Assembly: GCA_045658185.1 (NCBI GenBank)
Contig: JAZOUQ010000072.1
Coordinates: 1 to 45,946, forward strand
Source: Eubacteriales bacterium
Lineage (GTDB): Bacteria > Bacillota > Clostridia > Oscillospirales > CAG-272
Length of the DNA stretch: 45,946 bases
Direction: 5' to 3'
Shown: piece by piece, positions 1-45,946 of the stretch
Numbering within the stretch: position 1 is the first letter of the stretch
Layout of the letters: the number at the start of each line of letters is the position of its first letter
Notes under the pieces: model-generated
Database searches by the model: none
What the model was told of the DNA's origin: nothing
The model's input: the letters and a program-made list of their open reading frames with translations, nothing else
Translations under genes and position numbers: made by a program

Positions 1-528
1 TATACGTTTACCAAGCTCAAAATAGTCGCCATGAGAATACGCCACCAGTCCTGCACGGTCAAGGCGGAGCTTTCCCTTTTCGTCTATAAGCGACTCGTCT
101 ACGTCAACGGCAACGATATCAGCAAGAAACATATGGTGTGAGCCTAAGGGAATGATGTCCGTAACACGACATTCCAGCGACAGCGGGCTTTCGGCTATCA
201 TAGGACAGCTCACGGTGGAGGCACTCTCTTTGGTCAGTCCGCACCTTTTGAACTTATCTACCTTTGCCCCCGTATACACCCCACACCAATCCGCACTTTT
301 AACAAGTGCCGAGGTAGTCAGATTTATAACGAATTCCCCGCTGTTCTTTATCATTTCGTAAGAATGGCGGGAGGGACGGACGGATATATAGGTCTTGGGC
401 GGAATGGTGTTTACGATTCCCGTCCAGGCTATCGTTATAATATTGTCTTTTTCTCCGTCCGAGCAGCTTACCATCGCAGGGGGGACGGGCGACAGAAGTG
501 CCCCGCCCTTCCATTTTATCTTTGCCAT
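1..528 (-). CDS. Flavin reductase family protein (flavoredoxin-like), 3' end runs off the window
   Basis: Not in the ORF track. Manual translation from ATG at 528 (RBS GGAGAG): MAKIKWKGGALLSPVPPAMVSC...NIITIAWTGIVNTIPPKTYISVRPSRHSYEMIKNSGEFVINL...DWCGVYTGAKVDKF...IAESPLSLECRV...LGSHHMFLADIV, typical of the flavin reductase-like family. Confidence 0.9.
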   Translation of the reverse strand, partial: MAKIKWKGGALLSPVPPAMVSCSDGEKDNIITIAWTGIVNTIPPKTYISVRPSRHSYEMIKNSGEFVINLTTSALVKSADWCGVYTGAKVDKFKRCGLTKESASTVSCPMIAESPLSLECRVTDIIPLGSHHMFLADIVAVDVDESLIDEKGKLRLDRAGLVAYSHGDYFELGKRI

Positions 529-564
529 ATATTTCTCTCCATATTATATTCAGGTGCTTGGTGT

Positions 565-1896
565 TTATTGCTTTGTAACCACCGAGCATTCGCGAATTCC
601 GTAATATTCAAATCGTTTTATCGCGTCCTCGTCTACAAGCTCGCCCGACACCAATATCGGCACGGCAGGTGGGCAGGACACGGTAGGTGCGGCAAGAACT
701 CTGCCAAGGCATTTTTCAATCGGCAAGACTTCCGACAATGACAGCATAGCTTTACGCACTGACATCACTCTTTTTGGGCGTGTGTAGTGGGGCTGCTGTC
801 TTTCTATTTTCTCTTTTTGGGGTATTGATAAAAGAACTTTTTCTATTCTTCGCATATCCTCTTCGCTATTGTCGGGGCTAAGCATAAGCACAAGGTTATC
901 TGCGTCACAAAATTCGCAGAAGATGCCGTTTTGCTCAAGTGCCGCCGCCATATCCGTACCCGTATATCCATACTCCTTTGCCAAAACAGACAGCTTCAGC
1001 GGTTCATTGTCTATAAGCGTATATCCGTTTGAGATAAGCCTTTCTTTTATAGCAGATATTCTCTGTATACATACCGAAAGCTCATTTCGATAATTATTAG
1101 CAAGATAAGGATTAAGTCGGTCCAGCGATTGAAGTATAAGATAAGACGGACTTGTCGAGCCAAACAGTGCCATTGCCCCCTTTGCATTTTCCGCAAAGAA
1201 GTCGGGTGCGTTTTTCGACACGTGAAGGTATGCCGCTCCCGTTACCGCGTGAAGCGTTTTGTGTGCCGAATCACAGCAAAGGTCTGCTCCAAGGTCTATC
1301 GGGTGACGGGATATGTCAAGAAATTTAAGATACGCTCCGTGAGCGTTATCTACAACCAATACCGTTCCATAATCGTGGCACACCTTGGCAATTCCCCGGG
1401 TATCGCAGACGTTTCCAAGATAGTCAGGGCTTGTCAGATAAACTGCCGCCACATGCCGCTCCGAGTTATCAAGCGATGCCCTTACGTCCTCTGCCGAAAC
1501 AGAGCAGGAAAGGTATCCGTCGGTGGACTTAGGCATCAGCCACTCCACGTCAAGGTCAAGCAAAGCCGCGGCTGAAAGAAAGGTCTTATGTGCGTTTCTG
1601 CCTGCCAAAACAAGCGGACGCTCCTCGCCCGAATATTTGGCACAAAGTGCCATCATTGCTCTTATACAAAGTGAAGACCCTTCGGTCGAATAAAATGTAT
1701 TCGCACCGAAGATCTCACCCGCATACCTCTCGCTCTCGGCTATAATGCCGTTTGCCTCGTAAAGGCTGTCCGCCCCCGTTATCTCGGTTATATCCAGCTT
1801 TTCCACGTCGCCATTTCCCTTGTGACCGGGCATATGGGCTCTTACCGTTTTCAGCTCGGCGTACCGAGCTACCATATCACATATGGGCGTTCTCAT
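565..1896 (-). CDS. PLP-dependent Orn/Lys/Arg decarboxylase family protein
   Basis: Motifs HMPGHKG, LDITEI, RNAHKT, LTSPDYLG, DNAHGA, DSAHKT (PLP lysine), STSPSY and PPAVP. Start moved to ATG at 1896, which overlaps the scfB stop (ATGA). Confidence 0.9.
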   Translation of the reverse strand: MRTPICDMVARYAELKTVRAHMPGHKGNGDVEKLDITEITGADSLYEANGIIAESERYAGEIFGANTFYSTEGSSLCIRAMMALCAKYSGEERPLVLAGRNAHKTFLSAAALLDLDVEWLMPKSTDGYLSCSVSAEDVRASLDNSERHVAAVYLTSPDYLGNVCDTRGIAKVCHDYGTVLVVDNAHGAYLKFLDISRHPIDLGADLCCDSAHKTLHAVTGAAYLHVSKNAPDFFAENAKGAMALFGSTSPSYLILQSLDRLNPYLANNYRNELSVCIQRISAIKERLISNGYTLIDNEPLKLSVLAKEYGYTGTDMAAALEQNGIFCEFCDADNLVLMLSPDNSEEDMRRIEKVLLSIPQKEKIERQQPHYTRPKRVMSVRKAMLSLSEVLPIEKCLGRVLAAPTVSCPPAVPILVSGELVDEDAIKRFEYYGIRECSVVTKQ

Positions 1897-3278
1897 TTCT
1901 TTGCTCTCAAAGTACGGGCGATAGCAACCATTATGGCACATTCCATTCTCTTGCGGAAAAGGTCACAGCCGTCCTTGTAAACACCCTTGACAGATCCCGT
2001 TGCGTGGTATGCGTTTGCGGCACATCCGCCCGAGCAGTAAAGTCTTGCCCAACAGTCGCGGCACTCCTCACGGGCATACACGTTACAGCACTCGAATTCT
2101 TCCTGAATAGCAGTATTATTTACTCCGTCCCATACGTTACCCAAAAGGAATTTATCCTCTCCAACGAATTGGTGGCAGGGGTAAAGGTCGCCCCAAGGGG
2201 TAACCGCCATATATTCCGTTCCCGAGCCACAGCCCGAGATACGCTTGTATATACAAGGTCCTCCCGTCAGGTCTATCATATAGTGATAGAAGGTAAAGGG
2301 CTTGCCCTCCTCGTCACGCTGGAGCATAAGCTCCGCGAGCTTCTCGTACTGATCAAGAACGATAGCCTTGTCCTCCTCGGTGAGAGCAGATGGGTCGTCT
2401 GCGGCACAGACAACGGGCTCCATACTAAGCTCGTTAAAGCCAAGGTCAAGCATCTGTTGAATATCCTTAAGAAAATCGGGGTTAGCGTGGGTGAACGTAC
2501 CTCTCATATAGTAGTTCTTTCCCTCTCTCGCCTCGACTAAGCGTTGGAACTTGGGAACTATTCTATCGAAGCTTCCGTTACCTGCATAGTCAACGCGGAA
2601 GCGGTCGTGTATCTCCTTGCGTCCGTCAAGGCTAAGCACTACGTTGGCACATTCCTTGTTTGCAAACTCAATAACGTCGTCGTCGATAAGCAGACCGTTG
2701 GTGGTAAGTGTAAAGCGGAAATTCTTATTCGCTTCCTTCTCGATGCTTCTCGCATAAGCCACAAGCTGCTTAACAACGTCAAAATTCATAAGAGGCTCTC
2801 CGCCAAAAAAGTCCACCTCAAGATTGCGGCGGCTTCCCGAATTGGCAACGAGAAAATCAAGTGCCGCCTTTCCCACCTCAAAGCTCATAACGGCACGGTC
2901 ACCGTGGTACTTACCCTGACTTGCAAAGCAGTAAGAGCAGTTGAGGTTACATGTGTGTGCGATATGCAGACAGAGTGCCTTGACAACACCCGATGTCTTT
3001 TTCTTCAGGTGTCCCGCCTTGTCCTCAAAGGTGTCGGGGGCAAACAGCTTCCCCGCCTCCTTGAGAGCCGTAACCTGCTCGTAGCATTCCTCAATATCCT
3101 GTGCCGTTACGTCCTCTCGGTCAGCATATTTTTTTACCATCTCGGCAATTATCGCCTCCCGGCTCTTGCTCTCATAATCGGCAATTATATCGTACGCCAC
3201 CTCGTCAACTACGTGAACACCGCCCGAGCAGACGTCAAGCACGATATTATAACCGCCAAGCTTATACTGATGTATCAT
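1893..3278 (-). CDS. scfB: SCIFF ranthipeptide radical SAM maturase (thioether cross-link forming)
   Basis: CNLNCSYC radical SAM motif, DFFGGEP, SPASM cysteines (CIYKRISGCGSG, YPCHQF, CRDCWARLYCSGGCAAN, C), N-terminal RRE-like region, adjacent to the SCIFF precursor. Confidence 0.95.
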   Translation of the reverse strand: MIHQYKLGGYNIVLDVCSGGVHVVDEVAYDIIADYESKSREAIIAEMVKKYADREDVTAQDIEECYEQVTALKEAGKLFAPDTFEDKAGHLKKKTSGVVKALCLHIAHTCNLNCSYCFASQGKYHGDRAVMSFEVGKAALDFLVANSGSRRNLEVDFFGGEPLMNFDVVKQLVAYARSIEKEANKNFRFTLTTNGLLIDDDVIEFANKECANVVLSLDGRKEIHDRFRVDYAGNGSFDRIVPKFQRLVEAREGKNYYMRGTFTHANPDFLKDIQQMLDLGFNELSMEPVVCAADDPSALTEEDKAIVLDQYEKLAELMLQRDEEGKPFTFYHYMIDLTGGPCIYKRISGCGSGTEYMAVTPWGDLYPCHQFVGEDKFLLGNVWDGVNNTAIQEEFECCNVYAREECRDCWARLYCSGGCAANAYHATGSVKGVYKDGCDLFRKRMECAIMVAIARTLRAKK

Positions 3279-3297
3279 AAAAACTCCTTCAAATCAC

Positions 3298-3327
3298 AAA
3301 AATGCCGCCGTTATCGGCGGCATTTTT
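3298..3327 (-). terminator. Hairpin between scfA and scfB
   Basis: AAAAATGCCGCCG-TTAT-CGGCGGCATTTTT perfect stem. Confidence 0.7.
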
Positions 3328-3334
3328 TAGTTAA

Positions 3335-3481
3335 TTACTTATTTTCGTTCTCGCACTGCTGATTAGCGATACCGCAGCTGGTCTTGCAAGCAGACTGACA
3401 AGAAGTCTGGCACTCACCGCAGCCACCGTTCTTTGCACTGTCGCAAAGGTTACGAGTTTCGATAGTTTCGATGTGTTTCAT
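3335..3481 (-). CDS. scfA: SCIFF (six-cysteine) ranthipeptide precursor, 48 aa
   Basis: Below the ORF-track cutoff. Translates as MKHIETIETRNLCDSAKNGGCGECQTSCQSACKTSCGIANQQCENENK with the hallmark GGCGECQTSCQSACKTSC; RBS GGAGG upstream. Confidence 0.97.
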   Translation of the reverse strand: MKHIETIETRNLCDSAKNGGCGECQTSCQSACKTSCGIANQQCENENK

Positions 3482-3517
3482 ATTGATAACCTCCGTTAAT
3501 ATCTAATTAATATAAAC

Positions 3518-3546
3518 ATTATATCACTTTATTCTCTCAAAGTCAA
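3518..3546 (-). promoter_or_regulatory. sigma-A promoter of the scfA operon
   Basis: TTGACT-17 bp-TATAAT on the minus strand with an extended -10 TG. Confidence 0.7.
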
Positions 3547-3650
3547 TAGACTTAAAAAAATCCCTTGAATTTTTTTCTACATTGTTGAACATTAAGTGCT
3601 TTTTCGTGGTATAATAGTATATCATCACTTTAAAAAAAGGAGAAGACATT

Positions 3651-3854
3651 ATGCAATACGTAGTTTTACAGGTAACACTTAAGGAGAAATTTCTCGGAAC
3701 GGGTTCGCGAAATCTGGGACAGCTTGAAGCGGTCATAAACGAGCAGGCGGCAAAGGGATACAGACTGCACACCATCTCCACCGCATCCGCTACCAGCACG
3801 GGCTTTGGCGGTGGCGACAGAATTCAAGCTACGATGGTATTTGAAAAGCTGTAA
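3651..3854 (+). CDS. Small DUF4177-like protein
   Basis: MQYVVLQVTLKEKFLGTGS...LEAVINEQAAKGYRLHTIS...TMVFEK resembles DUF4177; RBS AAGGAG. Confidence 0.7.
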   Translation: MQYVVLQVTLKEKFLGTGSRNLGQLEAVINEQAAKGYRLHTISTASATSTGFGGGDRIQATMVFEKL

Positions 3855-3871
3855 TGAATATTTGGGCGGAG

Positions 3872-5212
3872 TTATCTCCGCCCAATATCATTTATAAAAA
3901 GATCCGTTTCATGCTTTACCTCTTTCCACATAGCGGCAATGACCGACAGATTTATCACGGTCATAATTCCCATAGCAAGATCGGAAAGCAGCCACACGGT
4001 ATCCGAGGAGGCAATACAGCCTAATATCACACATACGCAATACGCAACGGAGAAAGAAAGTGTCAGCCATTTGCTTTTGCCAAAATAGGCTACGCACACC
4101 TTTCCATAGTGAGCCCAACACATTATGGTCGCCGCACCGAAGAAAAATACGGAAACGGCAAGAAAAACCGAAGCATATCCTCCAAGCACCGAGGCATATG
4201 ACGCCACCGTCATCATCATAAAGTTCCCAGTATACGCAACTGCGTCGGCGTAGTTCAGGATGACACACAATGCGGTCATTGTGCAAAGCACTACCGTATC
4301 GGCAAATACCTCGAATATCCCCCACATTCCCTGCTTTGCGGGAACATTGCAATCGGAAATTGCGTGGGCGGCAGGGGCTGTACCGCAGCCCGCCTCGTTT
4401 GATACAAGTCCACGCATTACCCCGTATCTTATCGCCGACATAAAAGCATACCCTCCAACACCCGACACGGCACTCTCGGTGGAAAATGCTGAAGAAAATA
4501 TCAATGAAAAGGCATTTGCAAGTCCCTCCCGTCTTAATATTATCACGCTGAGCGACATAACGATATATCCAAGCGACATCAATGGGACGAGATATTCGGT
4601 AAGTGTGGCAAGTCCCGCACTGCTCTTCATTACCGAAACAAGGGCAACCAAAAGAAGAACTATCCCCACAACAGGTATGGGAACATCAAACACTCCTCCC
4701 AGTGCCTCAGAAATGGCATTTGCCTGAAGCATACTTCCCATAGTCAAGGCATTGACAAGAAAGGCGGCGGCAAATATGCAGGACACCACCCGTGCCGTGC
4801 CTTTCAGCCTTCGAGAGAGAAAAAATGCGGATATATAATCCATAGCCGAGCCGTGCGGTCTGCCCTTGGCGTCAAATCCGCGGTAACGCATAGCAAGAAC
4901 GATTTCCGCATATTTAAGTATCATAGCCACCAAAGCACTTATCCACATCCAAAAGACCGCACCGAAGCCGCCAAGACAGATGGCTGAGGATACCCCCACG
5001 ATATTACCGACTCCCAGCGTTCCCGCAAGGGCGAGGGACACCGCCTTTGCCGAGGATACGCCTCCACCTCTTTCCTCGGAACGCATTCCCCCGACAACGG
5101 TATGCGGTTTGAGAATATAAAAAAATTTAAGCTTCCAGCCATAAAATACTCCAACCAATATCAGCATCAGCGGAACTATTATACCCGATAAGACCGCGTT
5201 TATCCTTTCCAA
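3872..5212 (-). CDS. Alanine/glycine:cation symporter (AGCS family)
   Basis: ALAGTLGVGNIVGV, GGFGAVFWMW, RYGVMRGLVSNEAGCGT and QGMWGIFEVFADT motifs; probable TTG start at 5212 after a GGGGAG RBS. Confidence 0.9.
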   Translation of the reverse strand: MERINAVLSGIIVPLMLILVGVFYGWKLKFFYILKPHTVVGGMRSEERGGGVSSAKAVSLALAGTLGVGNIVGVSSAICLGGFGAVFWMWISALVAMILKYAEIVLAMRYRGFDAKGRPHGSAMDYISAFFLSRRLKGTARVVSCIFAAAFLVNALTMGSMLQANAISEALGGVFDVPIPVVGIVLLLVALVSVMKSSAGLATLTEYLVPLMSLGYIVMSLSVIILRREGLANAFSLIFSSAFSTESAVSGVGGYAFMSAIRYGVMRGLVSNEAGCGTAPAAHAISDCNVPAKQGMWGIFEVFADTVVLCTMTALCVILNYADAVAYTGNFMMMTVASYASVLGGYASVFLAVSVFFFGAATIMCWAHYGKVCVAYFGKSKWLTLSFSVAYCVCVILGCIASSDTVWLLSDLAMGIMTVINLSVIAAMWKEVKHETDLFINDIGRR

Positions 5213-5339
5213 TCCGCTCCCCCCTTCACCAAAATTCGACGGCAAATACTTATTTAGCACTCATAAATGTTAAATAAATGTTAAATACTTTATCAAACAC
5301 TTGATTTTTCTAAAATTTGGTGTAAAATATGTTTATGGT

Positions 5340-5366
5340 TTAGCACTCATAAGTTTCGAGTGCCAA
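5340..5366 (+). promoter_or_regulatory. CIRCE operator (HrcA site)
   Basis: TTAGCACTC-N9-GAGTGCCAA, one mismatch to consensus, between a TTGATT/TAAAAT promoter and groES. Confidence 0.93.
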
Positions 5367-5415
5367 CCGTTAAAAAACTGAAGATATTAATTTTTATTAT
5401 ACGGAGGAACAAAAA

Positions 5416-7370
<1,955 letters not shown>

Positions 7371-7387
7371 TCCCTTAAAAAACAGAA

Positions 7388-7416
7388 AAACGGCTGAGTC
7401 AATGACTCAGCCGTTT
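7388..7416. terminator. Bidirectional terminator, GGCTGAGTC family copy 1
   Basis: AAACGGCTGAGTC-AAT-GACTCAGCCGTTT between convergent genes. Confidence 0.85.
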
Positions 7417-7427
7417 ATTTTTATCTC

Positions 7428-8213
7428 TCAGGTTATATCTTTTCTTGTATACTTCCAATATGCGGCGGCGATGCCAATGGCGTTTATTATCAAGCCTACC
7501 GCAAGATATTTTATCTCCAAAGCCCCCTCGGGGACTATATAAGAGCCGTCGGTGTAGCCGAACGGTGTAACGAATTTGAGAAATTCCAAGTCCTCGGTAA
7601 GATTTGACACTATGTTGATAAAGTAGGTAGCAAATACGAATCCGATTGCCACTCCAAGTGAGCCACGACGCATAAATGCAGACACGCCGAAGGACACCGC
7701 GGCTATTTCAAGTTGAAGAACAAGATAAGCAAGAAAAATCAGTGCAAGTACCGACACGTCAGCTTCTACGCCTACCGCAAATACGCACACAGCCGTAACC
7801 GCAATTACCGCCACGTTGAGCAAACAAACCTGAATGAGCGTTGCGATCAACTTCTCCGTCACTATTCTCTTTCGAGAAAGCGGGTGGGTGAGCAAAAACT
7901 CCGCGGTATGCTCTTTTTCTTCCTTTGCGAGGGCAGACACTCCCGTAATAGCGGCAAACAACGCACCGCCAAGTCCAAGCACGTTTCCGCACTCAACAGC
8001 AAAGTATCCAATAAATTCTCCAAAGTTAAGCTGATCCATACCGAAAGCACTTGAAAACGCTCCCATCTCGGAAAACATTGCACTGACCTCATTCATCTGC
8101 GTTGACATCTCGGGATATATTATTACACACACGCCCAACATAAAGGAAATGGCACAGCTCCATATTATAATAGCCGTTCTGTTCAAACGAAGCTCGTGAA
8201 GCAAAAGCGTCAT
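7428..8213 (-). CDS. ABC-2 type transporter permease
   Basis: Multiple TM segments and a KEEKEHTAEFLLTHPLSRKRIVTEK motif; start placed at MTLLLHEL directly after the ATPase. Confidence 0.88.
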   Translation of the reverse strand: MTLLLHELRLNRTAIIIWSCAISFMLGVCVIIYPEMSTQMNEVSAMFSEMGAFSSAFGMDQLNFGEFIGYFAVECGNVLGLGGALFAAITGVSALAKEEKEHTAEFLLTHPLSRKRIVTEKLIATLIQVCLLNVAVIAVTAVCVFAVGVEADVSVLALIFLAYLVLQLEIAAVSFGVSAFMRRGSLGVAIGFVFATYFINIVSNLTEDLEFLKFVTPFGYTDGSYIVPEGALEIKYLAVGLIINAIGIAAAYWKYTRKDIT

Positions 8214-8214
8214 A

Positions 8215-9090
8215 TCAGTTTTCCTCCTTTGCGTAATAGTGCATAAACACCTGGTCAAGGTCGGGGTCGCATATACTGACATCCTCAAAATTAAATCGGC
8301 ACAGCTCCCTTGTCAGCTCGGTCGCCTTTCCGCTGTACAGAAAGTTCACCGTATCGTTTTCTATCTTAACGTCCTTTGCATCACTTATATTCGGAACACC
8401 GTCAACACCTTTAAGTGTAACACGCTTGACACCCGTATGTCCCAAATTCTTCACGCTGTCGGACACCAATATCCGTCCCTCTCTTATAACCGCGGCACTC
8501 TTGCAGTAGCGTCCTATCTCGGAGAGAACGTGAGAGGAGAGAAAAACGGTCGCTCCCTCGTTGTTGCGTTCCTTGAGTATGGTATAAAACTCCTTTTGCA
8601 TAAGCGGGTCAAGACCGCTTGTAGGCTCGTCGAGAATATACAGCCTTGGCTTGTGCTGTAACGCACAGACTATGCCAACCTTTTTGCGATTACCCAGAGA
8701 AAGCTGACTTATCTTTTTTGAGGTGTCAAGCTCAAGTCGGTCGCAAAGGCTTTTCGCCTCTGCCTTGCAGTCTACCCCTCTCATTTTTGCAGAAAATCCG
8801 ATAAGCTCACCGACCCTCATACCGCTGTAAAACGCAGCCTCCGAGGGCAGATACCCCACGTCTTTTAATATCTCTGTCTTATCCTTTACAATATCCTTAC
8901 CAAGCACCGAGGCACTTCCGTTAGTGGGAGATATAAGTCCCAGAAGAGTTCGGATAAGCGTACTTTTTCCCGCTCCGTTAGGACCTATGAAACCAAAAAG
9001 GTCACCCTCCGCGACAGACAGCGTAACGTCAACGATACCCCTTGAGCTACCGTAATATTTAGTAAGATCTTTTGTTTCTATAACGTTCAT
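8215..9090 (-). CDS. ABC transporter ATP-binding protein
   Basis: Walker A GPNGAGKST, signature LSLGN, Walker B ILDEPTSGLD, H-loop SSH. Confidence 0.95.
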   Translation of the reverse strand: MNVIETKDLTKYYGSSRGIVDVTLSVAEGDLFGFIGPNGAGKSTLIRTLLGLISPTNGSASVLGKDIVKDKTEILKDVGYLPSEAAFYSGMRVGELIGFSAKMRGVDCKAEAKSLCDRLELDTSKKISQLSLGNRKKVGIVCALQHKPRLYILDEPTSGLDPLMQKEFYTILKERNNEGATVFLSSHVLSEIGRYCKSAAVIREGRILVSDSVKNLGHTGVKRVTLKGVDGVPNISDAKDVKIENDTVNFLYSGKATELTRELCRFNFEDVSICDPDLDQVFMHYYAKEEN

Positions 9091-9099
9091 AGATACCTC

Positions 9100-10203
9100 T
9101 TATTCAGCGATTTCCGCAGATATTCTGTCGTATATCCACCTGAGCTGCTGTTCGTTCTTCAATCCTATGACCACCTTTTCCTCTCCAACGGTCAGTACCA
9201 CGCAAGGGTCATCTCCCGTATAGGTGTATCTTGTGTATGCTCCGAATTCCTCGTTTGAAAACCTTCCAAGCAGCAATCTCGCCGAGCCAAATCCGTATAT
9301 TCTCTGCCCGTCAACCCCCTCTTCACGGTACTCTATGGCATCTATATCCTCGTAATTCAAGGTAAGGTCGTCTGTAAAGCTTGCTTTTACCGTCATAGAG
9401 GTGTCGCCAAGGGTTGCGTCAATATCTCCCGTGAACATAGTAACGCACAGCAATACAGCCAACACTATAACGATTACCACGGTGATTATAATAAAGAGCT
9501 TTTTGTTCTTTATTACCTCAACGTATCCCCTTTTGTAATCCTCCTTGGTTGCTCTACCATCGACAAGCTGCTTTTTGTAAAAGCGATAGGAATATACTGT
9601 AGGAGTAACTATGCAAACAAGTATAAGTGCGATAGCAACAACGGGAAATACGTTTTGAGGCAGCGGCATTGCCAACAGACACACAAAGCCCATAACGACG
9701 TACAGCTTTCCTGCAAATCTGTGAGTTGCGTTCCAGTTTTCGTCGTTGGACATCGTCCACTTTATTTTTATACCCATACTTGGATTGCGTGTTGTTTTGG
9801 GCATATAATTTCCGATAACGACGAAAGCCACACCCAATATGAGGTAAACGAACGCCTGAACATTTGCGGTATGCCCCATCGCGGTCGCCAACATTACACC
9901 GTGACAAGTCAAAGATATAAATGGTATTATCCAAAAGGTCAGCTTAACCATTTTATTATTCTGCGGTTGGTTTTTATTAATAGCCGCAGAAATAAGCATA
10001 CATATCCAATGTACAGCCAACAGCACAAATGGTAGTATTAAAAATATTTTTGTGGGACTTGCCCAGCCGTCAGGATTTCCGTCAAATCCCCAGTGAACGA
10101 TTATTCTTTCGGGGAGTATCTTTTCGGCAAACAATCCTACGAGCGTGGGGAGCAAAATGATTATTGAAGATATTATAAGTTTCCATTTATTGTTCTTGAT
10201 CAT
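9100..10203 (-). CDS. sdpI: SdpI family membrane immunity protein (DUF1648 + SdpI + C-terminal PH-like domain)
   Basis: LPERIIVHWGFDGNPDGW, GNYMPKTTRNPSMGIKIKWTMSNDENWNATHRFAGK; lies downstream of an sdpR-like gene. Confidence 0.85.
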   Translation of the reverse strand: MIKNNKWKLIISSIIILLPTLVGLFAEKILPERIIVHWGFDGNPDGWASPTKIFLILPFVLLAVHWICMLISAAINKNQPQNNKMVKLTFWIIPFISLTCHGVMLATAMGHTANVQAFVYLILGVAFVVIGNYMPKTTRNPSMGIKIKWTMSNDENWNATHRFAGKLYVVMGFVCLLAMPLPQNVFPVVAIALILVCIVTPTVYSYRFYKKQLVDGRATKEDYKRGYVEVIKNKKLFIIITVVIVIVLAVLLCVTMFTGDIDATLGDTSMTVKASFTDDLTLNYEDIDAIEYREEGVDGQRIYGFGSARLLLGRFSNEEFGAYTRYTYTGDDPCVVLTVGEEKVVIGLKNEQQLRWIYDRISAEIAE

Positions 10204-10471
10204 TTGTGTTTTCTCCTTTCAGGTCGGCTATCCAAAGCATTATTTCCTCAAGAACCGAGGCGTTAAGCTCGTAATAAATATATTTCCCCTCTCTCTTGTC
10301 CCTTATGAGGTCTGCGTCCTTCAACACCGAAAGGTGTCTTGAAATGGACGCTCCAGTTACCTCAAAGCGGTCAACTATATCTCCCGCAGACATTCTTCCC
10401 TGCTTTAGAAGATTGAGTATTTCCCTGCGTATCGGGTCGGAGAGAGCTTTCAGGGTGTTTTGAATTCCCAT
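10187..10471 (-). CDS. sdpR: ArsR-family autorepressor SdpR
   Basis: LKALSDPIRREILNLL...SISRHLSVLKDADLIRDKREGKYIYYELNASVLEE; overlaps the sdpI start. Confidence 0.88.
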   Translation of the reverse strand: MGIQNTLKALSDPIRREILNLLKQGRMSAGDIVDRFEVTGASISRHLSVLKDADLIRDKREGKYIYYELNASVLEEIMLWIADLKGENTNDQEQ

Positions 10472-10491
10472 TTTTTACGCTCCTTTATTTA

Positions 10492-10544
10492 ACATTTAAC
10501 CTAATTGTTAAATGTATTATATCACAGTTACAGTGCTTTGTCAA
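10492..10544 (-). promoter_or_regulatory. sdpR promoter and palindromic operator
   Basis: TTGACA-17-TATAAT (10544-10516), immediately followed by the inverted repeat ACATTTAAC-N6-GTTAAATGT (10492-10515). Confidence 0.8.
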
Positions 10545-10584
10545 GCAAAGCTTTAAAATTTTCTACACAATTCTAACATATTGG

Positions 10585-10742
10585 AATTTTTGGGGTAGCG
10601 GTCCCCAAAAATTAGCGGCAGCAAATCTACAAATCACAGCACAGACTGTATCTTTCAGTTGAGCCCTTCTTGTCCGTAAAGTTTTTGGTGCTACCTTTTT
10701 TTTCAAAAAGGTAGCGAAAACGCGTCCCCCACCGCAAATCTA
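10585..10742. repeat. REP/MITE-like palindromic intergenic element
   Basis: Hairpins AATTTTTGGGG-N7-CCCCAAAAATT and GCTACCTTTTT...AAAAAGGTAGC, plus direct repeat GCAAATCTA at 10621 and 10734. Confidence 0.45.
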
Positions 10743-10748
10743 TTCTTC

Positions 10749-10787
10749 TGGCACAAGGTGGCACACCTTGACACTGTTTGGCACAAG
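10749..10787 (+). promoter_or_regulatory. Four 10-bp-phased TG(G/A)CAC direct repeats upstream of an extended -10
   Basis: TGGCACAAGG TGGCACACCT TGACACTGTT TGGCACAAG at 10749, 10759, 10769 and 10779, followed by TGATATTAT. Confidence 0.65.
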
Positions 10788-10832
10788 TTTATATGATATT
10801 ATATGTGTGAGATCCAAAGGAAAGGAGGAAAA

Positions 10833-11144
10833 ATGGAAGGTCCTATTACAATGACGGTATCCACACTCGCTACGCTCATCAGCAGCGTTTTATTCGTGTT
10901 GATACAGCGTTTTTTGAACGCTCAAAAAAAGAGAGAGGAAGAGAGAGAGGCTGAAAAGGCGTGTGATAACGCAATTATTTTACGCTCTCTGAACGCCCTC
11001 GGGAAGCTGACGGTGGCCAACGCCATCGCTCTGCGTGACGGCAAGACCAACGGAGAGCTTACCACCGCTCTTGCGGAATATGAAAAGATAGAAAAAGAAA
11101 TGTACGACCATTTGGTAACATATCATTCCAAGTCGGTAATGTGA
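10833..11144 (+). CDS. Small single-TM protein resembling phage holin-like lysis-module proteins
   Basis: Strong RBS AAAGGAGG; N-terminal TM helix, charged coiled stretch, and an ALRDGKTNGELTTAL segment like those I recall from Firmicutes prophage lysis cassettes (not verified by search). Confidence 0.55.
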   Translation: MEGPITMTVSTLATLISSVLFVLIQRFLNAQKKREEEREAEKACDNAIILRSLNALGKLTVANAIALRDGKTNGELTTALAEYEKIEKEMYDHLVTYHSKSVM

Positions 11145-11151
11145 CAGCAAA

Positions 11152-11360
11152 AACGCAGGACTTCTGTCCTGCGTTCTGTTATCACACGGGAATTTCGCCT
11201 GTGGCGAAGATTTTTGCTCGTAGCGACCTTGAGCGAGCTCAGGTCGGCTTTACTCGCAAAATGCGAACCCATATTCAAAACGCTTTGCGTTTTGAGTGGG
11301 GCGATTAACGACACGGCGTCAAAAAGAAGAACGCAGGACTTTTGTCCTGCGTTCTTCTTT
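11152..11360. repeat. tRNA-Glu 3'-end fold-back/duplication array with duplicated terminator
   Basis: AACGCAGGAC-TT(C/T)T-GTCCTGCGTTCT at 11152 and 11330 (25/26 identical); partial tRNA T-arm copy ACGGGAAT (11186) ... CGAACCCAT (11264) split by a 70-bp hairpin insert. Confidence 0.75.
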
Positions 11361-11361
11361 T

Positions 11362-11436
11362 TGGTGACCCGTACGGGAATCGAACCCATGTTTCCAGCGT
11401 GAGAGGCTAGCGTCTTAGCCGCTTGACCAACGGGCC
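11362..11436 (-). tRNA. tRNA-Glu(CTC)
   Basis: GGCCCGTTGGTCAAGCGGCTAAGACGCTAGCCT-CTC-ACGCTGGAAACATGGGTTCGATTCCCGTACGGGTCACCA cloverleaf with encoded CCA; TTGCAA-17-TATAAT promoter upstream. Confidence 0.97.
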
Positions 11437-11526
11437 GTGCTGTTCACAGCTTTAGTATTATATCACACTTCTTTTCAAATTGCAATAGGTTTTTGAAAAA
11501 AAGTTTTAAAAATTTTTCAAGTTCAA

Positions 11527-11557
11527 AAAAGCCGAGTCGAAATTCGACTCGGCTTTT
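11527..11557 (-). terminator. Terminator, GGCTGAGTC family copy 2
   Basis: AAAAGCCGAGTCG-AAATT-CGACTCGGCTTTT. Confidence 0.8.
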
Positions 11558-11567
11558 GCGTTAGGAT

Positions 11568-12422
11568 TTATTCTGCTGTGGAAGGAACGATAGGAGTAAA
11601 CTTTATCTGGTTAGCCTCTGCTACACCATCGTTCATGGCATCTACGTAAGCCTTTGCGGTAGAATCAGCTGCCGCCTTGATCTCCAAACCTTCCTTACAT
11701 GCAACAAACACGCCCTCAGGCTTTTTGTCATCGTTGGTGGGGAACACAAGCTCAGCATTTTCAATGGTAACAACTCCCAAGGAATCGCAGTAGATGAATG
11801 CACCTCTTCCAATCGTCTCCACAGATGCGGGAATAACTACCGCTTCAAGTGAATCACAACCATAGAATGCACCCTCTCCGATAGTTTTTACACTTTCGGG
11901 AATGGTAATTGCTTTAAGAGAAGAACACTCCATAAATGCATAAGCGTCAATAATAGCCACTGCGGAAGAAAGAGTGATCTCAGAAAGTCCAATACAATTC
12001 CAGAATGCACCCTTACCTATTTCGGTTACAGAATCAGGGAGCTTTATCTCTTCAATGGAAATACAGTAATAGAACGCCCAATCACCGATCTTGGTTACGG
12101 ACGAGGGAATTTCTACCGACTTGATAAAGGTATCCGCCTTAAATGCCTCCGCAGCAATACCGGTAACAGCAATTCCGTCTATCTCGGAAGGAAGCTTTAT
12201 ATCTATCATCTGTGTACCGTCGTACTCAACGGAAGTAATATCATAACGACCCGCGTCGTTTACAGCATAGCCAAAGGTAACGTTTTCATATGTAACAGTA
12301 CTTTCAACGACCTGTGACTTTTTTCCACCGTCCTGCTCGTCGGTGCTTTCATTCTTTTTAGAACATCCCATAACGCTAAGTGCCATAAGGGCAGCGAGAG
12401 AAAGAGCCAATATTTTTTTCAT
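11568..12422 (-). CDS. BspA-type leucine-rich repeat lipoprotein
   Basis: Signal peptide MKKILALSLAALMALSVMGC (lipobox) and repeated IPxSVxxIGxxAFxxCxxL units. Confidence 0.9.
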   Translation of the reverse strand: MKKILALSLAALMALSVMGCSKKNESTDEQDGGKKSQVVESTVTYENVTFGYAVNDAGRYDITSVEYDGTQMIDIKLPSEIDGIAVTGIAAEAFKADTFIKSVEIPSSVTKIGDWAFYYCISIEEIKLPDSVTEIGKGAFWNCIGLSEITLSSAVAIIDAYAFMECSSLKAITIPESVKTIGEGAFYGCDSLEAVVIPASVETIGRGAFIYCDSLGVVTIENAELVFPTNDDKKPEGVFVACKEGLEIKAAADSTAKAYVDAMNDGVAEANQIKFTPIVPSTAE

Positions 12423-12553
12423 AATGGTTATTAAACCTCCGTTAACACATATATTCGTAGATATATTATAACGCAAATCGATTCAAATGTCAATATCTAA
12501 AATCACTATCAAAAACTTTTTTTATAAAATTTATACTCAAAAACTAAAATTTC

Positions 12554-12582
12554 TTGACATAAACAGAATGAAAGGTTATAAT
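12554..12582 (+). promoter_or_regulatory. sigma-A promoter of recG
   Basis: TTGACA-17-TATAAT perfect consensus. Confidence 0.8.
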
Positions 12583-12615
12583 TATCATATAGAGCAGTTA
12601 CGAAAGGAGTGGCAG

Positions 12616-14742
12616 ATGTCAGGACTTGATGCAAACGTAAAAAAGCTATACGGCGTTGGAGAAGCCCGTGCCAAAAGTTATTCCAAGCTTGGGATAAACA
12701 CCATAGGTGATCTTATCTGTCACTATCCAAGGGGATACGAGAACAGAGGCGACGTGCGTCTTTTGTCCCAAACTGACGGCATGTCAAAAAGCTCGGTCAT
12801 ACTTACCGTTGCCACCGAACCAAAATTGGCGAGGTTGAAAAACAGAATGACCTTGGTTAAATTCAAAGCATATGATGAAAGCGGCTTTTGTGACATTACA
12901 TACTTTAACCAAGATTATCTAAAAAACGCTTTCCCCATAGGCTCTGAATTCAGATTTTACGGCAAGGTTCAGGTGGGCAAAAACGGGTATTCTATGGCTT
13001 CACCCGCATACGAGCCTTATTCAGACAATACCGAGTTGCCTCCGCTTTTGCCTGTCTATCCTCTTACCGAGGGATTGTCCCAAAAGCAGATCTCCAAGGA
13101 TATTCGCTCGGCAATGTCACTGGCATTTATCAGCGACCCCAACAGCGATCCGCTTCCCGAGGAGATACGGCAGCGGTACTCTCTGTGTCTGCGTTCCTAT
13201 GCTCAAAAGCAGATACATGCCCCCGACAGCTTTTATTCCCTAGCCAAGGCGAGAAACAGACTTATTTTCGACGAGCTTCTTACCTTTGCTCTCGGCGTAT
13301 CTCTGTCAGGCAAAGCGGCAAAAAAAGGATGTGCCGTTCCCTGCCCCGACACCGATATTTCTCCCCTTGAAGCTTTACTTCCTTACGAGCTTACTGATGC
13401 CCAGAAGAGGGTTATCAACGACATAAAAAAAGACATGTCCTGCGACGTTGCTATGAACAGAATGGTTGTTGGTGACGTTGGATGCGGAAAGACCGTATGT
13501 GCCGCGGCGGCTATGTATATAGCGGTAAAAAACGGCAGACAAGCGGCACTTATGGCTCCTACGGAAATACTTGCTACCCAGCATTACAACGACCTGTTAG
13601 AGCTTCTTGGGAAGTTGGGAGTACGAGTTGCCTTGCTTGTAGGCTCTATGACAGCCACACAAAAAAAGCAGATACACGGCAAAGTAGCATCAGGAGAAAT
13701 AGACGTGCTTATCGGTACGCAGGCTCTCATCTCCGACGGAGTGGAATTTGCAAGAAGCGGTCTTGTGGTTGCCGACGAGCAACACCGATTCGGTGTTGGG
13801 CAAAGAGCCGTTCTTGCTGAAAAAAATGCTCTTTCTCATATGCTGGTTATGAGTGCTACCCCCATTCCCCGAACACTTGCTCTCGCGGTGTACGGAGGAC
13901 TTGACGTATCAAGAATAGATGCACTTCCCCCGGGTCGTCAGAGGGTTGATACCTTTTGTGTTGACGAGAGCTACAGACAAAGGCTTAACGGCTTTATCAC
14001 CAAGCAGATAGAGGACGGCGGTCAGGTATACGTAGTCTGCCCCGCAGTTGAGGAAAGGATCGACGAGGAGGCCGATCTCCTTATGGACGATATTGACGGA
14101 GAGGGACGCATAAACGATATGCCGCCTCTGAAATCCGCTGTCGGATATGCAGAGGAGCTTCGGGCGTTGTTCCCTCAGTTCAAAGTTGCTTTTCTTCACG
14201 GAAAAATGAAGAGCAAGGAAAAGGACGAGGTCATGAGATCCTTTTCCCGTGGGGACGTAGATATACTTGTTTCCACCACCGTAATTGAAGTCGGCGTTAA
14301 CGTGCCGTCCGCGTGTCTTATGATAGTAGAAAACGCAGACAGATTCGGGCTTTCCCAGCTTCATCAGTTGAGAGGGCGAGTAGGCAGAGGAACGAGAAAA
14401 TCCTATTGCGTTCTTGTGTCGGAGGCAATAAACTCCGAGGGCAAGGCAAAGGAAAGACTTTTGACTATGAAAAAGTGCTACGACGGCTTCGAGATAGCAG
14501 AAAAGGACCTTCTGATGCGAGGTCCCGGTGATTTTCTCCGTGGGAACGGCGACGAAGCTGTTCGACAAAGCGGAGGCGTAAAATTCCGTCTTGCCGAGCT
14601 TTGTGACGATGCCCGTATCTTGAACGACGCATTCGACGAAGCAAAAAAACTGCTCAACACCTCTCCCGATCTGTCATCGTATCCGCTTCTTGCCACAGAG
14701 GTAGAGAGAATGTTCACCCTTGAAAAAGGAACTATAAACTGA
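12616..14742 (+). CDS. recG: ATP-dependent DNA helicase RecG
   Basis: GDVGCGKT, MAPTEILATQH, DEQHRFG, MSATPIPRTL, TTVIEVGVNVP, QLHQLRGRVGRG, DGFEIAEKDL..RGPG; ATG at 12616 follows AAAGGAG. Confidence 0.97.
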   Translation: MSGLDANVKKLYGVGEARAKSYSKLGINTIGDLICHYPRGYENRGDVRLLSQTDGMSKSSVILTVATEPKLARLKNRMTLVKFKAYDESGFCDITYFNQDYLKNAFPIGSEFRFYGKVQVGKNGYSMASPAYEPYSDNTELPPLLPVYPLTEGLSQKQISKDIRSAMSLAFISDPNSDPLPEEIRQRYSLCLRSYAQKQIHAPDSFYSLAKARNRLIFDELLTFALGVSLSGKAAKKGCAVPCPDTDISPLEALLPYELTDAQKRVINDIKKDMSCDVAMNRMVVGDVGCGKTVCAAAAMYIAVKNGRQAALMAPTEILATQHYNDLLELLGKLGVRVALLVGSMTATQKKQIHGKVASGEIDVLIGTQALISDGVEFARSGLVVADEQHRFGVGQRAVLAEKNALSHMLVMSATPIPRTLALAVYGGLDVSRIDALPPGRQRVDTFCVDESYRQRLNGFITKQIEDGGQVYVVCPAVEERIDEEADLLMDDIDGEGRINDMPPLKSAVGYAEELRALFPQFKVAFLHGKMKSKEKDEVMRSFSRGDVDILVSTTVIEVGVNVPSACLMIVENADRFGLSQLHQLRGRVGRGTRKSYCVLVSEAINSEGKAKERLLTMKKCYDGFEIAEKDLLMRGPGDFLRGNGDEAVRQSGGVKFRLAELCDDARILNDAFDEAKKLLNTSPDLSSYPLLATEVERMFTLEKGTIN

Positions 14743-14755
14743 AAAGGACTATCCT

Positions 14756-15313
14756 ATGTGTCAAAGATCAAGATGTAAGTGGTGCAATATAAAGAACGAA
14801 AAATATATTGAATATCACGACAAAGAGTGGTGTCAACCGAATTTTGACGACCGATATCTTTATGAAATGCTGATACTTGAATCCTTTCAGGCAGGACTTT
14901 CTTGGGAATGCGTTTTGAACAAGAGAGAAGCCTTCCGACTTGCATATGATAATTTTGATTTGGAAAAGATATGCTCTTATGACAGCAAGAAGATAAACGA
15001 GCTGTTGAATAACAAGGATATTATCCGAAACAAGCTCAAAATAAATGCAAGTATAAGCAACAGTAAAATTTTCAAGGCTATAATCAGCGAATACAGTTCT
15101 TTTTACGATTATTTAAAAACCTTTTGGACAGGCGAGATCATATACGAAACAGAAAAAGTAACGAACGCTCTGTCCGATTCAATTTCAAAGGATCTGATGA
15201 GCAGAGGAATGAAGTTCGTAGGCTCTACGATAATTTATTCTTATTTGCAGGCAATAGGGATAATCTATTCCCACGGCAAGGAATGTTATTTATATAAGGC
15301 TGAGTCAAATTGA
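14756..15313 (+). CDS. tag: DNA-3-methyladenine glycosylase I
   Basis: RCKWC, YHDKEW, LESFQAGLSW, IIRNKLKI, GMKFVG, YLQAIG..H..C motifs. Confidence 0.93.
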   Translation: MCQRSRCKWCNIKNEKYIEYHDKEWCQPNFDDRYLYEMLILESFQAGLSWECVLNKREAFRLAYDNFDLEKICSYDSKKINELLNNKDIIRNKLKINASISNSKIFKAIISEYSSFYDYLKTFWTGEIIYETEKVTNALSDSISKDLMSRGMKFVGSTIIYSYLQAIGIIYSHGKECYLYKAESN

Positions 15314-15324
15314 CTCAGCCTTAT
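15294..15324. terminator. Bidirectional terminator, GGCTGAGTC family copy 3
   Basis: ATAAGGCTGAGTC-AAATT-GACTCAGCCTTAT overlapping the tag stop codon. Confidence 0.85.
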
Positions 15325-15328
15325 GTCT

Positions 15329-15889
15329 TTACTGTTGCTTTTTAAAGTATCCTCTTTCCTCTTGACATACGGGACATATCTGAGGAGGCTCTTTGCCCTC
15401 AAAGATGTAGCCACAGTTCAGACATATCCATTTCGTGGATTGGCTGTCCGAGGTCAGCAGAGTTTTTTGCTCCAACGCATCGCTGTATTTCTGATACCTT
15501 TCCTCGTGCATCTTTTCAATAGACGCAACCCTCTCAAAAAGTCCCGCGATATAGTCAAATCCCTCTTCTCTTGCAACCTTGGCAAAATCCGAATACATAC
15601 TTGACCACTCGTGATGCTCACCCTTGAGTGCGTCCTTCAGATTGTCCTGCGTGTCACTATCGCCTGCAAGATATCTGAACCATATCTCGGCGTGCTCCTT
15701 TTCGTTGTCGGCCGTTTCGGCAAATATCTGCGACACCTCGACAAGCCCCTGGTCTCTCGCCTTCTTTTCGTACCATCGGTATTTAAGGTACGCTCTCGAC
15801 TCTCCCGACAACGCTGTGTTCAGGTTGTCCTCGGTGCGAGTTCCCTTCAAGGCTTCAATTCCTTTTCCGTCTTTTGTGTAAAGCTCCAT
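15329..15889 (-). CDS. rbr: Rubrerythrin
   Basis: Di-iron motifs GESRA, NEKEHA, GEHHE, IEKMH and C-terminal rubredoxin-like CLNC...CPVC. Confidence 0.92.
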   Translation of the reverse strand: MELYTKDGKGIEALKGTRTEDNLNTALSGESRAYLKYRWYEKKARDQGLVEVSQIFAETADNEKEHAEIWFRYLAGDSDTQDNLKDALKGEHHEWSSMYSDFAKVAREEGFDYIAGLFERVASIEKMHEERYQKYSDALEQKTLLTSDSQSTKWICLNCGYIFEGKEPPQICPVCQEERGYFKKQQ

Positions 15890-15965
15890 AATTATCTCCT
15901 TTTCGTTAGAATGGTATTTGATTATAACCCCAACGCCGAGATGTTATTCATTTAAGGACAAAAAC

Positions 15966-15994
15966 TTGACAAGTGAGAAAATAAGTATTATAAT
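15966..15994 (+). promoter_or_regulatory. sigma-A promoter of luxS
   Basis: TTGACA-17-TATAAT perfect consensus. Confidence 0.8.
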
Positions 15995-16023
15995 TATTGC
16001 AGTAACACTAAAGGAGAATGTGA

Positions 16024-16482
16024 ATGAACAGAATTGCCAGTTTTTCGGTTGACCACGATTATATAAAAAAGGACGTCTATATTTCAAGAATTGACGGAGA
16101 TATTACCACCTACGACCTACGTACAAGAATTCCCAACGCGGGAGATTATATGGACAACGTGACTATGCACTCACTTGAGCATATGTTCGCCACCTACGTT
16201 CGCAACTCGTCGATAGGCGGTGACGTTATATATTTCGGCCCTATGGGCTGTCGCACGGGATTTTATCTTCTGGTTAGAAATCAATCTCCCGAAACCGTTC
16301 TTGAGGTCATAATATCCACTCTTGAAAAGATCGTCGCACACGACGGTGAAATGTTTGGTGCCACCCGTAAGGAATGCGGAAACTATAAGGAGCTTGACCT
16401 TGCCTTGGCTAAAAAAGAAGCCGCGGCATATCTTACCGAGCTAAAAGGGAAAGTCCATAGCTTTGAATATCCCCAATCATAA
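16024..16482 (+). CDS. luxS: S-ribosylhomocysteine lyase
   Basis: IASFSVDH, HSLEH, GPMGCRTGFY, CGNY. Confidence 0.95.
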   Translation: MNRIASFSVDHDYIKKDVYISRIDGDITTYDLRTRIPNAGDYMDNVTMHSLEHMFATYVRNSSIGGDVIYFGPMGCRTGFYLLVRNQSPETVLEVIISTLEKIVAHDGEMFGATRKECGNYKELDLALAKKEAAAYLTELKGKVHSFEYPQS

Positions 16483-16485
16483 CAA

Positions 16486-16518
16486 AAGAGGCTGAGTCAG
16501 TTAATGACTCAGCCTCTT
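16486..16518. terminator. Bidirectional terminator, GGCTGAGTC family copy 4
   Basis: AAGAGGCTGAGTCA-GTTAA-TGACTCAGCCTCTT. Confidence 0.85.
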
Positions 16519-16524
16519 CATATA

Positions 16525-18462
16525 TCAGTTATCAAGCACAAGGTCGTCTATCTGCTGCTTTGCGAAAGCGGTGAAGTCGGCAACGGACATAAGTCCCATA
16601 TCGCCCTTCTTTCTGGAACGGACGGAAACCGTACCGTCTGCCATCTCCTTTTCTCCGATAACAAGCATATAGGGTATCTTTTCCAGCTGTGCGGCTCTTA
16701 TCTTGTATCCTATCTTCTCATTTCTCTCGTCAACGGACACACGCATTCCAAGCTTTTCAAGGTCACGTGCGATTCCTCTTGCATACTCAGCCTGCTCGTC
16801 GCCGATAGGCATAAGTCTTACCTGCTCGGGAGCTATCCACATAGGAAGTGCACCCGCATACTTTTCAAGCAACAAAACAAGTGTACGCTCGTAGCATCCG
16901 AGAGAGGTTCTGTGAATGATATAAGGTGTTACTCTCTTGTCGTTGGAATCGGTATACTCCATACCGAACTTCTTCGCAAGAAGCATATCTATCTGAATGG
17001 TGATAAGCGTGTCTTCCTTGCCGTGTACGTTCTTTATCTGAATGTCAAGCTTAGGACCGTAGAACGCTGCCTCGTCAATACCTATCTTGTATTCAAGTCC
17101 GATGTTGTCAAGTATTTCCTTCATAACTCTCTGTGCCTCATCCCACTGCTCGGGCGTACCCTCGTACTTGTCGGTACGGTTGGGATCCCACTGAGAGAAT
17201 CTGAAGGAGCAGTCCTCACGCAAACCAAGTGCGTCAAGCATATAAAGGGCAAGGTCAAGACAACCTCTGAACTCCTCCTCCAGCTGTTCGGGAGTGAGGA
17301 TAAGGTGACCCTCGGAAATGGTAAACTGACGAACACGGATAAGTCCGTGCATCTCGCCCGACTCCTCGTTACGGAACAAGGTCGAGGTTTCACCCAATCT
17401 CATAGGCAGGTCACGGTAGGAACGCTTTTTGTTGAGAAATACCTGATACTGGAAGGGACAGGTCATAGGACGGAGTGCAAAGCATTCCTTTGTTTCGTCA
17501 TCAGGATCACCCAAAATGAACATTCCGTCACGGTAGTGATCCCAGTGTCCCGAGATCTTATAAAGATCGGACTTTGCCATAAGAGGAGTCTTGGTAAGCA
17601 GATATCCTCTTCTTCTCTCCTCGTCCTCAACGAATCTCTGAAGATTCTGAATGGTTCTTGCACCCTTGGGAAGCATAATGGGAAGTCCCTGACCGATGCT
17701 GTCAACCGTGGTGAAGTATTCAAGCTCACGACCTATCTTGTTGTGATCTCTCTTCTTTGCTTCCTCCACCATTTCAAGGTAAGCCTTAAGCTCGTCCTTG
17801 GTGGGGAATGCAGTTCCGTATATTCTCTGAAGCATCTTATTGTTCTGGTCGCCCTTCCAATAAGCTCCCGTACACTGCGTCAGCTTAAGTGCCTTGACAG
17901 CACCCGTCGCAAAAAGGTGAGGACCTGCACAAAGGTCAACGAACTCGCCCTGACGGTAGAAGCTGATAACCTCTCCCTCGGGAAGCTCCTCTATAAGCTG
18001 TACCTTGTAAGGCTCGTTCTTCTCGGTCATAAGTGCGATAGCCTCGTCGCGAGGAAGCTCAAATCTCTCTATCTTGAGATTTTCCTTAACTATTTTCTTC
18101 ATCTCGGCTTCAAGTGCCGCAAGTACCTCGGGGGTAATTGACACATCACTGTCAACGTCATAGTAAAATCCGTTATCGATAGCAGGGCCTATGGTCAGCT
18201 TCGTTTCGGGATAAAGTCTTTTTACCGCCTGTGCGAGTATGTGAGATGCCGTATGACGGAACACCTGCTTTCCCTCGTCGTCAGCAAAGGTAAGAAGCTG
18301 AACGTCAGCGTCCTCCTTTATCTGCTCGGTAAGAGCAGAAACCTTACCGTTAACCTTTGCCGCAACCACCGCACGGCTGATTATTCCCGCCTCCGCAGCC
18401 GCGTCATATACGGTTATCGGCTCGGACTTCTCGATAATCTGTTCTCCAAAATTGATCTTCAT
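16525..18462 (-). CDS. thrS: Threonine--tRNA ligase
   Basis: TGS domain, FRHTASHILAQAV, DLCAGPH, RDHNKIG, LRPMTCP, AAFYGPKLD, IHRT; preceded by a Thr T-box. Confidence 0.98.
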   Translation of the reverse strand: MKINFGEQIIEKSEPITVYDAAAEAGIISRAVVAAKVNGKVSALTEQIKEDADVQLLTFADDEGKQVFRHTASHILAQAVKRLYPETKLTIGPAIDNGFYYDVDSDVSITPEVLAALEAEMKKIVKENLKIERFELPRDEAIALMTEKNEPYKVQLIEELPEGEVISFYRQGEFVDLCAGPHLFATGAVKALKLTQCTGAYWKGDQNNKMLQRIYGTAFPTKDELKAYLEMVEEAKKRDHNKIGRELEYFTTVDSIGQGLPIMLPKGARTIQNLQRFVEDEERRRGYLLTKTPLMAKSDLYKISGHWDHYRDGMFILGDPDDETKECFALRPMTCPFQYQVFLNKKRSYRDLPMRLGETSTLFRNEESGEMHGLIRVRQFTISEGHLILTPEQLEEEFRGCLDLALYMLDALGLREDCSFRFSQWDPNRTDKYEGTPEQWDEAQRVMKEILDNIGLEYKIGIDEAAFYGPKLDIQIKNVHGKEDTLITIQIDMLLAKKFGMEYTDSNDKRVTPYIIHRTSLGCYERTLVLLLEKYAGALPMWIAPEQVRLMPIGDEQAEYARGIARDLEKLGMRVSVDERNEKIGYKIRAAQLEKIPYMLVIGEKEMADGTVSVRSRKKGDMGLMSVADFTAFAKQQIDDLVLDN

Positions 18463-18494
18463 AATATCCTCCATAAATTTTTAACTTTAAATAT

Positions 18495-18690
18495 AAAAAC
18501 ACCCCGAACGGCAAATGCCGTTCGGGGTGCTAAATTCTCATTAGCACGGTTCCACCCGAATTTTTCTCTTATCGAAAGTATTCAAATGTACACGCAAAGT
18601 GGTATCCTTCCCGTCGTCACCAAAGGTATTTCAGCCGTGTACCTTCTCTCTGTGGGTTCGTTTCAAAAAGAACTTGTCCTTGCGGTTTCC
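18495..18690 (-). ncRNA. T-box leader (Thr, ACC specifier)
   Basis: Minus strand: AGAGA and GGCTGAAA stem I motifs, GGAT-ACC-A specifier, T-box AATTCGGGTGGAACCGTG, terminator CACCCCGAACGGCA-TT-TGCCGTTCGGGGTG-TTTTT. Confidence 0.93.
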
Positions 18691-18693
18691 GTC

Positions 18694-19119
18694 TTATTTT
18701 TTATTAAGCTCGGAACGGGGATTTACTATTTCACGCCAATCCAGATCGCCTCTGTCAAGTGCGGTTATAATGACCTCCGCCGTAGCTATATTAGTAGCAA
18801 CGGGAATGTTATAAATGTCACACATACGGAGAAGCTCGTGACCTACGGTGTCGTTTGCCGCACCGGGACGCGTATCTCTGAAATACAGAAGCACATCTAT
18901 CTCGTTATAGGAGATTCTGGAGGCTATCTGCTGCTCTCCTCCCTGCTCTCCCGACATAAGTTTATCTATCTCAAGTCCCGTAGCCTCGGAAATATATTTG
19001 GCGGTAATTGCCGTAGCACAAATATGGTGTTTGCTAAGTATTCCGCAGTATGCTATACAGAACTGTGCCATCAGTTCTTTTTTCAAGTCGTGTGCGATTA
19101 TTGCTATTTCCAATTCCAA
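18694..19119 (-). CDS. mgsA: Methylglyoxal synthase family protein (divergent active site)
   Basis: IAIIAHDLKK, SGEQGGEQQI, YFRD, LLRMCDIYNIPVATNIATAE. Confidence 0.85.
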   Translation of the reverse strand: MELEIAIIAHDLKKELMAQFCIAYCGILSKHHICATAITAKYISEATGLEIDKLMSGEQGGEQQIASRISYNEIDVLLYFRDTRPGAANDTVGHELLRMCDIYNIPVATNIATAEVIITALDRGDLDWREIVNPRSELNKK

Positions 19120-19329
19120 CTACCTCCATACGTCAAAATGCTCTTTATAGTTTACAATTCAAATACACATCAAATAAGTATACCCAATTTGTTTCTATTA
19201 TTATAACATTATTTTGTACCTTTTGTCAATGACATTGATAAATTATTTTGTAAAAAAATTTCATATACGTATTGTTTTTTGGAGTGTTTTGGTTTATAAT
19301 ATATCTAATATTTATTTTGGAGGACTAAA

Positions 19330-20577
19330 ATGATTGATGAGATGATCGCAAAGGTTGCCGCTACCGACAAAGAAATTGCGGATGCGATAAAAGCGGAGTT
19401 TGACAGACAGCAAGACGGTCTTGAGCTTATTGCTTCGGAAAACGTAGTTTCTGAAGCCGTTATGTGTGCTATGGGCTCTGTTCTTACCAACAAATACGCC
19501 GAGGGTTATCCCGGAAAAAGATATTACGGCGGTTGCTCCTGCGTTGACGTAGCAGAAACCATCGCTATTGAACGTGCAAAGAAGCTCTTTGGAGCAGCAT
19601 ACGCAAACGTACAGCCCCACAGCGGAGCACAGGCAAATACAGCCGTTTACTTCGCACTTCTTCAGCCCGGTGACACCGTTATGGGAATGAGCCTTGCTCA
19701 CGGCGGACACCTTACTCACGGAAGTCCCGTGAATATTTCGGGTATGTACTACAACTTTATCCCCTATGAGCTTAACCCCGAAACCGAGTACATTGATATG
19801 GAGCAGTATGAAAAGCTGGCTAAGGAGCACAGACCTAAGCTCATCGTAGCTGGTGCGTCCGCATATCCCAGAACCATTGATTTTAAGAAAATGGCAGAGA
19901 TCGCTCACTCCGTAGGTGCGTACTTTATGGTAGATATGGCTCACATAGCAGGTCTTGTTGCCGCAGGTGAGCATCCCTCCCCTGTTCCCTATGCTGACGT
20001 AGTTACCACCACTACGCACAAGACACTTCGCGGTCCTCGCGGCGGTCTTATACTTACCAATGACGAGGAACTGGCAAAGAAGATAAACAAGGCTATATTC
20101 CCCGGTATTCAGGGCGGTCCTCTTATGCACGTTATCGCGGCTATGGCGGTTTGCTTCGGTGAGGCTCTCACCCCCGAATTCAAGGCTTACCAGCACAGAA
20201 TCGTTGAGAACGCAAGCGTTCTCGCAAAGGGACTGCTTGAGGAGGGCTTTGACCTTGTTTCGGGCGGTACGGACAACCACCTTATGCTGGTTGACCTTCG
20301 TCCTATGGGTATTACGGGTAAGGAATTCGAGGCAAGACTGGATGCGGTTCACATCACCGTAAACAAGAACGCTATCCCCAACGACCCCGAAAAGCCTTTC
20401 GTCACATCAGGCGTTCGCGTTGGTACTCCCGCAGTCACATCCCGCGGTCTTGTGGCTGAGGATATGAAGACCATCGCAAAACTCTTCGGTAAGGTTGCAA
20501 AGGATTTCGAGGGTACCGCCGACGAGGTAAGAGCCACCGTGGCAGAGCTTTGCAAAAAGTATCCCCTTTACAGATAA
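19330..20577 (+). CDS. glyA: Serine hydroxymethyltransferase
   Basis: [52 protein letters not shown]. Confidence 0.98.
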
Positions 20578-20590
20578 TCAAAAAGAGTTG

Positions 20591-20621
20591 CGGCTGGGTC
20601 AAAAATGACCCAGCCGTTTTT
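20591..20621 (+). terminator. Terminator, GGCTGAGTC family copy 5
   Basis: CGGCTGGGTCA-AAAA-TGACCCAGCCG-TTTTT. Confidence 0.85.
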
Positions 20622-20700
20622 ATGTATTCGGAATTATGACAAACAACCGCGTATTTTTCCATATTTATGGATATTTTTCCACTTTTTTCCAAAAAACCTA

Positions 20701-20729
20701 TTGACATTTCATTTTTCTTGTTGTATAAT
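20701..20729 (+). promoter_or_regulatory. sigma-A promoter of the abrB-like gene
   Basis: TTGACA-17-TATAAT perfect consensus. Confidence 0.8.
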
Positions 20730-20770
20730 TATATTGTAATATAAAACGACAAAAACAAGGAGGAATTTTT

Positions 20771-21016
20771 ATGAAATCTACAGGTGTTGTACGCAAGGTT
20801 GACGAGTTGGGAAGAATAGTGCTTCCGGCGGAAATAAGAAAGATACTCGACATAAATCCCAAGGATGCGGTTGAGTTCTTTATGGACGACGACAGAATAG
20901 TTATACAAAAATATCAGCCGTCCTGCATTTTCTGTAACAACAGTGATGACTTGGTTTATTTCAACGGTAAGCGTGTTTGCAAAAGCTGTGTAAACACTCT
21001 TAAGGACCAGCTTTGA
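20771..21016 (+). CDS. abrB: AbrB/SpoVT family transition-state regulator
   Basis: MKSTGVVRKVDELGRIVLPAEIR...CIFC...CKSC, the typical clostridial AbrB. Confidence 0.9.
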   Translation: MKSTGVVRKVDELGRIVLPAEIRKILDINPKDAVEFFMDDDRIVIQKYQPSCIFCNNSDDLVYFNGKRVCKSCVNTLKDQL

Positions 21017-21025
21017 TACAATTGG

Positions 21026-21070
21026 ACAAAACAAGAAGAGCGACCTTGGGGTACCTGCGATAAAGCAGGT
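21026..21070 (+). repeat. Conserved ~45-nt structured motif, copy A
   Basis: ACAAAACAAGAAGAGCGACC-TTGG-GGTACCTGCGATAAAGCAGGT; an inverted second copy lies at 22667-22713. Confidence 0.8.
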
Positions 21071-21071
21071 G

Positions 21072-21115
21072 GAGCGGTATAACTGTAAAAACACGGTTAT
21101 ACCGTTCTGCTTTTT
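21072..21115 (+). terminator. Terminator after abrB and motif copy A
   Basis: GAGCGGTATAACTGT-AAAA-ACACGGTTATACCGTTC-TGCTTTTT. Confidence 0.7.
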
Positions 21116-21238
21116 GTTAAATCCAACTCAAGGTTGAGTTTTATTTGTTCGAAATATCTTTTTGATATGTTGGAAGCTGTAAAAAAATATGATATAATAA
21201 TTACAGCGATCGCGAAAAACTTTTAAGGAGATACTTTT

Positions 21239-22321
21239 ATGAATATTGGTACGAACATATATACCCTCCGCAAGGAAAAGAAAACCACACAGATGCAACT
21301 TGCAGAAAAAATCGGGGTATCCGAACAGGCTATTTCCAAATGGGAGAATAATCAATGCGCTCCCGATGTAAGCCTTTTTCCGATAATTGCAGACTATTTC
21401 GGAGTTTCTATTGATCGTCTGTTTGGATATCACATGAATAGTTACGCCAATGAAGTAAAATCAATTATAAAAGCTGCAGATGAAAGTATGGATACCTATA
21501 AGGAAATAGAAATTATTGGCGAAGGCTTAAAAAAATTTCCCAACAGTCCCGATTTGAAGATCTACCTTGCTTTCTCCCTGTCAATGGTCAACCGCATGTC
21601 AAACGATGAGAACGAGAAAAAAGAGGCTATCCAAAAGGCCATTCAGCTTTGCACCGAGGTTGTTGACACTTGTGGAGAGAACAAGCAGATTGATAGAGCA
21701 CTAAATATGATCGCGCGCATATACGGTGAAATCGGTGAATATCAAAAAGCATTCGATGTCACTGAAAAATTAAGCGGAGAAAGTTATTTTTTTAGAATTG
21801 TCGGTATTGCTCGCACTTTGGGATATTCAAAAAATGACAAAGAGTTAATGAGCTTTGTTGAGAAAAATCTTTTTGATTGTTGGTTGGCGATGGATCTTAA
21901 TCTTCAAGTATTAACGTCGAGACTGAGTGAACTGGGAAGGTTTGACGAAGTTATTTCATTCTGTAAAGCACATTTAAATTTGCTGTCTGTTTTCGATAAC
22001 GGTTGTTCTGATTTTTATGCAACTCATAAATTTTTTGCAACACATATGCTTGCACACGCATATAGAAAAATCCAAAATCGTGAGTTATGTCTTGAAACGT
22101 TATATGAGCTCAGCAAGTTGGTTTCACAGGTTAAAAGTGTTGAAAAGTGTAACAGCTTTTGTGTTTCTGATCGAAATCCAATGTATTTTTCAAATCTTAA
22201 CGATGACAGTCAAGAAGAATATATATCTGCATTTAGTATAGGAAATATGTTATCGGCATTTGATAAATTTTTTGGAGATGACGAGTCATATCTCCGGTTT
22301 AAAAATTCTATAACTCAATGA
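21239..22321 (+). CDS. XRE-family HTH regulator with TPR-like helical C-terminus
   Basis: N-terminal IGTNIYTLRKEKKTTQMQLAEKIGVSEQAISKWENNQCAPD; GLKKFPNS and TPR-like helices; visibly AT-richer than neighbouring housekeeping genes; TTGGAA-17-TATAAT promoter. Confidence 0.85.
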   Translation: MNIGTNIYTLRKEKKTTQMQLAEKIGVSEQAISKWENNQCAPDVSLFPIIADYFGVSIDRLFGYHMNSYANEVKSIIKAADESMDTYKEIEIIGEGLKKFPNSPDLKIYLAFSLSMVNRMSNDENEKKEAIQKAIQLCTEVVDTCGENKQIDRALNMIARIYGEIGEYQKAFDVTEKLSGESYFFRIVGIARTLGYSKNDKELMSFVEKNLFDCWLAMDLNLQVLTSRLSELGRFDEVISFCKAHLNLLSVFDNGCSDFYATHKFFATHMLAHAYRKIQNRELCLETLYELSKLVSQVKSVEKCNSFCVSDRNPMYFSNLNDDSQEEYISAFSIGNMLSAFDKFFGDDESYLRFKNSITQ

Positions 22322-22411
22322 TCTTCCCACTTGACATGGGGCTTCACTTTTGTGTCCTCAAAAGCAGTGCTTGTCAGGAAAAGCAGATGGACTTTCGGGG
22401 CAAACAAAACA

Positions 22412-22548
22412 AAGGCTCCCTCCGGGAGGGAGCTCCCGACGAAGTCGGGTGAGGGAGAGCGCGTTACAATAAAATTTATGCAAACCTAAAGTCGCGCGGG
22501 CTCCTTCCGTCACGCTTCGCGTGCCACCCTCCTCCCGGAGGAAGGCTT
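22412..22548. repeat. REP/REPIN-like GC-rich palindromic element (two inverted units)
   Basis: GGCTCCCTCCGGGAGGGAGC + CCCGAC-GAA-GTCGGG + TGAGGGAGAG ... CTCCTTCCGT + CACGC-TTC-GCGTG + CCACCCTCCTCCCGGAGGAAGGC around an AT-rich spacer. Confidence 0.7.
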
Positions 22549-22613
22549 ATCTGCCGCCCGACAGTACACCTAAAAGGTGTAACACACTATACCTTGCGGG
22601 GCAAGGTGTGTGA

Positions 22614-22645
22614 AAAGGAGTACGAACTAAAAAGTCCGTACTCCT
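22614..22645 (-). terminator. Terminator after cotH-like gene and motif copy B
   Basis: Minus strand AGGAGTACGGACT-TTTT-AGTTCGTACTCCT-TTT. Confidence 0.7.
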
Positions 22646-22666
22646 GTTGTTTTTTCGTCAGGTAAA

Positions 22667-22713
22667 ACCTGCTTTATGGTAGGTGTACCTTACGGTCGCT
22701 CTTCTTGTTTTGT
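22667..22713 (-). repeat. Conserved ~45-nt structured motif, copy B
   Basis: Minus strand ACAAAACAAGAAGAGCGACC-GTAA-GGTACACCTACCATAAAGCAGGT; shares a 20-nt and an 11-nt exact block with copy A. Confidence 0.8.
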
Positions 22714-22765
22714 TAAGCTTTTATCTAAAAGTTTCCACAAGGGAAACTTTATCCCCAATCTTGTC

Positions 22766-24415
22766 TTATTTCACAAAATCAGGATCGGAGAATTGTTCAT
22801 TAAGCCATGTGATACGTTTGATAAGCCACTGATACCCTTTCGCCGCCTCTGTGATACGGTCAGACACCTCCGCGGGGAGGTCACTGCCACGGTTCCACAT
22901 ATCCGCATCAACACGGAAATCGCTCTCATAGTTTCTCGTAATTTGAAGCATCATATCCAGTGCCGAGTCAAATCCGTTTGTGCCACCGTAAACTTCTTTC
23001 CAGACCTCTGCGATGCGTTCGCGGATAAAATCGTGGTTGAGGAGCATAACGTACCACACGTTGCGACGCACGGCAAAGTATTCCTCGGTGTTGGCATATG
23101 TATAGTATTTCCAGCGATAGAAGGCGTGGTCAAAATCCCACGGACAGGCAAAAGTGAAAAGTCCCGTCCCTCCCTTGGAAAAATCCACATATGTATAGTA
23201 GCTCTTCTGTCTGTCGTCCCAGTTGCAGGTCAGCTCGCTGTGGATATATTTACGTGCCAAAGAATCAACGTCGATCAAAGCACGAATAGCCTCCTCGGCG
23301 GTCTTTGCATCAGACGGGACAAGATCTCCGTTTTTATCAATCGCCATATAGCGTCCCTCATACGTCGCCATATAGATCGCATCGAACACGTTTTTAAAAT
23401 ACTTTCTTGCAAACGCCTCCTGTGTAGGCGTGGTATCGTCATTTTTCAGTTCATAATGAAATTCCTTAACGTGAGGAACGTATTCCTCTCCCAAAAAATT
23501 GGTATATTTGTAGGATTGAACGTTGATGGTCAAAAACGGATCCTCTGAACCGTTCTCCTGCTCAAAGAGATAACCCGAACGAGTATTCTTGGTGTCCGCT
23601 CCCGCTTCCTCAATATCTACGCGATGCTCGTTGATCTGGCTCTGCTCGGCAAGTAAATATACGCCTTGATAAACACCGTCGAGATATACGTTAACGTATC
23701 GCCAGTCCGAGGTGTATTCGGTGAGTATCACCGATGCAAGACTAAGCGAGGTGGAGTTATGGAGCATGGAAGCATCAAACCACTCGGCAAGCAACACCCA
23801 ACTCTTGCACTTCGCACCTTCGTTCATTCCAAGCATATTACGCTTAGAATCAAACTTAATGCGATATGGCTTCTTGGGTTTTGTCATGGTGGAATTTCCG
23901 CGAAGTCGAATACCCGCCGTTGCGTTTTTAAAGCAATAATCTTCATTTGAGGTGCTCAAGGATACACTGCAGTCCACATACTCTTCTTTGGAAGTTATGG
24001 CTGCCCCTCCCACGTCAAGATTCAAAATGGGGAGAGTTTTGGGCAAGACCCGAACAACACAGGTGCTGTTTCCTCCGCCCGACACAACTGAATAACCTTC
24101 ATTTTTTGCATAAACTCTTCCATTCTCAACAGTTACGCAATCGTGCGAGGAACTCCAACTGACAGTTCCTTTGGCATCCTCGGGAGTATAAACGCTGAAA
24201 TTTAGCAGACGCGTTTCACCTTCAAACATATAAAAAACGCCGTCCTTGATCTCTGCAACAGGACACGGATGATCCCCTTCTTGCACAGGCAACTGCTCGG
24301 TGGTAGACTCAGGCGTAGATGTTGTTTCGATTGGATCATTTGTAAGCTGACGGTTACAAGCAACAAGCGGTATAAGCATCAAAATACATAAAAGCAAACA
24401 TAATATCCGTTTCAT
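22766..24415 (-). CDS. CotH kinase family lipoprotein with Ig-like (Big_2) domain
   Basis: Lipobox LVAC; VSWSSS..VTVENGRVYA Ig-like segment; IRLRGNST..PKKPYRIKF, WVLLAEW, YQGVYLLAEQ and PWDFD CotH motifs. Confidence 0.85.
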   Translation of the reverse strand: MKRILCLLLCILMLIPLVACNRQLTNDPIETTSTPESTTEQLPVQEGDHPCPVAEIKDGVFYMFEGETRLLNFSVYTPEDAKGTVSWSSSHDCVTVENGRVYAKNEGYSVVSGGGNSTCVVRVLPKTLPILNLDVGGAAITSKEEYVDCSVSLSTSNEDYCFKNATAGIRLRGNSTMTKPKKPYRIKFDSKRNMLGMNEGAKCKSWVLLAEWFDASMLHNSTSLSLASVILTEYTSDWRYVNVYLDGVYQGVYLLAEQSQINEHRVDIEEAGADTKNTRSGYLFEQENGSEDPFLTINVQSYKYTNFLGEEYVPHVKEFHYELKNDDTTPTQEAFARKYFKNVFDAIYMATYEGRYMAIDKNGDLVPSDAKTAEEAIRALIDVDSLARKYIHSELTCNWDDRQKSYYTYVDFSKGGTGLFTFACPWDFDHAFYRWKYYTYANTEEYFAVRRNVWYVMLLNHDFIRERIAEVWKEVYGGTNGFDSALDMMLQITRNYESDFRVDADMWNRGSDLPAEVSDRITEAAKGYQWLIKRITWLNEQFSDPDFVK

Positions 24416-24529
24416 ATAACATCTCCTTTTTGTGTTTCTATTCTCATTATACAATATAGCGGTGTACTTTGTCAACATCATTTTTAACCGTATAATTCCA
24501 ATAAAATCCCACAGTGGTGGTATTCAAGC

Positions 24530-24575
24530 AAAAAACAACGGCAATCAGCTACAAGCGGATTGCCGTTGTTTTTAT
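24530..24575 (-). terminator. Terminator after the capD-like gene
   Basis: AAAAACAACGGCAATC...GATTGCCGTTGTTTTT. Confidence 0.75.
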
Positions 24576-24576
24576 T

Positions 24577-26574
24577 TTAAACAGATGCAGTCATCATTTC
24601 CTTTGACTTGTCCGCATCGGCGTTTATCTCTTCGGGTGTACGGAAGGTCGGTACTACCTTATGAAGAGCTTCCTTGACTATAATGTCATCTCCGGTTTCC
24701 ACCGCACGGCGAAGGCACTCCAGTCTTTCCTCAAGCTCCTCCATCGCAAGAGCCGCATCCGTTTCTGTGAAGATAAGCTCGTTAGCAGTTTTACCAAGAT
24801 TTTCTCCCCTTACAAGCAATTCCTCGTAAAGCTTTTCGCCCGGACGTAAGCCCATCTCGACTATATCAATGTCCTTGTATGGCTCAAATCCTGACATTCT
24901 TATCATATTTTCCGCAAGATCAAGTATTTTGATAGGCTTGCCCATATCAAGCACGAACAGCTCTCCGTTTTTCGCCATCGCACCCGACTGAAGCACAAGC
25001 TGACTTGCCTCGGGAATGGTCATAAAATAACGGATTATTCGTTTATCCGTAAGCGTGATCGGACCGCCTGTTGCTATTTGACGTCGGAACAAAGGTATAA
25101 CGCTTCCCGCACTTCCGAGAACGTTGCCAAATCTTGTTGCACTGTATACCGTTTCCGATCCCTTCGTTGCGTAGCTTTGTACGATCATCTCGCACATTCT
25201 CTTCGTCGCACCCATAACATTCGTGGGGTTAACAGCCTTGTCCGTCGACACCATAATGAAACGCTCAACTCCGTATTTTTCGGATACTTCAACGGTATTA
25301 AGCGTGCCGAACACATTGTTTTCAACTGCCTCGCAGCAATTATGCTCCATAAGAGGAACGTGCTTATGTGCCGCCGCATTGAGAACTATATTCGGTCTAT
25401 ATGTATTAAATACTTTGTCAAGTGCCTTTCTATTACAAACAGAAAGTATCTCAACACGTATATCAAGCTTGTTTCCATATGCTATTTTCAGCTCCTGCTG
25501 AACGTCGTATGCTCCATTCTCGTATACGTCAAGAATCACCAACTGCTTAGGTGACATAGTTGCGATCTGTCGGCAAAGCTCACTTCCGATAGATCCGCCG
25601 CCACCCGTTATAAGTATAACCTTGTCCTTGTAATATGCGGCAGGTTGAGCATCGGATATAGTTACAGGCTTTCTGAACAAAAGCTCCTCTATGTCAAATT
25701 CACGAAGAGAACGCTTTGTTCCCGCCGAGTGCATAATGGGGTAATCGTATACCTTTACCTTAAAGCCTGCCTGCTTGTAGTAATCAAACAGTCTTTTCTT
25801 TTTCTCCGTACTCAATTCGGGAATGGCAAATACTACCTCCTGTATTTCGTATTCGGAGAGTGTTCCAAGCGTGGCTTTTTCTTCCGAAATTACGGGAATA
25901 CCGTGTATTTGTCTTCCTATTTTTTCTGCTTTTATATCGATAAAGCATCGGGGGGTATACGCTGATGCCGCATTGTTGAACAGATCCTCGGCAAGTGCAA
26001 CGCCAACGCGTCCCGCTCCTACAATAGCTATCTTTATCTTCTGTCTTTCGCTGTCAAGATGTGCGTTATCAACACGGCGTCCCGTAAAGATCAAAACGAT
26101 AAAGCACAACGTCTTTCCAAGTAACGTGGTACGATTGCACTTGTAAGCATATCGGTATGCCATTCTCATAGCGAGTGCCCCGAGAAGATTTACACAGCAT
26201 ATCGCGGTTATACGTGCAAAGCTTACCCTTTCAATCGGCAACAACACGGAAAGTGCAAAACAAATCAAAAATCCAACGCCGTCCGATAAAAGCAATCTTA
26301 TGTAGGACTGTATTCCTCCGTAACGCCATATCAATCCGTATATATTGAATACAAAACGCAACGTGATGATACAAACTATCCAAAGGAGTCCGTGTACTAT
26401 AACACCCTGAAGAGAAAGCCTTTTCTCCCCCGTGTACAATACCAAAAAGATCATCTCGGAGATCAAAAGCCATACAAGATCGTACAAAACCAGCATCCAT
26501 CTGACCTTGAATTTTCGTGGATGCTTTACTTCGCTTGCAGTGGAACAACTTTCGTCATTATAACTGTTTAGCAT
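24577..26574 (-). CDS. CapD/PglF-like membrane-anchored UDP-sugar 4,6-dehydratase (polysaccharide biosynthesis protein)
   Basis: N-terminal TMs, IVGAGRVG, ITGGGGSIGSELCRQI, AAAHKHVPLME, STDKAVNPTNVMGATKR, RFGNVLGSAGSV, GLRPGEKLYEEL. Confidence 0.93.
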   Translation of the reverse strand: MLNSYNDESCSTASEVKHPRKFKVRWMLVLYDLVWLLISEMIFLVLYTGEKRLSLQGVIVHGLLWIVCIITLRFVFNIYGLIWRYGGIQSYIRLLLSDGVGFLICFALSVLLPIERVSFARITAICCVNLLGALAMRMAYRYAYKCNRTTLLGKTLCFIVLIFTGRRVDNAHLDSERQKIKIAIVGAGRVGVALAEDLFNNAASAYTPRCFIDIKAEKIGRQIHGIPVISEEKATLGTLSEYEIQEVVFAIPELSTEKKKRLFDYYKQAGFKVKVYDYPIMHSAGTKRSLREFDIEELLFRKPVTISDAQPAAYYKDKVILITGGGGSIGSELCRQIATMSPKQLVILDVYENGAYDVQQELKIAYGNKLDIRVEILSVCNRKALDKVFNTYRPNIVLNAAAHKHVPLMEHNCCEAVENNVFGTLNTVEVSEKYGVERFIMVSTDKAVNPTNVMGATKRMCEMIVQSYATKGSETVYSATRFGNVLGSAGSVIPLFRRQIATGGPITLTDKRIIRYFMTIPEASQLVLQSGAMAKNGELFVLDMGKPIKILDLAENMIRMSGFEPYKDIDIVEMGLRPGEKLYEELLVRGENLGKTANELIFTETDAALAMEELEERLECLRRAVETGDDIIVKEALHKVVPTFRTPEEINADADKSKEMMTASV

Positions 26575-26679
26575 AAATATTCCTCTCATATATTAAAATT
26601 ACACACTTATACTCATAACATTTTATCACATATTGTGTAATTTGTCAATAGATAAAATATAAAAGTGGTATTTTATTGT

Positions 26680-27726
26680 TCACTTTTTCTTTCGACGAAC
26701 ACGATTGAGGTGTCGCTCAAAATCTCCTTCCCTTATAAATTCGGCAAGAACGTGCTGCTCCATCACGGGAACTGTACAGGAAAACTTGCCCAATTTTTCC
26801 TCGTAAACCTGCAAAAGCTCCTCGGGTAATATCATATATCCCAAGCGAATAGCGGGGGATAGACTTTTGGAAAAGGTATTCATATATATCACCGAACCAC
26901 TTCCGTCTAGAGAATAAAGCGACTCTATCGGCTGTCCCGGAAGAAAAAACTCACTGTCGAAATCGTCCTCTATGATATATCTTCCCTTTTTTATCCAATT
27001 AAGATATTTGTATCTTTTGGAGATCGTAGCGGTAACTCCCGAAGGATAACTGTGAAACGGAGTAACGTGCAATATATCAAACCCGCCATTGTCAAGACAA
27101 CCGTCTTCTATTCCGTCACTTCCCATTTTCAATCTTTTTATCCCTACACCCATTTCCCCATATACCTGAGGTATTCGCTCGTAGCAAGGATCTTCAACAC
27201 CGAATATCTTGTCCCTTCCGAGTATTTTTACCGCAATTTCATAAAGCTGCTCCGCACCCGAGCCTATTATTATTCTGTTGGCATCAACTGCCATTTCTCT
27301 GTATCTCCACAAATAGTCGGCGATGGAATTTCTCAACACTGCACAGCCCTTTGAGGGGGCTTTGACAAAAAGCTTTTTGCCTCCCTCCGCCATAACGCGT
27401 CTTACCGTTTTGAACCATACGGAATACTCAAAATCCCCCCACTCTCCCGACTCATCATCGGGGGCGTATACCACCGACGTATCAGATGAACGTCGCTCAA
27501 TAAGAGATGCCCCCTTAAGAGGTAAAACGAAATATCCGCTTCGCTCTCTTGCCTCCGCGTATCCCTCATCCACTAACATACCGTAAGCCGTCTGAACGGT
27601 TATAATACTGTACCCCGTCATCTCCGACATAACTCTCTTGGACGGCAGCTTTTCTCCTGCTTTATATTCTCCGTTCAATATTTTATTTTTGATCTTGGTA
27701 TACAGACCGTAATATTTTTTCTCCAT
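26680..27726 (-). CDS. MocR/PdxR-type GntR regulator with PLP aminotransferase-like domain
   Basis: GEKLPSKR..S..TVQTAY wHTH, RSGYFV, VTPFHSYPSG, IIEDDFDSEF, YMNTFSKSLSPAIRLGY; divergent from an ECF S component. Confidence 0.9.
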   Translation of the reverse strand: MEKKYYGLYTKIKNKILNGEYKAGEKLPSKRVMSEMTGYSIITVQTAYGMLVDEGYAEARERSGYFVLPLKGASLIERRSSDTSVVYAPDDESGEWGDFEYSVWFKTVRRVMAEGGKKLFVKAPSKGCAVLRNSIADYLWRYREMAVDANRIIIGSGAEQLYEIAVKILGRDKIFGVEDPCYERIPQVYGEMGVGIKRLKMGSDGIEDGCLDNGGFDILHVTPFHSYPSGVTATISKRYKYLNWIKKGRYIIEDDFDSEFFLPGQPIESLYSLDGSGSVIYMNTFSKSLSPAIRLGYMILPEELLQVYEEKLGKFSCTVPVMEQHVLAEFIREGDFERHLNRVRRKKK

Positions 27727-27827
27727 AATCTGGTATTATAAAAAACTCCTTATCTGATTATTTAAATAATATCACAATATCATTATAATATAAAAAAAAC
27801 GTTTTGTAAATATGAAAGGAAAAAAAT

Positions 27828-28373
27828 ATGTCGGATAACAAAATAAAATACAGACACTCGGTACTGAACATATGTTTTTGTGCTGTTTTTGCAGCACTAG
27901 TGTGCGTGTGTACGTTTATCTCCATTCCGTTGCCCTTCGGTTACTTCAATCTTGGTGACTTTATGATACTTCTCTGTGCTTGGACAATGGGACCTCTGTA
28001 CGGTGCCGTTTCCGCTGCGGTCGGTGCGGGACTTGCCGACCTTCTTATGGCTTTTACTCTGTATATACCCGCAACAGTCGTAATAAAAGCACTTATGGCT
28101 GTATGTGCCTATTTTACGCTGAAAGCCTTTAAGCGGTTGCTTTCAGCACCCAAGCTTGATTTCATTCCGAGAATATTATCCGCTGTATGTGCCGAGGCTG
28201 TAATGATCACCGGATATTTCGCCTTTGAATATATCCTTTACGGTGGCGGAGCTGTTGCATCCGTTCCCGGCAACGTGCTTCAGGGTATTTGTGCCGTAAT
28301 CGGTGGAGTGGCGTTGGGACGTTTTTTTGAGAAGCTGATAGGAGAAAGACTCTTATCAAGGAATCACGAATAA
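27828..28373 (+). CDS. ECF transporter S component (probably vitamin B6/HMP type)
   Basis: AVFAALVCVCT..IPLPFGYFNLGD..GAGLADLL...PATVVIK...PGNVLQG; substrate inferred from the divergent PdxR-like gene. Confidence 0.85.
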   Translation: MSDNKIKYRHSVLNICFCAVFAALVCVCTFISIPLPFGYFNLGDFMILLCAWTMGPLYGAVSAAVGAGLADLLMAFTLYIPATVVIKALMAVCAYFTLKAFKRLLSAPKLDFIPRILSAVCAEAVMITGYFAFEYILYGGGAVASVPGNVLQGICAVIGGVALGRFFEKLIGERLLSRNHE

Positions 28374-28458
28374 AATATGAAATGGGATGTCCTGACTTTT
28401 TAGTGTTGCGGACCTCCCTTTTCTTTTTCGAAAAGATGAGCTTTTTTGTCACACGTGA

Positions 28459-28487
28459 TTGACAATCGGTGAATATTTGTGTATAAT
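28459..28487 (+). promoter_or_regulatory. sigma-A promoter of the PRTase-aspS operon
   Basis: TTGACA-17-TATAAT perfect consensus. Confidence 0.8.
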
Positions 28488-28538
28488 ATATAGTTGGAGG
28501 ATTTTTATCCTTAAAAACATTTATAACGGAGTGGAATT

Positions 28539-29099
28539 ATGTCCGCAACTCATTACACTATGACAATCGCGGGACTTAGGAGAGCACTTCCTCTTTGTCC
28601 CATCAGCGACGAGCTTAAAATAGGTGCATTCGTTATTTTCGGTGACCCCGAGCTTACCACCGCCTGTGCTTCGGCTCTTCTTGAAAAAGCCCCCGAATAC
28701 GACTATATGATCTCGGCTGAGGCTAAGGGGATTCCCCTTGTGCATGAAATGGCACGTCTTGCGGGAAATCAAAAATATTTTCTTGCAAGAAAAGCGCCCA
28801 AGCTCTATATGACGGGAGTATTCGAAGCAGACGTTCGATCGATAACCACGGCAAAGGAGCAGAAGCTGTATCTTGATACTGCGGATGCAGAGCTTATGAA
28901 GGGCAAAAAGATACTTATAATCGACGACGTTATATCCACGGGCGAGTCCCTTTCCGCTATTGAGAAACTCGTTGAGCTTGCAGGCGGTATAGTCTGCGGA
29001 AAGATGACCATTCTCGCAGAGGGTGATGCACAAAACAGAAAAGACATAATTTATCTCGAAAAGCTTCCGCTCTTTAACAAAGACGGACAACCAATATAA
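28539..29099 (+). CDS. Adenine phosphoribosyltransferase-like type I PRTase
   Basis: AEAKGIPL, ARK, PRPP-binding ILIIDDVISTGES. Confidence 0.85.
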   Translation: MSATHYTMTIAGLRRALPLCPISDELKIGAFVIFGDPELTTACASALLEKAPEYDYMISAEAKGIPLVHEMARLAGNQKYFLARKAPKLYMTGVFEADVRSITTAKEQKLYLDTADAELMKGKKILIIDDVISTGESLSAIEKLVELAGGIVCGKMTILAEGDAQNRKDIIYLEKLPLFNKDGQPI

Positions 29100-29118
29100 A
29101 TCTTCGGAGGAATGAAAA

Positions 29119-30912
29119 ATGGCAGAACTTTTAAGAGCTAACGATAAAAGAACCCATATGTGTGCTACGCTGACCGCCCAAAACGTAGGCGAGAGCGTTT
29201 GCGTTATGGGTTGGGTACAGAAGCAGAGAGATCTCGGTTCTCTTATCTTCATTGACCTTCGCGACCGCACCGGTATAGTACAGCTGGCGTTCGACGAAAA
29301 GACCGACAAGGATATATTTGACCGTGCATTCGGTATCAGAGCAGAATACGTTCTCTGTGCAAAGGGCGTGGTACGCCGCAGAGGCGAGGGAGCGATAAAT
29401 AAAAATCTTCCCACTGGTGAGATAGAGATCGCCGTTGACGAGCTTCGTATACTTTCCGCATCCGAAACACCTCCCTTCGAGATAGTTGAGAACAGCAACG
29501 TTAACGCGGAGCTTCGTCTGCGTCACCGTTATCTCGATCTCCGCCGTCCCGATATGCAGAAGAACATTATCGCACGTTCACGCATTTCTAAAATTGCCCG
29601 TGACTACTATGCAGACAACGGCTTTATAGATATAGAAACACCCAATCTTTGTAAGCCTACTCCCGAGGGAGCACGTGACTATCTCGTTCCCTCCAGAGTT
29701 CACAGAGGAAAGTTCTATGCTCTCCCCCAGTCCCCCCAGCTTTACAAGCAGTTGCTTATGGTTTCGGGATTTGACCGTTACTTCCAGATCGCACGTTGCT
29801 TCCGTGACGAGGACCTGAGAGCTGACCGTCAGCCTGAGTTTACACAGATAGATACGGAGATGTCCTTCGTCACCGCAGACGACGTAATGAAGATGCACGA
29901 GGGTTTCCTCAAAAAGGTTATGAAGGAGTTTATCGGCACAGAGCTTACCGAGGACTTCATTCGTATGCCCTATGCCGAGGCTATGGACCGTTTCGGCTCG
30001 GACAAGCCCGATATTCGTTTTGGCTTCGAGCTTACCAATCTTTCCGAGTGCGTAAAGAACTGCGGATTCAAGGTGTTCGCAGGTGCAGTTGAGGCAGGAG
30101 GCTCGGTAAGAGGTATAAACGTTAAGGGCGGTGCTAAATTCTCCCGTAAGGAGATCGACTCCCTTGTTGAATTTGTTAAGTCTTACCGTGCAAAGGGTCT
30201 TGCTTGGCTCAAATGGGCGGAAAGCGGAGAGATCTCCTCTTCCTACGCAAAGTTCCTTACCGATGAGGAGAATGAGGCTATCAAGACAACTATGGGTGCT
30301 GAGGCAGGCGACCTTATCCTTATCGTTGCAGACAAGAACAAGGTAGTATTCGACTCTCTCGGTGCTTTGCGTTGCGAGTGTGCAAAGAGAATGAATATAC
30401 TCGATCCCTTCGACTTCAAGTTCCTGTGGGTAACCGAGTTCCCTCTTCTCGAGTACAGCGAGGAGGATGAACGCTTCTACGCTATGCACCACCCCTTCAC
30501 CTCTCCTATGGACGAGGACCTTCAGTATATTGACACAGACCCCGGCAGAGTTCGTGCAAAGGCTTACGATATAGTTCTTAACGGCACGGAGCTTGGCGGC
30601 GGTTCTATAAGAATACACGACTCCGAAATACAGAAGAAGATGTTCTCCGTTCTCGGTCTTTCCGAGGAGGAGGCAAAGGAGAAGTTCGGATACCTGCTTG
30701 ACGCGTTCCGCTACGGAGTACCTCCTCACGGCGGACTTGCATTTGGATTCGACCGCTTGGTAACTCTGCTTCTCGGTCTTGAGGACATAAGGGACGTTAT
30801 CGCCTTCCCCAAGGTTCAGAACGCTTCCGAGCTTATGACCAAGTGTCCCTCCGAGCCCGATCCCAAGGCTCTTGACGAGCTTGGACTTGCGGTTACTGCC
30901 GAGCAAGAATAA
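29119..30912 (+). CDS. aspS: Aspartate--tRNA ligase
   Basis: RTHMC, RDLGSLIFIDLRD, TPEGARDYLVPSR, ALPQSPQLYKQLLM, FRDEDLRADRQPEFTQID, PPHGGLAFG. Confidence 0.98.
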   Translation: MAELLRANDKRTHMCATLTAQNVGESVCVMGWVQKQRDLGSLIFIDLRDRTGIVQLAFDEKTDKDIFDRAFGIRAEYVLCAKGVVRRRGEGAINKNLPTGEIEIAVDELRILSASETPPFEIVENSNVNAELRLRHRYLDLRRPDMQKNIIARSRISKIARDYYADNGFIDIETPNLCKPTPEGARDYLVPSRVHRGKFYALPQSPQLYKQLLMVSGFDRYFQIARCFRDEDLRADRQPEFTQIDTEMSFVTADDVMKMHEGFLKKVMKEFIGTELTEDFIRMPYAEAMDRFGSDKPDIRFGFELTNLSECVKNCGFKVFAGAVEAGGSVRGINVKGGAKFSRKEIDSLVEFVKSYRAKGLAWLKWAESGEISSSYAKFLTDEENEAIKTTMGAEAGDLILIVADKNKVVFDSLGALRCECAKRMNILDPFDFKFLWVTEFPLLEYSEEDERFYAMHHPFTSPMDEDLQYIDTDPGRVRAKAYDIVLNGTELGGGSIRIHDSEIQKKMFSVLGLSEEEAKEKFGYLLDAFRYGVPPHGGLAFGFDRLVTLLLGLEDIRDVIAFPKVQNASELMTKCPSEPDPKALDELGLAVTAEQE

Positions 30913-30968
30913 TAAAGAAAAATTCCCACCCCTCAACACGGGTGGGAATTTTCACAGAAAGGATAATT

Positions 30969-31547
30969 ATGTACAACTTTTTCGCTTATATGTCAAGAAT
31001 GAAGCTCATTCGCCGTTGGAGTCTTATGAAGGCGGTGACCGAGGAAAATATTGCAGAGCATTCCGCACAGGTAGCACAGATAGCCCACGCACTTGCCGTT
31101 ATCGGAAACAGAGTATACGGCAAAAATCTCAACGCGGACAGAATTGCCACTCTCGCTCTCTACCACGAAAGCAGCGAGGTAATAACAGGCGACCTGCCTA
31201 CGCCTATAAAATACTACAATCCCGATATAAGAAAAGCATACAAAGAGATAGAAAGCGTGGCAAACGACAAGCTGTTGTCTATGCTTCCCGAAGAGCTCAA
31301 AGAGGATTATGCTCCTCTTATATCGCAGGACGAGAACGGATATGAGCATAGGCTGGTAAAGGCGGCTGACAAGCTGTCGGCGTATATCAAGTGCATTGAG
31401 GAAATGAAAAGCGGAAACAGAGAATTTGCAAAAGCAGAAATATCTCTCAAAGCCTCTGTGGAGGAGTATTTCGATCTCCCCGAGGTAAAATATTTTTGCG
31501 ATAAATTTATTCCCTCTTTTGGCAAAACATTGGATGAGTTGGATTGA
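30969..31547 (+). CDS. yfbR: HD-family 5'-deoxynucleotidase (YfbR-like)
   Basis: SRMKLIRRWSLM..ENIAEHS, ALYHE..EVITGDLPTPIKY, VKAADKLSAYIKC. Confidence 0.9.
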   Translation: MYNFFAYMSRMKLIRRWSLMKAVTEENIAEHSAQVAQIAHALAVIGNRVYGKNLNADRIATLALYHESSEVITGDLPTPIKYYNPDIRKAYKEIESVANDKLLSMLPEELKEDYAPLISQDENGYEHRLVKAADKLSAYIKCIEEMKSGNREFAKAEISLKASVEEYFDLPEVKYFCDKFIPSFGKTLDELD

Positions 31548-31584
31548 GAACATCAAAAGCGGATTGTACACTGATACAATCCGC

Positions 31585-31794
31585 TTATTTTTTAGTGTTG
31601 CTTCTTCCCACAAGATAATCCAAAGATACTCCGTAATAATCGGCAAGCTTTATAGCCGCCCACAACGGCAATTCTCTCTCGCCACGCTCATACCGTTGAT
31701 AAACCGTAACGTGCATATTTAACAGCAAAGCTATATCTTTTTGAGTTTTATCGTTATCTTCCCGTAGGTCGCGTACTCTTTTATATACAAACAT
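31585..31794 (-). CDS. Small XRE-family HTH regulator
   Basis: RVRDLREDNDKTQKDIA...YQRYERGERELP...KLADYYGVSLDYLVG. Confidence 0.88.
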   Translation of the reverse strand: MFVYKRVRDLREDNDKTQKDIALLLNMHVTVYQRYERGERELPLWAAIKLADYYGVSLDYLVGRSNTKK

Positions 31795-31847
31795 AATATT
31801 TTCCTGCTAATATTTTCTATTGACCATTATACACAAAAGGACTAAAA

Positions 31848-32933
31848 TTAGTCCTTTTGTTGTTTCTTGGTATTCCTTACAATAAGCATCACGCAACGCT
31901 TGACGTATTTTTTTGACAGAGGGTCAAGTTCGTTCCAAGCCTTGATAAGCTTTAAGCGGTCGGAGTTAAGGTCGGTGAGAGTCTTTGCGTTGGTGGACGA
32001 AAGTATTTCGTAAAGAGAATCAAGAGTCTGCTTTCGCTCGTCCATAGACATTTCGTCAAGCCAAGTTTTAAGTCCCGTATCTATCCGTCGGCACTCATCT
32101 GTAACCGTATCCATTCTTACAAATCTGCCGCCCATCACTTCCCACGAAAATGCGTTGTGCTGGAGCAGACCGTTCATCGAGCTTTTTACCACGTCGTAGT
32201 TCTCCTCGTGTTCCAGCAACATTCCGACGATTGAGGTCTGCGGAACAAGAGTGCGAATACGTTCTCTCGTTCGGGCGTATTCCTCGCTTTCGATAAATTC
32301 CTTATTAAATCCCGGTCCGTCGTTGTTGTACACGGCTACTATTCTTGAATTGGTCAGCTCACTGCACTTCACCGCCCCATAGACGGCAAGATTCCCCCCC
32401 TTGCTGTGACCGCCAACGTATATACGTCGGTCAGGAAACGCCTCGGCTATTCTTTCGATATACTTCACCGCCTCGGTCTGTGCGGGAATAGGACACATAA
32501 AGCTCATATTAAAGCTTTCCTTCCAGCCAACGATAGTATCGTCCGTTCCTCTGAACGCCACAAAGCACTCGTCCTCTCCTATAAGAAAGGTTATCGCACT
32601 GAATTGCTTTTGGTCGATGTCCGATACCTTGTTTACGTAAGCAATAACAGACGTTTGAGAAAAACGCAGCGACCTTGCCGCCTTGACGGCTATATTCACC
32701 ACCTCGGGGGGCATTATAGCTCCAAGATTTATAGCCTCCCCCTTGTGGGCGTTGACGTATCTTTTGATTGCAGAAACAAAGCCGACGGGCTTTGCCTTGG
32801 TGGATGCGGGAACCATTCCTTTGAAATCAATATAGCATATCTGGGAGAAGATCATATTATCCACCTCTCCAACGCCAACCGTGTCGAAGGATATATCCCC
32901 TCTCCAATCAATATAATCAAACAGCGTTCCCAT
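31848..32933 (-). CDS. DUF2974 (Mbeg1-like) alpha/beta hydrolase
   Basis: YIDWRGDISF, KQFSA, VAFRGTDDTIVGWKESFNMSF, GHSKGGNLA nucleophile elbow, DGPGF, QHNAFSW. Confidence 0.88.
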   Translation of the reverse strand: MGTLFDYIDWRGDISFDTVGVGEVDNMIFSQICYIDFKGMVPASTKAKPVGFVSAIKRYVNAHKGEAINLGAIMPPEVVNIAVKAARSLRFSQTSVIAYVNKVSDIDQKQFSAITFLIGEDECFVAFRGTDDTIVGWKESFNMSFMCPIPAQTEAVKYIERIAEAFPDRRIYVGGHSKGGNLAVYGAVKCSELTNSRIVAVYNNDGPGFNKEFIESEEYARTRERIRTLVPQTSIVGMLLEHEENYDVVKSSMNGLLQHNAFSWEVMGGRFVRMDTVTDECRRIDTGLKTWLDEMSMDERKQTLDSLYEILSSTNAKTLTDLNSDRLKLIKAWNELDPLSKKYVKRCVMLIVRNTKKQQKD

Positions 32934-32950
32934 AATCTAAATCAACTCCT

Positions 32951-33148
32951 TCAGATTTGTTTATGTACGCTCTTGTATTCGTCGTAAAAGCGGTAATAAG
33001 GACAGCCCTTGGTCGAGCCAGAAAGGAAGTTCGACATCTCGTCCTGATCAAGCTTTGCCATACATACGTATTCCTCGTACTCCTCGTCGTAGTCGTAAAA
33101 CTCACAGCTCTCGCAGTTGGTTATTCTTTTTTTGCCGTTCATATACAT
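32951..33148 (-). CDS. Small Cys-rich conserved protein (DUF6472-like)
   Basis: NCESCEFYDYDEEYEEYVC..LDQDE...CPYYRFYDEYKSVHKQI; in the same run of genes as ruvX. Confidence 0.7.
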   Translation of the reverse strand: MYMNGKKRITNCESCEFYDYDEEYEEYVCMAKLDQDEMSNFLSGSTKGCPYYRFYDEYKSVHKQI

Positions 33149-33151
33149 TCC

Positions 33152-33622
33152 TCAATTCATATATTTGAGCCTATCAAGACAGTTCTGCAATATTATCTGA
33201 GCAGACAGCGTATCTATGACCTGCTTTCTTTTCTTCCCTCTCGTATTTGTTTCGTTAAGATACCGAGAGGCGGTCATTGTGGTCATTCGCTCGTCAAAGG
33301 TAGCGACCGCAATTTCCTCGCCCAAAAGCTGCTTTAACATATATGCGAACTTTTCACATCTCTGTGCCCGTCCGCCGTGACTGCCGTCCATATTGACGGG
33401 GAGTCCCACGATAACGGCGACAGCTCCGTTTTCCTTTGCCGCCTCGGCCACCGCCTCCACGGTCTTATCTATTCCGCCGGGACTTATGTATCCTATTCCC
33501 GAAGCTATAAATCTCGATACGTCGGACACGGCAAGTCCTGTACGGACGTCACCGAAATCCACGCTCATTATCTTCCCTTTGCTTTCCTTGACCCTCTGCA
33601 GGGTATCCAAGCCTTCCATCAT
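33152..33622 (-). CDS. ruvX: YqgF/RuvX pre-16S rRNA nuclease
   Basis: SVDFGDVRTGLAVSD, VGLPVNMDGS, DERMTT, IDTLSAQIILQ. Confidence 0.93.
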   Translation of the reverse strand: MMEGLDTLQRVKESKGKIMSVDFGDVRTGLAVSDVSRFIASGIGYISPGGIDKTVEAVAEAAKENGAVAVIVGLPVNMDGSHGGRAQRCEKFAYMLKQLLGEEIAVATFDERMTTMTASRYLNETNTRGKKRKQVIDTLSAQIILQNCLDRLKYMN

Positions 33623-34803
33623 TTGCCTTTCCTTTCGTCTATTATCCCGATTGCCATTTCCTTTAGCAACTCGCTGTCATTCTTGGTGGGATCATCTATG
33701 ACCGCACTCATAAGTCGGTCAAGTATTTCTCCTATCGCCTTTCCCTTAACACCCATTTCCGCAAGGGTTTTTCCGTTTATTTTAAGCTCTTTTAAGCTAC
33801 ACGGCGTATCCGCTTGTTTTTGGGTCAGCTCATACGCCCCCTCTCCTGAGTTCCCGCAAAGCTCCGACGCTCTTGCGGCGGAGAGTGCATACACTCCCGT
33901 ATCGGCAATAAGTCTACGGGCATCAGCAGAGTCGCTTACGCATCTTACGCTTCCTCGGGCAACCGCCATTGCTCCCGTTATCTGCTTGTTGGAGCAACGC
34001 AAGGAGTGTAATATATATCTCGCCTTTTCTTCGTCTGCCTCGCAAAGCAAAAATCCAAGCCTTGACGGTATGTCGTTCGGCATTTTTTCTATTTGAGAAA
34101 CAACTCTGTCTGACGGTAAATAATCTCCCAAAACGTATTCAACAACTCCCGTTTCTATCATAAGGTTTATTGAATTTTGAGGCGAAGGACAGGTAATAAG
34201 CTTTAAAAACTCATTTCCCACACGCTCTCTCGCAATATATTCAAGACCGCCCTTGGTTTCGCTGATCCCGTCAAGCGTTCGTGCCTCTATATCGAAACCT
34301 AACTGTGCCGAAAACCTGAACGCCCTCATAATTCGCAAGGCGTCCTCGCGAAATCTCTCGCTCGGCTCTCTCACCGCACGAATCGTTCTGCGTTCTATAT
34401 CCTCTCTTCCGCCAAACGGGTCAACAAGTCCGTCCCTTTGACTATACGCCATAGCGTTGACGGTAAAATCTCTTCTTGATAGGTCTGCCACTATATCCGA
34501 CGTAAAGCTCACCGAGTCGGGGTGACGGGAATCGGTATAGCTTCCATCTATACGAAAGGTGGTTATCTCCACAGGCTCACCGTCCCACACCACCGTTACA
34601 GTTCCGTGCTTTATCCCCGTTTCTATAACGTGCTTGTCCGAAAATATCCGTGCCGTCACCTCAGGCAAAGCCGAGGTAGCTATATCGTAATCGTGAGGGG
34701 GAATACCTATGAGTATATCCCTGAGGCTTCCGCCAACTATATATGCCTTCTCACCGTTTTTCTCAAAACGTCCTATTATCTCGCCAATATAAGCAGGATA
34801 CAT
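33619..34803 (-). CDS. cca: CCA tRNA nucleotidyltransferase
   Basis: VGGSLRD..DYDIAT, GIKHGTV, EITTFR, DLSRRDFTVNAMA, RFREDALRIMRAFRF; start at MYPAY after a GGAGGGG RBS and TTGACA-17-TATAAT promoter. Confidence 0.92.
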   Translation of the reverse strand: MYPAYIGEIIGRFEKNGEKAYIVGGSLRDILIGIPPHDYDIATSALPEVTARIFSDKHVIETGIKHGTVTVVWDGEPVEITTFRIDGSYTDSRHPDSVSFTSDIVADLSRRDFTVNAMAYSQRDGLVDPFGGREDIERRTIRAVREPSERFREDALRIMRAFRFSAQLGFDIEARTLDGISETKGGLEYIARERVGNEFLKLITCPSPQNSINLMIETGVVEYVLGDYLPSDRVVSQIEKMPNDIPSRLGFLLCEADEEKARYILHSLRCSNKQITGAMAVARGSVRCVSDSADARRLIADTGVYALSAARASELCGNSGEGAYELTQKQADTPCSLKELKINGKTLAEMGVKGKAIGEILDRLMSAVIDDPTKNDSELLKEMAIGIIDERKGK

Positions 34804-34907
34804 CGCCTCTCCCCTCCCTTTAGTATATTTCCAACTGTATTTATTATACACTCTTTTTTGACGTATGTCAATGAAAAAGACCGCACATTCATCTTTAATC
34901 AAGAAAA

Positions 34908-34941
34908 AGCAGGGTTGAGTCGTTTTCGACTCAACCCTGTT
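34908..34941 (-). terminator. Terminator, GGCTGAGTC family copy 6
   Basis: CAGGGTTGAGTCG-TTTT-CGACTCAACCCTG. Confidence 0.8.
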
Positions 34942-34953
34942 GATTACGGTCGG

Positions 34954-36423
34954 TTAATATGGATACTCTTCCCCATAATTAGATCCGATCAAATCTTGGA
35001 TCTTTTCAAACCACTTTTCGATATCCTCTTCGGTAATATCGGAAATTCGATCAAATTTATCGGGGGCAGCGGGAATATCATCCTTTTCGTCGATTATTAT
35101 AGTAATATCCGCATCATAAGTATATGTTGTTTCGCTGCTGTCCTCCCAAGATTCATATCGTACAGTCAGCTTTTCGACAGTAATGGTAGTGGTATCCCCA
35201 TCGGTTATATAGTCACCCTTAATGGTAATATATCCATCACCCAATGAAAGCTTGTAAGATTCGCCTTTCTTGTCTATGGATACTTTTATGACAGTTTCTC
35301 CATCGGCCTCAAGCTTAGCCTCGTACGTATCCTTGGTATTCTCGCTGATCACATAGGATAGCTCTTCTCCATCTATCTCTACGTTTATCTCGTTGGTCTT
35401 CTTAACTCCGTCTTTACCGAAATCAATAGAAAATACCGTATCTCCGTCAACCTCGATCTCAGCCTTCAGAAGCTTATGGCTCATCTTGGGCGTGATTATT
35501 TTTATCTCGGTGTCATCACACTGATCCTCAATTTCATCACAGATAACATCTATTCTATCCTCCATATCCTCGAGATACTCTTCATAAAGCTCACCCAAGG
35601 AATCGGAATCAAGCTTAAACAAATAATCTGCCAACGCAAGAGATGAACCGTGTTCATCAAGGAAATCGCCTATTGTTTTATCCTCGCAAAGGTATTCGTA
35701 TATATCTCTTACGATATTGGCAATATCATCGCCATCCATTTTGATGGTTATAACTCTTACCTTTTCTCTTTGTCCGTTAAGTCTTACCTCATCGTTGTCG
35801 CTTTCAAACTCAACGTTATCACATATTATTTCATAAATGTTTTTGATATGCTCTTCCGCCAATTCCTCTGCATCCTTGCGAAGCTTCTCGTTATCAGTAT
35901 CCTTCAAGGATTCTAACGTTTCCATAATAGCGTCGTACGTATCCTCGTCCTGAATAGCATAATCAGAGCCAGAGCCGTACGCAAATATGGAATCCTCAAA
36001 ATCATTCGCCGCGTCCTTGTATACTATTCCATATTTTCCGTCAAATATTTCATCCTCGGATATATATATCATATCTGATGATGTATAAATGTCACCATCT
36101 ATCTTTACACCAAAAAGATCTACTTTTATGTCCTCAGCCATAAATGCATCTTCAGAAAAATAGATCTTACCACTTACTTTTCCGCCTTTCAGCATATCGT
36201 AATCATCGGATTTAAACTCGTCAACCGATACAGATAAAGAACCACCGTGGAGCATATTCCATACAGGTGCGATCTCCTCTCTCTCCAACAGATCCTCTAT
36301 AGCTCCCTGAACAGCACTGAAAGCCACCTTCTCAGGCTTATTGTATATTACAGCTGCAAATATTCCGGCACCAACACCGATAGCCAAAACAATAGCCAAT
36401 AAAATTGCAATTACCTTTTTCAT
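34954..36423 (-). CDS. Hypothetical acidic membrane-anchored/exported protein
   Basis: N-terminal MKKVIAILLAIVLAIGVGAGIFAAVIY anchor followed by a very Asp/Glu-rich body; own TTGACA-17-TATAAT promoter. Confidence 0.75.
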   Translation of the reverse strand: MKKVIAILLAIVLAIGVGAGIFAAVIYNKPEKVAFSAVQGAIEDLLEREEIAPVWNMLHGGSLSVSVDEFKSDDYDMLKGGKVSGKIYFSEDAFMAEDIKVDLFGVKIDGDIYTSSDMIYISEDEIFDGKYGIVYKDAANDFEDSIFAYGSGSDYAIQDEDTYDAIMETLESLKDTDNEKLRKDAEELAEEHIKNIYEIICDNVEFESDNDEVRLNGQREKVRVITIKMDGDDIANIVRDIYEYLCEDKTIGDFLDEHGSSLALADYLFKLDSDSLGELYEEYLEDMEDRIDVICDEIEDQCDDTEIKIITPKMSHKLLKAEIEVDGDTVFSIDFGKDGVKKTNEINVEIDGEELSYVISENTKDTYEAKLEADGETVIKVSIDKKGESYKLSLGDGYITIKGDYITDGDTTTITVEKLTVRYESWEDSSETTYTYDADITIIIDEKDDIPAAPDKFDRISDITEEDIEKWFEKIQDLIGSNYGEEYPY

Positions 36424-36537
36424 TTTTTCCTCCACTAAAAATGTAAATTAATTCGGTGTCAAATTATATTAAAATTTGATCACACACTCATTATACTTCT
36501 TTTCTCAGAAAATGTCAATACTCGATTTGCAAAAAAA

Positions 36538-36568
36538 CAAGGCTAAGTCCCACAAAGACTCAGCCTTG
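36538..36568 (-). terminator. Terminator after 6S RNA, GGCTGAGTC family copy 7
   Basis: Minus strand CAAGGCTGAGTC-TTTGTGG-GACTTAGCCTTG followed by a T run. Confidence 0.8.
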
Positions 36569-36582
36569 ATTTAGTTTAAAGA

Positions 36583-36794
36583 AAAGCAAGGGGAGTGACA
36601 GCCGCCATTAAATGAACCCTGTATTCCAGGGCGGTGTCCTATCTCCGCTTTACTGCTCCCAGCGTCCTCTGTACACCGTCGAGACAAGTCAATCGAGGGA
36701 GTATGAGGGAGGTCTGCAAACCACTTCGAAATGTATTTCGGACTCCTTTAAAGTGATGTGGTTCTTTATACACGACTGCCACTTCCCTTGCTTT
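36583..36794 (-). ncRNA. ssrS: 6S RNA
   Basis: About 210 nt with complementary ends (AAGCAAGGGAAGTGGCAGTCG / CGGCTGTCACTCCCCTTGCTT), unpaired central region, and Firmicutes 6S-like motifs GGGAGC...CACCGCCCTG...CAGGGTTCA. Confidence 0.8.
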
Positions 36795-36818
36795 TCTTTA
36801 TTGAGTAAGATAAGCGAC

Positions 36819-37127
36819 TTATGCGTCGTAATCTATCTCCTCAGAGAAAAACGTATCGAAGATGTCTGCTATCTTTTCGTACTCAGCGTCATCGTCAACG
36901 GAAACCAGCGAACCGCCTTCCTCGTCCTCTACGTACTTAACGACCACGTATTCCCACTCGTCACTCTCTATATCGGTATCTGCGGGAAGAAGTGCTACGT
37001 AGGTATTACCGTCCATCTGCTGCTGACCGATTATTTCAAACTCAACCTCTTTGCCGTCCTCGTCAACCAGCGTTATTATTCCAAGCTCCTCTTCCTCTTG
37101 AGCCATCATTTCTTTATTTTCATTCAT
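36819..37127 (-). CDS. DUF1292 (UPF0473) acidic protein
   Basis: IITLVDEDGKEVEFEII...GNTYVALLP...LVSVDDDAEYEKIADIF. Confidence 0.88.
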   Translation of the reverse strand: MNENKEMMAQEEEELGIITLVDEDGKEVEFEIIGQQQMDGNTYVALLPADTDIESDEWEYVVVKYVEDEEGGSLVSVDDDAEYEKIADIFDTFFSEEIDYDA

Positions 37128-37225
37128 TCTTCTATTCTCCTGACTACCTTTATTATACTTATATTTTATACTATTATCCGTCTATTGTCAATAAATTTTT
37201 AAATTTGTATTTGTAAATTTTGTAT

Positions 37226-38347
37226 TCACAGTTCCATAAGGTCTGCAAGAACAACATTGCTCACAAGTATCCCCCTCTCGGTAAAGCTCATTCGTTCTCC
37301 GTCGAGCCTCAAAAAGCCTCCCTGAATGTAGTTTTTTACCGTTCCCGATGTTGTTGGAAAGGATTTGCCAAAACGCGACCTGTACTCGGACAGGTCGATA
37401 CCTCTCTCCATTCTCATACCCAGCATAATATATTCTTTTCTGCGTTCCTCAGCATCGAGAGCATATCTTTCCTCCACAATATCCTCGCCTCTCAAAAACG
37501 CGTCAATATCCCTTGAATTTCCAAAACGCTCCCCATTAAAGCAAGAATGTGCGGCAACTCCAAATCCGATATAATCAAGTCCCGTCCAATAACGGGTATT
37601 ATGCCTTGACTCTCTTCCCTCTTTTGAAAAATTGCTTATCTCATATCTGCGGTATCCGCGTCCCGAAAGATATTCGCACATCATACCGTACATACTCGCC
37701 TGCATATCGTCGTCCGCTATTTTCAGCTCGGAAAGATGTCTGTGAAAATACGTCCCCTCCTCGATGCTGAGCCCGTATGCGGATATATGCTCGGGTGCAA
37801 GATCGGAAAGAAATTCCAGCGAATAGCCGAAGCTTTCCATAGTCTGATCGGGAATACCGTACATAAGATCGGCACTTATATTGTCAAACCCCGATGCCCG
37901 TGCGTCCTCAAAGCAAGACACGAAATCCTTCACACCGTGTGCTCTGCCGAGCAGCTCAAGCTCGTTGTCCTTGGCACTTTGAAGCCCTATACTCAAGCGA
38001 TTTACGCCCAAAGAACGGAGAGCCGAAAAATACTCTCTGTCTGCCGTGGCGGGATTGCACTCCATAGTTATCTCCGCACCGCTTGATATATTGTATTTAT
38101 TCACTTCCTCAATAATACGCTCCACGCTCCTTTGAGGCAAAAGCGTAGGAGTTCCTCCGCCAAAATACACCGTATCGACCGTGTATTCCTTTGTCAGAGG
38201 AAGAAAATTTCTCATTCTTCTGCAAAGCTCTTCGGTGTACAACGACATATATTCGCTGTCCTTCCCCGCCACCGAGCAGAAATCACAGTACCCGCATTTT
38301 TTTATACAAAACGGAACGTGTATGTATATTCCAAGACTTTTCTTCAT
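37226..38347 (-). CDS. hemW: Radical SAM heme chaperone HemW (HemN-like)
   Basis: YIHVPFCIKKCGYCDF, YFGGGTPT, NRLSIGLQS, DLMYGIP, YEISNFS, HNTRYW. Confidence 0.92.
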   Translation of the reverse strand: MKKSLGIYIHVPFCIKKCGYCDFCSVAGKDSEYMSLYTEELCRRMRNFLPLTKEYTVDTVYFGGGTPTLLPQRSVERIIEEVNKYNISSGAEITMECNPATADREYFSALRSLGVNRLSIGLQSAKDNELELLGRAHGVKDFVSCFEDARASGFDNISADLMYGIPDQTMESFGYSLEFLSDLAPEHISAYGLSIEEGTYFHRHLSELKIADDDMQASMYGMMCEYLSGRGYRRYEISNFSKEGRESRHNTRYWTGLDYIGFGVAAHSCFNGERFGNSRDIDAFLRGEDIVEERYALDAEERRKEYIMLGMRMERGIDLSEYRSRFGKSFPTTSGTVKNYIQGGFLRLDGERMSFTERGILVSNVVLADLMEL

Positions 38348-38493
38348 CAAAATTCTCCATTGTTTTATACCGTAATTATACCACTATAATCGGGCTTTGT
38401 AAATATGACAAATTAAAATAACCAAAAATCTTGATTTTTGGAAAAATATGTGATACAATATTATAAATACATTTTTGAAAAAGGGGGTAGCAT

Positions 38494-39744
38494 ATGTTCA
38501 AAAAGAACAACAGAAGCAAAGACGAAAATCTACCGTCGTTGTCTGCTTCGGGGAACGCATCATCGACTTTTTTTGTTCGGCTCGTATCTCTGAGTGCATT
38601 GATATATATATTAGTATGTGCCATTACCGAAAGAGGTGACTTTTCCAAGGCGTTTTTCATCGAAGGCTATGACTTCTTTATGGACTTTTTCAACTCCGTA
38701 CGAGATGCCGCACAGGGTGTTGCCGTTTATACCGAGCGTCACGTGATTTACCCTCCCTTGGCAAATGTTTTGTATCTGATATTTGCAAAGCTCACTCCCG
38801 CAGCATACAACGATACGGCGTTTCACGAAAGATATACCTGGTATAATCACTCCTCTACGATAGCATTACTGGCAGCGTGGTGTGTAATATGCTCCCTGAT
38901 ACTCATCTTCGTTCTGACCTCGGTTCAGAAAAAAGGTCCTCTGTATCAAAGAATAATCATATCATCGCTTTTCGCATTGAGCCTTCCGATTCTCTATTTG
39001 TTGGAACGCGGAAATATAATAATTCTTGCGTTGTTAGCACTCGTGATTTATGCATTCACATATAACAGCAACAGCAAGATAAAAAGAGAAATAGGTCTTA
39101 TTGCTCTTGCGTTTGCTTTTGCCATAAAGCTGTATCCCGTAGTTTTCGGTTGGTTTCTTATTGCCGACAAGCGTTTTAAGGAAGCTATAAGATGTGCAAT
39201 ATACGGTTTGCTTATGCTTATCCTTCCATCCTTCTTCTTTGGCGGACTGTCCTGCTTTTATCAAATATATCTGAACATTTTCAGCTTTTCCTCAGGCTCG
39301 GGCAGTACGCTGAGCGTTATCCTCAATTATATAGGAGCTCCATCCGTAGTACAAACGATAGTTACTTTGCTCGTATACCTGTGGGTGCTTATATGCGGCG
39401 TTTGCTTTGCCGTATCGCCATTTATCCGCAAGGATGCCCCCTACAAGACGTGGGCGTTGGGACTTGTAACCATTCTCTGCGTTCCCTCGCTGACTTCCAT
39501 ATACAGCTGGGCGTTTATGCTGATACCCTTGATAATGCTGTTCAATATGGAAAGCCTCACAAAAAAGCAGACCGTATCCTCGATTATGCTGACAATCCCT
39601 TTCGTATTCATTCCCTTCAGATTCAACTTCAACGTGTCGTGGAATATGGTTCTTGTATACGTTATGACGGCAGTTTTCTCCGTCTGGTGTGTACTTGATA
39701 TGATAAAGGATACTAAAAATTATTTGAAAGAGCGTAAGGCTTGA
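38494..39744 (+). CDS. GT87/DUF2029-like GT-C membrane glycosyltransferase
   Basis: Polytopic protein with FMDFFN, IYPPLA, LERGN and AIKLYP motifs. Confidence 0.75.
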   Translation: MFKKNNRSKDENLPSLSASGNASSTFFVRLVSLSALIYILVCAITERGDFSKAFFIEGYDFFMDFFNSVRDAAQGVAVYTERHVIYPPLANVLYLIFAKLTPAAYNDTAFHERYTWYNHSSTIALLAAWCVICSLILIFVLTSVQKKGPLYQRIIISSLFALSLPILYLLERGNIIILALLALVIYAFTYNSNSKIKREIGLIALAFAFAIKLYPVVFGWFLIADKRFKEAIRCAIYGLLMLILPSFFFGGLSCFYQIYLNIFSFSSGSGSTLSVILNYIGAPSVVQTIVTLLVYLWVLICGVCFAVSPFIRKDAPYKTWALGLVTILCVPSLTSIYSWAFMLIPLIMLFNMESLTKKQTVSSIMLTIPFVFIPFRFNFNVSWNMVLVYVMTAVFSVWCVLDMIKDTKNYLKERKA

Positions 39745-39822
39745 ATAAAAACAACCGCTATCCATAATGGATGGCGGTTGCTTTTTTAGTTTGCGACTTG
39801 TCGCAATTTAATATTACAATTT

Positions 39823-41217
39823 TCAGATAAGTGCCAAAAGAATGAAATTCAACACGAACAATGCTGTACAAACCCAAAGAAGCGGATTGATCTCCTTTGC
39901 TTTGCCTTTGCATATCTTAACAAGAATATAGAATACGAATCCCGCAGCGATACCGTAAGAAATGCTGTAGCAAAGTGCCATAAAGATTCCTGCGAAAAAT
40001 GCGGGAACTGCTTCTTCAAAGTCGTTCCAGTCGATGTCCTTAAAGGAAGACATCATCATAATACCAACCACGACCAAAGCGGGAGCGGTAGCTGCCGAAG
40101 GAACTGCACTGATAAAGGTTGCAAAGAATGCGGATACGGCAAAGCAGAGTGCTACTACGACAGAAGTAAGACCTGTACGTCCGCCTGCTCCGATACCTGC
40201 CGAGCTTTCAACAAACGTGGTAGTGTTTGAAGTTCCAAAAAGTGCACCGACTGAGGTTGCCGTTGCGTCAGCAAACAGAGCCTTATCCATTTTGGACTTA
40301 AATCCTGCACCCGACTCCATTGCCTTTTCGTCTTCCTCGGAGAATATTCCGCTACGGCGTCCCGTACCGATAAACGTACCTATCGTATCAAACGTATCGG
40401 AAATACTGAAGGAGAAGATGGTTATAAGCACAAGAGGAAGCTTGGACATATCCGTAAACAGGCTTGTAATTCCGCCCTCCTTAAAAATCGCAAGGAAGGT
40501 AGTGGGAAGCTGAGCACAAGCGTCTGTAAAGCTGATAGAGTCACCGAGAGTGGTTACACCGAAAGGAATACCTATAACCGTGGTAGCGACGATCGCAATA
40601 AGGATTGCACCCTTCACCTTCAAAACCAACAATACAACGGTAAGAATAAGACCAATCAAGAACACCCAAAGAACAGGATTGTTCAACTTGGGAAGCTCGG
40701 GAACGATTCCGCTTGTAACTACGCTTCCGTCAGCGGCTACCGAGCCTCCTGTAAAGTTGACAAAATCAATGTTGAGGAATCCAATATAAGCAACGAAGAT
40801 ACCTATTCCGCCTCCAATCGCGTGCTGAAGGCTGAGAGGAATTGATTTTATAATATATTTGCGGATCTTGGTCACGGTAATAACAATATTCAGAATACCG
40901 CAAATAAACACCATGGAAAGTGCTTGTTGCCAAGTGAAACCAAGCGTGAAGCATACCGTGTAAACAAAGAACGCGTTAAGTCCCATACCGGGAGCCTGTG
41001 CATAAGGAACGTTTGCCACCAGACCCATAATGAGCGTTCCGACAACCGCGGAAATGATAGTAGCAAGGAATACTGCTCCCCATTCCATACCGGACTGCGA
41101 AAGAATGCTGGGGTTAACTACGATGATGTATGACATCGCAAAGAACGTAGTCAGACCGGCAATAATTTCTGTGGACACCTTTGTGCCACTTTCTTTTAGG
41201 CGAAAAAATTTTTCCAT
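39823..41217 (-). CDS. NCS2/AzgA family purine permease
   Basis: EIIAGLTTFFAMSYI, APGMGLNAFF, FDTIGT, TTFVESSAGIGAGGRTGLT. Confidence 0.93.
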   Translation of the reverse strand: MEKFFRLKESGTKVSTEIIAGLTTFFAMSYIIVVNPSILSQSGMEWGAVFLATIISAVVGTLIMGLVANVPYAQAPGMGLNAFFVYTVCFTLGFTWQQALSMVFICGILNIVITVTKIRKYIIKSIPLSLQHAIGGGIGIFVAYIGFLNIDFVNFTGGSVAADGSVVTSGIVPELPKLNNPVLWVFLIGLILTVVLLVLKVKGAILIAIVATTVIGIPFGVTTLGDSISFTDACAQLPTTFLAIFKEGGITSLFTDMSKLPLVLITIFSFSISDTFDTIGTFIGTGRRSGIFSEEDEKAMESGAGFKSKMDKALFADATATSVGALFGTSNTTTFVESSAGIGAGGRTGLTSVVVALCFAVSAFFATFISAVPSAATAPALVVVGIMMMSSFKDIDWNDFEEAVPAFFAGIFMALCYSISYGIAAGFVFYILVKICKGKAKEINPLLWVCTALFVLNFILLALI

Positions 41218-41336
41218 AAGAAACGTCTCCTTTTCAAAATATTAACACTATTATTATAACACATAATTTTACATTTTTCAAGTTATACAAATAATATTTA
41301 CAAAACGAATAATTTTGTTTGTGCGAATCACAAATG

Positions 41337-41366
41337 AAAAAACCGAGAACAAAGTTCTCGGTTTTT
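41337..41366 (-). terminator. Terminator after tRNA-Arg
   Basis: AAAAAACCGAGAAC-AAA-GTTCTCGGTTTTTT. Confidence 0.8.
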
Positions 41367-41443
41367 TGGCCTACCCGACAGGATTCGAACCTGCGACCTC
41401 AAGAGTCGGAGTCTTGCGCGCTATCCAGCTGTGCCACGGGTAG
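41367..41443 (-). tRNA. tRNA-Arg(CCG)
   Basis: CTACCCGTGGCACAGCTGGATAGCGCGCAAGACT-CCG-ACTCTTGAGGTCGCAGGTTCGAATCCTGTCGGGTAGGCCA. Confidence 0.97.
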
Positions 41444-41546
41444 ATAATACTGATATTATACACCTTTTGCACTCTTTAGTCAAGTGATAGCGAAAAAATC
41501 TCTCCCGAAGTCACATATACGATAGATCCCAATTTGTATATAAACC

Positions 41547-43058
41547 TTATATTTTGTCCAACATCATTCCCGACATATAATATTCCGAAAAGGTTTGATC
41601 TGCTGAAAGCTCCAGCAACTCTGCCTTCTCGGCAAACTTATCCGCCACACCTCTTATCTCCGTATTGAGCAACATCATAGATGCCCCCGCAAGTGCCGAA
41701 TTGCCCACAGCCTTTGAGTTTTTCGCAAGTCCTATGGGCAAAAGTCCTATTCTTGACGCACTGTGTACGTTCAGATAATTTCCAAATCCTCCCGCGATAT
41801 AAAGAGTGGGAATATCCTTTGCCGTAAGTCCTTGTTTCTCAATAAGTGTCAAAAGTCCCGCACATATAGCACTTTTGGCAAGCTGGAGCATACGAACGTC
41901 CTGCTGTGTCAGAAGCACGGGAGGTTGGATAATAAATTTCTCGTCCTCAAGATACCCGCTTTTGTCAAGTATCTCCAAATCAAGCATGCAAGCAACTGCA
42001 TCCACCAATCCGCTTCCGCATATTCCGACGGGTTTGCCTCCTCCGATAACGTGGGCATTAACACTACCGTTCAATACGGTGACCTTATCTATTGCTCCCG
42101 TGCTTCCACGCATACCCATTTCTATATTAACGCCCTCAAATGCAGGGCCTGCGGCGGTGGAGCAAACGGTAAGCCTTCCATCGTGCCACAATGCCATTTC
42201 TCCGTTCGTACCTATGTCCGCAAGCATTGCCGTTTCCCTCTCACACAATTGTGTGGCAATAACAGCACAGGTGGTATCAGCTCCGACAAACGCAGAGATA
42301 CAACGCGGCAGGTATATGGAAGTGTCCTCATTCAAGCTTGAAAGTTCAAGAGTATTCGCTGTCAGCGACTCACCGAAAAGTCTATTGACCGAAAACGGTG
42401 CGTGAGAAAACGGTCGGACGTCTTCACACGTAAGTAAGGACAGCATAACGGTATTTCCCGTTATTACTGCTCCGTCTATTTCTTTTGTATCAATATCGGC
42501 AATACGGGCAAGGTCAAAAATTATACCGTCCAATGCCTCTCTTATGGCTTTTGCCAACAAATCGGCTTTGCCGCCAAGTGACGCTTCAATTCTTGACACA
42601 ACGTCCGCCCCCCATTCCTGTTGAGGATTGAGTAGCGACGCATGAGCAATCATTCTTCCCTTTACGTCGTAAAGTCTTGCCGCAAGGGTAGTCGTACCTA
42701 TGTCGATTGCAACGCCGTATTTTTCAAAAGCAGGGTTCAACTCAAACTCGGGCAGGTAACCGTCAGTAACGATCTGTGATTTTTCAGTTGTGTCAAGTGT
42801 TTCTATTTCACAGTCCCCAAGGGCATAGGTAAGACAGGCAAGACGTACGCCGCTGCTAAGCTCATCGGCGGAAAGCACATTCAACTCCGCACCCGTAAGC
42901 TTTGAAAGCTCTCCTCTTGCAACGACCTTACACTTACCGCATTTTCCGTGCCCGCCACAAGGCTTTTCACCGTTTGTTATTTCGGACAGCACCATACCCG
43001 CACCGACAAGCATTCGCCTGCCGTTTACAGTTACGTTAATTTGCTTTTTTATCGGCAT
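41547..43058 (-). CDS. ASKHA-domain (DUF4445) reductive activator of corrinoid proteins with N-terminal 2Fe-2S domain
   Basis: CGGHGKCGKC...RLAC ferredoxin; AIDIGTTT, NPQ..WGADVVSRI, SAFVGAD, DIGTNGE, STAAGPAFEG, GICGSG, DVRMLQLAKSAI, AGGFG. Confidence 0.9.
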   Translation of the reverse strand: MPIKKQINVTVNGRRMLVGAGMVLSEITNGEKPCGGHGKCGKCKVVARGELSKLTGAELNVLSADELSSGVRLACLTYALGDCEIETLDTTEKSQIVTDGYLPEFELNPAFEKYGVAIDIGTTTLAARLYDVKGRMIAHASLLNPQQEWGADVVSRIEASLGGKADLLAKAIREALDGIIFDLARIADIDTKEIDGAVITGNTVMLSLLTCEDVRPFSHAPFSVNRLFGESLTANTLELSSLNEDTSIYLPRCISAFVGADTTCAVIATQLCERETAMLADIGTNGEMALWHDGRLTVCSTAAGPAFEGVNIEMGMRGSTGAIDKVTVLNGSVNAHVIGGGKPVGICGSGLVDAVACMLDLEILDKSGYLEDEKFIIQPPVLLTQQDVRMLQLAKSAICAGLLTLIEKQGLTAKDIPTLYIAGGFGNYLNVHSASRIGLLPIGLAKNSKAVGNSALAGASMMLLNTEIRGVADKFAEKAELLELSADQTFSEYYMSGMMLDKI

Positions 43059-43292
43059 AATGAGTCATACCTCCCGACTTAATGGTTTTATTATATCACA
43101 TTTTTCGATATCAAACAATATTTTTCGTAATTTTATCCTACAAAGATGTAGTGTTGGCACCCTGTTTGTTCGATTGTCAATAGACAACACGTTTTTGTGG
43201 CAACCAGAAGTATAAAATTCTTTTTAATAAACATTGACATTACCGTTGAAAAATGATACAATACATTATAAACACAAATAAAGGAGAACTAT

Positions 43293-44354
43293 ATGAAAAA
43301 ATTATTTAGTTTTGCCCTCACAATATGTATATGCCTGAGTATGTTATTTACCCTTGTTTCTTGCGACGATCACGAGCATGAATTTGAAAGTGAATGGTCA
43401 AGCGACAGTGACTATCATTGGTATGCGTGTGTAAACCCTGATTGTGACATTACCAAGGATAAGGCGGCACATGACTTTGAGGTCAAGTATGACGAAAACG
43501 GTACTCCGTACAACAAATGTACTGTTTGCGGAAAAGAAAATACAAATGTCAACACCGCACCGACACACGATCATATTTTCGCTGATGAATTTTCGTCAAG
43601 TGAGAATTTCCACTGGAAAGAATGTAAGACAGAGGGATGCTTTGAGGCAATAGAAAAGAGTGAGCATCAGTATGCTAACCCCCAGGTTGAGTATGCTGAT
43701 TCTTCCGTTACTATGACTTATATATGTGAGGTATGCAATTACAAGAAAGTGGAAACCAAAAAGGTAGACACCCAGTTGGATAACGCTACCGATTGGAATG
43801 AAACATTCGAAAATTTCGAGTTGACTAATTTCTCCATGTATGTATATATAAACGGTGTTGATGACGAAGACACAAGACACTGTATGGTTGACAGTGATAC
43901 TGTGTATTATTGCATTCCCAACAGCCGTGAGTTTTATTCCCAGAAAAATTCCGACGGAACATACACCACATATGTTAAGAATTGGGAAAACGATAAATAT
44001 GAAATACGTGACGATCATACGGAAGAATGGTTCGTTGCGGGAGCAACAGAACCCATTATAAGAGTTTCATTTGCCGATAATTTCGATAAGTTTACGTATG
44101 ATGCGGAAACAGCATCGTATACATGTTCCGAAGCCATCGAGGCTGAATATACTAATTTTTCGGGAACGAGTTGGCAAAAGCTCTACTGTTATAACAGCGT
44201 CATAAAAGTAAACGACGGAAAAATAACATACATTGAATGCGATTATAACTTTAATCTGGATAGTACCGGCACAAAATCATCGTTTATCTATTACAACATA
44301 GGAATAACCGACTTTTCTGTTCCACCTCAGGTTGTTGCAGAGGCTGGAAAATAA
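43293..44354 (+). CDS. Lipoprotein with two His/Cys-rich repeats
   Basis: Lipobox LVSC; two HxH...HWxxC...C...H...CxxC units; TTGACA-17-TACAAT promoter and AAGGAG RBS. Confidence 0.8.
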   Translation: MKKLFSFALTICICLSMLFTLVSCDDHEHEFESEWSSDSDYHWYACVNPDCDITKDKAAHDFEVKYDENGTPYNKCTVCGKENTNVNTAPTHDHIFADEFSSSENFHWKECKTEGCFEAIEKSEHQYANPQVEYADSSVTMTYICEVCNYKKVETKKVDTQLDNATDWNETFENFELTNFSMYVYINGVDDEDTRHCMVDSDTVYYCIPNSREFYSQKNSDGTYTTYVKNWENDKYEIRDDHTEEWFVAGATEPIIRVSFADNFDKFTYDAETASYTCSEAIEAEYTNFSGTSWQKLYCYNSVIKVNDGKITYIECDYNFNLDSTGTKSSFIYYNIGITDFSVPPQVVAEAGK

Positions 44355-44364
44355 TATATCAATA

Positions 44365-44535
44365 ACAAAACAGTAAATCGATACTTTTGTATCAATTTAC
44401 TGTTTTTTGTTGCAAAGGTAGGATTTGAAGCTCACGACCTTAGACAGCCAGTCGCAAGTTATTCGCGAGGTCGTGAAACACAGCTCTCATTTTCGTAACC
44501 AACGCAAAAAGGACACCTTTTGGTGTCCTTTGCGT
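44365..44535. repeat. tRNA-fMet 3'-end fold-back/duplication array
   Basis: Direct degenerate copy 44409-44440 (28/32 identical to 44538-44569), inverted copy 44467-44501, and hairpins at 44365-44410 and 44502-44535. Confidence 0.8.
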
Positions 44536-44581
44536 TGGTTGCGGAGGTGGGATTTGAACCTCACGACCTCCGGGTTATGAG
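44536..44581 (-). pseudogene. 3' half of initiator tRNA-fMet; att site of the integrated element
   Basis: Minus strand CTCATAACCCGGAGGTCGTGAGGTTCAAATCCCACCTCCGCAACCA; similarity stops at the anticodon loop and the 5' half is absent; CCC anticodon stem and A72 indicate the initiator tRNA. Confidence 0.88.
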
Positions 44582-44697
44582 GAGCTATATTGATGTTACT
44601 CCTGTTATCGATGTCCTTAACAGGACAGGCGTTGTAATCGCGAAACCGACCATCTCTCCGTAGAGGGCATCAAAAAACCGTCAAGTTAAAATTAGTT

Positions 44698-45834
44698 TCA
44701 CGCTTTTTTGAGCATGATGTAATCAAGCTTTTCTGCCGCATCCATATCCATCTCGGGAAGCACGTGGGTATATGTGTTTAGCGTTATATTAACATCTGAA
44801 TGACCTAACCTCTGTTGTACTACCCTTGGATTAACACCTGCCTGTATGAGTGCAGTTGCATTACTATGACGTAGATCGTGAAAACGGATAGATGGAAGCC
44901 TGTTGTCTTCAAGAAACCTTCTCCATTTCTGTGACATAGAGTCAGGACGTATCGGAGAGCCATCCTTCTGACGTATTACAAAGTTAAGATTTTGAAAATG
45001 ACCTTGATAGAAAAATAAGTCAGATAGGTACTTTGCTCTCTCTTCTCTGAGAACTGCCATAACCTCACTACCAAGGCGGATATCTCTTACACCAGCCTCT
45101 GTCTTAGGGGATTTAATGATGAAATCTTCCTCACCCCTTACCATATTGCTTCGTACCTGTAAAATGCTGTTCTTGAAGTCTATATTATCCCACCTCAGAG
45201 CCAACAATTCACCACGCCTAAGACCTGCAGTAACGCAGAGAAGAATGGGGAGATACATATCTGTATCCTTGGCTACGTCAAGCAGCTTATGTATCATTTT
45301 TATGTCATATACCTTAGCCTTGTATCTCTTAAGCTTGGGAAGAACAACGCCCTCACAAGGATTAAAGGGTATCATACGGAGTATAACTGCCTTCTTCATA
45401 GCGGCATTGATGTTGTTGTAGGTGTCACGGATGCTCTTGGGGGATAGATTTCTTGCTATCATATCATTAACCATCTTCTGCACGTGTTCTGCACGGAGAG
45501 ATTGAAGATATATATCCCCTATGGCTGGTTTAAGATAATTATTTATCTTAGTCTTGTAGCCTATCCTTGTGGTTTCCTGTATGTTAGGGAGGTATAGCTC
45601 CAACCACTCGTCAATCCATTCGGATATTTTCTTTGGACTCTTACGGACGGCTATACCACGTTCCATATCTACTATCATCTGCCTCATTACAACCTTAGCC
45701 TCTTTCATAGAGCCTACTGTCTTGTACATACGATTCCTTTTGCCTGTAAGCAAGTCACGCTCACCTTCAACAGTAATTTCGTATTTCTTCTCACCGTTAC
45801 CACGGACTCTTTCAACGATATTTCCTGATGCCAT
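44698..45834 (-). CDS. int: Tyrosine recombinase/integrase
   Basis: N-terminal arm-binding region, GLRRGELLALRW, PKT, RFHDLRHS, RLGHS..ITLNTYTHV (R-K-HxxR-H-Y catalytic set). Confidence 0.96.
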   Translation of the reverse strand: MASGNIVERVRGNGEKKYEITVEGERDLLTGKRNRMYKTVGSMKEAKVVMRQMIVDMERGIAVRKSPKKISEWIDEWLELYLPNIQETTRIGYKTKINNYLKPAIGDIYLQSLRAEHVQKMVNDMIARNLSPKSIRDTYNNINAAMKKAVILRMIPFNPCEGVVLPKLKRYKAKVYDIKMIHKLLDVAKDTDMYLPILLCVTAGLRRGELLALRWDNIDFKNSILQVRSNMVRGEEDFIIKSPKTEAGVRDIRLGSEVMAVLREERAKYLSDLFFYQGHFQNLNFVIRQKDGSPIRPDSMSQKWRRFLEDNRLPSIRFHDLRHSNATALIQAGVNPRVVQQRLGHSDVNITLNTYTHVLPEMDMDAAEKLDYIMLKKA

Positions 45835-45839
45835 ATTTA

Positions 45840-45944
45840 TTACTTCCTTTCAATCACTTGATATATAGGCTTTCTTCTCAAAGGTTGCTTTACTTTCTTT
45901 GGAGGGTATAGAAACGCATTAAGCATACTTTCAAGAACTCTGTA
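45840..45944 (-). CDS. Probable excisionase-like HTH protein, C-terminal part only
   Basis: Open frame ...YRVLESMLNAFLYPPKKVKQPLRRKPIYQVIERK ending 6 nt before the int start; YRVxES.L.AFL resembles HTH_17 C-termini. Confidence 0.5.
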   Translation of the reverse strand, partial: YRVLESMLNAFLYPPKKVKQPLRRKPIYQVIERK

Positions 45945-45946
45945 CT

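Follow-up and report, generated by a model that had tools for sequence, protein, structure and literature searches.

Close to one end of the window (the whole stretch of DNA analysed, 45,946 nt) the 3' end of a tRNA-fMet is followed, in tRNA sense, by a hairpin, an inverted copy of the same tRNA end, a direct copy of it and a second hairpin. This raises the question of how an initiator tRNA end came to be copied in both orientations, and of whether the long hairpin that results is a functional structure, as was suggested in a first-pass annotation of the sequence. The fold-back array itself is genuine. Reading of the sequence and an inverted-repeat search found all the parts listed in that annotation where it had placed them (Table 1). 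The array is probably a composite of the junction of an integrase-bearing island and a decayed cassette, both having targeted the initiator tRNA gene.

Table 1. Parts of the fold-back array and the adjoining island in the window
Feature	Position	Strand	Description
Hairpin 1	44367-44406		18-bp stem, loop TTTT, flanked by an A-tract and a T-tract; arms 94% complementary
Direct copy of tRNA-fMet 3' end	44409-44441	-	Variable loop, T arm and acceptor 3' strand, without CCA
Spacer	44442-44466	-	25 nt; 44451-44466 is the sole remnant of the conserved interior of the family
Inverted copy of tRNA-fMet 3' end	44467-44501	+	tRNA-like reading on the + strand; 8 nt of the T loop replaced
Hairpin 2	44502-44535		Palindromic, terminator-like; A-tract on one side, T-tract on the other; common to tRNA fragment and cassette
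tRNA-fMet 3' fragment	44536-44581	-	46 nt, starting at the first anticodon-loop base and ending in CCA; 'true 3' end' of the first-pass annotation is 44536-44570
Inserted-island arm	44582-44697	-	Between tRNA fragment and integrase stop codon; unrelated to the tRNA 5' half
Tyrosine recombinase (integrase) gene	44698-45834	-	378 aa; contig ends 112 nt beyond, at 45946

Hairpin 1 was listed as terminator-like in the minus-strand scan, and its sequence would allow a terminator-like role for transcripts of the minus strand as well as for the ORF at 43293-44354(+). It probably served as the older terminator of the copied tRNA end, and its kinship to hairpin 2, judged by eye, is weak. The direct copy is identical to the tRNA-fMet 3' end at 28 of 32 positions (44409-44440), and across 44407-44441 its ungapped identity is 29/35, compared with at most 24/35 among 200 shuffles of the window. 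In the related units described below this position is occupied by a direct copy of the 3' end of the local tRNA. On sequence grounds, 44409-44441 is the distal boundary repeat of a cassette. The inverted copy generates a fold-back with 42-nt arms that are 74% complementary. Taken alone, its ungapped match of 24/35 merely equals the best of 200 shuffles, therefore its reality rests on homology. A 96% identical copy of the stretch is present at C43:3221-3290, on another contig, and counterparts of 94% and 86% identity lie behind tRNA-fMet in genomes G013 and G024. Hairpin 2 has core arms (44508-44517 and 44522-44531) with 100% complementarity. It is present in multiple copies across the genus, with matches to the 44502-44535 stretch in 17 of 36 other genus genomes. 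A further hairpin, 44670-44711, was returned by the inverted-repeat search and overlaps the end of the island arm.

The 46-nt fragment at 44536-44581(-) was ruled out as a tRNA gene. No tRNA was called by ARAGORN at 44536-44620, the Rfam tRNA model had no match at 44536-44581 with E up to 10, and the 5' half is replaced by unrelated DNA. What the first-pass annotation took for the true tRNA-fMet 3' end is present as sequence, but as part of this fragment and not of a gene. The fragment is 100% identical to part of the intact tRNA-Met at C56:5988-6065, a match of 47/47 at C56:6020-6066 covering the 46 tRNA nucleotides and one more, and its boundary falls exactly at the anticodon loop. An integrase gene lies 116 nt away, with matches to Phage_integrase (2.5e-27) and Phage_int_SAM_3 (6.5e-13). 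This identity to the intact tRNA-fMet, together with the abutting tyrosine integrase gene, indicates that the fragment is the att-type junction of an integrated island, and in this sense the array is att-related, as had been suspected.

The window shares these features with the tRNA islands and prophages that carry tyrosine integrases: a partial tRNA that repeats the 3' portion of the intact gene, a boundary at the anticodon loop, an adjoining integrase and a gene rebuilt elsewhere. The anticodon loop and the T loop are reportedly among the classes of integration sublocation in tRNA genes set out by Williams in 2002. An integrase-bearing island would have inserted at the anticodon loop of tRNA-fMet; the gene would have been rebuilt, now lying on contig C56, and its original 3' half would now form an attR-like junction beside the integrase. 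On C56, unrelated DNA with a GmrSD_N gene comes after the intact tRNA-Met. We only infer an attL on C56, since the two contigs are unjoined and the window contig has a single junction. DNA of the window integrase was found in none of 71 other genus genomes, and a search of viral contigs for the other end of the island or its attP returned only integrases of 27-32% identity, at contig ends. In genome G031 the same tRNA-fMet fragment lies beside a different integrase, 25% identical to that of the window. The tRNA-fMet gene has thus been used by at least two different integrases, and the description of the site as an integration hotspot holds.

The island model accounts for the 46-nt fragment but leaves the inverted copy and the cassette unexplained. 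Another way to account for the copies would be as mere att scars, left by successive integrase islands entering and leaving tRNA-fMet, with no cassette family involved. The use of this gene by at least two different integrases agrees with that, and direct partial tRNA copies, being leftovers of tandem integration, would be expected. Duplication of an att site, however, yields direct copies and not inverted ones, and the direct copy here begins at the variable loop, whereas the island used the anticodon loop. The stretch is also homologous to a unit of uniform length whose interior is conserved and covaries, and which occurs in 48 of 72 genomes and beside several different tRNAs. An origin as scars alone is quite improbable.

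Full-length units of this family measure approximately 225-270 nt and are located downstream of genes for tRNA-fMet, tRNA-Cys, tRNA-Ser and tRNA-Pro. Read in the sense of the tRNA, they open with a terminator-like hairpin; next come the last ~35 nt of the local tRNA as an inverted copy and a conserved module of 113 nt. The unit finishes with the tRNA 3' end in direct orientation, behind which lies the older terminator. The hairpin, the inverted copy and a unit of ~260 nt come after an intact tRNA-fMet in four genomes, G013, G024, G023 and G001. A covariance model of the module, R1, was built from 19 units. In its alignment 88.7% of cells are paired, as against 34-41.5% with slid partners, and 19 pairs change on both sides, as against 2-8 when slid, a result reached in none of 500 shuffles. 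The model has 91 matches in 48 of the 72 genus genomes, and matches in 6 of 150 other genomes of the order, spread over five families. A tRNA is present within ~350 nt in 17 of the 30 loci fetched, always in the same relative orientation; the unit is behind fMet (6), Cys (7) or Ser (1), between Leu and Met (1), or before Arg (2).

The tRNA-end copies vary more between loci. In 12 of 21 loci the first unit terminates in a directly repeated tRNA end, at a distance of 215-385 nt (in most cases 215-270 nt) from the end of the tRNA itself; the other nine have no clear direct repeat. The inverted copy beats 200 shuffles, with no more than two reaching it, in 10 of 21 loci; it is borderline in five and indistinguishable from chance in six. 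In a consensus fold of 10 units the two unit ends pair. Wobble cells of the module, counted as a test of its strand, number 47 G-U and 53 A-C, a near balance that favours neither strand. The same wrapping occurs with other modules in the window genome, at tRNA-Arg(acg), Ser(cga) and Gln(ctg), and at tRNA-Glu within the window. The first-pass annotation had named absence of the architecture from other tRNAs and from relatives as evidence against its reading; the architecture is found at other tRNAs and recurs in relatives.

This recurrence also bears on the reliability of the contig. The assembly is in 177 contigs and the site is only 1.4 kb from a contig end, as might be expected of a chimeric fold-back in a metagenome-assembled sequence. 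The copies, however, have diverged (74-86%) rather than being exact, and the same order of parts is present in independent genomes. An assembly artefact is extremely improbable.

The 113-nt module matches no Rfam family. Rfam scans of the window region and of eight unit loci (L012-L015, L090, L092 and L096, each beside an intact tRNA, and the C43 locus, L002) gave only tRNA matches and chance hairpin matches. A Y RNA (YrlA) was considered and rejected, there being no Rfam match and no hit to the Ro/Rsr (TROVE) protein over the cut-off in any of the 72 genus genomes. Miniature elements derived from IS200/IS605, or REP sequences, are marked by insertion without target duplication, by subterminal hairpins and by a HUH transposase. 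They were rejected on the first of these traits, as the units are bounded by 12-37-nt repeats of the target. No description of such units in Clostridia was found in the main text of the literature consulted. No empty site was found for any unit, and no recombinase is linked to them. When 40 other genomes were searched with the surroundings of the clean tRNA-Pro unit from G058, 35 matched the tRNA alone, in a collection that includes no close relative of G058. A promoter scan of C43 found two consensus matches, neither placed to drive the unit.

Before the island inserted, a small non-coding cassette of this family would have lain behind tRNA-fMet in the window genome, and what is left of it would run from hairpin 2 through the inverted copy, 25-nt spacer and direct copy to hairpin 1. 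Comparison with the intact C43 copy and the alignment of units points to two internal deletions in the window copy, which took out the module and a variable hairpin. The R1 model has no match in this copy, and a promoter scan of the window found no promoter-like site. Loss of the module of the family and the lack of a promoter-like site suggest that what the window holds is a relic. For the flanking ORF 43293-44354 the closest ortholog, in G007 (71% identity), has no tRNA beside it, which leaves the native flank unproven.

The window copy could instead be a still-working, shortened gene for an RtT-like small RNA on the minus strand. Its two tRNA-end copies are still able to form about 10-12 bp with each other, and a terminator-like hairpin follows on that strand. 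The best conserved part of the family, the 113-nt module, is gone, however, and the residual hairpin at 44405-44505 has a z of only -1.4, 19 of 200 shuffles folding equally well. The island has moreover cut the copy off from the upstream tRNA promoter. A working gene is thus very improbable.

The long + strand hairpin exists because the inverted copy of the cassette faces the tRNA end across a palindromic terminator. It had been described as persisting, through G-T or G-U pairs, on only one strand, and may in principle be under strand-specific selection as a folded single-stranded DNA substrate for recombination, a decoy att site or an antisense tRNA-mimic RNA. When folded as RNA, 44460-44580 has an energy of -74.6 kcal/mol (z -10.95) on the + strand and -57.8 kcal/mol (z -9.5) on the - strand. 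This difference of 17 kcal/mol favours the + strand, and the strand antisense to the tRNA folds better in 16 of 21 related loci. The palindrome of tRNA end, hairpin and inverted copy also recurs in the family, a further point for this reading. With DNA parameters the energies are -37.2 and -33.1 kcal/mol, an asymmetry of just 4 kcal/mol. Since both strands fold far better than shuffles and this asymmetry is small, the better folding of the + strand as RNA stands, but 'only' was an overstatement. The 21 loci are in addition kin to one another, and their bias matches the C:G content of the tRNA end.

The substitutions can be read in the same manner. The 17-nt acceptor-proximal block of the inverted copy does have five differences, all of them C-to-T on the + strand; the T loop has indeed had 8 nt swapped, and the C-to-T pattern would fit selection to retain pairing on one strand. 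The composition of this block is 10 C and 1 G, however, and transitions there can therefore hardly be other than C-to-T. The direct copy has C-to-T changes in its own tRNA-like sense, which is the opposite DNA strand from that of the inverted copy. Over all 35 nt the inverted copy also has two G-to-A changes, along with T-to-C, A-to-G, T-to-A and A-to-C, transversions thus included. The bias was followed into a larger sample, the 10 related loci in which the inverted copy beats shuffles. A hand tally gave C>T 20, A>G 10, G>A 9, T>C 9 and transversions 40. Transitions are therefore divided 30 against 18, and 12 of the 20 C>T are one set of changes inherited by three related units, so that most arose once. 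The all-C-to-T pattern can be accounted for by base composition and shared ancestry, and does not appear to call for strand-specific selection. The appearance of a hairpin held by G-T pairs would come from AT-biased decay of a C-rich, unconstrained copy. With the family module deleted and no promoter-like site in the window, a selected, strand-specific hairpin at this locus is unsupported and must be considered improbable.

Cis-mobilizable elements (CIMEs) are flanked by att sites, have no integrase and occur in tandem arrays together with ICEs or IMEs. The intact units resemble CIMEs in being gene-less DNA bounded by repeats of the target end, in lying in tandem behind the target and in presumably depending on a recombinase in trans. 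They appear to have no recombinase gene of their own, as 225-270 nt is too short for one and what is conserved in them is paired helices rather than a reading frame. The CIMEs known so far are reportedly kilobases long and derived from ICEs or IMEs by decay. Unlike these, the units are 225-270 nt long, with a conserved folded module and an inverted copy of the target, and their mobilisation is putative.

The array may also be compared with the attC sites of integrons and the attP(+) of CTX phage, which like it are imperfect palindromes of ~100 nt with recombination-site sequence in the stem. The subfamily to which the window copy belongs is attC-like in having an unpaired block at the would-be crossover region, the T loop, and a variable apical hairpin, whereas in the G023 and G063 subfamily the T loop is fully paired. 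Integron attC sites have conserved inverse-core and core motifs at the ends of the palindrome. By eye, these end motifs are not seen at the ends of the window arms, which are variable-loop and T-stem bases of the tRNA copy. The window integrase also differs from that of the attC system in not being an integron integrase, scoring 63.8 bits with the integron-integrase model TIGR02249, below the cut-off of 265.

The closest parallel in plan is RtT of E. coli (RF00391), the 178-bp repeats behind the tyrT and tyrV genes. These have been known since the late 1970s, the original rtT paper is said to be that of Bosl and Kersten in 1991, and to our knowledge they have never been explained. Like the clostridial units, RtT lies directly behind a tRNA gene in the same sense, can be in tandem, begins with an inverted copy of the T arm and acceptor 3' strand, has a GC-rich hairpin interior and ends in a direct copy of the last bases of the tRNA. 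In E. coli the latter is 19 nt long, and the copy of the tRNA-Tyr end matches at 19/19 positions, three times. In the Rfam consensus of RtT the inverted copy pairs with the direct copy and closes the RNA, leaving the CCA tail free.

RF00391 had no match in the window (E up to 10) or in the eight unit loci (E up to 1), while in E. coli, as a positive control, it gave four matches of 133-137 bits. The R1 model in turn had no match at the E. coli RtT locus. As neither covariance model finds the other family, the kinship is architectural only. The clostridial units differ from RtT in having a different, 113-nt module, in occurring behind several tRNA species and in the terminator-like hairpin between tRNA and unit, which argues against simple co-transcription as in RtT. 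According to two reports (PMC3318445; bioRxiv 10.1101/2024.07.17.603846), rtT RNA is cut from the tyrT transcript and has a role in the stringent response.

The entry of intact cassettes into tRNA genes would depend on site-specific recombination, within the T arm or close to it, by a recombinase acting in trans; each entry would restore the tRNA end and supply a terminator carried by the cassette. As in RtT, pairing between the two tRNA-end copies, inverted and direct, would close off a structured RNA or a single strand. As a tentative and still doubtful generalisation, RtT-type units may be widespread, miniature, gene-less tRNA-tail cassettes of which E. coli RtT is one. Their attachment site would be a folded palindrome of ~100 nt comparable to attC and attP(+), made up of the tRNA end, an apical terminator hairpin and the inverted tRNA end. 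They would be moved in trans by tRNA-targeting recombinases, rebuilding the tRNA and giving it a new terminator, and the module might be made into a small RNA freed by the enzymes of tRNA processing.

For the window locus itself little is at stake, this being a junction and a relic with a strand-specific signal that is compositional. The family matters more, as a structured 113-nt module present in two thirds of the genus genomes and in five families of the order. Units of this kind account for many of the partial tRNA copies, odd tRNA-like matches and contig breaks near tRNAs in metagenome-assembled genomes. The plan that they have in common with RtT suggests that this feature of the tyrT operon, an oddity for 45 years, exemplifies a general class of elements in tRNA tails.

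The array at 44367-44581 consists of a tRNA-fMet fragment and, beside it, the decayed relic of a member of a repeat family that has a covarying module, is tied to tRNA genes and carries repeats of the local tRNA end. All of the sequence features described here in the first-pass annotation are present, both in the sequence and in the output of a repeat finder that recovered the same pairs (D1, I1, I2 and I12). The direct copy has 28 of 32 positions identical over 44409-44440, or 29 of 35 ungapped, and the best of 200 shuffles of the window reached 24 of 35. A 17 nt stretch in the final codons of the ORF at 43293-44354 (44332-44348, repeat D2) is 76-82% like the tRNA-end copies and may be a third and older copy, or chance.

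Features of the array and of related loci in the window
Feature	Coordinates	Strand	Basis or remarks
Hairpin 1	44367-44406		Repeat finder and sequence reading
Direct copy of tRNA-fMet 3' end	44409-44441	minus	Repeat finder and shuffle test
Spacer			25 nt, between direct and inverted copies
Inverted copy of tRNA-fMet 3' end	44467-44501		Repeat finder
Hairpin 2	44502-44535		Repeat finder
tRNA-fMet 3'-end sequence	44536-44570		Sequence reading
Tyrosine recombinase gene, 378 aa	44698-45834	minus	116 nt from tRNA fragment
Second cassette	11152-11361	minus	Behind tRNA-Glu(CTC), 11362-11436

The sequence taken for the true 3' end of a tRNA-fMet gene is there, as a fragment and not as an intact gene. 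ARAGORN identified only tRNA-Glu and tRNA-Arg in the window, and the Rfam tRNA model gave no match at 44536-44581 at E values up to 10. The window is one complete contig (C72) of an assembly of 177 contigs. A search of the same genome showed 44535-44581 to be 100% identical to C56:6020-6066, which falls within an intact tRNA-Met(CAT) at C56:5988-6065, behind tRNA-Leu(TAA). Identity extends from the first base of the anticodon loop to one base beyond the CCA, and the DNA upstream of the fragment is unrelated to the 5' half of the tRNA. On C56 the intact tRNA-fMet is followed by a different terminator and then a GmrSD_N gene. The tyrosine recombinase of the window scores far under the integron-integrase cut-off, and the contig ends 112 nt past its gene. 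Its DNA is found in none of the 71 other genomes of the genus, and genome G031 has an identically bounded copy of this tRNA fragment next to an integrase of only 25% identity. We read this arrangement as an island that integrated into tRNA-fMet at the anticodon loop, with its distal junction at 44536-44581. Since the two contigs are not joined, we infer that the C56 tRNA-Met and the window fragment belong to one island event. The GmrSD_N gene (type IV restriction-like, 393 aa, C56:6250-7430, minus strand) is directly behind the intact tRNA-fMet, which fits a defence island at a hotspot.

The same search located a second occurrence of the inverted copy and hairpin 2, 96% identical, on contig C43, inside a longer element. 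In genomes G013, G024, G023 and G001, a similar hairpin, an inverted copy and a unit of ~260 nt lie behind an intact tRNA-Leu/tRNA-fMet pair. When 22 such stretches were aligned, the interior was highly conserved. Six helices were proposed from an alignment of 19 unit interiors (A1), in which 88.7% of pair cells are standard pairs, versus 34-41.5% with the partners slid by one to three columns. Changes on both sides occur in 19 of 36 pairs, versus 2-8 when slid, and the observed covariation was reached by none of 500 shuffles. R1, a covariance model of the conserved 113 nt module, identified 91 copies in 48 of the 72 genus genomes, with up to six per genome and many no more than a few hundred bases from a contig end. 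Of 150 further genomes from the same order, 6 also gave matches, across five families. No Rfam family searched against the window region and the unit loci matched the module.

Of 30 loci retrieved with R1, 17 have a tRNA gene within ~350 nt, always in identical relative orientation. These units are behind tRNA-fMet (6), tRNA-Cys(GCA) (7) and tRNA-Ser(GCT) (1), between tRNA-Leu and tRNA-fMet (1), and before tRNA-Arg (2); beyond the genus they are behind tRNA-fMet, tRNA-Pro(GGG) and tRNA-Cys. The order in the tRNA sense is tRNA, hairpin with an A-tract before and a T-tract after, inverted copy, module, direct copy, and second terminator. Where present, the inverted copy corresponds to the last ~35 nt of the local tRNA, being fMet-like behind fMet and Cys-like behind Cys. 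Tested against 200 shuffles, it is significant in 10 loci of the 21 (no more than 2 shuffles doing as well), borderline in 5, and like chance in 6, both tRNA-Pro units among them. The inverted copy is therefore common but may not be universal. In 12 of the 21 loci the first direct repeat that exceeds the shuffles terminates 215-385 nt past the tRNA, mostly 215-270; the other nine have no clear direct repeat or are too short. Direct repeats are 11 to 37 nt long, seven come within two bases of the CCA end, and loci with a second unit have a further repeat ending 475-506 nt past the tRNA.

The units before tRNA-Arg genes (L044/L080 in G071 and L087 in G089) are not behind a tRNA. That of G071 is flanked by partial copies of the 5' part of the tRNA, which points to use of the 5' half of a tRNA gene by some members of the family. 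The sole intact R1-bearing unit of the window's own genome (C43:3000-3300; L002 1270-1570) has no adjoining tRNA: past its hairpin are only three bases complementary to CCA, after which unrelated DNA extends to the DUF6809 gene that closes the contig. The unit may reflect a further insertion right at the end of a tRNA, or strain variation. The hairpin 2 stem is also part of another repeat, which has a conserved GC-rich stretch before or after the stem and sits after short ORFs (C2:13018-13062 of the same genome, L005 ~1490-1545; G031:C1:42915-50174, L019). The G031 array has at least 5 copies at 0.9-3.2 kb spacing, similar arrays are present in G023, G033, G035 and G036, and the layout is cassette-like.

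R1 did not match the window array with filters at default or off. Compared with the C43 and G013 units, the window unit retains the hairpin, both tRNA-end copies and 16 nt of a conserved block (44451-44466), whereas two internal stretches, a variable hairpin and the 113 nt module, are missing. For neither strand is the stem that remains between the inverted and direct copies (44405-44505) more stable than shuffles (z -1.4; 19 of 200 shuffles as good), and no promoter-like site was found in 44200-44800. RNA folding of 44460-44580 gives -74.6 kcal/mol for the plus strand and -57.8 kcal/mol for the minus strand, each ~10 standard deviations from its own shuffles; DNA parameters give -37.2 and -33.1 kcal/mol, respectively.

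A strand-specific hairpin had been proposed as functional, perhaps as a folded single-stranded substrate, a decoy attachment site or an antisense tRNA mimic. The five differences in the 17 nt acceptor-proximal block of the inverted copy are indeed all C-to-T on the plus strand, yet composition suffices to explain them without strand selection. The block has 10 C and 1 G, and transitions there are therefore nearly bound to be C-to-T. Other changes are present across the 35 nt of the inverted copy: G-to-A twice, T-to-C and A-to-G once each, and two transversions. The direct copy has three C-to-T changes when read in its tRNA-like sense, which lies on the opposite DNA strand. A hand tally of the 10 loci whose inverted copy is significant gave 20 C>T, 10 A>G, 9 G>A, 9 T>C and 40 transversions, with 12 of the 20 C>T being one set of changes common to three related units (G013, G024 and G069); the window has three of the four positions of this set. 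Over 21 loci there are 35 C>T and 25 G>A, a ratio of 1.4, the same as that of C to G (14:10) in the final 38 nt of this tRNA. The tRNA-antisense strand folds better in 16 of 21 loci, which are kin, and the same compositional decay predicts this result. Wobble pairs in the module (47 versus 53) favour neither strand. The asymmetry fits base composition, decay and shared ancestry, and needs no selection at this locus; what was interpreted there as function mostly follows from the history of the locus and its base composition.

The same plan of inverted and direct tRNA-end copies is seen in Escherichia coli. In the K-12 tyrT-tyrV region each 178 bp unit ends with a perfect 19 nt copy of the tRNA-Tyr end, and the units carry a 19/22 inverted copy of the T-arm/acceptor strand. 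The RtT model RF00391 scores 133-137 bits on the four units; in its consensus the inverted copy pairs with the direct copy, closing the RNA and leaving the CCA tail free. According to a passage in PMC3318445, citing Bosl and Kersten 1991, one tyrT repeat unit encodes the sRNA rttR. RF00391 matched neither the window nor the family units, and R1 did not match the tyrT-tyrV locus, therefore the family is like RtT in design and not a member of it. The Clostridial units differ in being separated from the tRNA by a terminator-like hairpin and in being spread over several tRNA species.

Copies of tRNA ends downstream of other tRNAs, a check proposed in the first-pass annotation, were found above every shuffle behind seven tRNAs of this genome. 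Each 3' end was compared in both orientations with the 330 nt behind it, for the 27 of 29 tRNAs with enough flank. Both copies exceed all shuffles for tRNA-Ser(CGA) and for tRNA-Lys(CTT) on C160, the direct copy only for tRNA-Lys(CTT) on C121, tRNA-Arg(ACG), tRNA-Gly(TCC) and tRNA-Asn(GTT), which sits just upstream of the C160 tRNA-Lys, and the inverted copy only for tRNA-Gln(CTG). Behind tRNA-Arg(ACG) the inverted copy only equals the best shuffle. In this compact unit of 137 nt two hairpins ~88% alike, a duplicated terminator, flank an inverted T arm, a single hairpin module and a direct copy of 19/20; the tRNA-Ser(CGA) unit has a short motif in common with it. A copy of the gene's own 3' half (29/34-31/32) lies behind each of the two tRNA-Lys(CTT) genes. 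These cassettes, alike in plan but with other interiors, were noted at C136:3980-4120, on C70 (behind 1228), and on C160 and C121 (behind tRNA-Lys). In the second cassette of the window, near-identical terminator hairpins (~11321-11361 and 11152-11176) enclose a third module together with a weak inverted copy and a direct copy, itself split, of the tRNA-Glu T arm and end; these tRNA-end copies did not pass the shuffle test. The module recurs on C166 and behind tRNA-Gln(CTG) on C1 (54/66 identical), where it splits a direct T-arm copy. The tail-cassette architecture is general in this genome, with at least three unrelated modules.

There is about an even chance that the units entered through site-specific recombination within or close to the T arm, rebuilding the tRNA end. 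Insertion is suggested by direct repeats that reach the CCA, tandem units, unit numbers that vary among species at the same tRNA, patchy spread in the order, and duplication of the terminator in the cleanest cases. Speaking against mobility, the searches turned up no empty site, circle or linked recombinase. The inverted copy would exist for pairing with the tRNA-end copy, and this pairing would either close an RtT-like RNA or form a folded attachment site. The interest lies in the repeat family, rather than in the window locus.
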